Part shown: in pieces, positions 1 to 64,000 of the stretch
How positions within the stretch are numbered: position 1 is the stretch's first letter
How the letters are laid out: every line of letters starts with the position of its first letter
Assembly (NCBI GenBank): GCA_022508375.1
Contig: JAFLVJ010000005.1
Coordinates: 5,004 to 69,003 of the forward strand
Reading direction: 5' to 3'
Source of the DNA: Clostridiales bacterium
Lineage (GTDB): Bacteria > Bacillota > Clostridia > Christensenellales > CAG-314
DNA: 64,000 bases
Position numbers and translations under genes: made by a program
Notes under the pieces: model-generated
Told to the model about the DNA's origin: nothing
The model's database searches: none
Seen by the model: only the letters and a program-made list of their open reading frames with translations

Positions 1-63
1 ATGCTTTACCTTCGATAAAAAGTTATTTATCGTAATGTCGGCTTTTTCCTGTTCTGTATTCAT
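1..63 (-). CDS. N-terminal fragment of the gene downstream of recJ (possibly RelA/SpoT family), runs off the window edge
   Basis: ATG at 63-61 overlaps the recJ stop (ATGA); reads MNTEQEKADITINNFLSKVKH. The identity is only a synteny guess (recJ-apt-relA in Bacillota). Confidence 0.35.
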   Translation of the reverse strand, partial: MNTEQEKADITINNFLSKVKH

Positions 64-2318
64 TGTTCACCGCAACTTTTTTGAAATGTTCTAAAAATAG
101 ACGAATTTGACAGATCCTGCTTGACAGACGTGTCAAACTTAACGCTGTAGTTATCAACAATGGCGATAAGCTTCAACTCCTCAAAGACCCGAAGCGCCAC
201 AACGTACTGCGCATACGACAAGGAATTTGCCAGATACTTATCGTAAACGCCCTTTATACTATCGAACTTGTCCTTGCGCTTCAATGCTTGATACACCTTC
301 AAACAAACGTCCCGTGCAAGTTCAAGGTCATACAAATCGGAGTTGGCAGGTGTAACCTCGAAATATTTGGTACCGTGAGGAAGCTTTCTGACGATTCCTT
401 TGCGGGAAAATGCAACAACGTTGGAATATCTGTCAAAACAGTAATTTCCAAGCGGGGAAACGACAACTGTTTTGTTTGCTACGCTGTTATCGAAGAATAC
501 ATCCACATAAAAGTCGGTCAAGTCATATTTGTCACAATATGCTAAATACGTTTCGTAGTCGTCAAAGGCAACAATTACGCTTTCCATTGCCAAAACTTTG
601 TTGATGTCATGCACGTCATCAAACCGTATATCGTCCGTGACAAAGTTTTTGAGCAAATTTAAACGGTAAAACTCGTCAAAACATACCGAGTTGCACAACG
701 TAAAGTCTTCAATAATACCGCAAATCTTTTTGGAATAATTGTCAACTTCCAGCGAACACAGCAAGTCAACGTTTGCACCATTGCGAATAAAGGGCGCGTA
801 AACGCCATATTTGAAAAAGCCCTTTACTTCCAATCCCCTAGACAGCGTTACGGATAAGTGAGCGTCATCCTTACCAAATGCATTGGCGAATTTCACACTA
901 TCGGTTACACGGCAAATTATTTTGTCCTGAGGCAAAAGCGGCTGTAATTGCTGAGTGATATCCATTACTTCCGTTACGTCACAGTCATTGCCTAAATCTA
1001 TGTCGTAGTAGAAAACTTTTTCAAAAAGCGTTGCGTCAAGTGCTCCAAGCGCGCTTGCCATTGCTTGACGAAAGTCGTTTAAGCAATCCTTTGCAACACT
1101 AAAGCCCACAGACGCTTTGTGTCCGCCGTATCTTAATAAATGTTGCTTGCACTGTGTAAATAAGTCAAATAAATCCAGTGTTTCAATACCGCGCGCAGAA
1201 CCTACGTATTCGTCGCCATCCAACGTCATAACAATTGCAGGCAATTTATACTTTTCCTTATAGCGCGAAGCCACAATTCCAAGCAATCCGTGTTGCCATG
1301 TGTCGCTGTACAAAAACACCATTCTTTCACGGGCAATAGTTTTGGCGTTGCACATTTCGTCTGACTGAATGGTAATTTCATCCAAAATACGCTTGCGCTG
1401 ATCGTTAAGCTCCAACAATTTGTTGATTTGTACGCTATCGGCTTTGTCGCGACATAGCAAGACTGACAAAGCAACTTGCGGCAAACCGACACGGCCTGCA
1501 GCATTGATTTTCGGTACGATTCGCATGGAAATATCATTTACGTTTAGCTCTGTCGAGCAATTGGACAGTTCGGCAAGCTTTTGAATACTTTTGTGTCCGC
1601 GGTTAGATAACCCTAACTTAACGATACTACGGTTTTCGTCCTGCATGGGCATGATATCGCCAATGGTGCCGATACAAGCCAAGTCACTATATTTAGCAGC
1701 GACTTCCCTACCGGCTAATGCTTCTACCAGTTTCCACGCCACTCCCGCTCCGGCAAGATACGGAAATGGATAGCCTAGCTTAGGATTTACGCAAATGCAA
1801 TCGGGCAATACTTCGGGCAATTCGTGGTGATCGGTTACTATTACTTCCACTCCTAGCTCGTTTACAATCTTTTGCACTTCGGCGGCATTGGATATACCGC
1901 AGTCAACGGTTATCAGCAAATCGTAAAAATTGTTTTCAAACGCGCGAAAGACATTTTCGGCGTGAAGTCCGTACCCTTCATCACGTGTGGGTATAATTAC
2001 ATCATTATCCACGCCATTATCGGAAAAATACAACGACAGTATGCTTGCCGCCGTTAGTCCGTCGGCGTCGTAGTCTCCGTAGATTAGTACACTTCCACCA
2101 CAATCTATTACTTCGTTTATAGTATCGACAGCTTCGCGCATGTTAGACATCTCAAACGGAGAATGAAAAGTCAACTGTCCCGAAAAGTCGTCAAAAGTAT
2201 CCTCGTTGATTCCACGTGCAGACAAGGCTTCCGCAATATGTTGCGAAAACCCTTTATCTATCAAAAATTCGACGCTTTTGACGTCCGCAGGCGGGCGTTT
2301 TACAAATCTGTTTTTCAT
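60..2318 (-). CDS. recJ: single-stranded DNA exonuclease RecJ
   Basis: YGDYDADG, TVDCGI, TDHH, GTIGD, PKINAAGR, GSARG and GGHKAS DHH/DHHA1 motifs; long C-terminal extension. Confidence 0.95.
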   Translation of the reverse strand: MKNRFVKRPPADVKSVEFLIDKGFSQHIAEALSARGINEDTFDDFSGQLTFHSPFEMSNMREAVDTINEVIDCGGSVLIYGDYDADGLTAASILSLYFSDNGVDNDVIIPTRDEGYGLHAENVFRAFENNFYDLLITVDCGISNAAEVQKIVNELGVEVIVTDHHELPEVLPDCICVNPKLGYPFPYLAGAGVAWKLVEALAGREVAAKYSDLACIGTIGDIMPMQDENRSIVKLGLSNRGHKSIQKLAELSNCSTELNVNDISMRIVPKINAAGRVGLPQVALSVLLCRDKADSVQINKLLELNDQRKRILDEITIQSDEMCNAKTIARERMVFLYSDTWQHGLLGIVASRYKEKYKLPAIVMTLDGDEYVGSARGIETLDLFDLFTQCKQHLLRYGGHKASVGFSVAKDCLNDFRQAMASALGALDATLFEKVFYYDIDLGNDCDVTEVMDITQQLQPLLPQDKIICRVTDSVKFANAFGKDDAHLSVTLSRGLEVKGFFKYGVYAPFIRNGANVDLLCSLEVDNYSKKICGIIEDFTLCNSVCFDEFYRLNLLKNFVTDDIRFDDVHDINKVLAMESVIVAFDDYETYLAYCDKYDLTDFYVDVFFDNSVANKTVVVSPLGNYCFDRYSNVVAFSRKGIVRKLPHGTKYFEVTPANSDLYDLELARDVCLKVYQALKRKDKFDSIKGVYDKYLANSLSYAQYVVALRVFEELKLIAIVDNYSVKFDTSVKQDLSNSSIFRTFQKSCGEQ

Positions 2319-2336
2319 ACTTAAACAAATAGTATA

Positions 2337-2361
2337 ACAGCCTTCTAGTTTAGAAGGCTGT
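2337..2361 (-). terminator. hairpin after the SecD/F-like gene, abutting the recJ -10 box
   Basis: ACAGCCTTCTA-GTT-TAGAAGGCTGT inverted repeat. Confidence 0.55.
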
Positions 2362-2380
2362 GTGTTTCTTTTGATTTATG

Positions 2381-3667
2381 TTATTTTTTCGCTGGGCTTT
2401 TCTTGCCTTGTTTCTCATATGATGGTTCGCCAACCACAGCAAACAATCTGTTCATGCAGAATGTTACGAGGAATGACAACACTGCACCATAAACAAATAC
2501 GCATCCAAGCGGAGTGGTTACGATACTGGGAATTACCCAAAGGATAATGCCAAGTACAAGCAACGCGCCGTGAGCAATTAAACTGACAATCATCGTATCC
2601 TTGAAAGCCGTGTGTTTAGCCCACGTGAAGGTTTTGCCTTCTGCCATTGCGGAACGAATCTTATCAAATACGTAAACCGTAAAGAAAGTCATGAAGCAGT
2701 AAGCCAACAGTGCGCCGATAGCAGCTGCAAGGTTGAATATTTCAATGTGAACAAGTCCTGCAAAGATTGTGAACAGAACTACCGCGCAAGCTTGCCAAAC
2801 CATTGGAACAATACCAAGCACCTTATAACGAACGGCAAAGAACACAAGCGAAGCAAGAACTACAATTCCAAGAACAAGAAGATAAACCCAAGCGGTATTA
2901 TTTTCCTTTTCTACAAGTTTACCGTCAAGCGTCAACGTAGCGCCCAATGTATCGGTGTTAATGTAACTTGCAAGAACCTTTGCACTTTCCTTGCTTTGAT
3001 CTACGTCATTAAAAGCGTAGGTTATTTGAAGTTCCGAACCGGTATAGTAAACCCAAGTGTTAACTTCACCGTCAACTGCGCAGGTGTAGGGAGTGCTTGT
3101 AACCAATTCATCGGCAGCAATCTTTGCACCGTCTTTAGTCAGTCTGACTCTGCAAACGTAAAGCGTCGTTTCGCCGTTGATATAACTTCTTACACTTGCG
3201 CGCTTGAAATGCTCATTGGACAAAACTACACTATCTTCCGAGTATGATGCGCTTGTATAGTTGGTGCTGAGAATTTCCACCTTACCGTTTACAAGAATCT
3301 TGGAAAGAATATTTTTTGCGGAAGAATTAGCTTCATTGTTTGTTTTGGGGATAACTACCTTTACTAAGCCATCGTCTTTGTTATAATCGACCTTTACGCC
3401 GTAGTAACCGTAGGCTTTTCTGAGACGGGCATTGATTATGCTTTGCGCGTCGAAAGATTCAACGTCCTCATCTAACTCTACCAGATACGTTGCCGTAACA
3501 GTGTCGGTTAAAAGATTACTTTTTTGAATCAATCCAACGGGCGAATGATAAATGTTGTATTCACCGACAGCAAAATCGGGAATAAAGCTGAAAACGCCCA
3601 AAAACAGTGTAATCACGCATATCACGCTCAAAAGCACGATAGCAAGTATTTTTTTCGTCATTGTCAT
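2381..3667 (-). CDS. SecD/SecF-like membrane protein (divergent)
   Basis: N-terminal TM, large extracytoplasmic domain, five C-terminal TMs, FDKIR resembling SecD FERIRE / SecF FDRIRE; position between yajC and recJ; start moved to ATG 3667 behind AAGGAG. Confidence 0.7.
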   Translation of the reverse strand: MTMTKKILAIVLLSVICVITLFLGVFSFIPDFAVGEYNIYHSPVGLIQKSNLLTDTVTATYLVELDEDVESFDAQSIINARLRKAYGYYGVKVDYNKDDGLVKVVIPKTNNEANSSAKNILSKILVNGKVEILSTNYTSASYSEDSVVLSNEHFKRASVRSYINGETTLYVCRVRLTKDGAKIAADELVTSTPYTCAVDGEVNTWVYYTGSELQITYAFNDVDQSKESAKVLASYINTDTLGATLTLDGKLVEKENNTAWVYLLVLGIVVLASLVFFAVRYKVLGIVPMVWQACAVVLFTIFAGLVHIEIFNLAAAIGALLAYCFMTFFTVYVFDKIRSAMAEGKTFTWAKHTAFKDTMIVSLIAHGALLVLGIILWVIPSIVTTPLGCVFVYGAVLSFLVTFCMNRLFAVVGEPSYEKQGKKSPAKK

Positions 3668-4023
3668 AGTGAGTCTCCTTGACATTTTGCCTATTTTAAC
3701 CACTATATTATAATAGTAGTTAACAAATTAGTCAATTGATTTTCAGTTTTTTTCGACAGTTTAAATTAAGTAAATGAAAATATATAAAATATAACACTTA
3801 TTTTAATATAATATCTTTTTAACTTATCAAAGCGTTGAATCTTAAAATATAACTAAAGATTACCTAAAAGACTGTAAAGTTAAGTCAAATACGAGTTTTT
3901 AATAGATAAACCAAAAGGAAACAGCATGGATAATTGCTCTGCACTGTTTCCTTGCTCGGAGCGCATATCTCACGTTGTTTCCTTTTGAATAAATTGTATT
4001 TACAGGGATTAAAACTTTAGCAA

Positions 4024-4398
4024 CTATGCAGATCTACGGCTCTTGATGATACCGATTACTGCAGCAACAACCAAAGCTATAGCAAGGTCAAGTGCAATCT
4101 GACCGATGTTGAACGATCCGCCCATGATAGCAAACAGTGCAAATGACAAAAGCCAAAATATTACCGCACCGATGAGTGACTTCAGCAAATATTTTTCGTC
4201 CTTAACCGATATTATGGTGCCTATTGCCACTGCAATAACCTTCAAAACCTGATTGATAATGGGCAGAATGTTGTTACCGATATTGCATAGTTTGGCAATT
4301 AAAGCCAATACGAGCACTCCAATACAGGAGAACACCAACGACAATATACCTGCTTTCAACGACTGCAAAATAGTAGATTTTCTAACACTCGCTTCCAT
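4024..4398 (-). CDS. small 4-TM membrane protein, TIGR04086-like
   Basis: 124 aa, four hydrophobic segments, directly downstream of yajC as usual in Clostridia. Confidence 0.7.
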   Translation of the reverse strand: MEASVRKSTILQSLKAGILSLVFSCIGVLVLALIAKLCNIGNNILPIINQVLKVIAVAIGTIISVKDEKYLLKSLIGAVIFWLLSFALFAIMGGSFNIGQIALDLAIALVVAAVIGIIKSRRSA

Positions 4399-4454
4399 AA
4401 AAAAACCTCCGAATGGTACTAAATTCTATTCGGAGATTTTTGTATTTATGTCAA

Positions 4455-4850
4455 CTATTTAATTTCGTCCACTTCGTCGTCGCCGGACTTTTTAACTTGA
4501 GCTTCAGCTTCCGGACTTCCGGGAGCGGGCGCTATTGAGTGGATTGCCTGACGGACAAATTGCATTGTAGTTTTGTTATCTGCCGTACCTGTTGCAATCC
4601 AAACATGAGTGTCATCCATTTCTACAACTTCGCCGACAATCCCGCCAATTGTTGTTACAGTGCTACCCACCGAAAGATGGGACATCATTTCTTCTGCGCG
4701 TTTCTTTTGTCTTTTTTGCGGAATAATCATCAGCAAAATAAATCCGACGAAAAGAACTCCGAGGATAATCCACATTACCCAACTTGGCAAACCGCCGCCA
4801 CCTTCTGCGCCGGATTCAGCTGGTTCAAAAAAGTTTAATAAATTTAGCAT
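4455..4850 (-). CDS. yajC: preprotein translocase subunit YajC
   Basis: TM then PQKRQKK and VTTIGGIVGEV motifs; ATG 4850 behind AAGGAG. Confidence 0.92.
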   Translation of the reverse strand: MLNLLNFFEPAESGAEGGGGLPSWVMWIILGVLFVGFILLMIIPQKRQKKRAEEMMSHLSVGSTVTTIGGIVGEVVEMDDTHVWIATGTADNKTTMQFVRQAIHSIAPAPGSPEAEAQVKKSGDDEVDEIK

Positions 4851-4938
4851 AATTATCTCCTTTGAGCATTTTATATATACATTATATCCAACTTTACACA
4901 AAAAAGCAATAGAAAAATTTACAAGTTACAGTTGTTTA

Positions 4939-7071
<2,133 letters not shown>

Positions 7072-7082
<11 letters not shown>

Positions 7083-8124
7083 CTTTATCTTCACTGTCCA
7101 CGTAGATGGACAACATTTCCATGCGTTCTTTGGATATTTTTCTGCCCAGATGTTTGTAGGCGTTGGGCATGCAAACGCGTCCGCGAGGCGTACGCGCAAT
7201 AAAGCCGAGTTGCAGCAAGTACGGCTCGTAAACGTCCTCGATTGTTGCAGTATCTTCACCCGTGGCAGACGCAAGTGTGTCAAGCCCTACAGGACCGCCA
7301 CTGAATTTATCGATGATTGTGGTGAGGATATTGGTATCCACAGCATCCAAGCCCAGTTCGTCCACTTCCATTACGTTCATGGCGTTGAGCGTTACATCGT
7401 AGGTAACCTTTCCGTCTGCAAGCACGTCGGCAAAGTCGCGAACTCGCTTAAGTAACCTATTTGCAATACGTGGTGTTCCGCGACTTCTGCGCGCTATTTC
7501 GTATGCGGCTTTTTCATCGATGACCGTACCGAGTTTCTTGGCAGATTTCAATACTATTCCCGTTAGTTGTTCGGGAGTATATAGTACGAGGCGCATTTGC
7601 ACACCAAATCTATCGCGCAAGGGCGCAGCCAAATTGCCCGCCTTAGTCGTTGCACCGATAAGAGTAAACTTTTCCAACTTGATATTGACGCTTGTTGCGC
7701 TGGGACCTTTACCCACCACGAAGTCAAGTCGATAGTCTTCCATTGCGGGGTAAAGAATTTCTTCCAGACTGCTGTTTAAACGGTGTATCTCGTCAATAAA
7801 CAGCACTTCGTTAGGTTTAAGTTTGGAAAGTATCGCCGACAAGTCGAACTTGCCGGGAATTGCCGATCCGCTTGTAACTGTAATGGGTACTCCCATTTCG
7901 TTAGCGATAATGTGCGCAAGTGTAGTTTTGCCCAGACCGGGAGGACCGTACAGCAATACGTGATCCAAACTTTCACCACGCGACAAAGCCGCCTTGATAT
8001 ACACGGACATGTTTTGCTTAACCTTATCTTGACCTACATAGTCTTCAAAACTCTTAGGACGAAGGATATTTTCCGTGTCGCGCTCTTTTTCCATCAATGT
8101 ACTTGTAAACAGTTGTTGATCCAT
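7072..8124 (-). CDS. ruvB: Holliday junction helicase RuvB
   Basis: [30 protein letters not shown]. Confidence 0.97.
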
Positions 8125-8141
8125 ATTTTAACCTAAAATTA

Positions 8142-8735
8142 CTAGTTAATTCTAAATGCCATGTTAATAAGTTCTTCGGTAGTTGACGCGCCAAGCTGAG
8201 CAGCCGCTTCGATAAGTTTCTGCGCGTCTGCCTGACTCTTACCCAACGAGCAAAGAACTGCAATAGCGTTGCTCATTTCCTTATTGATTTGCATATCAGG
8301 ATTTTGCGTGATGGGCAACACCATGTCTTTTGCTTCTACGACGACCTTTTCCTTCAATTCCAACACAAGACGTTCGGCAGTTTTTTTGCCCAGTCCCTTC
8401 ACCTTGGTAAGCAGGCGAATATCACCGTTGAATATTGCCGCAGCCAAGCTGTTGCAGTCCATTCCCGTCAAAATGGATTGCGCAACCTTGCAACCGATAC
8501 CGGAAACGGAAATCAAATGCAAAAACATTGCCTTTTCTTCCAAAGTAGAAAAACCGAACAGAGAAATGTCGTCCTCCTTAACGGACATGTAGGTGTACAA
8601 GCGTTGCCTCTTGCCAATTTGACAATCCGCCATTGTGTAACCGGATACGGACAATTCAAAGCCCACTCCGTTGATGTCCACAACAACGAAGCCGTTTCCA
8701 AGTTCGACTATTTCGCCACAAATGTAATTAAACAT
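8142..8735 (-). CDS. ruvA: Holliday junction branch migration protein RuvA
   Basis: OB fold start, LFGF, VSGIG and VKGLGKKTAERL HhH motifs. Confidence 0.95.
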   Translation of the reverse strand: MFNYICGEIVELGNGFVVVDINGVGFELSVSGYTMADCQIGKRQRLYTYMSVKEDDISLFGFSTLEEKAMFLHLISVSGIGCKVAQSILTGMDCNSLAAAIFNGDIRLLTKVKGLGKKTAERLVLELKEKVVVEAKDMVLPITQNPDMQINKEMSNAIAVLCSLGKSQADAQKLIEAAAQLGASTTEELINMAFRIN

Positions 8736-8824
8736 ATTTCACCATTATTATATGTACTTATGATTTAATTGATGGGTAAAGCAACTAAAAACGCAAATAC
8801 TGTTGTTTAAGTTGTTAAAAGACA

Positions 8825-9325
8825 CTATTTTATATAAAATTTGTCTGTTAGTCCGCCCGTTTGAATGTGCGTTAATGCAACGGCAAGCGCATCGGCTGCA
8901 TCGTCGGGTTTGGGCACCTTTTGCAAGCCGAGAAATACCTTTACCATTTCCTGAATTTGCTTTTTGTCCGCCCTACCGTAGCCTGTCATTGCCTGCTTTA
9001 TCTGCAAGGGAGTATATTCGTATAATTTACCGCAGTGATGAACGGCTGCAAGTAGCAAAACACCCCTTGCATGCGCAACGTTAATTCCGGTAGTAATGTT
9101 GGTATTGAAAAACAATTCCTCTGCGGCTATTTCGTCCGGTTTGTACTTTGCAATCAGTTCGGTCACTGCCTGATAAATCAAGGCAAGGCGTACGGGAAAA
9201 CTCTCATCCTTGGGTGTGTTTATTACGCCGTAATCCACAACCGTTTTGTGGTTGAAATCATCGAAGTCCAGCACGCCGTAACCCACTATTGCAAGTCCCG
9301 GGTCGAAGCCAATAACTCTCTTCAT
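8825..9325 (-). CDS. ruvC: crossover junction endodeoxyribonuclease RuvC
   Basis: IGFDPG, EELFF, GYGRADK, DDAADALA; start trimmed to MKRVIG. Confidence 0.95.
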   Translation of the reverse strand: MKRVIGFDPGLAIVGYGVLDFDDFNHKTVVDYGVINTPKDESFPVRLALIYQAVTELIAKYKPDEIAAEELFFNTNITTGINVAHARGVLLLAAVHHCGKLYEYTPLQIKQAMTGYGRADKKQIQEMVKVFLGLQKVPKPDDAADALAVALTHIQTGGLTDKFYIK

Positions 9326-9443
9326 ATATTCACCTATTATCCTATTATATACTATAATGCAATACCGCTCAAAAGTCAAGTGAAACAAAAAAGACACGTC
9401 TTGCAACGTGTCTTTAAAAACAGCATAAAATATTACGGTATTA

Positions 9444-10181
9444 TTACTCGTCCTCGTCGGGAAGCACTACGTTATGATAAACTTCCTGAACGTCGTCGTT
9501 GTCTTCGAGTAAATCCAACATCCTTTGAAAACGGGTAAGATTTTCGCCGTCGAGTGTAATCATGTTTTGAGGAATCCACTCCATTTCTGCCGATACAAGG
9601 TTGAGTCCCTTGGCAACTACTGCGTCGCGAACTGCGCCAAGCATTGACACATCGCAGGTCATCTCCACCATTCCGTCCTCAACGGACACGTCGTCTGCAC
9701 CGGCTTCGATCGCCAACTCAAACGCCGTATCGTCGTTTAACCCAATTGTGTTTTCTGCGACTACAACGCCACGTCTGTCGAACATATAGCTTACGCAGTT
9801 TGTACCGCCAAGGTTACCGCCACACTTGTCAAACGCGTGACGAACGTCACCAGCTGTACGGTTCTTGTTGTCAGTAAGACATTCAACTATAACTGCGCTA
9901 CCGCCGATACCGTAACCTTCGTAAGTGATTTCCACATAGTCAACCGTTGACAACTCACCGCTCGCTTTCTTGATGCTACGTTGAATGTTGTCGTTAGGCA
10001 TGTTGTTTGCTTTTGCCTTTTGAATGATATCGTACAGCTTGCTGTTGGAATTGGGATCTGCTCCGCCCGCCTTAACAGCAACAGCAATTTCACGACCGAT
10101 TTTTGTAAAAATCTTAGAGCGAGCTGCGTCGCCCTTTGCCTTTTTGTTTTTAATATTATTCCATTTGCTATGACCGGACAT
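9444..10181 (-). CDS. YebC/PmpR family protein
   Basis: MSGHSKW, YEGYG, TDNKNRT, DDVQEVYHN. Confidence 0.95.
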   Translation of the reverse strand: MSGHSKWNNIKNKKAKGDAARSKIFTKIGREIAVAVKAGGADPNSNSKLYDIIQKAKANNMPNDNIQRSIKKASGELSTVDYVEITYEGYGIGGSAVIVECLTDNKNRTAGDVRHAFDKCGGNLGGTNCVSYMFDRRGVVVAENTIGLNDDTAFELAIEAGADDVSVEDGMVEMTCDVSMLGAVRDAVVAKGLNLVSAEMEWIPQNMITLDGENLTRFQRMLDLLEDNDDVQEVYHNVVLPDEDE

Positions 10182-10193
10182 AATAACCTCCGT

Positions 10194-10934
10194 TTATTTA
10201 CAGTTTTGTGAATAAATTTGATACATTATCACACTACCAGCTACTGCAACGTTCAAAGATTCGAAACCGTTTTCCATAGGAAGCGCCACCGTCCTGGTTG
10301 CATGGGTAAGCGAGTAATCGGACAAGCCGTTACCTTCGTTACCGAGTATCAGCGCAACACGCTTATCAAATCGTGTAGAAAATACGTTACTTCCTTCCAT
10401 ATGCGCCGAAACTTTTTCCGTATCGCTTAGCGTTGCGAAAGCCTTTTCGATACTGTCCAACTCGTGTAACCTAATGCAGAAATGCGCCGACATCGCCGAA
10501 CGGATAACCTTGGGCGAATATAAATCAACACAGTTTACTGCGTAAATATCAGTAAAGCCGCATGCAACCGCCGTACGGATGAGCGTACCGACGTTACCGG
10601 GGTCCTGCAATCCGTCCAACACAAGACAGTTGCCTGTTGGTTTGGTAAGTTGGCTTGCGGACTTCTCCACAACGGCAAGCACGCCTTGACTGTTTACCGT
10701 GTCGCACATTTTTGCAAAAACTCTGTCCGACACGACCGTTTGATTGTCGTAAGCATACTCCTGAGCGTTACTTTCCCTGACATACACACTTACAACTTTT
10801 GCTCCGTGCTTTATCGCGTCAGACACAAGTTTCGCGCCCTCGATAACGTAGCGATTTGTTAATCTGCGATACTTTTTATCCGATAACTTGGTTACTTCCA
10901 CTATTTTTGAGTTGGTAAGCGAACTGATAACCAT
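10194..10934 (-). CDS. TrmH/SpoU family RNA methyltransferase
   Basis: LDGLQDPGNVGTLIR, GNEGNG and ESLNVAVA SPOUT motifs. Confidence 0.92.
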   Translation of the reverse strand: MVISSLTNSKIVEVTKLSDKKYRRLTNRYVIEGAKLVSDAIKHGAKVVSVYVRESNAQEYAYDNQTVVSDRVFAKMCDTVNSQGVLAVVEKSASQLTKPTGNCLVLDGLQDPGNVGTLIRTAVACGFTDIYAVNCVDLYSPKVIRSAMSAHFCIRLHELDSIEKAFATLSDTEKVSAHMEGSNVFSTRFDKRVALILGNEGNGLSDYSLTHATRTVALPMENGFESLNVAVAGSVIMYQIYSQNCK

Positions 10935-10951
10935 CAAATTACCTCGTAAAG

Positions 10952-10984
10952 CAAAAAGAGCCTCGTGTAAGCTTTACGAGGCTC
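10952..10984 (-). terminator. intrinsic terminator after rplT
   Basis: GAGCCTCGT...ACGAGGCTC stem with a U-tract on the minus strand. Confidence 0.7.
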
Positions 10985-10993
10985 GTTTACGCA

Positions 10994-11347
10994 TTAGTTC
11001 AAGTGAGCTTTTGCCGTCTCTGCAAGTTGAGCAAAAGTTGCTGCGTCGCTTACTGCGATTTCTGCCAAGGACTTTCTGTTGAGGTCGATATTAGCAACCT
11101 TCAAGCCGTGCATAAGCTTGCTGTAGGACAAACCGTTAGCATGAGCTGCTGCGTTGATACGGGCAATCCAAAGGCTACGCATATCACGTTTGCGAAGACG
11201 TCTGCCTACATATGCGTATTGACCGCTCTTCATAACCGCTTGACGAGCAATACGGTAGTTGGTGGATTTAAGACCAAAGTAACCCTTGGCCGCTTTAAGT
11301 ATCTTTCTGCGTTTTTTAACTGCGTTTACACCACGTTTAATTCTCAT
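10994..11347 (-). CDS. rplT: 50S ribosomal protein L20
   Basis: [28 protein letters not shown]. Confidence 0.98.
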
Positions 11348-11362
11348 GACTCAACCCTCCTC

Positions 11363-11557
11363 TTAGTACGGCAACATGCTCTTGATAGTTCCTTCTTGCG
11401 TCTTGTTGACGTAAGCGGTACTGCGCAGATTGCGTGTTCTCTTGGTTGTCTTTTTGCCAAGCTTGTGGTTCTTGTTGCATTGAGCGCGCTTTACTTTGCC
11501 GCTTTTAAGTACGACAAATCTTTTCTTGGATGCGCTATGCGATTTTTGTTTAGGCAT
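11363..11557 (-). CDS. rpmI: 50S ribosomal protein L35
   Basis: MPKQKSH..KKRF, basic 64 aa, between infC and rplT. Confidence 0.96.
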   Translation of the reverse strand: MPKQKSHSASKKRFVVLKSGKVKRAQCNKNHKLGKKTTKRTRNLRSTAYVNKTQEGTIKSMLPY

Positions 11558-11588
11558 ATATTTGTCCTCCAATGATAAATTTACGTGT

Positions 11589-12095
11589 TTATTTTAACGG
11601 TGATAAAAACATTGTAATGTTTCTGCCTTCCGTTACAGGCTGTTTGTCGATTTTGGCAACGTCAACTAAAATCTCGGCGAATTTGTTCATTACGTCTATA
11701 CCTTGATTTGCATACGCTTGTTGTCTTCCACGCATACGTATTGACGCCTTCACCTTGTTGCCGTCCTTGAGAAACTTGCGCGCCATGTTGGCCTTAGTAT
11801 TGAGGTCGCCAACGTCAATAGTCATCGAAAGCCACACTTCCTTGATTTCGATAACCTTTTGGTTACGCTTCATTTCCTTTTCTTTTTTGTTTTGTTCGTA
11901 CTTGTACTTGCTGTAGTCCATCAACTTGCATACGGGCGGTTGTGACGTAGGCGAAATTTTTACCATGTCCAATCCTTGCTCGTCAGCAATCTTTTGACCT
12001 TCATACGCAGATACAATACCGTACTGTTGGCCATCACTTCCAATAAGTCGAATTTCCTTGTCTCTGATTTGACCGTTGATTTGAAGTTCTTTAAT
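11589..12095 (-). CDS. infC: translation initiation factor IF-3 (ATT start)
   Basis: INGQIR, PPVCKLMDYSKY, GNKVK..RGRQ; GGAGG then 8 nt then in-frame ATT at 12095, the known autoregulatory infC start. Confidence 0.95.
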   Translation of the reverse strand: MKELQINGQIRDKEIRLIGSDGQQYGIVSAYEGQKIADEQGLDMVKISPTSQPPVCKLMDYSKYKYEQNKKEKEMKRNQKVIEIKEVWLSMTIDVGDLNTKANMARKFLKDGNKVKASIRMRGRQQAYANQGIDVMNKFAEILVDVAKIDKQPVTEGRNITMFLSPLK

Positions 12096-12111
12096 AAGTG
12101 TGTCCTCCCAA

Positions 12112-12245
12112 ACAAATAAAAAATGTGGTATCAAACATAATACCACACAACAATAGACTACGCGCATATACGCGTGTAACTTTCTATTAGATGACCGACA
12201 AACTCAATTATCTGGCGGTGAGAAACTGGTATTTCTGCTTGATTA
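12112..12245 (-). ncRNA. ribosomal protein L20 leader
   Basis: Minus strand AAGCAGAAATACCAGTTTCTCACC resembles the Bacillota L20 leader; ends in a TGTGGTA..TACCACA-U7 terminator before infC; TTGACA-18-TACACT promoter upstream. Confidence 0.8.
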
Positions 12246-12321
12246 CGTGAGTTAGTGTATCACATTATAAGCATTTTTGTCAACACTTTTTACAAATTTA
12301 TTGAAAATACACTAATAATGC

Positions 12322-12353
12322 TAGGTGATTGCGAGAAATTTCTCGCAATCACC
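12322..12353 (-). terminator. palindromic hairpin after thrS
   Basis: AGGTGATTGCGAGAAATTTCTCGCAATCACCT. Confidence 0.65.
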
Positions 12354-12364
12354 TGCTGTACTGA

Positions 12365-14281
12365 TTACATGTCGTCGGATTTATCAGCGATTTCCGACAG
12401 CAACTTCTTAACAAAGTCGCCTTGGCTCATTACACCTAAGTCACCCTTCTTTCTATTACGAACGGCAACCGTCTTATCCTGCTTTTCCTTTTCGCCAAGC
12501 ACAAGCATGTAGGGAATCTTTTGCAGTTGCGCTTCGCGGATACGGTAGCCCATTTTTTCGTTGCGATCATCCACTTCTGCGCGAATTCCCTTTGCTACCA
12601 ACTTTTTGCAAACTTGGTGCGCGTACTTGGATTGATTTTCCGAAATGGGAACAAGCTTAACCTGTACGGGAGCAAGCCACAGCGGGAACGCGCCTGCGTA
12701 ATGTTCGGTAAGTATCGCAATGAAACGCTCGATACTTCCAAATACAACGCGGTGAATCATTACGGGGCGATGCTTTTCGCCATCCTGTCCAACATATGTG
12801 AGGTCGAAACGCTCGGGCATTTGGAAGTCAAGCTGAATTGTTCCGCATTGCCAAGTACGGCCAATACTGTCCTCCAGGTGGAAGTCGATTTTGGGGCCAT
12901 AGAAAGCACCGTCGCCTTCATTGATCTCGTAGGCTTTGCCAAGCTTGTCAAGCGCGTTTTTCAAAGCGTTTGTAGCCATCTCCCATTGCTCGTCGCTACC
13001 CATGCTGTTTTCCGGACGGGTAGAAAGCTCAAGGTTGTACTTGAACCCAAACACCTTATAAAAGCTGTCGATAAGTCGCACTACGCCCTCGATCTCCCCT
13101 TCGATTTGTTCGGGGGTCATAAAGATATGAGCGTCATCCTGAGTGAAGCAACGAACACGCATCAGTCCGTGTAATGCACCGGATAACTCGTGACGGTGAA
13201 CAAGACCGAGTTCCGCCATACGTTCGGGCAAATCACGGTAACTGTGAGGCTTGCGCTTGTAAACAAGCATTCCTCCGGGGCAGTTCATGGGTTTAATTGC
13301 GAAGTCAGCGTCGTCAATCTTGACAACGTACATATTATCCTTGTAGTGATCCCAGTGTCCGCTACGATGCCACAAATCTTGGTTAAGGATAATGGGCGTC
13401 TTGATTTCCTGATATCCTGCCTTAACGTGCTCTTGACGCCAGTAGTCTTCAAGAAGATTACGCAGCACCATTCCTTTGGGGAAGAAGAACGGGAAACCCG
13501 GACCTTCGTCAAAAATATCAAACAAGTCAAGCTCTTTACCGAGCTTTCTGTGATCGCGGCGTTTTGCTTCCTCTAAACGAAGCAGATATTCGTCAAGCTC
13601 TGCTTTCTTTTCAAAAGCTGTTCCGTAAATACGGGTAAGCATCTTGTTCTTGGTGTCTCCGCGCCAGTATGCGCCCGCAATGCTTGTGAGCTTGAACACC
13701 TTGAGTTTGCCCGTTGAACTCATATGCGGTCCACGGCACAAATCAACGTAGTCACCTTGACGGTACAGTGAAACTTTTTCCGCATCCAACTCGGACAGTA
13801 TTTCTACCTTGTACATGTCGCCGTGTTGCTTGAAAAATTCGATAGCGGCAAGCCTATCCATTTCTTCGCGTACTATTGGCAAGTCTTGCGCTACAATCTT
13901 GCTCATTTCCGCTTCGATTTTTTCCAAATCTTCGGGAGCAATCACCGCGCCCTCGAAATCGATATCGTAGTAAAAACCGTTTTTAATTGCAGGACCGATT
14001 GCAAACTTAGCACTCTTCCAAATGTGGGAAATGGCCTGAGCCATCAAGTGCGCCGTCGAGTGACGTAACACCTCCAAGCCTTCCTCGTTTTTCAAAGTAA
14101 ACACCTTGAAATCGCTATCACTGTCAATAACGTGCGACATATCGCACTTAACACCATTTACTTCAGCGCAAACAGCATTGCGTGCAAGACCTTGAGAAAT
14201 GCTCTCGGCAACCTCAAGACAAGTTACACTTTTTTCAAATTCTTTTATACTTCCGTCCGGAAGTTTTACTTTAATAGCCAT
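12365..14281 (-). CDS. thrS: threonine--tRNA ligase
   Basis: TGS domain, RHSTAH, DLCRGPH, RDHRKLG, KPMNCP, GAFYGPKID, HR..FGSIERF. Confidence 0.98.
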   Translation of the reverse strand: MAIKVKLPDGSIKEFEKSVTCLEVAESISQGLARNAVCAEVNGVKCDMSHVIDSDSDFKVFTLKNEEGLEVLRHSTAHLMAQAISHIWKSAKFAIGPAIKNGFYYDIDFEGAVIAPEDLEKIEAEMSKIVAQDLPIVREEMDRLAAIEFFKQHGDMYKVEILSELDAEKVSLYRQGDYVDLCRGPHMSSTGKLKVFKLTSIAGAYWRGDTKNKMLTRIYGTAFEKKAELDEYLLRLEEAKRRDHRKLGKELDLFDIFDEGPGFPFFFPKGMVLRNLLEDYWRQEHVKAGYQEIKTPIILNQDLWHRSGHWDHYKDNMYVVKIDDADFAIKPMNCPGGMLVYKRKPHSYRDLPERMAELGLVHRHELSGALHGLMRVRCFTQDDAHIFMTPEQIEGEIEGVVRLIDSFYKVFGFKYNLELSTRPENSMGSDEQWEMATNALKNALDKLGKAYEINEGDGAFYGPKIDFHLEDSIGRTWQCGTIQLDFQMPERFDLTYVGQDGEKHRPVMIHRVVFGSIERFIAILTEHYAGAFPLWLAPVQVKLVPISENQSKYAHQVCKKLVAKGIRAEVDDRNEKMGYRIREAQLQKIPYMLVLGEKEKQDKTVAVRNRKKGDLGVMSQGDFVKKLLSEIADKSDDM

Positions 14282-14309
14282 GGTTGATCAATAGCCTCCT
14301 TTACTTAAC

Positions 14310-14525
14310 AAAATAAAAAATCCTTATGAACTTGCTGTTCATAAGGACGAAATGAATTCCGTGGTTCCACCTTATTTGACGGGAAAAACCCGCCCACTCT
14401 TTCACCCTGTTGTCGCAAGGGTCGGCGCGTCAAGCAAAGTGGTATTTTACAATTTCGTTTGCGACATTCTCAGCACCTGCCACTCTCTGTGAAACTACCT
14501 TTGTAAAACTTGTCTTTACCTATAA
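14310..14525 (-). ncRNA. T-box riboswitch (Thr)
   Basis: Minus strand: stem I with CAGAGAG/GCTGAGA motifs, probable ACC specifier in AATACCAC, T-box AAATAAGGTGGAACCACGG, terminator TCCTTATGAAC..GTTCATAAGGA-U6; TTGACA-17-TACAAT promoter upstream. Confidence 0.92.
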
Positions 14526-14598
14526 CGTATTGTCAAGTAAATTGTAATCCTGTTTGACATATATGTCAACTGTTTTTAGAAAATTGTTGTATCGATAT

Positions 14599-15351
14599 TC
14601 ACTCTACTTCAATGTACTCCGTTTCAAATAGTGCTCCTAACATATCACAAAAATCTTTGTTTAAGCTTCTGCTGTGGTAAATCCTGACAGCGCGCGGTTT
14701 TAAACAAAGTATATTGAGCATGACTTCTTCCTCACACGTAGAAATTTTTGCCATGGATGATATTGGTTCAATCACCTTGTCGTCGTTGCCATAAAGTACG
14801 AATTCATCGCCGTTTACACTAACCGACAATTGTCTGCATTTACTTGGAGTGGACTCCAACAGGTACTGCAAAAATTCCACAATGAGCGTACTGTCGGACA
14901 TTACGTAAAAGTTGTCGCTGACCAGCTTTGTAATTTCCTGCCACTTCTTCTTGATGGGACCAAGACGAAAGTTATAGTATCCGTCCAGGCATATTGTTCT
15001 GTCTATGTCAACAATTTTGGATACAATTTGTTTGTCGTATTCGATATCGAAAATACATATCGTATTGACAAGTACATTGTGATAAAAATTGTTTTTGTCA
15101 ATCTTCAACAGCTTTCTTACAAATATATTTTTGTATCCCAATGTCAACGACTGGGATACGGCGTCACATAGCTTTCTTTGCACCTGAAAGCGATAAGTAT
15201 CTGCGCATGCCAATGAGAAGTAATTTCTGTTACGCTCGTCCATTTCGCTTACAATTCCGTCAATTTGCTCGATACAGGGCGCAAGTTGTCCTTTTACGTA
15301 ATCCAGCAGATGCCCGTTTTCTTTTACCACACTAACAGTTGTTTCGTACAT
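14599..15351 (-). CDS. putative sporulation protein, YtxC-like
   Basis: LDGYYNFRL and EFLQYL segments; conserved position upstream of thrS. Confidence 0.65.
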   Translation of the reverse strand: MYETTVSVVKENGHLLDYVKGQLAPCIEQIDGIVSEMDERNRNYFSLACADTYRFQVQRKLCDAVSQSLTLGYKNIFVRKLLKIDKNNFYHNVLVNTICIFDIEYDKQIVSKIVDIDRTICLDGYYNFRLGPIKKKWQEITKLVSDNFYVMSDSTLIVEFLQYLLESTPSKCRQLSVSVNGDEFVLYGNDDKVIEPISSMAKISTCEEEVMLNILCLKPRAVRIYHSRSLNKDFCDMLGALFETEYIEVE

Positions 15352-15493
15352 AGTTGTAGTTTATGCAACTTTAACCGCCTTTATTTGAGACCGACAATAA
15401 AAGCCAAATGTTTTGTATTTTTCTGATGCTGTTAGTTATTGCAAAATAAAATGAAATATGTTATATTTGTAAAAAACTTTACAGGTTAAAAAT

Positions 15494-16030
15494 ATGTCAA
15501 AATTATTTGAAATAAACGGCGATTTAACTGAATACGAAAACTACGATAAATTCAAAAACGTTATCCGCGAAGTTCGAACCAAATTTCAGGATATGTTCGG
15601 CGCGGATACTTTATCACGACTTCCGTTGTTCATCGACAACTGTACAGCGGGAGGCGGCTACACGCCATGCACAAGCGTAGTTTTGCAACAATACGTAACG
15701 ATAAGATTGAATATATCCGATTTCAATCGCGTAGAACAAACCACCTACCAATTTGCTCACGAAATGACCCATTTCACCTACCGCTGTTTGATTGGAATAT
15801 TCAAAAAACGGGCAACCGTTTACGAAGAATCGATCTGTTCGGCAATGTCGCTGTGTTTCCTATACGGAAACAGTCGCAACTTTCAATCTTGGTGCGATCA
15901 TGTACGCAAGCTGAAAAACGAAGGATATCGCAAGGGGTACGACGTGGCGTTGGCGTGCGGTTTCAGCCCCGAAAGGTTACGGGACAAAATCCTAGCCGAA
16001 CTAAACGATTACCGCAAAATAGCACTGTAA
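15494..16030 (+). CDS. hypothetical HExxH metallopeptidase-like protein
   Basis: YQFAHEMTH plus downstream EE (YEESIC); own promoter-like sequence and terminator-like hairpin. Confidence 0.6.
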   Translation: MSKLFEINGDLTEYENYDKFKNVIREVRTKFQDMFGADTLSRLPLFIDNCTAGGGYTPCTSVVLQQYVTIRLNISDFNRVEQTTYQFAHEMTHFTYRCLIGIFKKRATVYEESICSAMSLCFLYGNSRNFQSWCDHVRKLKNEGYRKGYDVALACGFSPERLRDKILAELNDYRKIAL

Positions 16031-16075
16031 TAAAAAAACATAACCCAACGACATAACCGATCGCGGGGTTTTATT

Positions 16076-16759
16076 TTACTGTATTTTCATCGTGTACGTC
16101 CACTGTTTATCTTCGGGGGATACGCGATATGATTCACGCATTTTTTGCAGCGCTTTATTATATGTAAATTTGTTGAGGATGTTTTTACCTTCGCCTTCCA
16201 TGTAGGCTACCGTTTTGTCGCGACACTTTGCCATTGCTGTAGCCACAAGCCATGCCACACCCATATCAACGTAGTAATGTCCACACTGTGTGATTGTTGC
16301 AAGTGATGAGAAAACCTTGTCAATATGCTCGTCGTCCAGATAGCTAGTCATAAGATTTACCACACCGTAACGGCACACGAAGGGTTGTTCATTGGGAAGT
16401 AAATTAACGAAAAAGTCAAAGTAATCTTGCATCTCGCTCTTAGGCACTTTCACTGTTGAGCAATCGCAAACAGCCCAGTTTTCAATTATGTTAGCAAACT
16501 CAAGCAGATGGACTGATTTTTCCGCAAAAGACAACTTGCTCCCCGACACCACCACGCCACGCAACAAATCCACTTCGAAATATTGATGAACGGGATAACT
16601 TTCCACTTCCACCAATGTCAAACTTTTGGCAATTTTGCGTAAAAAAGGTATTTTGCAGCCTATTGTAGCCACACCGCTGTTGATAATCTTGTTATTAAAT
16701 TCGTCATACTGCTTATCGCTGTTTTCTCTAAGTATTTGGATCAGTCCCGTGTAAGTCAT
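16076..16759 (-). CDS. DNA alkylation repair protein (AlkD-like)
   Basis: IGCKIPFLRK, NWAVCD, YYVDMGVAW, NKALQK..ES.R. Confidence 0.85.
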   Translation of the reverse strand: MTYTGLIQILRENSDKQYDEFNNKIINSGVATIGCKIPFLRKIAKSLTLVEVESYPVHQYFEVDLLRGVVVSGSKLSFAEKSVHLLEFANIIENWAVCDCSTVKVPKSEMQDYFDFFVNLLPNEQPFVCRYGVVNLMTSYLDDEHIDKVFSSLATITQCGHYYVDMGVAWLVATAMAKCRDKTVAYMEGEGKNILNKFTYNKALQKMRESYRVSPEDKQWTYTMKIQ

Positions 16760-16846
16760 ACATACATTATAATAATTGACTCACAACATTGTCAAGACAA
16801 TAAAAAATCCGAGCGCTTTGAACGCTCGGATTTGATTTATAATTCA

Positions 16847-17080
16847 TTATTTAACTTGAGATTCGATGTACTTAACAATTGCCTCGACCGTTACAAGCTC
16901 ATTAGCCTTTTCGTCAGGTACCGTAATACCGAAATTATCTTCAAGTGACATAAGCATTTCGACCATATCAAGACTGTCCGCGCCAAGATCCTGTACAACG
17001 TTGGATTGCATTGTGATTTTGCTTGGATCGTCGATATTAAGCGCTTCCGCAAGAAGTTTTTGTACTTTTTCAAAAATCAT
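16847..17080 (-). CDS. acpP: acyl carrier protein
   Basis: DLGADSLD phosphopantetheine site, 77 aa acidic. Confidence 0.96.
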   Translation of the reverse strand: MIFEKVQKLLAEALNIDDPSKITMQSNVVQDLGADSLDMVEMLMSLEDNFGITVPDEKANELVTVEAIVKYIESQVK

Positions 17081-17174
17081 TGTAGTATCCTCCTTTGATA
17101 GATGTATTATATTACACCATTGTTAAACTTTCAAGTATTTTAACCAAAATTGTGCTCATGGCATACAATTTAGT

Positions 17175-17399
17175 ATGAGATGTTGTTCTAACGGAAGATT
17201 TATAAACGAACAAACATATTTACGAACTGTATGCAACAATCGTCCACCGTGCAAACCGCGCCATCGCGATTGCAAATGCAAAGATAGTCCGTATATGGAA
17301 TACACTTACTGCGGACGGTGCGGTAAGCTGACCTTACGTTGCGACAAACACTCGACAGGAATAAGCTTAGATATCAAGCACAACTGTGAACACAAATAA
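17175..17399 (+). CDS. small Cys-rich hypothetical protein (possible spore-coat type)
   Basis: 74 aa with 10 Cys; CATACAAT box 5 nt upstream of ATG; ends at a hairpin shared with the convergent gene. Confidence 0.5.
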   Translation: MRCCSNGRFINEQTYLRTVCNNRPPCKPRHRDCKCKDSPYMEYTYCGRCGKLTLRCDKHSTGISLDIKHNCEHK

Positions 17400-17428
17400 G
17401 GCTGTTGCTCATGCAACAGCCTTGTTTT
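17394..17428. terminator. bidirectional terminator between convergent small ORFs
   Basis: AAGGCTGTTGC-TCAT-GCAACAGCCTT stem. Confidence 0.7.
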
Positions 17429-17662
17429 CTACAGATCGTCCGCGTCCTGGACGGGTTCTGCATATTTCCCCCAACCTAAGGGATTGCCTGTGTAGCTACC
17501 AAATGGGTCGCTCTCGTCTTCTTGAGACGAGTTTTTACTGTTTTTTGTTCCGCCACCGGATTTTTTGGAAGAACTGCTACTTGTGTTCTTCGCGCCGGAG
17601 TTGCAACAACCTTTTGCGCCGTTAGTTGACTTTGTGTTAGAACTGTTCTTTGTAGATTTCAT
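17429..17662 (-). CDS. small Lys/Ser-rich hypothetical protein
   Basis: AGGAGG RBS; low-complexity N-terminus and C-terminal DPFGSYTGNP...PVQDADDL. Confidence 0.7.
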   Translation of the reverse strand: MKSTKNSSNTKSTNGAKGCCNSGAKNTSSSSSKKSGGGTKNSKNSSQEDESDPFGSYTGNPLGWGKYAEPVQDADDL

Positions 17663-17743
17663 TTTTTCTACCTCCTGCTAAAAGTCTGCCCACTTCAGTA
17701 GAAATTATGCAATGAATCACATACAATTTTAGATAAATACAAA

Positions 17744-18928
17744 TTACTTTTTCTTGTTATATTTTTCCAATATCTCGTCGTATTTGTTTTCCACTTCTAC
17801 AACTACGTCTTTCCAACTGCGATAAACGTGTTTTGTTGCGTTTCTGCTCACTTCAAGTAGCAATTCCTTGTCATTGACAATGCCATACAGTTTATCTGCC
17901 CACTTAACCGCAGAGCACGATTCGGTAAAGCCTGTGTAGTTGTCAACAACAATTTCACTTGTCGGACTGCCTTCAATCAACAAAGTCGGCAATGAAAATG
18001 TTGCCGCTTCTATCGGACAAAGCGATGCCGTGTCAAATGACGACGGAAACAGAAAAACGTCTGCTCTTAGGTAAAACGCCTGTAAAAAATGTCTGTCGGT
18101 TATCATACCGGTAAATAGGACGTTGTCAGCTATGCCCAATTCTTTTACCAATGATTTGTACTCTTCGAGATTTTCGCCATCGCCAACTACGATAAATTTG
18201 AAATCAACGCCACGCGCCTTCAAAATGCGCATTGCGTCAAATGCCAAAGGTAAGTTTTTAACGGATACTACACGCCCGACAAACAGAAAAACATTTTCGC
18301 AATCTGTCAATCCGTACTTGGCATTAACCTCTTTGACAAGCTTTTCCGCTTCATCGTCGGAAGGCTTTTGCATATCCGTTCCGTTACGAATGATAGTAAT
18401 ATCTTTTTCATAACCATATTCGCGCAAAGTCTTCGCCGCGCCTTCTGATACTGTAAACACATAATCAACAGCGTTCATTGCTTTCATGATGCGTTTCATC
18501 ATAAACTCTGTTAACGTGTTAGACCCGGTTATTCGTATAAACTCGTCCTTAAACTTGGTATGAAAGGTCAAAATCGAAGGTGATTTATATTTCTTCCCCA
18601 ACTCCGCAAACCGACTACACAACGCAAATGGTGAATGCGCGTGAAATATATCCACGCCGCGTTTTGCCTCACGGTTTAGTTCTTTGCTCCATCTTGGCTC
18701 TCCATTCCTAAAACCACCGAAAGGTATATAAATTGAAGGAATATGATTTACCTCAACATCAGCTATGGTATTTTGCTTATCTATTTTTTTCCCATAGGTT
18801 GGTACGAAAATTTTACATTCGTTTCCGCTCTCGATTAAGTATTTGTAGTAATTACTTACAACCACGTTAGGACCGGCAACCTGCGGATACCAACTGTCCA
18901 AACTTAATAAAATCTTCTTTTTAGACAT
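17744..18928 (-). CDS. glycosyltransferase family 4 (diacylglycerol glucosyltransferase-like)
   Basis: HAHSPF, TFHT, FVGRVVSVKN, ADVFLFPS, IEAA. Confidence 0.9.
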   Translation of the reverse strand: MSKKKILLSLDSWYPQVAGPNVVVSNYYKYLIESGNECKIFVPTYGKKIDKQNTIADVEVNHIPSIYIPFGGFRNGEPRWSKELNREAKRGVDIFHAHSPFALCSRFAELGKKYKSPSILTFHTKFKDEFIRITGSNTLTEFMMKRIMKAMNAVDYVFTVSEGAAKTLREYGYEKDITIIRNGTDMQKPSDDEAEKLVKEVNAKYGLTDCENVFLFVGRVVSVKNLPLAFDAMRILKARGVDFKFIVVGDGENLEEYKSLVKELGIADNVLFTGMITDRHFLQAFYLRADVFLFPSSFDTASLCPIEAATFSLPTLLIEGSPTSEIVVDNYTGFTESCSAVKWADKLYGIVNDKELLLEVSRNATKHVYRSWKDVVVEVENKYDEILEKYNKKK

Positions 18929-19008
18929 GTAATCTCCACTGATGAATATATGATTAACTACATTTAATGAGTTGTACTTTGTTTGACATTGTCTTAAATT
19001 GCTTGTTT

Positions 19009-20250
19009 TTATAAAGTTGACAAAGTATTCTTTTTCTTAATTCTATCTATCGTTTTTGTTACTATAAGCACTATCAGCCCAAGCAACAGGTACATATAGA
19101 AACTGAAAACACGCCACACCATCATGCACGTGAAGCTTGCGCCTGCCACCGTTATAAGTATCGATCGGAACAGTCCGTAAAAGGTTCCGTCCGCAGCGCC
19201 CGAGTTGCCCGGAGTGGGTATAAAAGTTATTGCGCAGTATATGAAGAAAGTTATTCGAGTTACTTCGAACCACAAACTCCACGACGGCGTTAATTCGGCA
19301 ATCGCATCGGAAAACAGCAACAACGAAAAATACGGTAACGAACACTGTGCAATCACATATGCAAATGATAACAGAGTACCTACTATCAAAACTCTTTTCG
19401 ACTTGAAAAGGATTGCCATGTTTTTCTTGTTGTTATCAATAGCGCCGTTACCCTTCGCTATCCACTTTTCGGGATTTTTGCAAATGCGCAATTTGGTTAG
19501 TACATTGACTCCCCAAGCAATTACCTTGTAACCGGCTTTTGGAAAAAAGGAAAACGTCACCAAAAATAACGGTACAATGATGTAAAATACAGCGCCGACA
19601 TACGCCACTAATTGGATATAAATCGGAACAATTTCCTCATTTACGCCAAAGGCAAAGGACACTATTGCGCATATAAAAAAGGAAAACTGCGTCAAGAAAA
19701 GCGTTCCTATCGGAATTGCTCCCGCAGGTCCCGACGGAACTCCGTGCTTAGCCAAGTAATACATCTGAAATGGTTGACCGCCGGCGCCAAGAGGAGTGAC
19801 GTAATCGTAAAATTTACCAAGCGCAGCACAGTTGAATGCGGTACCGAATTGGTAAGTGTTGGTTGTCTTGCGTATCATGATAAAAACCTTAAGCGCTTCT
19901 AGCAAGATAGTCAACATAAACAGTCCAAGTAACACGATTAAATAGTACCAGTTAGCGCCTATTAGCTCTGTTACCCTGTCGTTGTTTACACTTTCCCCCG
20001 TGAAGTCGGATACAGCAGTATAGGCGATAATTGCCGCCATAACTACTATAAACAGCACTGTAAACACGATCTTTGTCACGCGTTTTTTGCGTGAAGTTTT
20101 AACGTCATCATTGTTTTCTTGAACGTGTTCAGTATTTTGATCTGCAAAAGCTAAAGACGTATCCTGTGTCAAAACTTCTTCAACATCCGACTGCTGATTT
20201 ACATTCTCAATATTATTTAATTCAGTTGTTTCTATACGCTCTTCTTTCAT
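19009..20250 (-). CDS. lysylphosphatidylglycerol synthase TM / flippase-like membrane protein
   Basis: VTPLGAGGQP, PTPGNSGAAD and WR motifs; multi-TM; next to the GT4 gene. Confidence 0.85.
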   Translation of the reverse strand: MKEERIETTELNNIENVNQQSDVEEVLTQDTSLAFADQNTEHVQENNDDVKTSRKKRVTKIVFTVLFIVVMAAIIAYTAVSDFTGESVNNDRVTELIGANWYYLIVLLGLFMLTILLEALKVFIMIRKTTNTYQFGTAFNCAALGKFYDYVTPLGAGGQPFQMYYLAKHGVPSGPAGAIPIGTLFLTQFSFFICAIVSFAFGVNEEIVPIYIQLVAYVGAVFYIIVPLFLVTFSFFPKAGYKVIAWGVNVLTKLRICKNPEKWIAKGNGAIDNNKKNMAILFKSKRVLIVGTLLSFAYVIAQCSLPYFSLLLFSDAIAELTPSWSLWFEVTRITFFIYCAITFIPTPGNSGAADGTFYGLFRSILITVAGASFTCMMVWRVFSFYMYLLLGLIVLIVTKTIDRIKKKNTLSTL

Positions 20251-20391
20251 ATACTATACAATTCAATTTTATTCTAATTTGACTTAGATGTCAACAATAT
20301 TTAATATTTGTTTACTATTTATGTCCGCCCGAAAAAAAATGCAAGGTCAGTTAAAAACCTTGCATTTGTAAAAGCTAAATTTATTAAAATG

Positions 20392-21786
20392 TTAGAATTG
20401 CGCATTTCCTACTGTACGCGGGAAAGGTAACACGTCGCGGATATTAGATACGCCCGTTAGATACATTACCAAGCGCTCAAATCCAAGTCCGAAGCCTGCA
20501 TGCTTTGTGCCACCATACTTACGAAGTTCGATGTACCACCAGTAATCTTCTTCCTTGAGCCCCAATTCTTGCATACGCTTGAGCAGTACGTCCATACGCT
20601 CTTCTCTTTGACTTCCGCCAATAAGTTCGCCTACACCGGGAACAAGCATATCCGTTGCGGCAACCGTCTTACCGTCGTCATTCAAACGCATATAGAACGA
20701 CTTGATTTCCTTGGGATAGTCTGTGACAAAAACAGGTCCGCCAACAATTTTTTCCGTAAGATATCTTTCGTGTTCGGTAGCAATATCACATCCCCACGAA
20801 ACAGGAAATTCGAATTCCTTGTTATGCTTGGAAAGCAACTGAATTGCTTTGGTATAGCTCATACGCTTAAATTGGGATTTGACAAGCTTGTGCAATCTTT
20901 CTTTCAAACCATTGTCCACAAAACTATTGAAAAACTCTATTTCTTCCGGGCAAACCGTCAAAATGTGCTTAACAACGGACTTGATCATCTTTTCCGCTAA
21001 CTTCATGTCATCCTTGAGGTCGGCAAAAGCAATTTCCGGCTCTATCATCCAAAACTCAGCGGCATGGCGTTGCGTGTTGGATTTCTCCGCACGGAAAGTA
21101 GGTCCGAATGTATATACCTTACCAAATGCCATTGCATACGTTTCAACGTTAAGCTGTCCCGAAACGGTCAGGTTGGCAGGTTTTCCGAAAAAGTCCTTGC
21201 TGTAATCCACGTTGCCCTGTTCGTCCAACGGCAAAGCTTGCGGATCCATTGTCGTCACGCGGAACATTTCGCCCGCGCCCTCACAGTCGCTAGCGGTTAT
21301 TATCGGCGTGTGAACGTACACAAAGCCTTCGCCATGGAAAAATTTGTGCAACGCAAAAGCGGCCTCACTTCTTACACGCATCGTTGCGGATATAAGATTT
21401 GTACGGGGACGCAAATGTGCGATCTCACGCAAAAACTCTACCGAGTGACGCTTTTTTTGCAAAGGATAGTCAGGCGTTGACTTACCTTCGATTTCAATGC
21501 ACGTTGCTTTTATTTCCAACGGTTGCTTATTTTCCGGCGTTAGCGCTACGATACCTGTAACTACAAGCGCACTACCGACGTTTAAGTGAGCAATTTCGTC
21601 GAAATTGACTAACTTACTTTGCTCAAATACAATTTGTAAGCTTTTAAAGCAACTACCGTCGTTTAGTTCAATAAAACCGAATACTTTCGAGTCGCGAATT
21701 GTCTTCGCCCAACCGCATACGGTTACCTGCTTACCTTCGTATTTCTTTCCCTTGGCAAGCAGTTCTTTAATTATAATTCTGTCCAT
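20392..21786 (-). CDS. asnS: asparagine--tRNA ligase
   Basis: OB fold, [43 protein letters not shown]. Confidence 0.97.
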
Positions 21787-21790
21787 GTAA

Positions 21791-22987
21791 TTAGCCTCTC
21801 ATTTTACGAAGAAAGGGTGGAATCTTGGGATCTTCTTCAATTGCGATGTTGCCGCTTGACGGACCCTGTTGAATGGGTTGTTGCGGAACGTACGTCTGCG
21901 TAGGTTGTTGACGCTCAACAACGGTTTGAGTAACGTTAAGCGGATTTTGTGTTGTGGGTTGATTTACCGCATTGCTACGTTGAAGATTTGTTGCCGCAAC
22001 GTTTGTTGCCGCTTCACTACTGAAAAAAGCAGCTTTTCCACCACCGTCTTTACCGGAAAATCCCGTAGCAATAAGCGTTACCTGAACTTCGTCTTTCATA
22101 TTTTCGTCAAAACCAACGCCGAACAAAACGTTTGCGTCGGGAGAAATAACCTGACGTACAAGGTCAACACCCGTAGTAACTTCATCCAGTGACAAGTCGT
22201 CACCACCGCGGAAGTTTACAATCAGGCTTGATGCACCTTGAATGGTTGTTTCCAGTAACGGTGAATACACTGCCTTGCGGATAGCGTCGATTGTCTTGTT
22301 CTTACCCTTGCCGTCACCAACACCCATGTGTGCCATACCGCTGTTACGCATGACGCACTTGATATCTGCAAGGTCAAGGTTGATACGTCCGTCCTGAACG
22401 ACGATATCGGTGATACCGCGTATGCCTTGCAACAGAATTTCATCGGCTTTTGCAAAAGCGTCCATAATGGAGAAGTTCTTGTCGCGGTTAAGCTTTTCGT
22501 TTTGAACAATAACAAGGGAGTCAACATTACCTTTCAATGCTTCAATACCCAACTCGGCGTTCTTCATACGGCGAGTACCTTCGAAGTTGAACGGTTTAGT
22601 AACTACGGCAATGGTCAGTATTTCCAATTCCTTAGCGATTTGCGCAACCACTGGGGCAGCACCCGTTCCCGTTCCACCGCCCATTCCTGCAGCGATAAAC
22701 AACAAATCGACGCCTTGTAAAGCAGCCTGAATCTTTTCCTTACTTTCCAATGCCGCTGCTTTACCCACTTCGGGATTTGCACCGGCACCAAGGCCCTTAG
22801 TCAGCTTTTCGCCGATAGGCATTTTCTTTGCGGAGAGTTTGGAAAGCGCCTGTTGGTCGGTATTGAGAGCAAGATATTCCACTTGACGGATACCTGCCTT
22901 CATCATACTGTTGACAGCGTTACCGCCGCCACCACCTACACCTACTATCAAAATTTTTGCTACATTACCGTTGTAATCGAATTCCAT
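21791..22987 (-). CDS. ftsZ: cell division protein FtsZ
   Basis: [19 protein letters not shown]-terminal IPPFLR. Confidence 0.98.
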
Positions 22988-24156
22988 TATTTGTCTCCTT
23001 TGCCGATTTTGCTCAAAAACGAGAAAAACCCGCCTTTATTCTTATTTTTGTTAGAAGTAATTGCTTCGTATATGAGTCCGTAACTGGAAGTGTACTCATT
23101 GCGATTGGTTTGTGGATTGACGCTTGTGTACAACTGCACACGTTTACCAAGATGTTGAGATAAGCAATCGACACCGCCACGCAGATATGCCAAGCCACCG
23201 CCTGTCAAGATTATCGGAGTATTAGCGGGTATTTCCTTATCGCACGTCTGAAAACTCCTGATGATATAATCGGCAATTTGAGCGATACGCTCTTTGACCG
23301 CCCCGTTGGTTTGACTAGCTTCAAATGCACGACCGTTGATGGAGTATGCATCCCCCGGCTTTACTTCCAGATTGAGGTTTACCTTTTCCAATGCCGCCAT
23401 GGCATGCTCGAAGTCGCAACCGATAACCAAGCGCAAGTCACTTGCAAAGTAGCCACTACCGAGAGCAAACGTCCTTTGGAACAGTAACCCCTTGCCTCCG
23501 CTAAGCATAACGTTGGTTGTTATATAACCGATATCGATAACAATCGAATATCCCTCGCGCATATTGAAACTGGATAGATATCCCGCTTGCGCCTCGCATG
23601 CATTGATGTAGTTAACTCTGTTTATGCCTCTATCCACAAGAATGGGTGCAATTGTGTTGCGGAAAGCTCTTTTCATAAAAGAGAATGAAACCAATGCCGT
23701 AAGCTTATTGGCAATAGCGCCCAGCGGATCATAAGTCTTGATAGCGCCATCCAAAATAAAATACACGGGTTTACCGGACAAATACGCGAAGTCGTCACCG
23801 CTCTTGTAGATATCCGCTTTTTTCACCAGTTCGTCTATATCGTCTTGATCAATCTTCTTTCTCGAGTGGAAGGTTGTGGAAGCTTCGCTTGTCAACAACG
23901 AGCAAAAAGCCCCGGGAACACCTACGTAAATTTCCTTTACGTCACATTTAATCTTACCTTCTACTTGCGAAATTGCCTGACTGACCGCAGATTCAAGCAT
24001 AGACGGTTCAAAAAAACCATTTTCGTCAAAACCGCTGTAATTGGCTTGTCCCACTGCTTTTATGATAAATTCGCCGTTATCCGACAGCTTGGACGCAGCC
24101 ATACAAGTGATTTTACCCGAACCGAAATCCAAAATCGTTACAAAATTGTTTTTCAT
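22987..24156 (-). CDS. ftsA: cell division protein FtsA (divergent)
   Basis: LDFGSGKI, IDIGYITT, LTGGG actin-fold motifs; upstream of ftsZ. Confidence 0.88.
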   Translation of the reverse strand: MKNNFVTILDFGSGKITCMAASKLSDNGEFIIKAVGQANYSGFDENGFFEPSMLESAVSQAISQVEGKIKCDVKEIYVGVPGAFCSLLTSEASTTFHSRKKIDQDDIDELVKKADIYKSGDDFAYLSGKPVYFILDGAIKTYDPLGAIANKLTALVSFSFMKRAFRNTIAPILVDRGINRVNYINACEAQAGYLSSFNMREGYSIVIDIGYITTNVMLSGGKGLLFQRTFALGSGYFASDLRLVIGCDFEHAMAALEKVNLNLEVKPGDAYSINGRAFEASQTNGAVKERIAQIADYIIRSFQTCDKEIPANTPIILTGGGLAYLRGGVDCLSQHLGKRVQLYTSVNPQTNRNEYTSSYGLIYEAITSNKNKNKGGFFSFLSKIGKGDK

Positions 24157-24192
24157 ATGTTCCTCTATATAATTTTTTCTCCAAACGACGCT

Positions 24193-25008
24193 TTATTTGT
24201 TGGGATCGGGGGTCTTGATACGACCGTTTTTGTAAACGGTAATCTCCCAATTAGATCCTTGCAAATTTACATTAGAGTTGTAATAAACACCGTAAGCCTT
24301 TTGCAACCTTGCGGCTAAATCCGTTTCAGGTGATAGCAACCTGATTGTACCGCCCGTACGCAAATTTAAGATCATACTATCGTCAACAAATTTGAAAGCA
24401 TTTGTAGGAAGCAAAACTTCGTCCATTTGATCAATTTCCACGTAACATTGCCAGGTAGCCAGTATTGCTTGCAAAACGTAGCCTAGGCGTAAGTTATTTT
24501 CTTCGGAAGCGAACTTGAACGTTCCGTCCTTGGGTTGCTCCGTCGCTGCATCGGTAGGATTACTAAAAGCCGAAGTAATATCCAGACACTGCACGTCCTC
24601 CGACACGCCTGTAACCCTGCATCCGAATGAGTCCAAATACACAACTTCACCCGACGATGTCAGTTTAGCTATTGCCGTACGTTTTACAAAGTGAATTTCC
24701 AAAATATTGGGGAAACTTTTTACCACGGCAAAAGCATGCCACTGCGCATACTCCGGATTTGACTTTAGCTTCGCATTTACTTCCGTCAAGAAATTGCTTT
24801 TTGACAAGAAAATCGTACTTTTTCCTTTGGCAATAGATTCTATCGCTTCAATGGGAATTCCACCGTCGGGAGCAGTGGTAAGACGCCCCTCAAAGTTATG
24901 GTAACTGAAATCAACGTGTCTGACGGAAAATACCGATGCCAACACGACTATAATTACCACAACGACTGCTACTATAGCCAATGATACAAGAAGCTTTTTG
25001 CTTTTCAC
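24193..25008 (-). CDS. FtsQ/DivIB-like protein
   Basis: N-terminal TM then POTRA-like segment (KSFPNILEIHF..R); dcw position. Confidence 0.7.
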   Translation of the reverse strand: MKSKKLLVSLAIVAVVVVIIVVLASVFSVRHVDFSYHNFEGRLTTAPDGGIPIEAIESIAKGKSTIFLSKSNFLTEVNAKLKSNPEYAQWHAFAVVKSFPNILEIHFVKRTAIAKLTSSGEVVYLDSFGCRVTGVSEDVQCLDITSAFSNPTDAATEQPKDGTFKFASEENNLRLGYVLQAILATWQCYVEIDQMDEVLLPTNAFKFVDDSMILNLRTGGTIRLLSPETDLAARLQKAYGVYYNSNVNLQGSNWEITVYKNGRIKTPDPNK

Positions 25009-25173
25009 TTGTAACTCCTTCTGACTGAAAAGTTTATAAACTAGCCAATTTTTGTAACATAATTATACTACTATTAGAAATAATAGTCAATAAAAAAGCG
25101 TTATTGAATGAAATTTTTCGTCATATTTTCAAAGAAAAAAGAAATCAAAAAAAATGTCATGCCATAGCTTGAA

Positions 25174-26415
25174 CTATGGAATGACATTTATATCTGCACC
25201 TAACGTACGCAAATTTTGAGCCAAATTAACATACCCGCGATTTACATGCTCTATACCGCTAACGCTGCTTGTGCCTGTGGCGTTTAACGCTGCAATCACC
25301 AGACCTGCTCCGCCGCGCAAATCGTAAGCTGTAACCTGTGCTCCACAAAGACTGCTTCCTTCTATATTAGCCACGTCATTATTGACCGTAATGCGAGCAC
25401 CCATTTTGTTGAGTTGTTGAGCATTATGCAGCAACCTGTTTTCAAAAAGTTTTTCAACAATTTGCGTTCGACCGCAACAGCAAGATGCCAAAGAAAGCAA
25501 CAGTGATTGCATGTCTGTAGGAAACAGCGGATAAGGTGCGGTGACAATTTTTCCGTAACCGTTTGGCGTTTTGTTCACCATTACACGTATCGCATTGTCA
25601 TATTGTTTGATGTATGCGTGTGGAATAAGCACGTTTAGAAACGCTTGCATATGTAAGGGATTACAGTTTGTAATAGTGACGTCACCCATAGTTGCAACAG
25701 TTGCAGAAATATATGTTGCGGCAACTATTCTGTCCGGAATAACGTCAAATTCGGCACCGTGAAGTTTTTCCACGCCCACTATCTTCAACGTCGAAGTACC
25801 CACGCCTTGTATCTTTGCGCCCATCTTTACAAGCAGTTGTTCCAACGCCGTTACTTCAGGCTCCATAGCGCAATTTGCAAGCACGGATTCTCCTTCCGCC
25901 AACGCACATGCACACAGCATATTTTCCGTTGCACCGACGCTTGCCATACGCAACGTGTATTGCGCACCAACAGGCTTACCCTTGCAAATTACCATGTCGT
26001 CACTACTGTCAACGGTTACACCCAACGCCTTGAGTCCATTTAAATGTATATCCATGGGACGCGAGCCAATTGCACAACCTCCCGGGAGAGGCAAATTTGC
26101 ACCGTGATACTTTGCAACGGTGCTTCCCAAAACAAGCGCGGATCCACGTAGCAGATTTGCAATATCTCGTGGCGCGGAAGTCGTAGTTAATGCACCGCTT
26201 ACCGACACAGTGTCATCACTGCGCGATATGCGCTTTCCCATCGATGACAACAATAGCAACATATTTTCTACGTCAACTATGCTTGGACAGTTGTGTAAAA
26301 CTACCTGTTCGTCCGTTAAAACCGTTGCGCCAAGCAACGCTAAGGCACAGTTTTTTGCTCCGTAATCGGCGATTTCTCCACTGAGCCTAGCTCCGCCGTT
26401 GATTATGTAATCCAT
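25174..26415 (-). CDS. murA: UDP-N-acetylglucosamine 1-carboxyvinyltransferase
   Basis: GAKN, PGGCAIGSRP (catalytic Cys), SVGATEN, PTDMQ, DLRGGA. Confidence 0.93.
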   Translation of the reverse strand: MDYIINGGARLSGEIADYGAKNCALALLGATVLTDEQVVLHNCPSIVDVENMLLLLSSMGKRISRSDDTVSVSGALTTTSAPRDIANLLRGSALVLGSTVAKYHGANLPLPGGCAIGSRPMDIHLNGLKALGVTVDSSDDMVICKGKPVGAQYTLRMASVGATENMLCACALAEGESVLANCAMEPEVTALEQLLVKMGAKIQGVGTSTLKIVGVEKLHGAEFDVIPDRIVAATYISATVATMGDVTITNCNPLHMQAFLNVLIPHAYIKQYDNAIRVMVNKTPNGYGKIVTAPYPLFPTDMQSLLLSLASCCCGRTQIVEKLFENRLLHNAQQLNKMGARITVNNDVANIEGSSLCGAQVTAYDLRGGAGLVIAALNATGTSSVSGIEHVNRGYVNLAQNLRTLGADINVIP

Positions 26416-27518
26416 AGTTTCACTCCAAAATCATTTTCGTAAACACGTTGTGACAGGTTAAGTAATATCCCCATTGCCGTCATAAACACCACCAGTGACG
26501 TTCCGCCGTAACTTATGAATGGTAACGGTAGCCCCGTTGGCGGAATGCTACCTGTCACCACGGCAAAGTTGAGCAGTGACTGTACTGCAACCACCGCAGA
26601 TATTCCACCTGCCAGATAACAGCCGAATTTATCCTTGCTGTTAACTGCAATACGCACTCCGCGCAGTATTACAACAAAATAAAGCGCAAATACAATCAAA
26701 CAACCGAAAAGTCCCGTTTCCTCACCGATAACGGAAAAAATAAAGTCACTTTCGGCAAAGGGTAAAAAACGGTACTTCTGTCTGCTGTTAAATAGCCCCA
26801 CGCCAAACCAACCGCCGCTTCCCAATGCATACAAAGACTGTATCAGCTGATATCCTTCTTCCTTAGGTGACGCCCAAGGGTCAACAAATGCCAACAGACG
26901 TTGCAAACGGTACGGTTCCATAATGATAAGCAGCGGAACGGCCAGCACTACGGGAATAAGCATAAGCAGAAAGTACTTCCATTTCATACCACCAAGGTAC
27001 AGCATGATGATCATCAGCAATGCAACGCACATGGTTATCGACATGTTCGGTTCGGCAATTATCAATACGCAAAGCACTACTCCAACGATAATCTGCGGAA
27101 GAAAACTGCGGAATTTGGACATGTCCAACTTGGACATTATCGCAGCGCAAAACAGTATGTAGGCAAACTTGGCAATTTCCGACGGTTGCATGGAAAAACT
27201 GCCCACGCCGATCCACCGACGCGCGCCGTAGTTTTCGATACTGATTCCGGGGACGAACACCAATGCCAACAGCACCACCGACAGCACTACGCCCACAATC
27301 CAAAGTTTTTGAATAAACTCCAGCTTGATACGGGAGGCAATAAGCATTGCCACCAAACCAATAAGCGCGCCTATTGCCTGTTTCGTCACGAAGAAATATT
27401 TGTTGCCGTAGGTAATTTGTGCCGAGTAACTACTGGCGCTGTACACAAACAGCAAGCCAATAAGCACCAAACTTATTACCGCGCCAAACAATATGTAATC
27501 AATTCGCCGTTTCACCAA
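26403..27518 (-). CDS. SEDS peptidoglycan polymerase FtsW/SpoVE
   Basis: GARRWI, QPSEIAK, ESDFIF, TGLPLPFISYGGTSL. Confidence 0.92.
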   Translation of the reverse strand: MVKRRIDYILFGAVISLVLIGLLFVYSASSYSAQITYGNKYFFVTKQAIGALIGLVAMLIASRIKLEFIQKLWIVGVVLSVVLLALVFVPGISIENYGARRWIGVGSFSMQPSEIAKFAYILFCAAIMSKLDMSKFRSFLPQIIVGVVLCVLIIAEPNMSITMCVALLMIIMLYLGGMKWKYFLLMLIPVVLAVPLLIIMEPYRLQRLLAFVDPWASPKEEGYQLIQSLYALGSGGWFGVGLFNSRQKYRFLPFAESDFIFSVIGEETGLFGCLIVFALYFVVILRGVRIAVNSKDKFGCYLAGGISAVVAVQSLLNFAVVTGSIPPTGLPLPFISYGGTSLVVFMTAMGILLNLSQRVYENDFGVKLWIT

Positions 27519-28785
27519 TTAAATCCGCAACCACCTTTTGAAAGTATTCGCCACGCTCTATGTAACTGCTAAATTTATCAAAACTCGCGCATGCGTTAGA
27601 CATAAGAACAACTCCGCCGATTGGCTTGATTGTTTCGTAACAGAAACGCGTAGCGTCCCGTATATCCTCAAATTGCATCACTTTAACATCGTATTTGTTG
27701 CCACACGCAGAAATATGACAAGCCGTTTCGCCCGTTGCAACTACCAACTTGACATTGGGTTGTATGGCGTTAAATATTGCGTCGTAGTTTTCGCCCTTAT
27801 CCGAACCACCGACAATAACTGCAATATTACACGAAAAGCAACCGAGAGCACTTACCGTAGCCGCAACGTTGGTTGCTTTGCTGTCATCGACAAACGTAAC
27901 CCCGCAAGCGGTAGCAACCCTTTGTAATCTATGCGGTAAAAACTTGTAACTTTCAATTGCGTTGACAGCTTGCTTTGCAGGTACACCTACACAACAACTT
28001 GCAAGTATTGCACCTAACGCATTACTGAGATTATGTCGTGGAAGTTGAGAAAGAAAGTCTGATTCTATCCGCACACGATTCATGCCGTCCTGCAATACTA
28101 CTCCGCCGTCATAAAAGCAATTAGCACGTTGGTCGCTTACCGAATAGTAAAGCCTGCTACACTTGCATTTATCCGACAATCCTACTACCGCGCTGTCGTC
28201 CAAATTAAATATCGCATATCCGTCTTTTTGATGAACGAAATTATTAACTTTTGCATTTGAGTAATCTTCAAAGCTTGCATGATAATTCAAATGATCGGGT
28301 GCAAGGTTGGTAAAGACACTGACGTAAGGTGCAAAGTTTACACAGTCGGTAAGTTGAAAACTGGAACTTTCCAATACAACAATCTCATTGTCATGCACGT
28401 CCAATACTTGCGAAGAAAACGGAACGCCACCGTTTCCCAATAACCGTGAGGGAACACTACAACGTTGCAACACATGATAAATCATTTCGCATGTAGTTGT
28501 CTTGCCGTTCGTTCCTGTGACTGATATACACTTACCTTTACAAAGCGGAAAACAAAATTCAAGTTCACCCACAAGTCTTGCGCCACAACTTTTGGCAAGT
28601 CGAATTCCCTTTGCACTTGGAGGTATTCCCGGACTGAGCAAAACAATACTGTTCGGGGTAAAACTTGCAACACCGTCAAAGCCATGTTCGTCATCATACA
28701 TTACTGCGCTTTTACCGAGTGAAGTCAACATTTTTACAAGATTTTGCCCCGTTTTACCTCTCCCGTACACTATTATGTCTGACAT
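27499..28785 (-). CDS. murD: UDP-N-acetylmuramoyl-L-alanine--D-glutamate ligase
   Basis: SPGIP, TGTNGKTTT, ESSSFQL, DHL..H, DSKATN, ASFD.F..RG. Confidence 0.93.
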   Translation of the reverse strand: MSDIIVYGRGKTGQNLVKMLTSLGKSAVMYDDEHGFDGVASFTPNSIVLLSPGIPPSAKGIRLAKSCGARLVGELEFCFPLCKGKCISVTGTNGKTTTCEMIYHVLQRCSVPSRLLGNGGVPFSSQVLDVHDNEIVVLESSSFQLTDCVNFAPYVSVFTNLAPDHLNYHASFEDYSNAKVNNFVHQKDGYAIFNLDDSAVVGLSDKCKCSRLYYSVSDQRANCFYDGGVVLQDGMNRVRIESDFLSQLPRHNLSNALGAILASCCVGVPAKQAVNAIESYKFLPHRLQRVATACGVTFVDDSKATNVAATVSALGCFSCNIAVIVGGSDKGENYDAIFNAIQPNVKLVVATGETACHISACGNKYDVKVMQFEDIRDATRFCYETIKPIGGVVLMSNACASFDKFSSYIERGEYFQKVVADLIGETAN

Positions 28786-28786
28786 A

Positions 28787-29779
28787 TTATTCTCCAAGAC
28801 ACATGAAAATTAAGGTAATAAACACTGTGACAACGCTATACAGTACGCAAATGCGCGTTTCGCTCCATTGTTTCTTTTGCAGGTGATGATGGAACGGCGC
28901 CATTAAAAATATGCGCTTGCCCTTGGTTGCCTTGAAGTAAACAACCTGCATGATGACAGATACGCTTGACACAACAAACATTATTCCCAGTATCGGAATA
29001 AACAGGCTCATACGCGTAAAGATAGCAACACACGCCACCATTGCGCCCAAGGCAAGCGATCCCGTATCGCCCATAAACACCTTAGCGTTGTTGCAATTAA
29101 ATAGCAAAAACGCAACCAGCGCCCCACAACTAATGTAGCAAAGCGTAATCAAATCCTGCGTCTGCTTGTATGCGTAGGTATCGCCAACGCCCTCCAGTAC
29201 AGTCAATTCACGATTCAACAGCGCTATCATTCCCGCCATAAAACAAATGGTCGTACTTGTAGCCAATCCGTCTATACCGTCTGTTAAGTTTACACTGTTG
29301 GTACAGGCGAGATAGATAAATATTACCAGTGGTATAATCCAAAAACCAATACGAACCTGCTTGTCCGTAAATGGAATACGAAGCTTATCGCCAATCGCAA
29401 TATCACCGTAAACAAATATTGCCACTAACACCGCTATTGCCAGTTGCACTATTATCTTTTGATAGGCGTGTAGTCCCATATTGCGCTTGTATCGAATCTT
29501 GATAAAATCATCCAAAAATCCCACAATGCCGTATGCGAAAAAAACGGCTACCGCCACCGCCGTTGCGCGATTTTGCCAACTGCAAAATATCGATGAAACC
29601 AATGTGATTGCCAAAATAAAGGCAATACCGCCCATCGTAGGCGTTCCTTGCTTATTGCTGTGTTCTGTGACGTAGCTCAGTATTTCCTGTCCCGCCTTGA
29701 GTCGTCTCAATAACGGCAATATCATCCCGCATAGTAGCAGACACAGCGCAAAGGCGACCAAAAAAGATAACGCTTGCAT
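28787..29779 (-). CDS. mraY: phospho-N-acetylmuramoyl-pentapeptide transferase
   Basis: KQGTPTMGG, NLTDGIDGL, FMGDTGS, APFHHH. Confidence 0.96.
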   Translation of the reverse strand: MQALSFLVAFALCLLLCGMILPLLRRLKAGQEILSYVTEHSNKQGTPTMGGIAFILAITLVSSIFCSWQNRATAVAVAVFFAYGIVGFLDDFIKIRYKRNMGLHAYQKIIVQLAIAVLVAIFVYGDIAIGDKLRIPFTDKQVRIGFWIIPLVIFIYLACTNSVNLTDGIDGLATSTTICFMAGMIALLNRELTVLEGVGDTYAYKQTQDLITLCYISCGALVAFLLFNCNNAKVFMGDTGSLALGAMVACVAIFTRMSLFIPILGIMFVVSSVSVIMQVVYFKATKGKRIFLMAPFHHHLQKKQWSETRICVLYSVVTVFITLIFMCLGE

Positions 29780-29821
29780 AGCACTCCTTTTTACTTTTGA
29801 ATATTATGTACTTTAGCAACA

Positions 29822-31249
29822 CTACTCTATGCGTAAAAGATTTCGTACAACCTCAACGTCCGAGTAGGGAAACTTACGTCCGCGTATTTCCTGATATTCC
29901 TCAGCGCCTTTCCCGAGAATTGCAACGGTATCTTCACTTGTCGCAATGGACAAGGCGTACTCCGTAGCCTGTGAACGGTTTAAGACGACCTTGTACTTAC
30001 ACGTCAGTCTTTCGGATACGTCCTGCGCGATAAGTTTGGGATCTTCGTAACGTGGATTGTCATTTGTGAGTATTGCGAAGTCGGCAAACTGAGATACTTT
30101 TTCCGCCATCAATGGACGCTTAAATTTGTCTCGGTTGCCACCGCATCCAAACACTACAATGAGTTTACCAACCGTGGTACGACGCAAAAAGGACAAAATA
30201 TTGCTTATTCCGTCGGGAGTATGCGCAAAGTCAACCACTATACGCGCTCCGTCCGAGCGTACAATGGTTTCATTTCGTCCGCTTACGCAGTTAACATCAC
30301 CGATTGCCGAAGATATCGTATCAATATCCACCCCCAACACCGACGCACAAGTTGCCGCTGCCAGCGTGTTGTAAACGTTGAATATCCCTGCAAGATGCGT
30401 AGTGATAATTGTGGACTGTCCAAATAGCTCCACTCGATAAGTTGACTTATCCTTATCCACGTGAACGTCGGTCGCTACGATATCCGCATCGCCTTCAACC
30501 GAATAGGTCGCACAAGGCGAAAAGGAGGATATTTCTTTACCGAGATCGTCGTCAACGTTTACTACTACATTTTTGACGTATTTTTCAGTAAAAAAACTCT
30601 TTTTTGTTTGTGCGTAATTTTCCATTGTTCGGAAGAAGTCCAAATGATCCTGTGAAAAATTGGTAAATATGGCAACTTCTGAAAGTATTCCTTGCATTTT
30701 TTTGAGCGCAATAGCGTGGGCGGATACTTCCATTATCACAATTTCCACGTTGTTGAGATACATCTGTCTAAACCAGTAATGAAGCTCAATCGGGTCGGGA
30801 GTAGTAAGTGAACTTGTATGTCGTTGTCCGTTGAAAAAGACTCCGTTTGTCCCAATAACCGCAGTTTTGTATCCGGCTCTGGACAATATCGCATCCAGTA
30901 CGTACGAAGTGGAAGTTTTACCGTTAGTTCCCACAATGGATACAATCTTTAATCTGTCAACACAACTGTCGTAAAAATTTTTCGCAGCAATACCCATCAC
31001 ACTACGAGCGTCATCTACGATAATTTGCAAAGCCTGCGTTTCCAACGGTCTTTCGGTAACGATTGCAACAGCTCCGTCACCTATTGCCTTGCGAAAGAAA
31101 TCGTGCCCGTCGTACTTGCTACCCTTCAGACAAAAGAACAGACACCCTTGTTTTACCTGTGACGTATCGCAAGCAAGACTTGTAATTTCGGGGTTACTTT
31201 CACCTATCATGCGGTAGCTAACGCCGTTTAGTATTTGTTGAAGATACAT
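29822..31249 (-). CDS. murE: UDP-MurNAc-tripeptide synthetase (mDAP-type)
   Basis: GTNGKTS, MEVSAH, DHLDF, DFAHTPD, DNPR (DAP specificity motif). Confidence 0.93.
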   Translation of the reverse strand: MYLQQILNGVSYRMIGESNPEITSLACDTSQVKQGCLFFCLKGSKYDGHDFFRKAIGDGAVAIVTERPLETQALQIIVDDARSVMGIAAKNFYDSCVDRLKIVSIVGTNGKTSTSYVLDAILSRAGYKTAVIGTNGVFFNGQRHTSSLTTPDPIELHYWFRQMYLNNVEIVIMEVSAHAIALKKMQGILSEVAIFTNFSQDHLDFFRTMENYAQTKKSFFTEKYVKNVVVNVDDDLGKEISSFSPCATYSVEGDADIVATDVHVDKDKSTYRVELFGQSTIITTHLAGIFNVYNTLAAATCASVLGVDIDTISSAIGDVNCVSGRNETIVRSDGARIVVDFAHTPDGISNILSFLRRTTVGKLIVVFGCGGNRDKFKRPLMAEKVSQFADFAILTNDNPRYEDPKLIAQDVSERLTCKYKVVLNRSQATEYALSIATSEDTVAILGKGAEEYQEIRGRKFPYSDVEVVRNLLRIE

Positions 31250-31375
31250 AGCACAACTCCACAAAAAAATAATCCATACGGGTTGTCCGTATAGATTATT
31301 TTATTTGATAACAATATAATTTATGATTGAAAGCCCATAACATTCAATATATCAATCCGCTTAAGCGCCCTAGGA

Positions 31376-33112
31376 TCATTCCAAGGGCGTAATGTTTTTG
31401 TAATTTATTATTTCGCGAAACACAAGTCCGGCGTAAGGCGCGGCAACGATTGATCCGTAGCTTTGTCCTTCCGGTTCGTCCACGATCATCAGGCACAGAT
31501 ATTTGGGACTGCTTGCGGGGAAAAATCCTATAAACGAAGACACGTACTTACCGGTCGCCAAGGCACCGTCAACGAATTTCTGCGCCGTTCCCGTTTTACC
31601 GCCCACCTGATATCCTTCTATATAGGCGTTTTTGCCACCACCTTCCTTTACAACCCGTTGGAGCATAGTTGCAATTTGTTTGCTTGTATCTTCACTTATC
31701 GCGCGATTTACAACCGTCGGCGAAAATCTCTTTACAACCTGTCCTGTTGTGGGATCTGCTATTTCTTTTACAAGATACGGTTGCATGAGCAATCCGCCGT
31801 TTACAGCGGCGGACGTTGCCATACACAGCTGCAATGCCGTAACGGCAATCGTCTGTCCAAAGCCTATACGCGCCAAATCTCCGTTTGTAACGGCGCTTTG
31901 CGGAACAAGTATTCCCGCCTGTTCCCCTGCAAAGTCAATTCCCGTAGTGCTTCCGTAGCCGAATTTGTGCAAGTAGTCATACATCGTATTTTTGCCAAGC
32001 GACAACGCTATATCGGTAAAAATAGGGTTACAGCTGTTGTTTAACGCGTCGGAAAGATTTTGGTTGGAGTGTTTTCCGTTGGCATGCTTTGTCCAGCAGC
32101 TAATTTTCGACCCGTCGATTATGCGCGTACCTGCGGAATTACCGAAGATGTGTTCGGCGGAAAAAGCCTTACTGTTGCCCTTGCGATATTCCTCAAGACA
32201 CGCCGATGCAGTCAACACCTTGAAGGTTGAACCCGGCTCGTACACATCTGTAAGCAACGTGTTTTTGGAATACTTCATCAAATACTCCAAGTTGTCACGC
32301 GGTAGATTGTTGAGGTCAACGCTTGGCTTTGACGCCATGGCAAGTATTTCGCCTGTCGTAACGTCCAATACAATACAGCGCGCCGCCTGTGGCTTTTGTT
32401 GATACATAGCAAGTTGCAATACGTTTTCCACTATTGTCTGTATTGCAACATCAATAGTAAGCGTTACCGTCAAACCGTTAACTGCAGGAATGTAGGTCAT
32501 TGACCCTTGATCCAGTTCGTCGCCCACCAAGTCTGTTTCGGTGAGCAACATGCCGTTTATACCTTGCAAGTATTTGTCGTAATACGCTTCTATACCTGTC
32601 TGACCGACGCCGTCACTCGACACGAAGCCTAGCACCTGAGACAGAAAATCACCATAAACGTAGCTACGTAAGCCCTCAGAAGAAAGATACACACCCTCAA
32701 GGTTGTAACTGCGCAACTCCTCCGCCTTGGCGGTATCGATTTGTCGTTTAACGGTAACTTCCGACACACCACGTTTTACCAGCTTGTCGTACACCGATTG
32801 ATAATCCAATTCAAGCACATCCGAAATAACCTGTGCGCACCGTTCGGGGTCATCTACACTTTTTGGACGAGCGTACACACTGTAACCCGTTTCCGTAGTA
32901 GCAATCAGGTTACCGTTCGTATCCACGATATCCCCACGGTACGCCTTTATCGGCAAATCACGTTGCCATTGCTCCGCTGCTCTCGCTTGCAAGTCCCTAC
33001 CCCAAACTACTTGTATATACGCCAAACGTAAAAATATTACCGATAATAAAAAAATTGCCGCCACAATAAGTGTCAGCAATCTTTTTTTTGTAACGAAGTA
33101 ACTATGTTGCAA
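31376..33112 (-). CDS. class B penicillin-binding protein, SpoVD-like
   Basis: RGDIVD, EPGSTFK (SxxK), SCN, GKTGTAQ; no PASTA domain seen; probable TTG start at 33112. Confidence 0.9.
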   Translation of the reverse strand: MQHSYFVTKKRLLTLIVAAIFLLSVIFLRLAYIQVVWGRDLQARAAEQWQRDLPIKAYRGDIVDTNGNLIATTETGYSVYARPKSVDDPERCAQVISDVLELDYQSVYDKLVKRGVSEVTVKRQIDTAKAEELRSYNLEGVYLSSEGLRSYVYGDFLSQVLGFVSSDGVGQTGIEAYYDKYLQGINGMLLTETDLVGDELDQGSMTYIPAVNGLTVTLTIDVAIQTIVENVLQLAMYQQKPQAARCIVLDVTTGEILAMASKPSVDLNNLPRDNLEYLMKYSKNTLLTDVYEPGSTFKVLTASACLEEYRKGNSKAFSAEHIFGNSAGTRIIDGSKISCWTKHANGKHSNQNLSDALNNSCNPIFTDIALSLGKNTMYDYLHKFGYGSTTGIDFAGEQAGILVPQSAVTNGDLARIGFGQTIAVTALQLCMATSAAVNGGLLMQPYLVKEIADPTTGQVVKRFSPTVVNRAISEDTSKQIATMLQRVVKEGGGKNAYIEGYQVGGKTGTAQKFVDGALATGKYVSSFIGFFPASSPKYLCLMIVDEPEGQSYGSIVAAPYAGLVFREIINYKNITPLE

Positions 33113-33113
33113 A

Positions 33114-33749
33114 TTATCCCCCAAAAACGCCACATAACCAATCGCACAATGAGTCGAACCAGTTAGATTCAACATGGAAATTTTGCGCGGGTCTTGTTTC
33201 CAGCTCGGTGTACTCCATAGTGGTTGAGTTGGCAGCGTCAATGTAACCCAATTCTGCTGCGCGCTTAGCCAACTGCGCAAAATCTTCTTCCTGAGTAGCA
33301 GCAACAAGATCATCCAATGAAGATGATACTTCGGAATACTCCGTATTAAGCAATGCAGCAGAACTAAACGCGCCGGTTACATATACCGAGCACAGCGTTA
33401 CTGCAATAATCAACGCCAATACGACAACAGCGTAGCTTGCAATAGCCACCTTGGTTTTCGTGTTCATCTTGGTAGCCGTTTGCGTGTTTTGAGCAGCATA
33501 CTCGCGTTGATAGCTCATCTTGAGCGTCTGGTCGGAAGGTCTCAGATCATCTGTCGTTACAGTTTCCTGTACTTCAATAGTATCCCAGGGGCCAAGTCTT
33601 TCTTGAATACTGGAAAGAGAAAATTCCTGCTCTTCCTGTGTTTCTTGACCGAATCCTTCCGCATAGGACGTCTTGATATCAGCATAAACGTCTTGCTGCG
33701 GTTGTTGTTGAAATTGAGATTTATTCCATTGTTGCATTATATTCACCAC
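33114..33749 (-). CDS. FtsL-position bitopic protein
   Basis: TM, coiled coil, A..LGY motif; between rsmH and the PBP gene. Confidence 0.6.
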   Translation of the reverse strand: MVNIMQQWNKSQFQQQPQQDVYADIKTSYAEGFGQETQEEQEFSLSSIQERLGPWDTIEVQETVTTDDLRPSDQTLKMSYQREYAAQNTQTATKMNTKTKVAIASYAVVVLALIIAVTLCSVYVTGAFSSAALLNTEYSEVSSSLDDLVAATQEEDFAQLAKRAAELGYIDAANSTTMEYTELETRPAQNFHVESNWFDSLCDWLCGVFGG

Positions 33750-33761
33750 CTTGGGAAATAA

Positions 33762-34691
33762 TCACTTTTTTTCAAATACTCTTAGTTTTGCGCTTTGTGA
33801 GCGAGGATTGTCCAGTTGCTCACTTGGCGACGGTAATATCGGTTTCTTATTTACCAACGCTCCCTGCGATCTGTGGTTGCATACACATACAGGTAGGTTG
33901 GGTGGGCATATACAATCGGTAACCAAATCGTTGAAACTGTGTTTTACTGCCCTATCCTCCAACGAGTGGAATGTTATCACAGCCAGTCTGCCGTTCGAGT
34001 TCAGTCTGCCTGCAGCGCTCTTTACGAATTCTTCCAGTCCTTCCAGTTCCTTATTTACTTCGATTCGCAAAGCCTGAAAGGTACGTTTGGCGGGATGACT
34101 ACCCTTTTTACGTGCGCTGTGCGGTACCGATTTGTCAATTACAGCAACTAGCTGACCGCACGTGTTGATTGGAAGTTTTTGCCTTTCGATGACAATATTG
34201 CGGGCGATTACTTTGGCAAATTTTTCTTCACCGTAGTCGCGAATGATATCGCAAAGCTGCTGCTCCGAGTAGGTATTAACGATATCGCATGCCGTCATAG
34301 CTTGCTCGGCGTCCATTCGCATATCGAGCGGTGCGTCGCTTGCCATGTAGCTGAATCCACGCTCGGGGTTGTCAATCTGGTAGGAGCTTACGCCCAAATC
34401 TGCCAATATTCCGTCCACCTTGTCAATGCCCAGTTCGTCGAGCACCTGACAGATATTTTTGAAATCGCTGTGAACGAACTTGACGTTTCCTCTTGTTAAC
34501 CGTTCGCGACAGACAGATAACGCCTCTTCATCTTTATCTATCGCTACCAGCAAACCGTTACTTAGCTTGTCCAATATTTTTGCCGAGTGTCCACCGCCTC
34601 CTGCAGTGCAATCAACGTATATACCGTCCGAACGGATATTCAACGCGTCGATACACTCATCTAACAGCACCGATTTGTGTGAAAATATCAT
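33762..34691 (-). CDS. rsmH: 16S rRNA m4C1402 methyltransferase
   Basis: HKSVLL, DCTAGGGGHS, DLGVSS, FQALRI, FHSLEDR, NPRSQSAKLR. Confidence 0.97.
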   Translation of the reverse strand: MIFSHKSVLLDECIDALNIRSDGIYVDCTAGGGGHSAKILDKLSNGLLVAIDKDEEALSVCRERLTRGNVKFVHSDFKNICQVLDELGIDKVDGILADLGVSSYQIDNPERGFSYMASDAPLDMRMDAEQAMTACDIVNTYSEQQLCDIIRDYGEEKFAKVIARNIVIERQKLPINTCGQLVAVIDKSVPHSARKKGSHPAKRTFQALRIEVNKELEGLEEFVKSAAGRLNSNGRLAVITFHSLEDRAVKHSFNDLVTDCICPPNLPVCVCNHRSQGALVNKKPILPSPSEQLDNPRSQSAKLRVFEKK

Positions 34692-35134
34692 TTCTTAAAC
34701 ACTACGTTGTGGAATTCTTTAAATGCCTCGTTAACAGCCTCGGGTGATCTGTCTTTCTTCGCTTGACGCTTGAGGTAAATTTCCTCGCTCCAGATTTCGA
34801 TTCTTTTAAATGATCCAACGATGCGAACGTCCTTGTCGATATTGGCAAATTTCAACAACTCGTCGGTTATCATAAATCTACCTTGAGAGTCCGCCTCCAC
34901 CGTTGCAGACATTTCCGCAATGAGGTCAATAATGTCGGACTTATCCGAGTCGAATTCCATCTCTTCTACGGCCTTGAGGAACTTGTCCTCTGCATCGGCA
35001 GAATACAGGAAAATACAACCGTCAATACCCGGCATAAGAATATAATCATTGCCGAGCTTTTCGCGGTACTTCGCAGGAAGTCGTATTCTGTTTTTGTCGT
35101 CCAACGAATGTTGGAAATTACCGAGCAGAAGCAC
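34688..35134 (-). CDS. mraZ: dcw transcriptional regulator MraZ
   Basis: DDKNR and DSQGR repeats, IEIW; first gene of the dcw cluster. Confidence 0.9.
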   Translation of the reverse strand: MLLLGNFQHSLDDKNRIRLPAKYREKLGNDYILMPGIDGCIFLYSADAEDKFLKAVEEMEFDSDKSDIIDLIAEMSATVEADSQGRFMITDELLKFANIDKDVRIVGSFKRIEIWSEEIYLKRQAKKDRSPEAVNEAFKEFHNVVFKK

Positions 35135-35180
35135 GAAATTACACCTCTAGTTTTTTGGTACCTAGATGATATCATATTTC

Positions 35181-35240
35181 TCGTCCAAATTCAACCATTT
35201 TTAACCAAATTATTGAAAAAAATTTTTTATTTAACCAAAT
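35181..35240 (-). promoter_or_regulatory. phased (T/A)TGG repeats, putative MraZ binding sites
   Basis: Plus-strand CCAA/CCAT at 35185, 35195, 35205 (10-bp period) and 35235. Confidence 0.55.
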
Positions 35241-35323
35241 GACATAAAATAGATTACTTTTAGATGAAAAAACTGTAATAAATAACCGAAAATAACGGCA
35301 ACTCCAAAGAGTCGCCGTTTATG

Positions 35324-36019
35324 TTACAAAATTTCAGTTAGTTTGTTGCCCACCAGATCGCAACTGGTAAGATAGAATTCGATACCGAACTTCTTCATAT
35401 AAAGATTCGATCTGCAATCCTTGCCGTGCAGGTGTCCATAGACTACCGTCGTTATTCCCGCCTCGATAAACTGCTTGGTAAAGTCACTATCGTCGTATCT
35501 GCCGTTAAACGGAGGAAAGTGCATGATTGCTATCACCTTGTCAGTAGGCTTACGCATCTTTTGCATAGCCGCAATTGACAGTTTCAATCGCTCCAGTTCG
35601 CGCAGGTATATCTTAGTATCTTCCGCCGACAGATTGTCTCCGTCGGGGCAAATCCAACCGCGAGTACCGCATATCAATACGTCGCCGAATCGCATACAGT
35701 CATTTTGCAAGGCGTAAAAGCCCTGAGGTATCGCTGTCCGCACTTGCGAAAGCGTATTCCACCAGTAGTCATGATTGCCGCGCAAGATAACCTTTTTACC
35801 GGGAAGCTTTGCTACGATTTCGAAATCAGGTAGCGCCTCATCCATGCGCATTGCCCACGAAAAGTCCCCCGGAAGCAATACCAAATCATCTTCCGTAACC
35901 TTGGCTTTCCAATCTGCCGATATCAATTCAAAGTAGTTTTCCCACGATTTACCGAATATATCCATTGGCTTCTCCACCACTGTGGACAAATGCAAATCGC
36001 TTATTGCAAAAACTTTCAT
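35324..36019 (-). CDS. calcineurin-like metallophosphoesterase
   Basis: SDLH, PGD, GNHD, HFPP, GHLH. Confidence 0.9.
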   Translation of the reverse strand: MKVFAISDLHLSTVVEKPMDIFGKSWENYFELISADWKAKVTEDDLVLLPGDFSWAMRMDEALPDFEIVAKLPGKKVILRGNHDYWWNTLSQVRTAIPQGFYALQNDCMRFGDVLICGTRGWICPDGDNLSAEDTKIYLRELERLKLSIAAMQKMRKPTDKVIAIMHFPPFNGRYDDSDFTKQFIEAGITTVVYGHLHGKDCRSNLYMKKFGIEFYLTSCDLVGNKLTEIL

Positions 36020-36043
36020 ATGAATATGATATCATATAATAGC

Positions 36044-36265
36044 TTATTTGTCCAGTTTCTTGCTACGCTTGGCTCGGCACTCTGCACACATTATATCGTC
36101 AATGTCCATGACGTTTTTCTCACAGTATGGACATATCAGATCGGTAAAGCTTTCTTCATCGAATATGCTCTTTTTACCCTCTATCTCATCCATACATACC
36201 TTGCACAATTGTTCATCTGTCAATATATAGTTTAGTCCACAACGCGGACACCTTTTGTATTTCAT
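36044..36265 (-). CDS. small double zinc-ribbon protein
   Basis: Four CxxC motifs in 73 aa. Confidence 0.7.
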   Translation of the reverse strand: MKYKRCPRCGLNYILTDEQLCKVCMDEIEGKKSIFDEESFTDLICPYCEKNVMDIDDIMCAECRAKRSKKLDK

Positions 36266-36458
36266 AGCAGTATAACTCCAACCTATACTTCAACCTATGA
36301 AACATTTACAGTAAGTGTTACAATCCCAATAAAGAAACCTGCCCCATAAAGGACAGGTCCTATTTGTATATTGAACCCTGTATTGCATATCGCAACGACA
36401 GAGGCGAGGGGTTCCACTCAAAACAAAGCGAAGCCGCTTTGAAAGGAACGCCCGAACA

Positions 36459-37103
36459 TTACGTGTTTCCGCCGCCTGTATTGCGTCCACCGGGATACAG
36501 CGGAAGTTCGAAGTAACCCGAGCATACTTCCTCGGAGTAGTCCTGACAGGGTGGGATTACGGCGTATCCGTAACTGGGGATGATAAGTTCCACATCCATA
36601 GTAACCTTGAGTATTGCAGTAACACAGCAGTTGATTACGAAGATGTAATACGTTACACCGTCGATTTCCTGCGTTTGACTGTATTGACCTTCGGGACTAA
36701 CCGCAGAAACGCTTGCCTCAATCGTATAGGGGATGATAGACGGTTCGGGTAAGAACATAACTACGTCGATGGGCACCGTTACAGTACCTAAGCCGCTTCC
36801 CTCCTCATTGTTGCTGTCTATGTACACTACTTCAACGGGAACAACTACGTCAGCCTGAACTCTACCGTACTTGGGACGTTCTGTTAAACGCTCCACTACG
36901 AGATTTTCAATTACTCCCTTTGTCGTGGTGCTCTTGGCGCTAACGAAACGCAACGGCGTTGCGGGATTAGCGGGATTGACATCCGTTACGTTTACGGTAA
37001 TTTGCTGTAACGTCGTTTGCTTTACACACGCATCGAAGACCTTTTTGCCTTGGATACAGATTTTTTCACTACAATTGTTGCCATCCATATTGTTGACCGG
37101 CAT
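36459..37103 (-). CDS. hypothetical protein, probably sporulation-expressed
   Basis: AGGAGG RBS; upstream ACA-17-CATACAAT sigmaK/E-like promoter; beta-rich, Cys-containing sequence. Confidence 0.75.
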   Translation of the reverse strand: MPVNNMDGNNCSEKICIQGKKVFDACVKQTTLQQITVNVTDVNPANPATPLRFVSAKSTTTKGVIENLVVERLTERPKYGRVQADVVVPVEVVYIDSNNEEGSGLGTVTVPIDVVMFLPEPSIIPYTIEASVSAVSPEGQYSQTQEIDGVTYYIFVINCCVTAILKVTMDVELIIPSYGYAVIPPCQDYSEEVCSGYFELPLYPGGRNTGGGNT

Positions 37104-37280
37104 TGTTAACCTCCTATGATAGTCAATATATTGTATGTAACCATTGCCTAAAATGTGCGCCTCATAGATAGCAGCAAATAAAATTAAACAAAAGACGCAT
37201 AAAATGGGAATAAAAAATGTTCCCCTGTTATTAGGAGAACATCAAACTTGACTATATTAAACAAAACTATTACGCCGTTC

Positions 37281-37470
37281 GGTGGTATAAGCGATCAAGC
37301 CTTTGAGGCGGTCAGATGCGAGGAAGACGAGGCGCATGCGGATTGACTGACGGGAGCGCACTTGGCGCGGCGAGGACGAAGTCCGACCCCCAGCGACTTT
37401 CGTAGAAAGCGCGTGACATGACCCGATGAAATGCGACGTTTAACAAAGTATTGCGACGCTTATAGCGACC
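37281..37470. mobile_element. MITE-like / REP-like GC-rich element with imperfect terminal inverted repeats
   Basis: Left GGTGGTATAAGCGATC versus right end read on the minus strand GGTCGCTATAAGCGTC; GC-rich, no ORF in the track, AT-rich left flank. Confidence 0.45.
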
Positions 37471-38058
37471 TTAATCCACGTCGAAATGCTGGAAGCGATC
37501 CTTCATATGTCCAAAGTAGAAAGTTATGAGCTCTCTCGCTTTGCGTTCCTGTACTTCCTTGGGATCGCCATTGCTCAAAATCTTGAAAAAGCTTGTCAAA
37601 AAGCCTTCGGCAATAGCGGTATAGAAATCCGGATTTTCAATCTTGCTGTCAATTTCGGGGAAAACACCCTGCACCAGTTCTTTAATCTTACTTGCCATTA
37701 CATCCGTTATGTATTGCATAAAGGTATCGTGATGAATGGAATTACCCTTGTAAATGATAAGCAACTCGTTATTGTATTGCATTATGAAAGCAATGAGCAT
37801 TTCGGAAAGCTCTTTCATCGTTCTGTTGGTAAAGCTGAATTCATTATCGACAAAGTTTCTCACGCTTTCCATAAACGGCTTGATAATTGCAAAATACAAG
37901 TCTTCCTTGTTTACGTAATATCTGTAAATGTTTCCCAGCGAAATTTCCGCATTGTCGGCGATATTGCGAATGGAGGCGTCGGCAAAGCCTTGCGCCTTAA
38001 ATTCCTCTACCGCTGCGGCAAGTATTCTGTCTCGAATTTCCTTCTTTAGATATTGCAT
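37471..38058 (-). CDS. TetR/AcrR family transcriptional regulator
   Basis: ILAAAVEEF..GF..ASIRNIA..ISLGNIYRYY.NKEDL HTH. Confidence 0.92.
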   Translation of the reverse strand: MQYLKKEIRDRILAAAVEEFKAQGFADASIRNIADNAEISLGNIYRYYVNKEDLYFAIIKPFMESVRNFVDNEFSFTNRTMKELSEMLIAFIMQYNNELLIIYKGNSIHHDTFMQYITDVMASKIKELVQGVFPEIDSKIENPDFYTAIAEGFLTSFFKILSNGDPKEVQERKARELITFYFGHMKDRFQHFDVD

Positions 38059-38153
38059 CGTTGCTCCATAGTAAATTGTTTATACAAGTATAACATATTT
38101 ACTTGCTATGAGCAACTCATTTCGTTAAAAATTTTGATTATTTTTCATTTTTG

Positions 38154-38882
38154 TTAATAGGCGCACTCCAACAGCATTTTGTCAGCTAAGAGCGCAATAA
38201 ACTCGCCATTGGTGGGTTTTTCGGATGAATTGTAAACTTTCACGCCAAATATATTGTTTATATTTTCTATTTTACCCCTGTTCCAAGCCACTTCGATTGC
38301 ATGTCGAATTGCCCGTTCCACCTTGCTTGAGGTGGTATTGAACCGTTTGGCTATGGACGGATACAGACTTTTTGTAATGGCATTGATGATAGGCGGATTA
38401 TCCACAGCCAACTTGATGCCTTCACGCAAAAATTGATACCCCTTGATATGCGCGGGAATACCTACACTTACGAAAATACTGCTGATACGTTCATCCAAGG
38501 TTTTTTCGGAAACACTCTTTTTGCGCACTACCTTTCCGCCGAGACGCTCCCCTTCGTAAACGTTTATTATACGCTGTTCCAATACGTTGTACTCAACGGG
38601 CTTGACAAGATAATACTTTGCTCCAAGATCCAACGCTTTTATGACAAAAACTTCGCTTTTGAGTTCCGACGCAACGATAAATTTCGCGTCGTGATACTTT
38701 TCCAGCAAGGCGTAACCGTCCTCTCCGCCCATGACAAGCTCTGTTATTACAACGTCGGGCAGTTGTTCGTCTAAACACCTGCGCGCTTCCTTGCCGTCAA
38801 CGTCAAATAATACTTTAAATTCGTCGTTTTCTTCTAACTTTTCCTTCAATCCCGATTGACCTATCAAACCAATTGTTATCAC
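38154..38882 (-). CDS. spo0A: sporulation transcription factor Spo0A with degenerate receiver domain
   Basis: C-terminal GIPAHIKGYQFLR, ITKSLYP, VERAIRHAIEVAW, KPTNGEFIA; GTG start behind AAGGAG; receiver has DVVITELVM instead of D...D..MP. Confidence 0.88.
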   Translation of the reverse strand: MITIGLIGQSGLKEKLEENDEFKVLFDVDGKEARRCLDEQLPDVVITELVMGGEDGYALLEKYHDAKFIVASELKSEVFVIKALDLGAKYYLVKPVEYNVLEQRIINVYEGERLGGKVVRKKSVSEKTLDERISSIFVSVGIPAHIKGYQFLREGIKLAVDNPPIINAITKSLYPSIAKRFNTTSSKVERAIRHAIEVAWNRGKIENINNIFGVKVYNSSEKPTNGEFIALLADKMLLECAY

Positions 38883-38972
38883 AGCGAAATCTCCTTGTTA
38901 CCTTAGTGCGTTCATTATAACATTACACCGTGCAACGTATTCGGTAAGAAAATAGGGTTAAAACACAGAAAT

Positions 38973-38979
38973 TGTCGAA
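38973..38979 (+). promoter_or_regulatory. 0A box (TGTCGAA) upstream of spo0A
   Basis: Exact Spo0A consensus about 90 bp upstream of the spo0A start. Confidence 0.55.
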
Positions 38980-39070
38980 AAACATGGATAAATCGCCTCG
39001 AATTTACAATATTATGTAACATTGAATAAAAAAGAGCCGATATTTCGGCTCTGTGAATTATCTGAAAACG

Positions 39071-39466
39071 TTATTCCCCCGTACTGTCGTCATGACTGTC
39101 TTGCGGCGTATCGGCTGACTCATCCGCTTGTTCCGGCTCGGGCAGCCCCATGTCATCCACCGCTTCGCAGGTGACTTCGTCCTTGGTCGCTTGCTTGTAC
39201 TGCTTGATGTCAGGCAAGATGCAAATATAGAATGTCGCCCCGAATACCGTTATCAACGCCTTACATATTACCGTCACCACAACATTTAGGATGGGAATCC
39301 AGCTGAAAATCATGTTGATTGCCGTCAACACCATTTCCATGGCAAAGGATACAGCGTAAATGGGTACGCCCACTATAAGACAAAGCGTTTTTACGATACA
39401 GTACCACCATTTTGTACCGGTGTAATTGAATATCCAATGAAGTCTATTGAGATAGTATTCTTTCAT
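39071..39466 (-). CDS. hypothetical membrane protein
   Basis: GGAG RBS before MKEYYL; hydrophobic core, acidic tail; terminator at about 39029-39052. Confidence 0.7.
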   Translation of the reverse strand: MKEYYLNRLHWIFNYTGTKWWYCIVKTLCLIVGVPIYAVSFAMEMVLTAINMIFSWIPILNVVVTVICKALITVFGATFYICILPDIKQYKQATKDEVTCEAVDDMGLPEPEQADESADTPQDSHDDSTGE

Positions 39467-39663
39467 GATTATACTCCAATAAATTACTTGAATTTTACTA
39501 TAAATATAATTTCTTGTCAACAACTGCGTTGTGACGGTAGTACGACATGTCGAATACAATAAAAATGAAATCATTATTGAGTGAATGTTACTCATCTGAC
39601 GAGAAATACCGTCAAAACAATTGACATAAATTCAAATCGAAATTACAATAAATATACATAATA

Positions 39664-39815
39664 AATCCGGTAGGTGAGGCTACCATGGGGATACGGATTG
39701 CTACCGATTAAACGTGGAGACACGTCAAGTCTGGTAAGCAGGGTTTGTCGAAAACAAGGCTCATCCTAATGCAATTTCATCGCCCCATGATGCTAAAACT
39801 TGTAATGGTTGGGCG
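39664..39815 (+). ncRNA. M-box (ykoK) Mg2+ riboswitch
   Basis: GGTAGGTGAGGCTACC, ATAC, TGCT.CC, TAATGCA and TGCTAAAACT hallmarks; TTGACA-17-TACAAT promoter at 39621-39649; terminator TCTGCA..TGCAGA-U8 near 39848-39877; upstream of mgtE. Confidence 0.9.
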
Positions 39816-39922
39816 TTGGTTTCCGTCATGAAAGAAACTTGTTTTGTCTGCACTGTTACAGGTTGCAGATTTTTTTTGTGCAAAACTGCCCAAAAATGCC
39901 TCGAATACCAAAGGAGGTACTA

Positions 39923-41323
39923 ATGGAATTTGAGGAATTGCAAGAATTAACGGAAAAAATGTTGGAACTACTTCAAACAAAAAATTTCCGCGAAATCAAG
40001 CGTTTAATAAACGACTTGCAACCCATAGACTGCGCTCTGCTTCTTGAAGAACTGAACGAAAAGGATATACTTCCCGTGTTTCGTCTGTTGAGCAAGGAAA
40101 ACGCTGCGGAAACGTTCGTTGAAATGACAAACGACAGTCAGGAACTGTTGCTGACTAAATTTTCCGACGCAGAACTTAAAGCCGTATTTGACGAAATGTT
40201 TTTGGACGACACGGTAGATATCATCGAAGAAATGCCTGCAAACGTCGTCAAGCGCATAATTAAGCAATCGGACGCAGAAACGCGCAACCAGATAAACGAA
40301 ATACTCAAATATCCTCGCGACTCCGCAGGCACCATCATGACGGTCGAGTACGTCAGCCTACGCGAGCACATGACGGTAAAGGAGTGTTTCGACCGCATAC
40401 GTAAGGTTGCCGTAGATAAGGAAACAATATACAACTGTTACGTTACCGACGACAAGCGTAAATTGATCGGAACGGTTACCGTCAAGGATTTGCTACTGCA
40501 CGACTACGAAACTCCCATTTCCCAATTTATGGAAACGGACGTTATATCGGCGGAAGCAACCGACGACAAGGAATTTGTTGCGCAACAGATTTCGAAGTAC
40601 GACTTGTCCGCACTACCCGTTGTAGATAGCGAAAACCGCATGGTCGGTATCGTCACCGTTGACGACGTATTGGACGTCATGGAAGAAGAAGCTACCGAAG
40701 ATATCTCCATCATGGCGGCAGTAACGCCTTCGACGGATACCTACATGGAACAAAGCATTTGGCAGATTTGGAAAAACCGTATCCCATGGCTGTTGCTACT
40801 GATGATTTCCGCAACGTTTACAGGACTTATCATCAACAGCTTTGAAGGGAAGTTAAACCTGCTTAGTCCGCTACTATTTGCCTGCATACCCATGCTGATG
40901 GACACGGGCGGAAACGCAGGAAGTCAGGCGTCCGTTACCATTATCCGCGGATTGGCTCTGGACGAAATTCGACCACGAGACGCGGCAAGGGTGCTGTGGA
41001 AAGAAATACGCGTATCTTTGTTGCTTGCCGGCTGTCTTGCCGTCGTTTGCTTTGCAAAGCTTTATTTGATAGACGGACTTGCATTTGGTAATTTGCTCGG
41101 CTATGGAGTGTATCCTTGGTATATTTGCTTGGCTGTATCCGTTGCACTATTTGCAACTGTGGTTATTGCAAAGATGGTAGGTTGTCTGATGCCATTGCTT
41201 GCTAAAACATGCAAACTCGACCCCGCAGTGGTTGCAAGCCCCTTCATCACCACCATTGTGGACGCTTTGTCACTGATCATCTTCTGTTACATTTCGATAT
41301 TGATCGTTACACCATTTGTTTAA
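39923..41323 (+). CDS. mgtE: magnesium transporter MgtE
   Basis: N domain, CBS pair, RIPWL, GGNAGSQ, DPAVVASPFITTIVD; ATG behind AAGGAGG. Confidence 0.96.
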   Translation: MEFEELQELTEKMLELLQTKNFREIKRLINDLQPIDCALLLEELNEKDILPVFRLLSKENAAETFVEMTNDSQELLLTKFSDAELKAVFDEMFLDDTVDIIEEMPANVVKRIIKQSDAETRNQINEILKYPRDSAGTIMTVEYVSLREHMTVKECFDRIRKVAVDKETIYNCYVTDDKRKLIGTVTVKDLLLHDYETPISQFMETDVISAEATDDKEFVAQQISKYDLSALPVVDSENRMVGIVTVDDVLDVMEEEATEDISIMAAVTPSTDTYMEQSIWQIWKNRIPWLLLLMISATFTGLIINSFEGKLNLLSPLLFACIPMLMDTGGNAGSQASVTIIRGLALDEIRPRDAARVLWKEIRVSLLLAGCLAVVCFAKLYLIDGLAFGNLLGYGVYPWYICLAVSVALFATVVIAKMVGCLMPLLAKTCKLDPAVVASPFITTIVDALSLIIFCYISILIVTPFV

Positions 41324-41402
41324 AGCAAAATAAAAAACGCGCCTGCGGTGACTTGTACACCACAGGCGCTTTTTGTTTCAATGCATATATTGTATTTATT
41401 CG

Positions 41403-43415
41403 TTAGTTTCCGAAGCCAATCTTGCTTGTCTTTTTCACATTGACTACGAAATCCTTATCAGCAATTGCCCGAGTAAAGTCTTCCTTAGTCAACGTTACAT
41501 GCTTTTCGCCCGCAAGCTGAGTGCGCATTGCAGCCTTGGCGCACACTCTTTCGTAAAGGTTGCGGACATAGCGCGCATTGCTGAAATTTTTAGCTGTAAC
41601 AAAAGTTTCGTCCAGATTAAGAAAATACTGCTTGGCGTCCGCCAACATTTCTTCTGTGTAAGGTACACTGTTTTTGCACATGGAAAGGAAAATATCATAC
41701 AACTGTTGACGCGTAAAGTTGGGGAACTCAATGGTATATGGCATACGGCTTGCCAAACCTGCGTTTCCGCGAAGCAACTTGTTCATTTCGTCGGTGTAGC
41801 CTGCCATGATAATAACGAAATCGTTACGGTGATTTTCCATCTCGGCAATGAGGGTATCCAGCGCCTCTCTACCGAAGTCCTTGGTGTCGTCGTCGCCTCT
41901 ATGCAGCGAATACGCTTCGTCGATAAATAGCACCGAGCCGTACGCTTCACGACAAATGCTCAGCGTTTTGGGAGCGGTCTGTCCTATATATCTTCCGCAA
42001 AAATCTCTACCCGAATGTTCGTAGAATTCCCCCACGCGCAGGATATTTTTTTCCTTCAAAATCTTGCCGATGATACGTGCAACTGTCGTCTTGCCCGTGC
42101 CGGGATTGCCAACGAATCTCATATGCAGACAGGGTGAGCCAAGGGACGGATTTTGCTTAATCAACTCGATTTGGGAAATAATTTCCAATATGCGTTGCTT
42201 GATTGTCGCGGTACCTACCATTTTGTCCAACATTTCCATACCGCTGATATCCTCGGCAAATTCGACACTGCACAGTTTTTCGGTATCGTTTGACGTTATA
42301 ACCTTACTGTTACTACGCTCGCGCGCATTGGACAACTGTTTGTAGTACAGCAATTCGCCCACAACCTTGGATACCGTATCCTCTCCGTAGAACCGTCCGT
42401 CGCTACCCTCCTCGCGAATACGGTCGTAAAAACCCTTCCACGCAGATTTATCCATTGAAAAACCGTATTGCTCCAACAGCCTTGTGGCTATTTGCCCGAT
42501 TTGCTCCTTAGTATAGGGAGGGAAGGACAGCGCACGGATAAACAGCATGTCGTTTAGAGCACGTGCAATGTTGTTCATGATCTCCTTATCTACAAACGGA
42601 ATACGGAATACCAGTACTGAGTCTTCACACATCTGTTTCAGCACGGTCATAAATTCCTTAAACTCAACAATATTGACGTCGTTCATCCATTCGCTGATAT
42701 CTATACACACCAAATGTGGCGAACTGAGTTTGTGTTCAAGCTGTTTGATGAGTGATACTCTTGGATCCTCATTTGCGGTGCGCGCCTGAAGTTTGAGATT
42801 TATCACGTCGCGATGAAGACGGGCGATTTCCAGTTCGTTAATCAGGCTCACCAACTGTTGCAGATAGTTATCCAATCCGCTGCCGTCATTGATGGCAAAT
42901 ATATAGCGCTGCTCCATGAAAATCTTTTGCGTACCGTTGGCTTTCAGTTGCGGAGCAAGTTGAACAATTTCATGGGCAAGCGACTTGAATTCATCGCCAC
43001 CGATTATGTTATCTATTTTCACCAAAGTGCGTTGCCAGCTCTCGGATGCCGAGACGTCTATTTCATGCGACTTGGTGGCAAAAAGTCTGTCAAATTGATG
43101 CTTGATGTCATCAAGCGAATCGGTTTTCGCTTCAGTGGCAGCAATACTGTCCGTTTCCTCGCACTCCACTTTACTTTCGCTGAAATCGCTGTACTCTGTA
43201 CGCAAAAAGCTGCAAATCCTGTCCTTGACCTGTTGCGCCGAAAGATTGGATACTATTTGCAACTCTATCGAGCTATTTGTTTCGTTTGAAACAACGACTT
43301 CACTGTGCATTGAATGAGCAACGTAATCGCATATTTTTTGTATAGGAAGGATTGCGTCCATTCTGTGTTGTAACAACCAGTCCCAAGAAAACATAAATAC
43401 TACGGTCTTATTCAT
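41403..43415 (-). CDS. CbbX/SpoVK-like AAA+ ATPase with long N-terminal region
   Basis: GNPGTGKTT, YIGQTA, LFIDEAYSL, IMAGY, NARYVRN; degenerate AAA-like segment upstream. Confidence 0.85.
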   Translation of the reverse strand: MNKTVVFMFSWDWLLQHRMDAILPIQKICDYVAHSMHSEVVVSNETNSSIELQIVSNLSAQQVKDRICSFLRTEYSDFSESKVECEETDSIAATEAKTDSLDDIKHQFDRLFATKSHEIDVSASESWQRTLVKIDNIIGGDEFKSLAHEIVQLAPQLKANGTQKIFMEQRYIFAINDGSGLDNYLQQLVSLINELEIARLHRDVINLKLQARTANEDPRVSLIKQLEHKLSSPHLVCIDISEWMNDVNIVEFKEFMTVLKQMCEDSVLVFRIPFVDKEIMNNIARALNDMLFIRALSFPPYTKEQIGQIATRLLEQYGFSMDKSAWKGFYDRIREEGSDGRFYGEDTVSKVVGELLYYKQLSNARERSNSKVITSNDTEKLCSVEFAEDISGMEMLDKMVGTATIKQRILEIISQIELIKQNPSLGSPCLHMRFVGNPGTGKTTVARIIGKILKEKNILRVGEFYEHSGRDFCGRYIGQTAPKTLSICREAYGSVLFIDEAYSLHRGDDDTKDFGREALDTLIAEMENHRNDFVIIMAGYTDEMNKLLRGNAGLASRMPYTIEFPNFTRQQLYDIFLSMCKNSVPYTEEMLADAKQYFLNLDETFVTAKNFSNARYVRNLYERVCAKAAMRTQLAGEKHVTLTKEDFTRAIADKDFVVNVKKTSKIGFGN

Positions 43416-43586
43416 ACTTCCTCCATTTGTAAAAGCAACTTACCGTAATTGTACCACAACAGGACGTGTATTTCAACAAATTATTTATTATTTAAATATA
43501 ATTGCAACGGAAAAGCACAGATTGACGAAAAAAGAACCGAGGCTATGCGCCTCGGTTGTGTTTTCATTTGTTGGTATCGTCTTTCG

Positions 43587-44432
<846 letters not shown>

Positions 44433-44557
44433 AATTTCTCTCCTTGTACTTTCTAGGGAATTGCTCCCTATATAAATACTATGATTGTATTTTCAGTTGT
44501 GTTATACACTACTCACCGAAGGAATAATTTCTATTTTAAATTTTTTTTGTAAAACGG

Positions 44558-44615
44558 TTGACATTTGCAGAAATAAAGCATAAAATAATAACAGTTGAAC
44601 AATTATTCAACTGTT
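44558..44615 (+). promoter_or_regulatory. sigmaA promoter and ArsR/SmtB operator of the cad operon
   Basis: TTGACA(44558)-17-TAAAAT(44581); inverted repeat AACAGTTGAA-6-TTCAACTGTT at 44590-44615. Confidence 0.85.
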
Positions 44616-44645
44616 TGCATAGTAACAAGGAGAGAAAAATTTACA

Positions 44646-44999
44646 ATGACAAATGACTTGATGTGTGAAAACAATCACGTTCATGACGAGGTATGCGAAC
44701 AGGTATCTGTGGACATGCCGGACGAAAATGATCTGTACGACGTAGCCGAGCTGTTTAAGATATTCGGTGACTCAACACGAATACGCATACTGTCGGCATT
44801 GGCTCAAGCGGAAATGTGTGTTTGCGATATAGGCGAAGTGCTCAACATGACAAAATCGGCAGTATCACACCAATTGCGTATTTTACGTCAGGCAAAGCTA
44901 GTCAAAAACAGGCGCAACGGAAAAGAAATTTTTTACAGCCTTGATGACGACCACGTACTGAGCATTATCAAACTGGCACTAGAACATATACAGGAGTAA
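44646..44999 (+). CDS. ArsR/SmtB (CadC-like) metalloregulator
   Basis: FKIFGDSTRIRIL, EMCVCD, SAVSHQLR, YSLDDDHV..H. Confidence 0.92.
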   Translation: MTNDLMCENNHVHDEVCEQVSVDMPDENDLYDVAELFKIFGDSTRIRILSALAQAEMCVCDIGEVLNMTKSAVSHQLRILRQAKLVKNRRNGKEIFYSLDDDHVLSIIKLALEHIQE

Positions 45000-45003
45000 A
45001 CTT

Positions 45004-45222
45004 ATGAAAAAAGTAATTGCAATGCAAGATCTTGATTGCGCAAATTGCGCATCGAAAATGGAACAGGCAATAAGAAAGATTGACGGAGTAATCAGTTGCT
45101 CTATCAACTTTATGCTACAACGCATGACATTGGAAATGGACGACAACAATTCGGCGGAAATTATTGAACAGATAAAGAAAACTATCAAAAAGATTGAACC
45201 TGATTGCAAGTTGAAGATTTAA
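45004..45222 (+). CDS. stand-alone heavy-metal-associated (HMA) domain protein
   Basis: LDCANCA motif, 72 aa, 1 bp before cadA. Confidence 0.88.
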   Translation: MKKVIAMQDLDCANCASKMEQAIRKIDGVISCSINFMLQRMTLEMDDNNSAEIIEQIKKTIKKIEPDCKLKI

Positions 45223-45223
45223 T

Positions 45224-47101
45224 ATGTCGAAAAATAAAAAAACACTTATACGCATTGTTGTCGCGTTAATTGTCAGCGTAATTACGCTTATATTGAAATA
45301 CACTATTGACCTCAACGAATGGATACAGTTGGGACTGTTTGCAGCGGCTTACATCGTTGCAGGTTACGACGTGCTGTTGAAAGCCGTTACCAATATCTTC
45401 CACGGCAAAGTTTTTGACGAGCACTTTTTGATGACAATCGCCACCATTGGCGCGTTTGCAATAGGCGAATACGCTGACGCTGCCGCAGTTATGATACTGT
45501 ATCAAATCGGCGAACTATTCCAACGTTACGCCGTCGGAAAAAGCCGCAAAAACATCGCATCATTGATGGATATAAGACCTGAAGAAGCGCGAGTTTTAAG
45601 AAACGGTGAGGAAATTAGTGTCCATCCATCGGAAATTGAAGTAGGCGAAATATTCGTCGTCAAGGCAGGCGACAAAATCGCTCTCGACGGCATTATTCAA
45701 AAAGGCGAATGTAACGTGGATACGTCCGCTATCACGGGCGAAAGTTTACCGCGCAAGGTTAGCGAGGGGCAAACAGTACTGTCCGGCTGTATCAATCTGG
45801 ATGGAGTAATCTATGTTACCGCAACGGGTACGTACGACGACAGCACCGTTGCAAAAATACTGGACTTGGTTGAAAACGCCACGTCAAGTAAAGCCCCTGC
45901 CGAAAACTTCATTACTAAGTTCAGCAAGTACTACACTCCCATCGTTGTAGGACTGGCAGTGTTGCTAGGAGTTCTTCCACCGCTGGTAACTGCGCAGTTT
46001 ACTGACTTAAGTGTATGGAGTACATGGCTTAAACGCGCTATGATGTTCCTATTTGTATCTTGTCCATGCGCTTTGGTGATTTCCGTACCGTTGGGATTTT
46101 TCGGCGGGATAGCCGCTGCCAGCAAACGCGGAATATTGGTAAAAGGCAGTAACTACTTGGAATTGTTGGCAAAAGTCAACACTATTGCGTTTGACAAGAC
46201 GGGAACGCTTACAAAGGGTAACTTTGCTGTAACGGAAGTTTATCCGAAAGATAACAGTAAACAAGTGTTGGAGCTTGCTGCAATCGCCGAACAATACAGC
46301 AATCACCCTATTGCTATTTCCATAAACAAACATGCAAAAGCAAAGTGTGAAGCCAAGGTAACGGAAATTGCAGGCAAAGGCTTGCAGGCGCAAACGGATT
46401 ACTCCACCATTTTGTGTGGCAATTCGCAACTCATGACGGATAACGGAATCGAACATCCGCAAGCATCAGGTGGAACGGTAGTTTACGTTGCAGAAAAGCA
46501 AAACGGCGACGAAACAGGTAAATTTGTCGGCTACATTGTAATAGCGGACGAAATCAAGTCAGACGCAGAAATTGCCGTTCGTCAACTTCAGCAAAGCGGT
46601 TGCAAAACGGTTATGCTAACCGGCGACAATGCATCCACGGCGAAAACGGTTGCTCAAAAACTCGCAATTGATAGTTATTTTGCAGAGCTTTTACCGCAAG
46701 ACAAGGTAACCAAACTTAACGAACTCAAAGGCAAAAACACGACGGTTGCATTTGTCGGTGACGGCATAAACGACGCGCCCGTGCTTGCAACAGCGGACGT
46801 TGGTATTGCAATGGGCGGTATGGGTAGTGACGTGGCAATAGAAACGGCGGATGTCGTACTAATGCAGGACAACCCCACCGCTATTTCAACGGCAAAGCGC
46901 ATTGCGAAAAAGACGTTAAACATTGTACGCGAAAATATTATCATATCATTACTGATAAAGTTTGCCGTACTTGTGCTTTCCGCAGTGGGTGTGCTTGATC
47001 TAGTATCCTTCGGTCTGATAATAGCAATACTTGCCGACGTTGGCGTGTGCGTTGTTGCAATACTCAACTCCATGCGCGCCATGTTAGTAAGCAAAAAATA
47101 A
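45224..47101 (+). CDS. cadA: Zn/Cd-translocating P1B-type ATPase
   Basis: [29 protein letters not shown]. Confidence 0.92.
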   Translation: MSKNKKTLIRIVVALIVSVITLILKYTIDLNEWIQLGLFAAAYIVAGYDVLLKAVTNIFHGKVFDEHFLMTIATIGAFAIGEYADAAAVMILYQIGELFQRYAVGKSRKNIASLMDIRPEEARVLRNGEEISVHPSEIEVGEIFVVKAGDKIALDGIIQKGECNVDTSAITGESLPRKVSEGQTVLSGCINLDGVIYVTATGTYDDSTVAKILDLVENATSSKAPAENFITKFSKYYTPIVVGLAVLLGVLPPLVTAQFTDLSVWSTWLKRAMMFLFVSCPCALVISVPLGFFGGIAAASKRGILVKGSNYLELLAKVNTIAFDKTGTLTKGNFAVTEVYPKDNSKQVLELAAIAEQYSNHPIAISINKHAKAKCEAKVTEIAGKGLQAQTDYSTILCGNSQLMTDNGIEHPQASGGTVVYVAEKQNGDETGKFVGYIVIADEIKSDAEIAVRQLQQSGCKTVMLTGDNASTAKTVAQKLAIDSYFAELLPQDKVTKLNELKGKNTTVAFVGDGINDAPVLATADVGIAMGGMGSDVAIETADVVLMQDNPTAISTAKRIAKKTLNIVRENIIISLLIKFAVLVLSAVGVLDLVSFGLIIAILADVGVCVVAILNSMRAMLVSKK

Positions 47102-47173
47102 TACATCGAATATAGTAAAAGCCCAACCGCACTAGCAGTTGGGCTTGTATTTTGTGAAGATACAAATGGGAAT

Positions 47174-47683
47174 CTATAGTTCAATGTCAACTTTATATTC
47201 CGTATCAATCAAAACGTAATTCAATGAGTATTTTTTACACATCTGCAAATTTGTTTGATTGGCTTCAATCAATTCTTCTTGCGTAAAGTCACTGTTTAAT
47301 CTCTTTTCAATTACGTTTTCGTAAGTAGAAAGCATTGAAAAATTGTTTTGGATATATTTTTTACTCATTATAAGACAATAGTATTTGATTTGAGATAAAT
47401 ACTCTTTATCAAAAGATTTTTCCCAGTCGAAAGGAATATAACAGCCTTCTATAGTAAGGTTTTGACCATTTTCTATTGCCGTTTTTATTATTTCCTTGAC
47501 TATTGACCAAAGATAAGGTGTAAGCCTTTCGTCATCGCATACACTTAAAGTAGTTTGACCACTTCTTATCAAACCCATTTTTAAGTGGTCGATTGACAAA
47601 TAAGGAAATTTGTATTTTTCCAACAATCGTTGCGCCAAAGCCGTTTTACCTGTATGCGTTGCGCCTGCTATTAAAACTATCAT
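47174..47683 (-). CDS. small P-loop NTPase (nucleotide-kinase-like)
   Basis: GATHTGKT Walker A, IEG; visibly AT-richer than its neighbours. Confidence 0.75.
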   Translation of the reverse strand: MIVLIAGATHTGKTALAQRLLEKYKFPYLSIDHLKMGLIRSGQTTLSVCDDERLTPYLWSIVKEIIKTAIENGQNLTIEGCYIPFDWEKSFDKEYLSQIKYYCLIMSKKYIQNNFSMLSTYENVIEKRLNSDFTQEELIEANQTNLQMCKKYSLNYVLIDTEYKVDIEL

Positions 47684-47714
47684 TGTTCTCCGCTAAATTA
47701 GTTTACCTGTAGTT

Positions 47715-48824
47715 CTATTTTCTTTCAATTGTAATCAGTACTTCGTAATCGACAATGCCGCGCACTGCTCTTTCTAAGTCGCAACGCAACATTTCGTCGG
47801 ACTTATTGCAGGAATAAGGCACTTCTACGTCAAAAATCAATTTGTTACGTACTCCGCGAACAAGTCGAAAATCATGCAATCCGAAATCTTGCTGGACGTT
47901 TTCGATTGCCTCGCGCACACTTGCTTCAAGTTCCAACGCCTCTCTGTCCTGCAAATCGACCGGATCGAAGTGCGCAGTCAACGCAACATTGAGCGTATCT
48001 TTTACTTCATGCTCTATCTCGTCAAGTACCGCATGGGCTTGAAGTGAAGGTATATTTGCGTCCATTTCCACGTGCACAGTCGAAAAAAACATATCATTGC
48101 CATAACTGTATATGCGCAAATCGTGAATGCCGATAATACCGTCTTTCGAGCAAATAACTGCTTTGATTTTGTCCAACAAGTCCGCATTGGGCGCTTGTCC
48201 CAACAACTTGGAACTGGCATCTTTGACAATCTTTACACCTTGCCATAGAACAAACAACGCCACGAGTATTCCTATCCAACCGTCCGCAGGGAAATCGGTA
48301 AACTGCAAAACCAGTACACCTACAATAACGGCTGTCGTAGCGATACAGTCACACAGGCTATCCGTTGCGGCGGCTTTTAGCGAATCGGATTGCAAGTTCC
48401 TAGCCACTATACGGTAAAACACAAACATTGCCGCCTTGACCGCCACGGAAATTGCCAACACAAGATAAACTATCCAGGAAGTTTCGGGTAACACCTTCGA
48501 AATTATTTTGTCTATCGATTCGCGCACAAGCCCCACAGCGAAAAACAGCACGAAAAAGCCTGTAACTAACGAAGCGATGTATTCAACGCGACGGTGACCG
48601 TAAGGGTGCTCCTTATCGGCAGGCTTTTCGGATATTCGAAACGCAACAAGCGTAACTACACTGCTACCGCAATCGCTCAGGTTGTTAAATCCGTCTGCCA
48701 CAACAGAAACCAAGCCGAACATTAACCCTACGGCGAGTTTCGATACTGCAAGCAATACGTTACAGACGATACCGATCGCGCTTGCAAGCGTTCCTTTTTT
48801 TAAATGTAATTTGTTGTTTTTCAT
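47715..48824 (-). CDS. cation diffusion facilitator family transporter
   Basis: ADGFNNLSD, PADKEHPYGH, IHDLRI, C-terminal domains; start trimmed to MKNNKL. Confidence 0.92.
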   Translation of the reverse strand: MKNNKLHLKKGTLASAIGIVCNVLLAVSKLAVGLMFGLVSVVADGFNNLSDCGSSVVTLVAFRISEKPADKEHPYGHRRVEYIASLVTGFFVLFFAVGLVRESIDKIISKVLPETSWIVYLVLAISVAVKAAMFVFYRIVARNLQSDSLKAAATDSLCDCIATTAVIVGVLVLQFTDFPADGWIGILVALFVLWQGVKIVKDASSKLLGQAPNADLLDKIKAVICSKDGIIGIHDLRIYSYGNDMFFSTVHVEMDANIPSLQAHAVLDEIEHEVKDTLNVALTAHFDPVDLQDREALELEASVREAIENVQQDFGLHDFRLVRGVRNKLIFDVEVPYSCNKSDEMLRCDLERAVRGIVDYEVLITIERK

Positions 48825-48890
48825 AGTCAATAATATGTATGTTTTGTGCTCATTGTCATTCGCCAATTTATCGTCAAATTGAAATATATA

Positions 48891-48974
48891 TCCGACCAAA
48901 CGCGCGTGGACTTGGTTGACTTCACTACGTTGCGCAACTTTGCACTACGTGAGCTACGCTTCCACGCGGTCGGA
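48891..48974. repeat. inverted-repeat-bounded REP-like element
   Basis: TCCGAC..CGCGTGGA pairs with TCCACGCG-GTCGGA; internal CACTACGT direct repeats. Confidence 0.45.
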
Positions 48975-49046
48975 CTAACAATGGCGTAAAGATTCGGTAC
49001 ACGCCCGAACTTTGCGGACATTAAATTGAAATTTGTTTTGCTTTTA

Positions 49047-49676
49047 CTAAATTTGTTCGTAAAGAAAACCGTCGAAAAGATCGCCGCTATCCTTATAATA
49101 CAGTTTTCCGTTCTCGGCATAAAACGTTGTATTTTTTTCGGACACTGTACAATGAAACTCAATTTTAACGAGTATCACGTAGGTATATTTAAGATGACCT
49201 TCGCGAATATAGTAACCGCGGTACCAATAGTCCACAGGAAAAATTTTTGAAATATTCGCGCCAAGGTGTAAATTGATTACAAGGGTTTGACACTCATCAT
49301 CAATAACAGTTGTGTAATCATCTGTTTTGGGGTAAGTATCTTCAGTCCACCAACCATACTGTGTCCCACTTGGTCTATCGCTGCTCGTACTTGTGATAAC
49401 GTTAAACGCCTCCACCTTGACATCTGTGTCGATATCTCTACCCAAGCCTGTAACAGGAACTCCCTTTATCTCGTCCGGAATGACATAATTCAAGTCATCA
49501 TCACGCACCCAAATATTTTCACAAAATGCGTCGTTACGTATTAAGCTATATTGATAGGTATAGCGACCGTCATCCGTTTCATAAGTTAAAAAATACATCC
49601 AACATGCGGAAAACAAAAAGCTTGCAACTAACAATAATACCGCCAAACTCGCGACTACACTAATTTTTCGTTTCAT
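49047..49676 (-). CDS. putative lipoprotein with BspA/LRR-flanking-type motifs
   Basis: MKRK, hydrophobic core, FSAC lipobox; IPDEIKGVPVTGLG and VSEKNTTFYAENGKLY motifs. Confidence 0.65.
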   Translation of the reverse strand: MKRKISVVASLAVLLLVASFLFSACWMYFLTYETDDGRYTYQYSLIRNDAFCENIWVRDDDLNYVIPDEIKGVPVTGLGRDIDTDVKVEAFNVITSTSSDRPSGTQYGWWTEDTYPKTDDYTTVIDDECQTLVINLHLGANISKIFPVDYWYRGYYIREGHLKYTYVILVKIEFHCTVSEKNTTFYAENGKLYYKDSGDLFDGFLYEQI

Positions 49677-49787
49677 AACTTTACCTTTCAACTGCATAAT
49701 TTGCAAGTTACACTTTAATTTACTACTACAACATATCAAATAGCAGTTTTGTCCCACCATTTGCAAAGTTCTTTGTATGTTATATTA

Positions 49788-50231
49788 CTATTTACCGTTA
49801 ATTCTATTGTTATAACTTATGGTTATATGCCCTATTCCGAAAATAACCGCAAAGGTTATAAGAGGTACTGACAAAAGCATTATTCCGCTAAATATAAACA
49901 ACACGGTGGGCGTCACCGATAACCATAGCATTTTGGCAGCGCTACGCCCTTTACGGAAAATTATCCAACCCAACAGGTACAGGACAAGCAATATACCATT
50001 TACAATCAGGTACACCAACAAAGCGTGATTGAACCAAAAATTGAAATACGTGTACGGAACATTGAACACCATAAACGCCATACAACCGTAGCGACCTACT
50101 TGCTCTAAGACAAGCATAGCCTTGTTGTTGTACTTATTTTCAAACGCGCCTTTGTCAATTACCGCGCTTATTATATTGGGTATCAGTATGATTACAACCG
50201 CAATCAGACCGTAATAGTTAAACCAACTCAT
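49788..50231 (-). CDS. hypothetical membrane protein
   Basis: 147 aa with 4-5 hydrophobic segments; downstream of the ABC pair. Confidence 0.75.
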   Translation of the reverse strand: MSWFNYYGLIAVVIILIPNIISAVIDKGAFENKYNNKAMLVLEQVGRYGCMAFMVFNVPYTYFNFWFNHALLVYLIVNGILLVLYLLGWIIFRKGRSAAKMLWLSVTPTVLFIFSGIMLLSVPLITFAVIFGIGHITISYNNRINGK

Positions 50232-50258
50232 ATTCGAAAATTTATGTCTATTGCTTTA

Positions 50259-52145
50259 TTACTGCTTTTTAAGCTGTTCTTTGTTGTACTGCAACATATA
50301 AAGCTCGTAGTAACGACCGCGCTGTTTAAGTAGTTCGTGGTGATTGCCTTGCTCTACTATTTGTCCGTCGGATACAACAATGATGTTATCGGCGTGCTGT
50401 ATTGTTGACAGACGGTGAGCTACAATCAACATTGTGCCAATGTTCATCATCTTGGTAAGGCTATCCTGAATGAGTACTTCCGTTTCCGTGTCGATATTGG
50501 CGGTTGCCTCGTCCAGTATCATAACTTCCGGCTTGTGGATAATCGTACGCGCAAATGATAGCAGCTGCCGTTGACCTGCCGAGAAGTTGTTACCGCGTTC
50601 GCGCACCTCTTCATCTAACCCATTGCCCAAACGGTCGATAAACTTGTCGGCGTTGACGTATCTGCACGCCTCAAGCACCTGCTCGTCATCGAACTCATCG
50701 CGAAGTACGATATTGCTACGAATGGTCCCTGCAAATAGGAAAACGTCCTGCAACATCTGTCCGAAGTGCTTACGTAAAGATGCTATCTTGATGTGGCGGA
50801 TGTTTATACCGTCAAGCAATATTTCACCCTGCTGAATGTCGTAGTTGCGGCAAAGCAAGGATAGGATAGTTGTTTTTCCGCTACCGGTTGCACCTACAAA
50901 TGCCACAGTATCGTTAGCATTCACGTGGAAGCTGACGTCTTTTAATATCCATTCACCCTCGTTATAGGCAAACCAAACATTTTTAAACTCGATTTCACCG
51001 CGCACTGTTTCCAGTTCGATTGCATCCTCTTCATCCACTACGTCCGGTTCGATATCCATGATTGTAAATATCTTTTCCGCCGAGGCGAACGCCGATTGCA
51101 GACGGTGAAACTGCTCCGCCAAGCCTTGAATCGGGTTGAAAAAGCGGGAAATGAACATATAGAAAATAACTATCGTTTCGCCTGATATCGTTTGACCCAA
51201 TATCTGCTTGCCGTCTAACGCGCCCTTTGCGCCAAGGAAGAACAAACACAGTACCGACGAAATATACAGCATGTACGTTATTGGACGGAAAATACCGAAT
51301 ACAAAAGTCTGACCGCGTTGTGCCCTGTACAGTTTTTCGTTTTTAACGTTGAATTCGTCCATTTTGCGCTGTTCGCGGTTGAAAACCTGTATAATCTTCA
51401 TCCCCGAGAGGTGCTCGGACAGATACGTGTTGATATCCGTTGTACCGTTCTTTACCTGACGGTAAGCCCTGCGGGAAAATCTGCGGAAAATGACAGTAAA
51501 CAGTACAACAAACGGTACAAAGCAAAGCACCATCAACGACAAAAGGTAATTAACACACAGCATTGCAACAAGCACGCCAACAATTACAAACATGTTCTTG
51601 ACGAGGTTCACAAGCATACCTGTAAACATCATGGAAATGGCGTTTGTGTCGTTTGTTACGCGCGTGACAAGTCTGCCAACCGGCATCTTGGACAGTTGCG
51701 AGTGAGACAGACTTTCGATATGCGTAAAGGCGTCTTCGCGCAGTTTGGAAATGATCTTTTGACCTGTTTTTTGCAACACTATCGCCTGAACGTAACCCGC
51801 CGCCTGCGACAGTATAAGTATTGCTGCGTAAAGCAACACGCGCCACAGCACGTCGTTGTACGCAAATCCCTCTATTGCAATAATGCTTTCGATATTGCCA
51901 ACAAGGATGGGCGATATGATGGTATAGGAAATGGATAGCAGCATCACCAGCCCAACAATTACGAAATTGAGCCAGTAGGGTTTGGCGTAACGCAACAGTC
52001 TTCGCATAAGCTCGCCGTCTTTCATATTGCGATCAAAGCCCATTGCTTCCTTTTTGTCCTTGACAAGCGCGTAAGCAAGTATCAACGCGGATGTTATAAC
52101 TCCAATTATTGCGCCAACAATTAAAAGAGGTAAATAATTTTTCAT
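50259..52145 (-). CDS. ABC exporter, fused permease/ATPase (heterodimer subunit)
   Basis: GATGSGKTT, FSAGQRQ, LDEAT, AHRL; start trimmed to MKNYLP. Confidence 0.93.
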   Translation of the reverse strand: MKNYLPLLIVGAIIGVITSALILAYALVKDKKEAMGFDRNMKDGELMRRLLRYAKPYWLNFVIVGLVMLLSISYTIISPILVGNIESIIAIEGFAYNDVLWRVLLYAAILILSQAAGYVQAIVLQKTGQKIISKLREDAFTHIESLSHSQLSKMPVGRLVTRVTNDTNAISMMFTGMLVNLVKNMFVIVGVLVAMLCVNYLLSLMVLCFVPFVVLFTVIFRRFSRRAYRQVKNGTTDINTYLSEHLSGMKIIQVFNREQRKMDEFNVKNEKLYRAQRGQTFVFGIFRPITYMLYISSVLCLFFLGAKGALDGKQILGQTISGETIVIFYMFISRFFNPIQGLAEQFHRLQSAFASAEKIFTIMDIEPDVVDEEDAIELETVRGEIEFKNVWFAYNEGEWILKDVSFHVNANDTVAFVGATGSGKTTILSLLCRNYDIQQGEILLDGINIRHIKIASLRKHFGQMLQDVFLFAGTIRSNIVLRDEFDDEQVLEACRYVNADKFIDRLGNGLDEEVRERGNNFSAGQRQLLSFARTIIHKPEVMILDEATANIDTETEVLIQDSLTKMMNIGTMLIVAHRLSTIQHADNIIVVSDGQIVEQGNHHELLKQRGRYYELYMLQYNKEQLKKQ

Positions 52146-52146
52146 A

Positions 52147-53892
52147 TCACTCACCTTCCTTTTCCAATTCCTGCAACGCAACCATGTTTTGATAGTCGGC
52201 GCACCTTGCCATCAGTTCGGAGTGGGAACCTACATCCACTACCTTACCGTTATCCAACATAATTATCTTGTCCAAACTTTGCACCGTAGAAATACGGTGA
52301 GCAATAAGTATAGTCGTCTTACCTTGACGCGTTTGACGAAGATTATTTAAAATCGTCTTTTCCGTGTCGGTATCAACCGCCGATACTGAGTCGTCCAGTA
52401 TCAAAATGGAGGCGTTCTTCATCAGCGCACGGGCAATGGAAATGCGTTGTTTTTGTCCGCCCGATACCGTTATACCGCGCTCTCCCAATACCGTGTCGTA
52501 GCCGTTGGTAAACTTTTGAATATTGCCATCAATATCGGATAACTTTGCAGCCTCCACAACCTGCTCCAAGTTGTCACTGTCGCCGGCAAAGGCAATGTTG
52601 CGCGTGATTGAATCGGAAAACAGAAAGTTGTCCTGCGGAACGTATGCACAAAAATCGCGCAAGCTTTTAATCTGAATATCGTTGACATCCTTACCATCTA
52701 CAAGTAGCGTTCCGTCTTCGACGTTGTAGCAACGCAGTATCAAATCGGCAACGGTCGTCTTGCCTGAGCCAGTCTTGCCGATTATCCCGACGTTTTCGCC
52801 TTGATTTATAGTAAAGGAAACATCTTCAAGCGCATTGTAGTCCGAACCGGGGTAGCAAAACGTCAGATGATTGAACTGTATTGAACCGTCCACGTGATCT
52901 AACTTCACAGCATCTACTCTATCTGCAACGGCGCGCTTGGTATCCAACAAATCGGAAACGCGTTTTAGCGAAGCCTTACCGCGCGACACCATCTCGATAA
53001 GTTCGGTGATTGCCATCACGGGCCATACGATTGAGTTGAAATACCCTATAAATTCCATAAGCTGTCCCGCTGTAAATACGCCTTGCGACACAAGGTATGA
53101 ACCGTAACCAAGCACTATACAGATAACGGACTCAACAAACAGCGTAACAACAATATTTAAAAGGGTGCTTATCTTGGTATATGCAACGTTGGCGACTTCG
53201 TTCTTTTTGTTTAGCCAACGAAAAGCAAGCAGTTCCTTAAATTCTTTGACAAAAGCCTTGATTACAGCAATACCGGAAAAACTCTCCTGCGAAAAGTCAG
53301 ACAAATCGGAAAAAGCCTGCTGACGGACGTCCCACTTCATGGTCATATACTTACTTACAAGCAAGCTTATACCCACCATGAACGCCATGGGAATGAGTGA
53401 CAACAGCGTCATAAGCCAGTCCATTACAAACATTTTGTACAACGCCAATCCACCCAAAAATAACGCGTCAAAAGTCATCATTATTCCGCTACCGAAACAA
53501 TCCTGAACCGTTTCAAGATCGTTGGTAAACAGCGACATAAGATTACCGATTTTTTCATTGGAATAAAATTCGCAGGACAGCTCCTCGCAGTGAGCAAACA
53601 TCTTTTGACGGAGGTCGCGCTCTACCCTTATACCCGAGCCAAACAAACATATACGCCACAAAAATCTGCCGACAACCAACGCCACAATGATGAAAAACAT
53701 CGGTACGCATACGTCGCTCCACAACACATCCAAATTAAATGGAATATCGCCATTTACGCCGTCGATTACCGTACGCAGTTTCTCGGGAATTACTAACTGG
53801 GCGTAGTCAACGGCAATAAGCGCGATAAGACCGACAATTATCAGTAACGCGTATTTCAAGTAATATTTATTTATGTGTTTGCCGAATATCAT
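52147..53892 (-). CDS. ABC exporter, fused permease/ATPase (degenerate-site subunit)
   Basis: GKTGSGKTT, VSGGQKQ, LDDS (non-canonical Walker B), AHRI; start trimmed to MIFGKH. Confidence 0.93.
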   Translation of the reverse strand: MIFGKHINKYYLKYALLIIVGLIALIAVDYAQLVIPEKLRTVIDGVNGDIPFNLDVLWSDVCVPMFFIIVALVVGRFLWRICLFGSGIRVERDLRQKMFAHCEELSCEFYSNEKIGNLMSLFTNDLETVQDCFGSGIMMTFDALFLGGLALYKMFVMDWLMTLLSLIPMAFMVGISLLVSKYMTMKWDVRQQAFSDLSDFSQESFSGIAVIKAFVKEFKELLAFRWLNKKNEVANVAYTKISTLLNIVVTLFVESVICIVLGYGSYLVSQGVFTAGQLMEFIGYFNSIVWPVMAITELIEMVSRGKASLKRVSDLLDTKRAVADRVDAVKLDHVDGSIQFNHLTFCYPGSDYNALEDVSFTINQGENVGIIGKTGSGKTTVADLILRCYNVEDGTLLVDGKDVNDIQIKSLRDFCAYVPQDNFLFSDSITRNIAFAGDSDNLEQVVEAAKLSDIDGNIQKFTNGYDTVLGERGITVSGGQKQRISIARALMKNASILILDDSVSAVDTDTEKTILNNLRQTRQGKTTILIAHRISTVQSLDKIIMLDNGKVVDVGSHSELMARCADYQNMVALQELEKEGE

Positions 53893-54044
53893 TTGCGCCT
53901 CTAATATATATCTAAAAGTATAACATTGTTCACGATTGCCGTCAAACGAAATATCCAAAACTAAATATAAATAAATATAATAAAATAAATAAAAAGTAAT
54001 TAATTCCGCATTGACGTCACCGTATATCTAATCGGATATGCAAT

Positions 54045-54069
54045 AAAAAAAAGCGACAAACGTCGCTTT
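54045..54069 (-). terminator. intrinsic terminator upstream of the ABC exporter genes
   Basis: Minus strand AAAGCGAC-GTTT-GTCGC followed by U8. Confidence 0.75.
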
Positions 54070-54243
54070 ACAAATTCTATTGCGTCGATTTTGTTTTTTT
54101 CAATGCGCAATCAATTTACATATGTACACCTCAATTATATCACTATAAAACGGCTGTTTTTGATACTATGTGTGAAATAGTATGATATAATCAACTAAAA
54201 TTGAGACGAATTTCGCGGATTTTTACGTACTGACAACAAATTA

Positions 54244-54969
54244 TTACGCCAAGTTGAGCAATTCGTTTAAACTGCGGAACGGTGAAAAACTGTGCGAAAT
54301 ATATCTGTAACAAACGCGCAAAGCTTCCTTTAAAACATCCAACGAAAATGTAAGATTGGGCAACTTGTCGTAGGGCATCCCGTCAAGCATGAGACACGCC
54401 GACACTACTCGCGGACTGACAGGCGAACTGTCCGCGCTGCGACAGGCATCGCACACAAGGCTTCCACGCTGCAAATCCAAAAACGTTTTAGCAGACTTGT
54501 TACCGCACACCGAGCAACTGTCAAATGCCAACTTGAAGCCTTGCAGCTCCAAAAACTTGAGGACGAATCTAAGCGTAACAATCAAGGGTTCTACGCCGTT
54601 TGTCAGTGCTTGCCACGCTTTCAACGTTTCCACAAAAACCGCAGGCTCCGACAGTCCGACTTCCGTGTAATTCATAAGGCACTCGGCAATTGCGCAAGCA
54701 GAGTAATACACTACCACGTCTTCACGTAAATTGTAAAAGCTCTCCAACTGGTCGCACGTCTTGAGCGTGTAACGGTCGTCGGCTTTTGCCAGCTCGTACT
54801 GTCCAAAACAAAATTGATCGGCTGCAAATTTCAATTTCGCCGTGTTCTTTCGTATGCCCTTTGCGTGAACGGTAATTTTGCCGTACTCAAGTGAGTACAG
54901 CAAAATCAGCTTATCATTTTCCTTGTAGTCCGTCGCCTTTAGTGCCAGAGCCTTTGTCGTTACATCCAT
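54244..54969 (-). CDS. recO: DNA repair protein RecO
   Basis: DYKENDKLI..S..GKI..AKG, CxxC..CxxC zinc finger; after era. Confidence 0.92.
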   Translation of the reverse strand: MDVTTKALALKATDYKENDKLILLYSLEYGKITVHAKGIRKNTAKLKFAADQFCFGQYELAKADDRYTLKTCDQLESFYNLREDVVVYYSACAIAECLMNYTEVGLSEPAVFVETLKAWQALTNGVEPLIVTLRFVLKFLELQGFKLAFDSCSVCGNKSAKTFLDLQRGSLVCDACRSADSSPVSPRVVSACLMLDGMPYDKLPNLTFSLDVLKEALRVCYRYISHSFSPFRSLNELLNLA

Positions 54970-55048
54970 CTTTGGTCAGTTCCTTGTACAGCATATAGTA
55001 TGCGGGGTTTCCTGTTTCCCGAAACAATTTCCAAACGGTATCTTTCAC
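54914..55048 (-). CDS. YqzL-family small protein (44 aa, not in ORF track)
   Basis: AGGAGG + GTG; MKDTVWKLFRETGNPAYYMLYKEL matches the W..F..TG...Y..YKE pattern; between era and recO, overlapping the recO 5' end. Confidence 0.75.
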   Translation of the reverse strand: MKDTVWKLFRETGNPAYYMLYKELTKDGCNDKGSGTKGDGLQGK

Positions 55049-55163
55049 GTCAAACCTCCTTAGCCACTTAGTACTTGAACTTGACAGTCACTGCACCAGT
55101 CTAAAATAAGTTTGCGTAAAAACGTTCCTTTATATACGAAAGTTAAATTGTTGTATGAAAAAA

Positions 55164-56051
55164 TTATTTGCGATTTGTATATCCCAACTCGTTGAGCATT
55201 GAGGGGTTGTTGCGCCAGTCTTCCTTGACTTTTACCCACAAGGTAAGATATACGGGCGCGTCAAGCAGTTTTTCGATGCTGGCCCTTGCGTGAGTGCCGA
55301 TTCCTTTAATCATTGCACCGTGCTTACCCAACACAATGGGTTTGTGCGACGCCTTTTCCACTATAACGGTCGCGTCGATATCCCAAGCGTTACCTTCAAT
55401 TTGCATTTTGTTAATTGCAACGCCTATTCCGTGAGGAATTTCGTCTTCACAGGCAATAAGTACCTTCTCGCGGATAATTTCGCCTACGATAAAGCGCTGA
55501 CTCTTGTCGGTAACGTCGTCTTCTTCGAAGAACATCTGCGTGCCTTTAAGATATTTTTTGAGCGCTTGTTTCAACTCTTCCACGCCACGGTTGCGTTTCG
55601 CCGATACGCAGTACACCTCGGCAATACCCTCGATTCCGTTTAACTTTGCCAGTTCCGGCATGAGTTTAGCCGGTTGCGTAATATCTATCTTGGTAACGGC
55701 AACAATAATTGGCACTTCTTTCTTGCTGTATTTGGTAATCTGTTGCAGTTCGCGTTCGGTAAAGCCGTCATGTCCGTCAATTACCAATAGGATAGCGTCA
55801 ACATCCTGCACGGCGTTGTCGATGCTTTTGAGCATGTAGTCGTTTAAAGCGTTTTTACTTTGCAAAAAGCCCGGCGTATCAACAAAGACTATCTGACTGT
55901 CGTCATCCGTCCAAACGCCCATGATGCTGTCGCGCGTAGTTTGCGGTCTGGGTGATACGATGCTCACCTTTTGCTTGATAAATGAATTCAACAATGTTGA
56001 TTTGCCTGCATTGGCTTGTCCAACTATTGCAATAAAACCTGTTTTTCTCAT
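55164..56051 (-). CDS. era: GTPase Era
   Basis: GQANAGKSTL, QTTR, DTPG, TKID, KH domain, LWVKVK..WR. Confidence 0.96.
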   Translation of the reverse strand: MRKTGFIAIVGQANAGKSTLLNSFIKQKVSIVSPRPQTTRDSIMGVWTDDDSQIVFVDTPGFLQSKNALNDYMLKSIDNAVQDVDAILLVIDGHDGFTERELQQITKYSKKEVPIIVAVTKIDITQPAKLMPELAKLNGIEGIAEVYCVSAKRNRGVEELKQALKKYLKGTQMFFEEDDVTDKSQRFIVGEIIREKVLIACEDEIPHGIGVAINKMQIEGNAWDIDATVIVEKASHKPIVLGKHGAMIKGIGTHARASIEKLLDAPVYLTLWVKVKEDWRNNPSMLNELGYTNRK

Positions 56052-56533
56052 TTGTTCCTTGTTATCCCCATTTGCTGCAAAATTTCTTCCTGCAGAGCGT
56101 TCATCTGTTGCTCGTCACGAGGTTCGACGTGATCGTAGCCCATCAAATGCAAAAGACCGTGCAACGACAAAAAACACAATTCACGCTTTAAACTGTGTCC
56201 GTACTCTGCCGCTTGTTCCTTGGCTCGGTCAATGCATATTATTACGTCGCCAATGTTGAGCTTGCCCGTTTCGCCGTTGATGGCATCCGGCGTAAAAGCG
56301 TTTACGTCTAACACGCCTCTTTCAGGGTTGTCGATTGTGGGAAAAGACAACACGTCGGTCACGGCGTCAATACCGCGAAACTGCTTATTTAGTGCCTGAA
56401 TATCCTTAGGGCTTACAATGGACAATGACATTTCGATATCCTTTGCAGGTTGCCCCAAACGATTCAAAGCGCCTTCAAGAAGGCGCTTGATTGTAAATTT
56501 GTGTATTCCGATATTGGTAAAGTAAATTTTCAT
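56048..56533 (-). CDS. ybeY: rRNA maturation endoribonuclease YbeY
   Basis: TDVLSFP, HGLLHLMGYDH. Confidence 0.95.
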   Translation of the reverse strand: MKIYFTNIGIHKFTIKRLLEGALNRLGQPAKDIEMSLSIVSPKDIQALNKQFRGIDAVTDVLSFPTIDNPERGVLDVNAFTPDAINGETGKLNIGDVIICIDRAKEQAAEYGHSLKRELCFLSLHGLLHLMGYDHVEPRDEQQMNALQEEILQQMGITRNK

Positions 56534-56547
56534 TTGTTACCTATACG

Positions 56548-57975
56548 TTATTTGTTTCCTTTAAGACGTACGTCGGGATAGGATATACGGTTGTGAGTAA
56601 TTCCCGAAAAAGTGGTTATTATCGTACCTTTGATGATATCCAACTCCTTCATGGAAATGTCGCAATCGCTAAATTGTTTAAAAGCAATACGTTCGGCAAT
56701 TATTTCGTCGATAATTTTTTCAACGCTGTTTTTGTTGCCTTGAGCGCGCAATGCCGCTTCTGCCGCGTCACAAATCATCAATATAGCGGATATTTTGTTG
56801 GACGGCTTGGGACCGTCGTAGCAATATCCGTCGTAAGGCAGTTCACCGTCGGTGTACTTTTGCGCCTTGAGATAGAAATACTTTATGGGCATTGTGCCGT
56901 GATGTTCGATTATGGCAGCCTGCACTTCCATTGGCAATCCGTATTCCTTGGCTATTGCAAGACCGTTTAACGTATGCGATTTAATCATGTTTACGCTTGC
57001 TTCGGGAGTCATTGTATCATGCGGATTACTGCCGCCGAATTGGTTTTCCACGAAGTAAGACGGATTGTTCATCTTGCCGATATCGTGATAGTATGCTGCT
57101 GCACGTGCCATAACCGCGCTTTCGCCGATTGCCGCTGCGCACGCTTCAACGTATGTAGCAACCGTCAGGCAGTGATTGTAGGTTCCGGGCGCCTTTTCAA
57201 ACAGTTTGCGCATAAGGCTGCTATCTGATGTTGCAATTTCGGAAAATCTGAACACGGATGAAACGTTGAATATCTTTTCAAACAACGGTACCAGCACAAA
57301 CATCAACATTACGCCCACCATTCCGCTGGCAAATGAGAACACAATCTTGAAGATATAGACGTCCCATGCCCACAAATCCTGGAACATTGCGTAACTGATA
57401 GTCGCGCATACAACCGAAATGATACCTTCGGCAATACCAACAGCCAAGTATCTTGAACGGCGGTAATGTCTGCCCAATACGTAGGACACAAATACCGTTT
57501 CGATTACGCCGCCAAACAGCAGATAGAAAAAGTTTTCCGTTGCAAGCGTTGCGTTAAGTCGCCAGTTGATGTCCTGCATGAAGCACAACATTATAATAAT
57601 AAAGTTTGCTATGAATCCGCATTTACCGGATACTATCAATGAAAGTATCAACGCGCACAATGCAAATGGAACAAGATTGATCATGTAGTCCCACAACGGA
57701 GATAGCTGTATCAGCGCATAGGACACAATCATCGTAATAAACATTGCCCAAGTCTTGCGCATACTTTCCATTACGGCAACGTCGCTGAAATAGATATACA
57801 AAGCCAACGCAAAAAGCAGCATCGCAAGCGTGGAAAGTTGTATCGCCACCTTAACAACACTGAGATTTGGAATGTTGGGCAATATCGAAAGCGTCGCGAA
57901 CAAAATATACACAGCAAAGTAGCTGCCTATTACGTTACGCCACTTGATATTGGTGATTTTTTTTGTTTTCTTCAT
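56548..57975 (-). CDS. 7TM-HD family phosphohydrolase (PgpH/YqfF-like) without extracellular domain
   Basis: APGTYNH, YYHDIGK, FVENQ, EHHGT, Y.GPKP, ICD; multi-TM N-half; phoH-ybeY context. Confidence 0.85.
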   Translation of the reverse strand: MKKTKKITNIKWRNVIGSYFAVYILFATLSILPNIPNLSVVKVAIQLSTLAMLLFALALYIYFSDVAVMESMRKTWAMFITMIVSYALIQLSPLWDYMINLVPFALCALILSLIVSGKCGFIANFIIIMLCFMQDINWRLNATLATENFFYLLFGGVIETVFVSYVLGRHYRRSRYLAVGIAEGIISVVCATISYAMFQDLWAWDVYIFKIVFSFASGMVGVMLMFVLVPLFEKIFNVSSVFRFSEIATSDSSLMRKLFEKAPGTYNHCLTVATYVEACAAAIGESAVMARAAAYYHDIGKMNNPSYFVENQFGGSNPHDTMTPEASVNMIKSHTLNGLAIAKEYGLPMEVQAAIIEHHGTMPIKYFYLKAQKYTDGELPYDGYCYDGPKPSNKISAILMICDAAEAALRAQGNKNSVEKIIDEIIAERIAFKQFSDCDISMKELDIIKGTIITTFSGITHNRISYPDVRLKGNK

Positions 57976-58925
57976 TATTTATCCTCTGTTTCGTATGCCT
58001 TGACGATTTTTTGCACCAAAGGATGGCGCACAACGTCTTTTTCATTGAGACGAATAATACCTATATCGTCTATATCTTTGAGAATTTTAATCGCGTGTTT
58101 TAAACCCGACGTCAATCCTTTGGGAAGGTCCACCTGAGTAAGGTCACCCGTGATTACCATTTTACTGTTTTCGCCCAGTCTTGTCAAAAACATTTTTATT
58201 TGTTCGCGCGTGGTATTTTGCGCTTCATCCAATATAACGTAGGCGTTGCTGAGCGTCCGTCCGCGCATGTAGGCAAGGGGCGCAATCTCTATGGTACCGC
58301 GCTCCATCAACTTGCCGTACGTTTCCAACCCAAGCATTTCCTGCAATGCGTCATAGAGCGGACGAAGATACGGATTGACCTTTTCCTGCAAATCACCGGG
58401 CAAAAAGCCGAGTTTTTCGCCTGCTTCTACTGCCGGACGTGTCAAAATTATCTTTTCTACCTGCTTGGCCTTGTATGCGTTGACAGCAATAGCCACTGCA
58501 AGGTACGTTTTACCTGTACCTGCGGGTCCCACGCCGAAAGTAATGGTATTTTTCTTCATTAAATCGACGTACTTTTTCTGTCCGACGGTTTTGCACTTTA
58601 TTGGCTTGCCACGGCTGGTAATTGCTACAATATCATTGAGTAGTTCGTCAACTTCATCCAACTTATCCGACTTGGCAAGATCGCACAGATAGTTTACTCT
58701 GCCTATATCTACGTTGTCGTCGCTGTAAATGAAACTTTTAAGCTTTTCCACCACGGACATTGCTTTGTTGACGTTTGCTTCTTCGCCGTACAGACTGCTT
58801 TGACCGTCCTGCATCACAACCTTGACGTCAAAAGCCGTACAAATGGTTTTGATGTTTTCGTCAAACGGTCCGAATAGTTTGACAAGCTCATCCATGGATT
58901 CAACTTCTATTTTTCTTGAAATCAA
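57975..58925 (-). CDS. phoH: PhoH family ATPase
   Basis: GPAGTGKTYLA, RPAVEAGE.LGFLPG, LAYMRGRT, DEAQN, RHPLV. Confidence 0.95.
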   Translation of the reverse strand: MISRKIEVESMDELVKLFGPFDENIKTICTAFDVKVVMQDGQSSLYGEEANVNKAMSVVEKLKSFIYSDDNVDIGRVNYLCDLAKSDKLDEVDELLNDIVAITSRGKPIKCKTVGQKKYVDLMKKNTITFGVGPAGTGKTYLAVAIAVNAYKAKQVEKIILTRPAVEAGEKLGFLPGDLQEKVNPYLRPLYDALQEMLGLETYGKLMERGTIEIAPLAYMRGRTLSNAYVILDEAQNTTREQIKMFLTRLGENSKMVITGDLTQVDLPKGLTSGLKHAIKILKDIDDIGIIRLNEKDVVRHPLVQKIVKAYETEDK

Positions 58926-58939
58926 ACTAAATCTCCCAA

Positions 58940-60022
58940 TTACTCTATTTGTATTTCACCGTATAGCGTTACGGTTACTCCATTAGTTTGCGTGATATAT
59001 TGCGTATCAATTACAGTAAAGTCGCAACTTAACTTCGCTTGTTCGAGCGCCTGCAATTGTAACTGCTCCAGACACTCATCTATTGTCGCGGAAACGCTAA
59101 CCGTTTTCATTTCTCGGTAAAAAAGCGATACAATTTCCAGATTCAACGGATACAGAAATCTCGAATTTGTTTCGAGAGTGAACTGCTCGAACGGACAGCT
59201 TTTGCTGTAAATCTTGCCGAACAGCGATACGCCCGTGCAGGTAAAGACATTGCCCGTCTCCACTGTTTCCGTCCTGTAACCCGAGTATTCGGCAAAGCCT
59301 GTAGCGGATATTTGCAGGGTAACCCTACCTAACGCGTAAACAGTGTCGAACGTTCCGTCGTTGTATATACGCTTGCCTTCGATGAGCACGTCGCCAACGT
59401 TAACCGTATCCCCCACTTTTACGAGAGCGTTACCCTGTTCGCATACGACGGAAGTTACTACACCCGAGCGGGTTGCCACAACATCACGGCTCTTGGTCAT
59501 ATCAATGGGATCATCTATTTGCTTTTTTGCCACGACGTTTACGTACAGCACGCTACCCGAACGCGTAACAACTGCATACATGGCGTCCATCTTGTTGGCG
59601 AGCGTATTTTCCAATACGTCCACATCAAGCTTGGACATATTGCAACCGATTGTTACCCCGATATCGCTCAGAGCCTCACTTACAAGTGCGTTATCAAAAT
59701 CTCCGCTTATCACAATTTTGAAACAGAAATGCGAAGATAACACTAGAATAAGTACAGTTAACAGGCAAAAAATTGGCAAAACAAAGCGAAATCTCAAAAA
59801 TTTTGCCACCGCGGTGATACCGACGTATTTTATACCGATTATATTATAGCACTTTTCCTGTAATAATGCAATGGTTTGTTTGGCGCGCGCCGACGGAACG
59901 CTGATTACACATCTTTTGCCCGTTCGTTCCACCTTGTAAAGCGTGATGTCGGATTTGGCAAGGGTGGATAATAGTCTGGCGACGTTTAATCCCTCGAAGG
60001 TGATTTCACAACTATTTTTCAT
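58940..60022 (-). CDS. yqfD: sporulation protein YqfD-like
   Basis: TM after N-domain, VATRSGVV, VKVGDTV.VGDVLIEG; yqfC-yqfD-phoH synteny. Confidence 0.85.
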   Translation of the reverse strand: MKNSCEITFEGLNVARLLSTLAKSDITLYKVERTGKRCVISVPSARAKQTIALLQEKCYNIIGIKYVGITAVAKFLRFRFVLPIFCLLTVLILVLSSHFCFKIVISGDFDNALVSEALSDIGVTIGCNMSKLDVDVLENTLANKMDAMYAVVTRSGSVLYVNVVAKKQIDDPIDMTKSRDVVATRSGVVTSVVCEQGNALVKVGDTVNVGDVLIEGKRIYNDGTFDTVYALGRVTLQISATGFAEYSGYRTETVETGNVFTCTGVSLFGKIYSKSCPFEQFTLETNSRFLYPLNLEIVSLFYREMKTVSVSATIDECLEQLQLQALEQAKLSCDFTVIDTQYITQTNGVTVTLYGEIQIE

Positions 60023-60290
60023 TGCCTTTCACCTCGACGGAAATTATCGCGCCAACAACTACTGCGAAGTGCTTTTCCAAGCATTTGATACGCAGATCAT
60101 TGCCACTTATACGCAATGTCCCCTTTTTAACGGCAAAGGATACCGTTTCCGTTGAATATTCCACAACGCCCTTGTGTCCTTCTATAACTGCCGTATGTCC
60201 GCCAAAAACGGAAAATTTGTAGTCATTTACCAGCGTTGCAAGCTCCAAACCGCATATATTCGCTATACTTTGAGAAAAAGAATTGTTCAT
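60012..60290 (-). CDS. yqfC: YabP/YqfC family sporulation protein
   Basis: IEGHKGVVEY, LRISGNDL; upstream of yqfD. Confidence 0.8.
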   Translation of the reverse strand: MNNSFSQSIANICGLELATLVNDYKFSVFGGHTAVIEGHKGVVEYSTETVSFAVKKGTLRISGNDLRIKCLEKHFAVVVGAIISVEVKGNEK

Positions 60291-60393
60291 ATCTCTAATA
60301 TATGAGAGATTTCACAATTCTTTCGTTGTAAGATTGTTTGAATATAAAACGTTTACGTAACGTTAAATATTTGCATTATAAAATCTGTAATTT

Positions 60394-60651
60394 TTACAAA
60401 AGTTTATCCAATATTGCGGATATTTCCTGCAACTTTTCCTTGCTGTCATCACCTGTTGAGTGTAGCACACAATTGCATAGGTGGGCGTTTAGCACGTCCT
60501 TATTAACCTTGGACAATATTGCTTGACACGCCATTATTTGGTTGGATATTTCGATGCAGTAGCGATTTTCCTCAATCATCTTGAGAATACCGTCAATTTG
60601 ACCGCGCGCAGTTTTAAGCAAGCGCTCGTTTTTCTCCCTGTTGGCTGTCAT
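60394..60651 (-). CDS. csoR: CsoR family copper-sensing repressor
   Basis: RGQIDGI..M, YC, H..C ligand set; ATGA-coupled to copA. Confidence 0.88.
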
Positions 60652-63227
60652 AGCTGCACCGCCTCAGTGACCGTGTAGCCTGCAGTATCAACGGCTTTTT
60701 TCAGCGCGTCAACCTTTACCTTATCCTTGACTTCCACAGTTGCGCTCTTGTCTTCGAGACTAACCGCAACGCTGAGCACTCCGCGTGTGTCGCGCAATGC
60801 CTTTTCCACGCGTCCCGTGCAATGTCCACACATCATTCCGTCAATTTTAAGTAAGTATTTCATAGTTGCCTCCTTTGACTTATCTGTTTGATTTAGTTGT
60901 TGCTCTATTGATAGTTCCGTGCTTGTTTGCTTAGCTTCCAACGACTTTGTCGCACGTACCTTTTTCGGTTTGTAGATATTTCCCAAATTCAATCGCAATG
61001 CGTTCATTACTACGCAGAAACTTGACAGACTCATTGCAGCCGCTCCAAACATAGGATTAAGCGTTAGCCCGAGGGATACGAATACTCCCGCTGCAAGCGG
61101 TATGCCAAGCGCATTGTATATAAATGCCCAAAACAAGTTTTCATAAATATTGCGCAAGGTGGAACGGCTTAGTCGAATAGCCGCCGGCACGTCCAAAAGA
61201 TTGCTTTTCATCAGCACAACGTCTGCCGCGTCAATGGCGACGTCAGTACCTGCGCCGATTGCCATACCAATGTCGGCAGTTGTCAATGCAGGCGCGTCAT
61301 TGATACCGTCGCCCACCATTACAACTTTTCCCTTGGATTTCAAGTTTCTGACAATGCTTTCCTTACCGTCGGGCAGTACCCCGGCTATAACCTCATCTAC
61401 ACCTGCCTGTTTGCCAATTGCCTGCGCCGTCCTTTCGTTATCACCTGTAAGCATGACAACATGAATACCCATAGCCTGAAGTTGCGATATAGCCTTGGGA
61501 CTGTCCGCTTTGATAACGTCTGCTACGGCGATGATTCCGCAAAGCTTGCCGTCACGGCAAAAGTACAGTGGAGTCTTGCCCATTTCCGCAAGTTCTTCCG
61601 CTTTAATCTTGATTAACTCGTCAATATTTGCTTGAGTACTGATAAAGGAATAGTTTCCGCCGCAAACGACGCTATTGTCGAGTTTAGCTGTTAATCCATT
61701 ACCTGTAAGCGTGTTAAACTCCGTAACTTGCTCCAAACTGACATTGCGCTCTTGCGCTTTTTGTATTATTGCGCGCGCAAGAGGATGCTCACTTTTGTAT
61801 TCCAACGCGTATGCCAATTGCAACAAGTCTTGCTCCGACGTGTCAACGGGAATGATATCCGTGACCCGTGGTTGTCCTTCGGTTATGGTTCCGGTCTTGT
61901 CCAATACAACGTATTTGGCTTTGCCTGTTTGCTCAAGCGACACCGCCGTCTTAAATAAAATACCGTTTTTTGCTCCTTTACCGTTACCAACCATGACCGC
62001 AACAGGCGTCGCAAGGCCCAATGCGCACGGACAACTGATTACAAGCACGGATATCGCTCTGGCAAGAGAATAGCCAACCGTTTGCCCAATTGCCAACCAA
62101 ACTACAAATGTTACAAGGGCAATCGCCATAACAGTCGGAACAAAAACACCCGAAACTTTATCCGCAACTTTTGCTATAGGCGCCTTGCTTGCCGCAGCGT
62201 CGCTTACCATCTGAATGATTTGCGACAGGGTTGTATCTTCACCCACTCGGGTTGCCTCGCAACGGATGAATCCCGATTGATTGAGTGTACCCGCCGAAAC
62301 GGTACAGCCAACGGTCTTGTCCACAGGGATACTTTCTCCGGTGAGCGTTGATTCGTCCACCGCACTGCTACCTTCGATAACCACGCCATCCACAGGGATA
62401 CTTTCTCCGGGGCGCACCACATACACGTCACCCCTTTTTACCTGTTCGATGGGAACGGTAACTTCTTCGCCGTCAATTACTACTACAGCAGTTTTAGGTG
62501 CGAGTTTCATGAGTCCCTTCAACGCGTTTGTTGTTTTACCCTTGGAACGCGCTTCCAGCATTTTACCGAGTGTAATAAGCGTTAAAATAGTTGCGGCGGA
62601 TTCAAAGTAAAACTCATCCATGTACATCATGACCGATTCGTGGTTGCCTTTTACTTGCGCATCCGTCATCAAAAACAGCGCCACCGTGCTGTACACAAAT
62701 GCAGCCGTTGCTCCAAGCGCCACCAAAGCGTCCATATTGGGAGCACGTCGCCACAGACTTTTGAAGCCGTTCACAAAAAACCTTTGGTTTATTACCATGA
62801 TTATTGCCGAAAGAATCAACTGAACAAGTCCCATCGCAACGTGATTGTCAGCCAAAAACGACGGCAACGGCCACCCCCACATCATATGCCCCATTGACAC
62901 GTACATCAACAGCAACAAAAACACTAACGAAACAATAAAACAGCGCAACAGCTTGGGCGTTTCCCTATCAATTAACCCTTCATCACTTGTGGCAGATACT
63001 GTATTGTTACCCGTTTGACTCTTTACTTTCGCATCGTACCCGGCATTCTTTACAGCTGTGACAATGGAATCAACGTTTGTCTTGCTTTCATCAAACTCCA
63101 CCGCCATACTGTTGGTTAACAAATTAACGGATACTGTTGTAACGCCGCTTAACTTTTTGACTGCGTTTTCAACGTGCGACGAACAAGCCGCGCACGTCAT
63201 TCCCATAACGTCAAACTTTGCTTTCAT
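60648..63227 (-). CDS. copA: Cu(I)-translocating P1B ATPase with N- and C-terminal HMA domains
   Basis: [29 protein letters not shown]; C-terminal GMMCGHC; start trimmed to MKAKFD behind AAGGAG. Confidence 0.95.
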
Positions 63228-63328
63228 TATTATTACTCCTTTCTCTACACATTTGTGTATAGAAACACACATCAACGAGGGTGTCCACCACAAAACAATC
63301 TACAACAAAGAGACGCCGTTTTGTGTGT

Positions 63329-63368
63329 AATACACGAGCGACACCACCCCCACCCAGTGTATGTGTAT
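63329..63368. promoter_or_regulatory. possible CsoR operator (C/G tract with ATAC/GTAT flanks)
   Basis: ATACAC...CACCACCCCCACCCAGTGTAT upstream of copA; CsoR operators carry G/C tracts. Confidence 0.35.
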
Positions 63369-63522
63369 TATACATCTTATTATGCTCAAATGCAAGTAAA
63401 AATAAACATTTTATTTCGATACACGAGTTTATATAAATAGCATTGAAAATAAACATAAAAAACAAGTCGCGTTTGCTTGACTTGCGTTCGACAAAGATTT
63501 ACAATTTTTCGCGGTAAAAATT

Positions 63523-64000
63523 ATGGCTACAAGTGTTAATTCACATCAACATAAACATCACTTTCACGTGGGTGCATTTGTCAAGAAATACGCAATGCCT
63601 ATCATTGCCGTCACTTTGGCGCTGATAACTTGCATTTTTGTGCCGTTTGACAAGGCGTATCTTGGATATTTCGACCTATCTACGCTTGCAACGTTATTTT
63701 GCACGCTTGCAGTTGTATCCGCATTTAAAAACATACGATTTTTTACTTGGCTTGCCAAGAAAATTGTTTTAAAATTCGGCAATCTGCGCAATACCGTATT
63801 CGCGCTTGTGTTTGTGACCTACTTCGGCTCCATGGTAATGGCAAACGATATGGCGCTGATTACTTTTTTACCACTAGGCTACGTTGCGTTGGACAGCTGT
63901 AACAGACGGGACAAAATGCCTATCGTTTTCGTAATGCAAAACGTCGCGGCAAATCTTGGAGGTATGTTAACGCCATTTGGCAATCCGCAAAACATATATC
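63523..64000 (+). CDS. ArsB/NhaD/SLC13-type ion transporter, truncated at window edge (not in ORF track)
   Basis: Open frame MATSVNSHQHKHHFH...SMVMANDMALITFLP...AANLGGMLTPFGNPQN. Confidence 0.85.
   Translation, partial: MATSVNSHQHKHHFHVGAFVKKYAMPIIAVTLALITCIFVPFDKAYLGYFDLSTLATLFCTLAVVSAFKNIRFFTWLAKKIVLKFGNLRNTVFALVFVTYFGSMVMANDMALITFLPLGYVALDSCNRRDKMPIVFVMQNVAANLGGMLTPFGNPQNIY

Follow-up and report, generated by a model that had tools for sequence, protein, structure and literature searches.

Background

As set out in passages of a 2024 review, all endospore formers activate Spo0A through phosphorylation of a conserved aspartate, Clostridia doing so through orphan kinases (PMC11210211). A canonical receiver is defined by five active-site residues, namely an acidic pair (DD), the acceptor aspartate (D), T/S and K (PMC12632262, in part).

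Receivers that lack the acceptor aspartate are a known class. According to portions of a review of this class, glutamate is the commonest replacement (26%) and the first residue of the acidic pair is usually kept (65%) (PMC4395418); the glutamate can mimic the phosphorylated state (excerpts of PMC4395418 and PMC12632262). The protein that we describe here resembles the Glu subclass, for example ChxR of Chlamydia trachomatis (PMC4395418; PMC3960148; PMC12632262, each in part), in its receiver fold, its retained Lys and T/S, its glutamate in place of the phospho-aspartate and a DNA-binding output presumed to be active without phosphorylation. It differs in that the output is Spo0A_C instead of an OmpR- or NarL-type domain and stands atop a developmental cascade, and in the loss of both residues of the acidic pair. 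With it, Spo0A joins the output types of aspartate-less receivers.

Laboratory forms of Spo0A offer a second comparison. Passages of PMC4395418, citing its reference 36, report that D-to-E alone does not activate Spo0A and that D-to-E combined with other mutations gives a phosphorylation-independent protein. Such alleles drive the regulon without phosphorylation once the receiver is altered; they were engineered or selected, whereas the variant described here is natural, conserved genus-wide and intact in its receiver fold. The sad67-type receiver deletions of B. subtilis Spo0A are reportedly phosphorylation-independent alleles too.

BldM and WhiI, orphan atypical response regulators of Streptomyces, are likewise developmental masters with receivers that are independent of a cognate kinase, but their output domains and type of sporulation are unrelated and they act through heterodimer formation (PMC4125116, in part). 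Our literature search, which covered sources other than subscription journals and supplements, found no description of a natural Asp-less Spo0A. Such proteins are also absent from the accessible portions of two reviews of aspartate-less and pseudo-receivers (PMC4395418; PMC12632262), and in those of the 2025 pseudo-receiver review neither "sporulation" nor Spo0A occurs (PMC12632262).

Here we analyse a spo0A gene in a 64,000-nucleotide stretch of contig JAFLVJ010000005.1 (assembly GCA_022508375.1), hereafter the window. The assembly measures 1.63 Mb in 24 contigs and is 89% complete, and the host is an uncultured gut bacterium with a small genome. Relatives at 81–86% identity were found, and the genus is probably Candidatus Fimimonas, equivalent to GTDB genus CAG-1435 in family CAG-314, order Christensenellales (PMC8035907, in part).

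Like canonical Spo0A (B. subtilis, G. stearothermophilus; 1LQ1, 1FC3, 1QMP), the protein has two domains, a Spo0A_C domain that is 56–57% identical, a nearly identical recognition helix, an upstream 0A box, an orthologous position in the tree and a host genome with a sigF/sigE/sigG/sigK cascade. Unlike it, the protein carries Glu for the acceptor Asp and, owing to a deletion, lacks the acidic pair as well as the first helix-1 turn; the gene has no spoIVB neighbour, and neither an orphan kinase nor a phosphorelay was seen in the genome.

Results

A two-domain Spo0A with an intact predicted fold

The gene and its parts, all on the minus strand, are as follows.

38154..38882 (-): spo0A coding sequence, GTG start, 242 aa plus stop
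38891..38896 (-): ribosome-binding site AAGGAG, 8 nt before the GTG start, kept in the aligned orthologous upstream regions
38547..38882 (-): receiver (pseudo-receiver) domain, residues 1–112 (PF00072, predicted fold, 1QMP match)
38502..38546 (-): flexible linker, residues 113–127 (pLDDT <50)
38178..38486 (-): Spo0A_C DNA-binding/activation domain, residues 133–235 (Pfam; 1LQ1 match, 6e-39)
38856..38879 (-): beta1 and loop ITIGLIGQ, where a 5-residue deletion has removed the DD pair together with the first helix-1 turn (alignments)
38739..38741 (-): Glu48 codon GAG, phospho-acceptor position (sequence and alignments)
38667..38669 (-): Ser72, conserved T/S switch residue and first residue of the clade-specific motif SELKSEVF (alignment)
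38601..38603 (-): Lys94, conserved Lys of the active site, with Pro95 next to it and Tyr91 three residues earlier (alignments)

The encoded protein opens with VITIGLIGQS and further on reads LPDVVITELVMGGEDG. It has the receiver plus Spo0A_C architecture of canonical Spo0A. Spo0A_C is recognised at residues 133–235 (Pfam, 8e-40, profile positions 1–103 of 104), and Response_reg (PF00072) at residues 11–105 with a weak but significant match (5e-12, 46 bits against a cut-off of 30.2). The NCBIfam equivalog model for Spo0A, TIGR02875, scores 213 bits (cut-off 200), the match beginning at model position 18. Only 5 more in-frame codons precede the GTG start before a stop is reached, so no hidden N-terminus could supply the DD pair.

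An AlphaFold model built on a 58-row alignment reached a mean pLDDT of 86.6, with values of 84–95 over residues 1–110. The receiver is modelled as an intact (beta-alpha)5 fold of five strands and five helices. In Foldseek, the N-terminal domain matched 1QMP, the receiver of phosphorylated Spo0A (TM 0.82–0.84, 23–24% identity), and also 5WQ0 and 2PKX. The C-terminal domain matched Spo0A-C (1FC3/1LQ1) with a TM of 0.86–0.93 and 56–57% identity, and 2 positions of the recognition helix are different in B. subtilis Spo0A (HMMER alignment). The DNA-binding domain is thus canonical, as a previous reading of the window made from its letters alone (the sequence-only reading) had claimed.

Loss of the acceptor aspartate and the acidic pair

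We aligned the protein with MAFFT to Spo0As from seven further families in its order, to 75 orthologues and to paralogues. In these alignments, as in a HMMER alignment to receiver 5WQ0, E48 falls in the column of the acceptor Asp (the "...LLDIIMP" motif), and in the model it stands at the C-terminal end of beta3 (residues 44–47). A deletion of 5 residues has left G-Q in the columns of the acidic pair, and helix 1 is modelled with 6 residues only (12–17). Helix 1 is the docking surface for kinases and phosphotransferases. The switch residues S72, Y91 and K94-P95 are kept, K94 being at least 90% conserved in one alignment (A1).

The active site therefore looks as the sequence-only reading had described it: Glu at the equivalent of D56 (codon GAG, 38741-38739), a replaced beta1 DD pair, a shortened helix 1, and Ser and KP switch residues still in place. 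Two other aspartates were considered as displaced acceptors and rejected. D43, which that reading had named as a possible alternative, matches the Asp in the "PD" with which beta3 begins in canonical proteins, and D55 matches that of their "DG" ahead of helix 3; since canonical Spo0As also carry both, neither is a displaced acceptor.

Of the canonical quintet, T/S and K are present, and the acidic pair and acceptor Asp are missing. As expected of an aspartate-less receiver, PF00072 is recognised above its cut-off and Glu48 replaces the Asp. With Glu in the acceptor column, the protein is a Spo0A by descent and sequence that would fall outside the functional class of phospho-activated Spo0As. 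That Ser, Tyr and Lys persist may point to a modification or other input that still reaches the site.

The only full-length Spo0A of its genome

The ORF at 38154-38882 is the sole full-length spo0A of the genome; on another contig, a 150-aa ORF carries a diverged Spo0A_C domain alone. A search of 82 family genomes from 18 genera gave a Spo0A match at E<=1e-30 in 78, with one match per matching genome except for G077, where two fragments were found. Among the other genomes of the genus, spo0A is present in 43 of 46, the three without a match being G001 (91% complete), G060 (97%) and G021 (70%).

Other families of the order often have a second Spo0A-like gene at 31–40% identity. We built an orthology tree of 50 rows (IQ-TREE "quick", with three rows of partial or degenerate receivers left out and some long paralogue branches), in which the second copies split off as a clade of their own (SH-aLRT 99) and the family proteins nest among first-copy Spo0As. 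Judged by sequence and tree, the protein is an orthologue, and the only full-length one in its genome. A pseudo-receiver paralogue that modulates a canonical Spo0A, one of the two explanations first offered for the locus, is accordingly rejected, given the single full-length copy and the position in the orthologue clade.

Genus-wide substitution and the order of decay

For the genus, 39 of 44 orthologues were read, and all 39 have both Glu at the acceptor position and the deletion. The D-to-E change is thus clade-wide. Among the 37 equal-length sequences Glu48 never varies, and its codon is GAA in 22 of them and GAG in 15. The occurrence of the same residue across the genus with both Glu codons excludes the assembly error that had been raised as a possible refutation.

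Outside the genus, the states of the active site vary between the genera of the family.

g21, g23, g24, g32: acceptor Glu; deletion present
g26, g28, g29, g30: acceptor Asp; same deletion present
g31: acceptor Gln or His; DD dipeptide kept at the end of beta1
g18: acceptor Pro; one acid (Glu) left in the pair
g19: acceptor Glu; pair D-N
g20, g25, g33: acceptor Asp; degenerate pair (Q-N, Q-E)
g34: acceptor Asp; one acid only in the pair columns; Asn replaces Lys
g22 (2 rows read): acceptor Asp; complete quintet

The DD dipeptide of g31 falls in the DD columns of one alignment and one column off in another. In the tree, a 22-row clade (SH-aLRT 97) is made up of the branch with Gln, His or Pro and a 16-row branch with the deletion (SH-aLRT 90). 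All 16 rows of the deletion branch lack the acidic pair, and their acceptor position is D or E in every row and never neutral, the two being interleaved as (E,D,E,E,E), (D,D), (D,D,D,D) and (E x5). Since the pair is absent throughout while D and E are mixed, the metal pocket would have been lost before the D-to-E change, which appears to have arisen at least twice after that loss.

The 22 rows have in common a beta4-alpha4 motif, (S/T)(D/E)LKSEVF, which is absent from canonical Spo0As; variants are LKGEVF in g24, LKSEAF in g18 and SKLQNEMF in L077. A single loss of phosphorylation at the root of the 22-row clade is probable, and the active-site residues would then have decayed differently between genera.

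Selection was estimated by the Nei-Gojobori method on the 37 equal-length genus sequences, using pairs with dS<3. Omega is about 0.09 for the receiver and about 0.03 for the DNA-binding domain (140 and 186 pairs of 666 passing the filter), figures that are rough because dS is near 2 and saturated. By these sequence comparisons the receiver is under purifying selection and is not decaying.

Beyond the family, a phmmer search of 1.84 billion representatives returned 789 matches at E<=1e-30. From the best 150 of the 789 we aligned the 120 that were 200–300 aa long, 30 being dropped for length. The acceptor is Asp in 89 of these 120 and another residue in 31. About 22 of the 31 resemble genuine full-length Spo0A-like proteins (Glu 9, Asn 5, Gly 5, Ser 2, Gln 1), and the remainder are misaligned or have no receiver. 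At about 22 of the 120 nearest metagenomic representatives, Asp-less Spo0A-like proteins appear to be common well beyond the family.

A conserved promoter with a 0A box

Three features lie upstream of the gene.

38973..38979 (-): perfect 0A box TTCGACA on the gene strand, 97 nt before the start and 53 nt upstream of the -10 hexamer
38914..38922 (-): extended -10 element TGtTATAAT (genus consensus tGTGnTAcAAT, from 36 aligned upstream regions)
39033..39052 (-): terminator-like hairpin closing the upstream gene

As the gene upstream ends in this hairpin, spo0A is served by a promoter of its own. Across the 36 upstream regions, the consensus runs from TTTTCGACAA (the 0A box) through about 53 nt to tGTGnTAcAAT, a ribosome-binding site and a GTG or ATG start. 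The perfect 0A box reported earlier (38979-38973) is there; of 37 orthologous promoters, 29 have a perfect box between -93 and -123, and 31 have one within 250 nt. Further CGACA copies at a spacing of about 11 or 21 nt are found in some orthologous loci. A scan for the promoter consensus gave only a weak match (9/12) overlapping the 0A box, no better than in shuffled sequence.

In the host genome as a whole, the box is not enriched: 29 of 346 perfect copies are intergenic (8.4%), compared to 10.7% intergenic DNA by crude ORF calls, and 72 of 630 7-mers of the same composition are as frequent or more so. No perfect 0A box precedes spoIIE or spoIIGA. Without genome-wide enrichment, the argument rests on the conservation of the box and not on its presence. 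The DNA around the box has diverged while the box itself has been conserved, which speaks for autoregulation and for a DNA specificity that has not changed.

Kinases

The genome has seven HATPase_c matches and three receiver domains, Spo0A included. Two of the seven belong to HisKA plus HATPase_c kinases, and each kinase gene overlaps the end of the gene for its own OmpR-type regulator. GyrB, MutL, SpoIIAB and another member of the GyrB family (ParE-like) account for four more, and the last is a weak match of 23.5 bits, below the cut-off. Neither an orphan kinase, which the sequence-only reading had proposed to look for together with a second spo0A, nor a phosphorelay was seen in this 89% complete assembly, and no second full-length spo0A turned up either. 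Given the completeness, an orphan kinase could sit in the missing part.

Counts of 6 HATPase_c and 3 receiver domains (E<=1e-6) are also found in G004, G008, G015, G049, G051 and G052. Other genomes of the genus have more, including hybrid kinases of 900–1100 aa, and some members have 1–2 HATPase_c genes above the number predicted from their receivers (for example G003 and G048, 8 vs 3). HATPase_c minus receiver counts are 5, 5, 4, 1 and 5 in the canonical genus g22 and reach 4–5 in some Asp-less genomes, a measure made noisy by hybrid kinases and incomplete genomes.

Sporulation gene complement

Sporulation genes were scored against curated cut-offs, in the host genome unless stated otherwise.

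spoIVA: 614, above the cut-off of 460; over the cut-off in 42 of 47 genus genomes
spoIIAB: 184, above 135
sigF: below cut-off; adjoins spoIIAB
sigG: below cut-off
spoIIGA: weak; adjoins sigE
sigE: 364, above 339
sigK: 282, above 252
spoIIE-like: 364, below 491
spoIIID: 100, below 111.5
spoIVB: 350, above 305; on another contig, with one TAG inside the match
spoVAD: 400, below 412
SigH-like sigma: 128, below 295
spoIIIAA-like: present in 9 of 9 genomes sampled
spoIIR: present in 9 of 9 genomes sampled
yqfC-yqfD: in the window, in the classic phoH-ybeY-era-recO context

Most sporulation-gene matches are thus below the curated cut-offs. The claim that spoIVB is absent holds for the neighbourhood of spo0A but not for the genome, where the gene lies on another contig. 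Of the sporulation genes read in the window, the spoVD-like penicillin-binding protein, yqfC, yqfD and a SpoVK-like gene were matched, though all below the curated cut-offs, and the ORF called BclA-like matches collagen-like adhesin models only.

Alpha/beta SASPs were found in none of the 82 family genomes, and GPR over the cut-off in none of the 47 genus genomes, where two chance-level matches were seen. A preprint describes GPR as universal in spore formers (10.1101/2022.02.25.481979, in part). The earlier suggestion that sporulation is retained is therefore upheld in one respect, the sigma cascade, spoIVA and other genes being kept, and weakened in another, the lack of SASP and GPR: with GPR reportedly universal, classical sporulation is not assured. 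A sporulation-type programme, though an atypical one, is probably still run, to judge from the gene complement.

Discussion

We consider it likely, if well short of certain, that this protein is a phosphorylation-independent, aspartate-less Spo0A that drives development. Phosphorylation-independent initiation, the other explanation first offered for the locus, fits the acceptor and acidic pair being gone genus-wide, a fold under selection, a genome in which no orphan kinase was seen and a sigma cascade that is kept. The genus-wide loss of both the acceptor Asp and the metal pocket in the sole Spo0A implies that development would be triggered in some other way.

Under our proposal, phosphorylation of Spo0A by a histidine kinase would be impossible, and in this genome no kinase would be available for it. 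The SELKSEVF motif and Glu48, the latter perhaps anchored by Lys94 and Ser72, would keep the receiver in or near the active conformation, so that output may be set mainly by the amount of Spo0A, through a sigma-A-type promoter and autoregulation via the 0A box. A partner protein or ligand could tune this output via the retained switch residues. Spo0A would then still drive the retained sigF/sigE/sigG/sigK developmental programme.

The chief competing explanation is that the lineage forms no true endospores and that Spo0A has become an ordinary kinase-free factor for stationary-phase or other genes. Several of our results lean this way: SASP in 0 of 82 family genomes and GPR over the cut-off in 0 of 47 genus genomes, sporulation matches mostly below the curated cut-offs, and reduced genomes in the family (1.1–2.4 Mb). 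The same preprint counts 40 non-spore-formers that encode spo0A among 180 species (10.1101/2022.02.25.481979, in part). Nonetheless, a 1.6-Mb genome here keeps sigF, sigE, sigG, sigK, spoIIAB, spoIIGA, a spoIIE-like gene, spoIIR, spoIIID, spoIVA, spoIVB and spoVAD, and spoIVA is over the cut-off in 42 of 47 genus genomes. Retention on such a scale implies a programme in use, and we hold a relic or repurposed Spo0A to be unlikely. If it were one, the loss of the phospho-site would say nothing on sporulation initiation.

The receiver could instead be switched covalently at or near the old site, by phosphorylation or methylation of Glu48, by Ser/Thr phosphorylation, or by Asp phosphorylation in the sister genera that keep the Asp. 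Ser72, Tyr91 and Lys94 are conserved, the acceptor in the deletion clade is always D or E, and methylation of Glu has been raised as a possibility for aspartate-less receivers (PMC4395418, in part). But the metal-binding pair is missing, helix 1 is cut short, no unpaired kinase was seen in the assembled part of the genome, and in the portions of the same review no bacterial signalling by Glu phosphorylation is known (PMC4395418); we rate covalent switching as quite improbable. Most improbable of all is an artefact, with the codon an assembly error or with a canonical spo0A hidden in the unassembled 11% and this copy a decaying duplicate. An 89% complete genome in 24 contigs leaves room for such a gene, yet Glu is found in 39 independent assemblies with both of its codons, exactly one copy is present in 43 of the 46 other genus genomes and a second in none, omega is about 0.09 and 0.03 for the receiver and the DNA-binding domain, and the spo0A promoter is conserved. 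The artefact is already close to refuted.

On our preferred reading, a phosphorylation-independent Spo0A, a genus with at least 44 species-level genomes has a sole Spo0A for which the Asp-phosphorylation route would be unusable, with the downstream sigma cascade kept. It would be a natural experiment in taking the sporulation decision without two-component signalling. The family may also offer a dated sequence of active-site decay in a pseudo-receiver, the pocket going first and the acceptor later. In practical terms, tools for predicting sporulation should be cautious where they rely on the mere presence of spo0A in a metagenome-assembled genome.

More tentatively, and with slightly less than even confidence, we suggest that the CAG-314-like family of Christensenellales as a whole carries out endospore development, or a derivative of it that does without SASP and GPR, with neither a phosphorelay nor a sporulation kinase, its Spo0A having become kinase-free once. 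If this is true, the textbook rule that sporulation starts with Spo0A~P would not be universal.

Proteins with Spo0A_C but no receiver

Besides spo0A, the genome of the window (G000) encodes a short protein that consists of a Spo0A_C domain only:

G000:C21:96049-96501 (L002:1459-1911), minus strand: Spo0A_C-only ORF, 150 aa; TIGR02875, 57 bits, model positions 138-261

Its recognition helix is diverged, and the ORF has a perfect 0A box 137 nt upstream. Most genomes of the genus contain comparable ORFs, likewise about 150 aa long. The protein could compete with Spo0A for 0A boxes. The receiver is also absent from four metagenomic proteins recovered by phmmer with the window's Spo0A (P0002, P0003, P0004 and P0007; 394-454 aa), which carry three or four Spo0A_C domains in tandem.

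The genus is probably Candidatus Fimimonas, which NCBI taxonomy places under Myxococcaceae; two MAG records from the same clostridial lineage (L116 and L126) are titled 'Corallococcus sp.'. This placement looks like a taxonomy error.

0A boxes in promoter regions

Upstream of spo0A, two of the retrieved loci (L023 and L028) have additional boxes spaced at about 21 nt. At two others (L047 and L048), the stretch from the 0A box to the -10 element holds around five CGACA repeats with an 11-nt period. In the window's own genome, a perfect box also precedes spoIIR, a gene that is sigma-F dependent in B. subtilis:

G000:C23:26776: perfect 0A box, 118 nt before the ORF for spoIIR (C23:26894-27427)

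Genes around spo0A

Upstream of spo0A, a 174-aa ORF (39074-39595, minus strand) matched no NCBIfam family, and neither did a 214-aa ORF (36462-37103, minus strand) two genes downstream, past a TetR-family gene. Two adjoining genes lie further along the window:

41406-43415, minus strand: 670-aa protein carrying an AAA domain of the SpoVK/CbbX type, which scored 243 bits against a cut-off of 423 and so fell short of it
43590-44432, minus strand: 281-aa collagen-repeat protein

The latter had been called BclA-like in the sequence-only reading; the collagen repeats are there, and the label has no other basis.

Sporulation gene content

The genome also contains a match to spoIVB:

G000:C19:103712-104686 (L200), minus strand: spoIVB, 350 bits, over the cut-off

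One TAG falls within the matched stretch; the gene could be broken or split, or this could be an edge effect.

Alpha/beta-type SASPs (PF00269) were found in none of the 82 genomes searched in the family CAG-314, and none of the 47 genus genomes has a GPR protease over the cut-off. Despite this, spoIVA, spoVAD and other genes are retained along with the four sporulation sigma factors. The sporulation gene set here is one without the SASP/GPR system.
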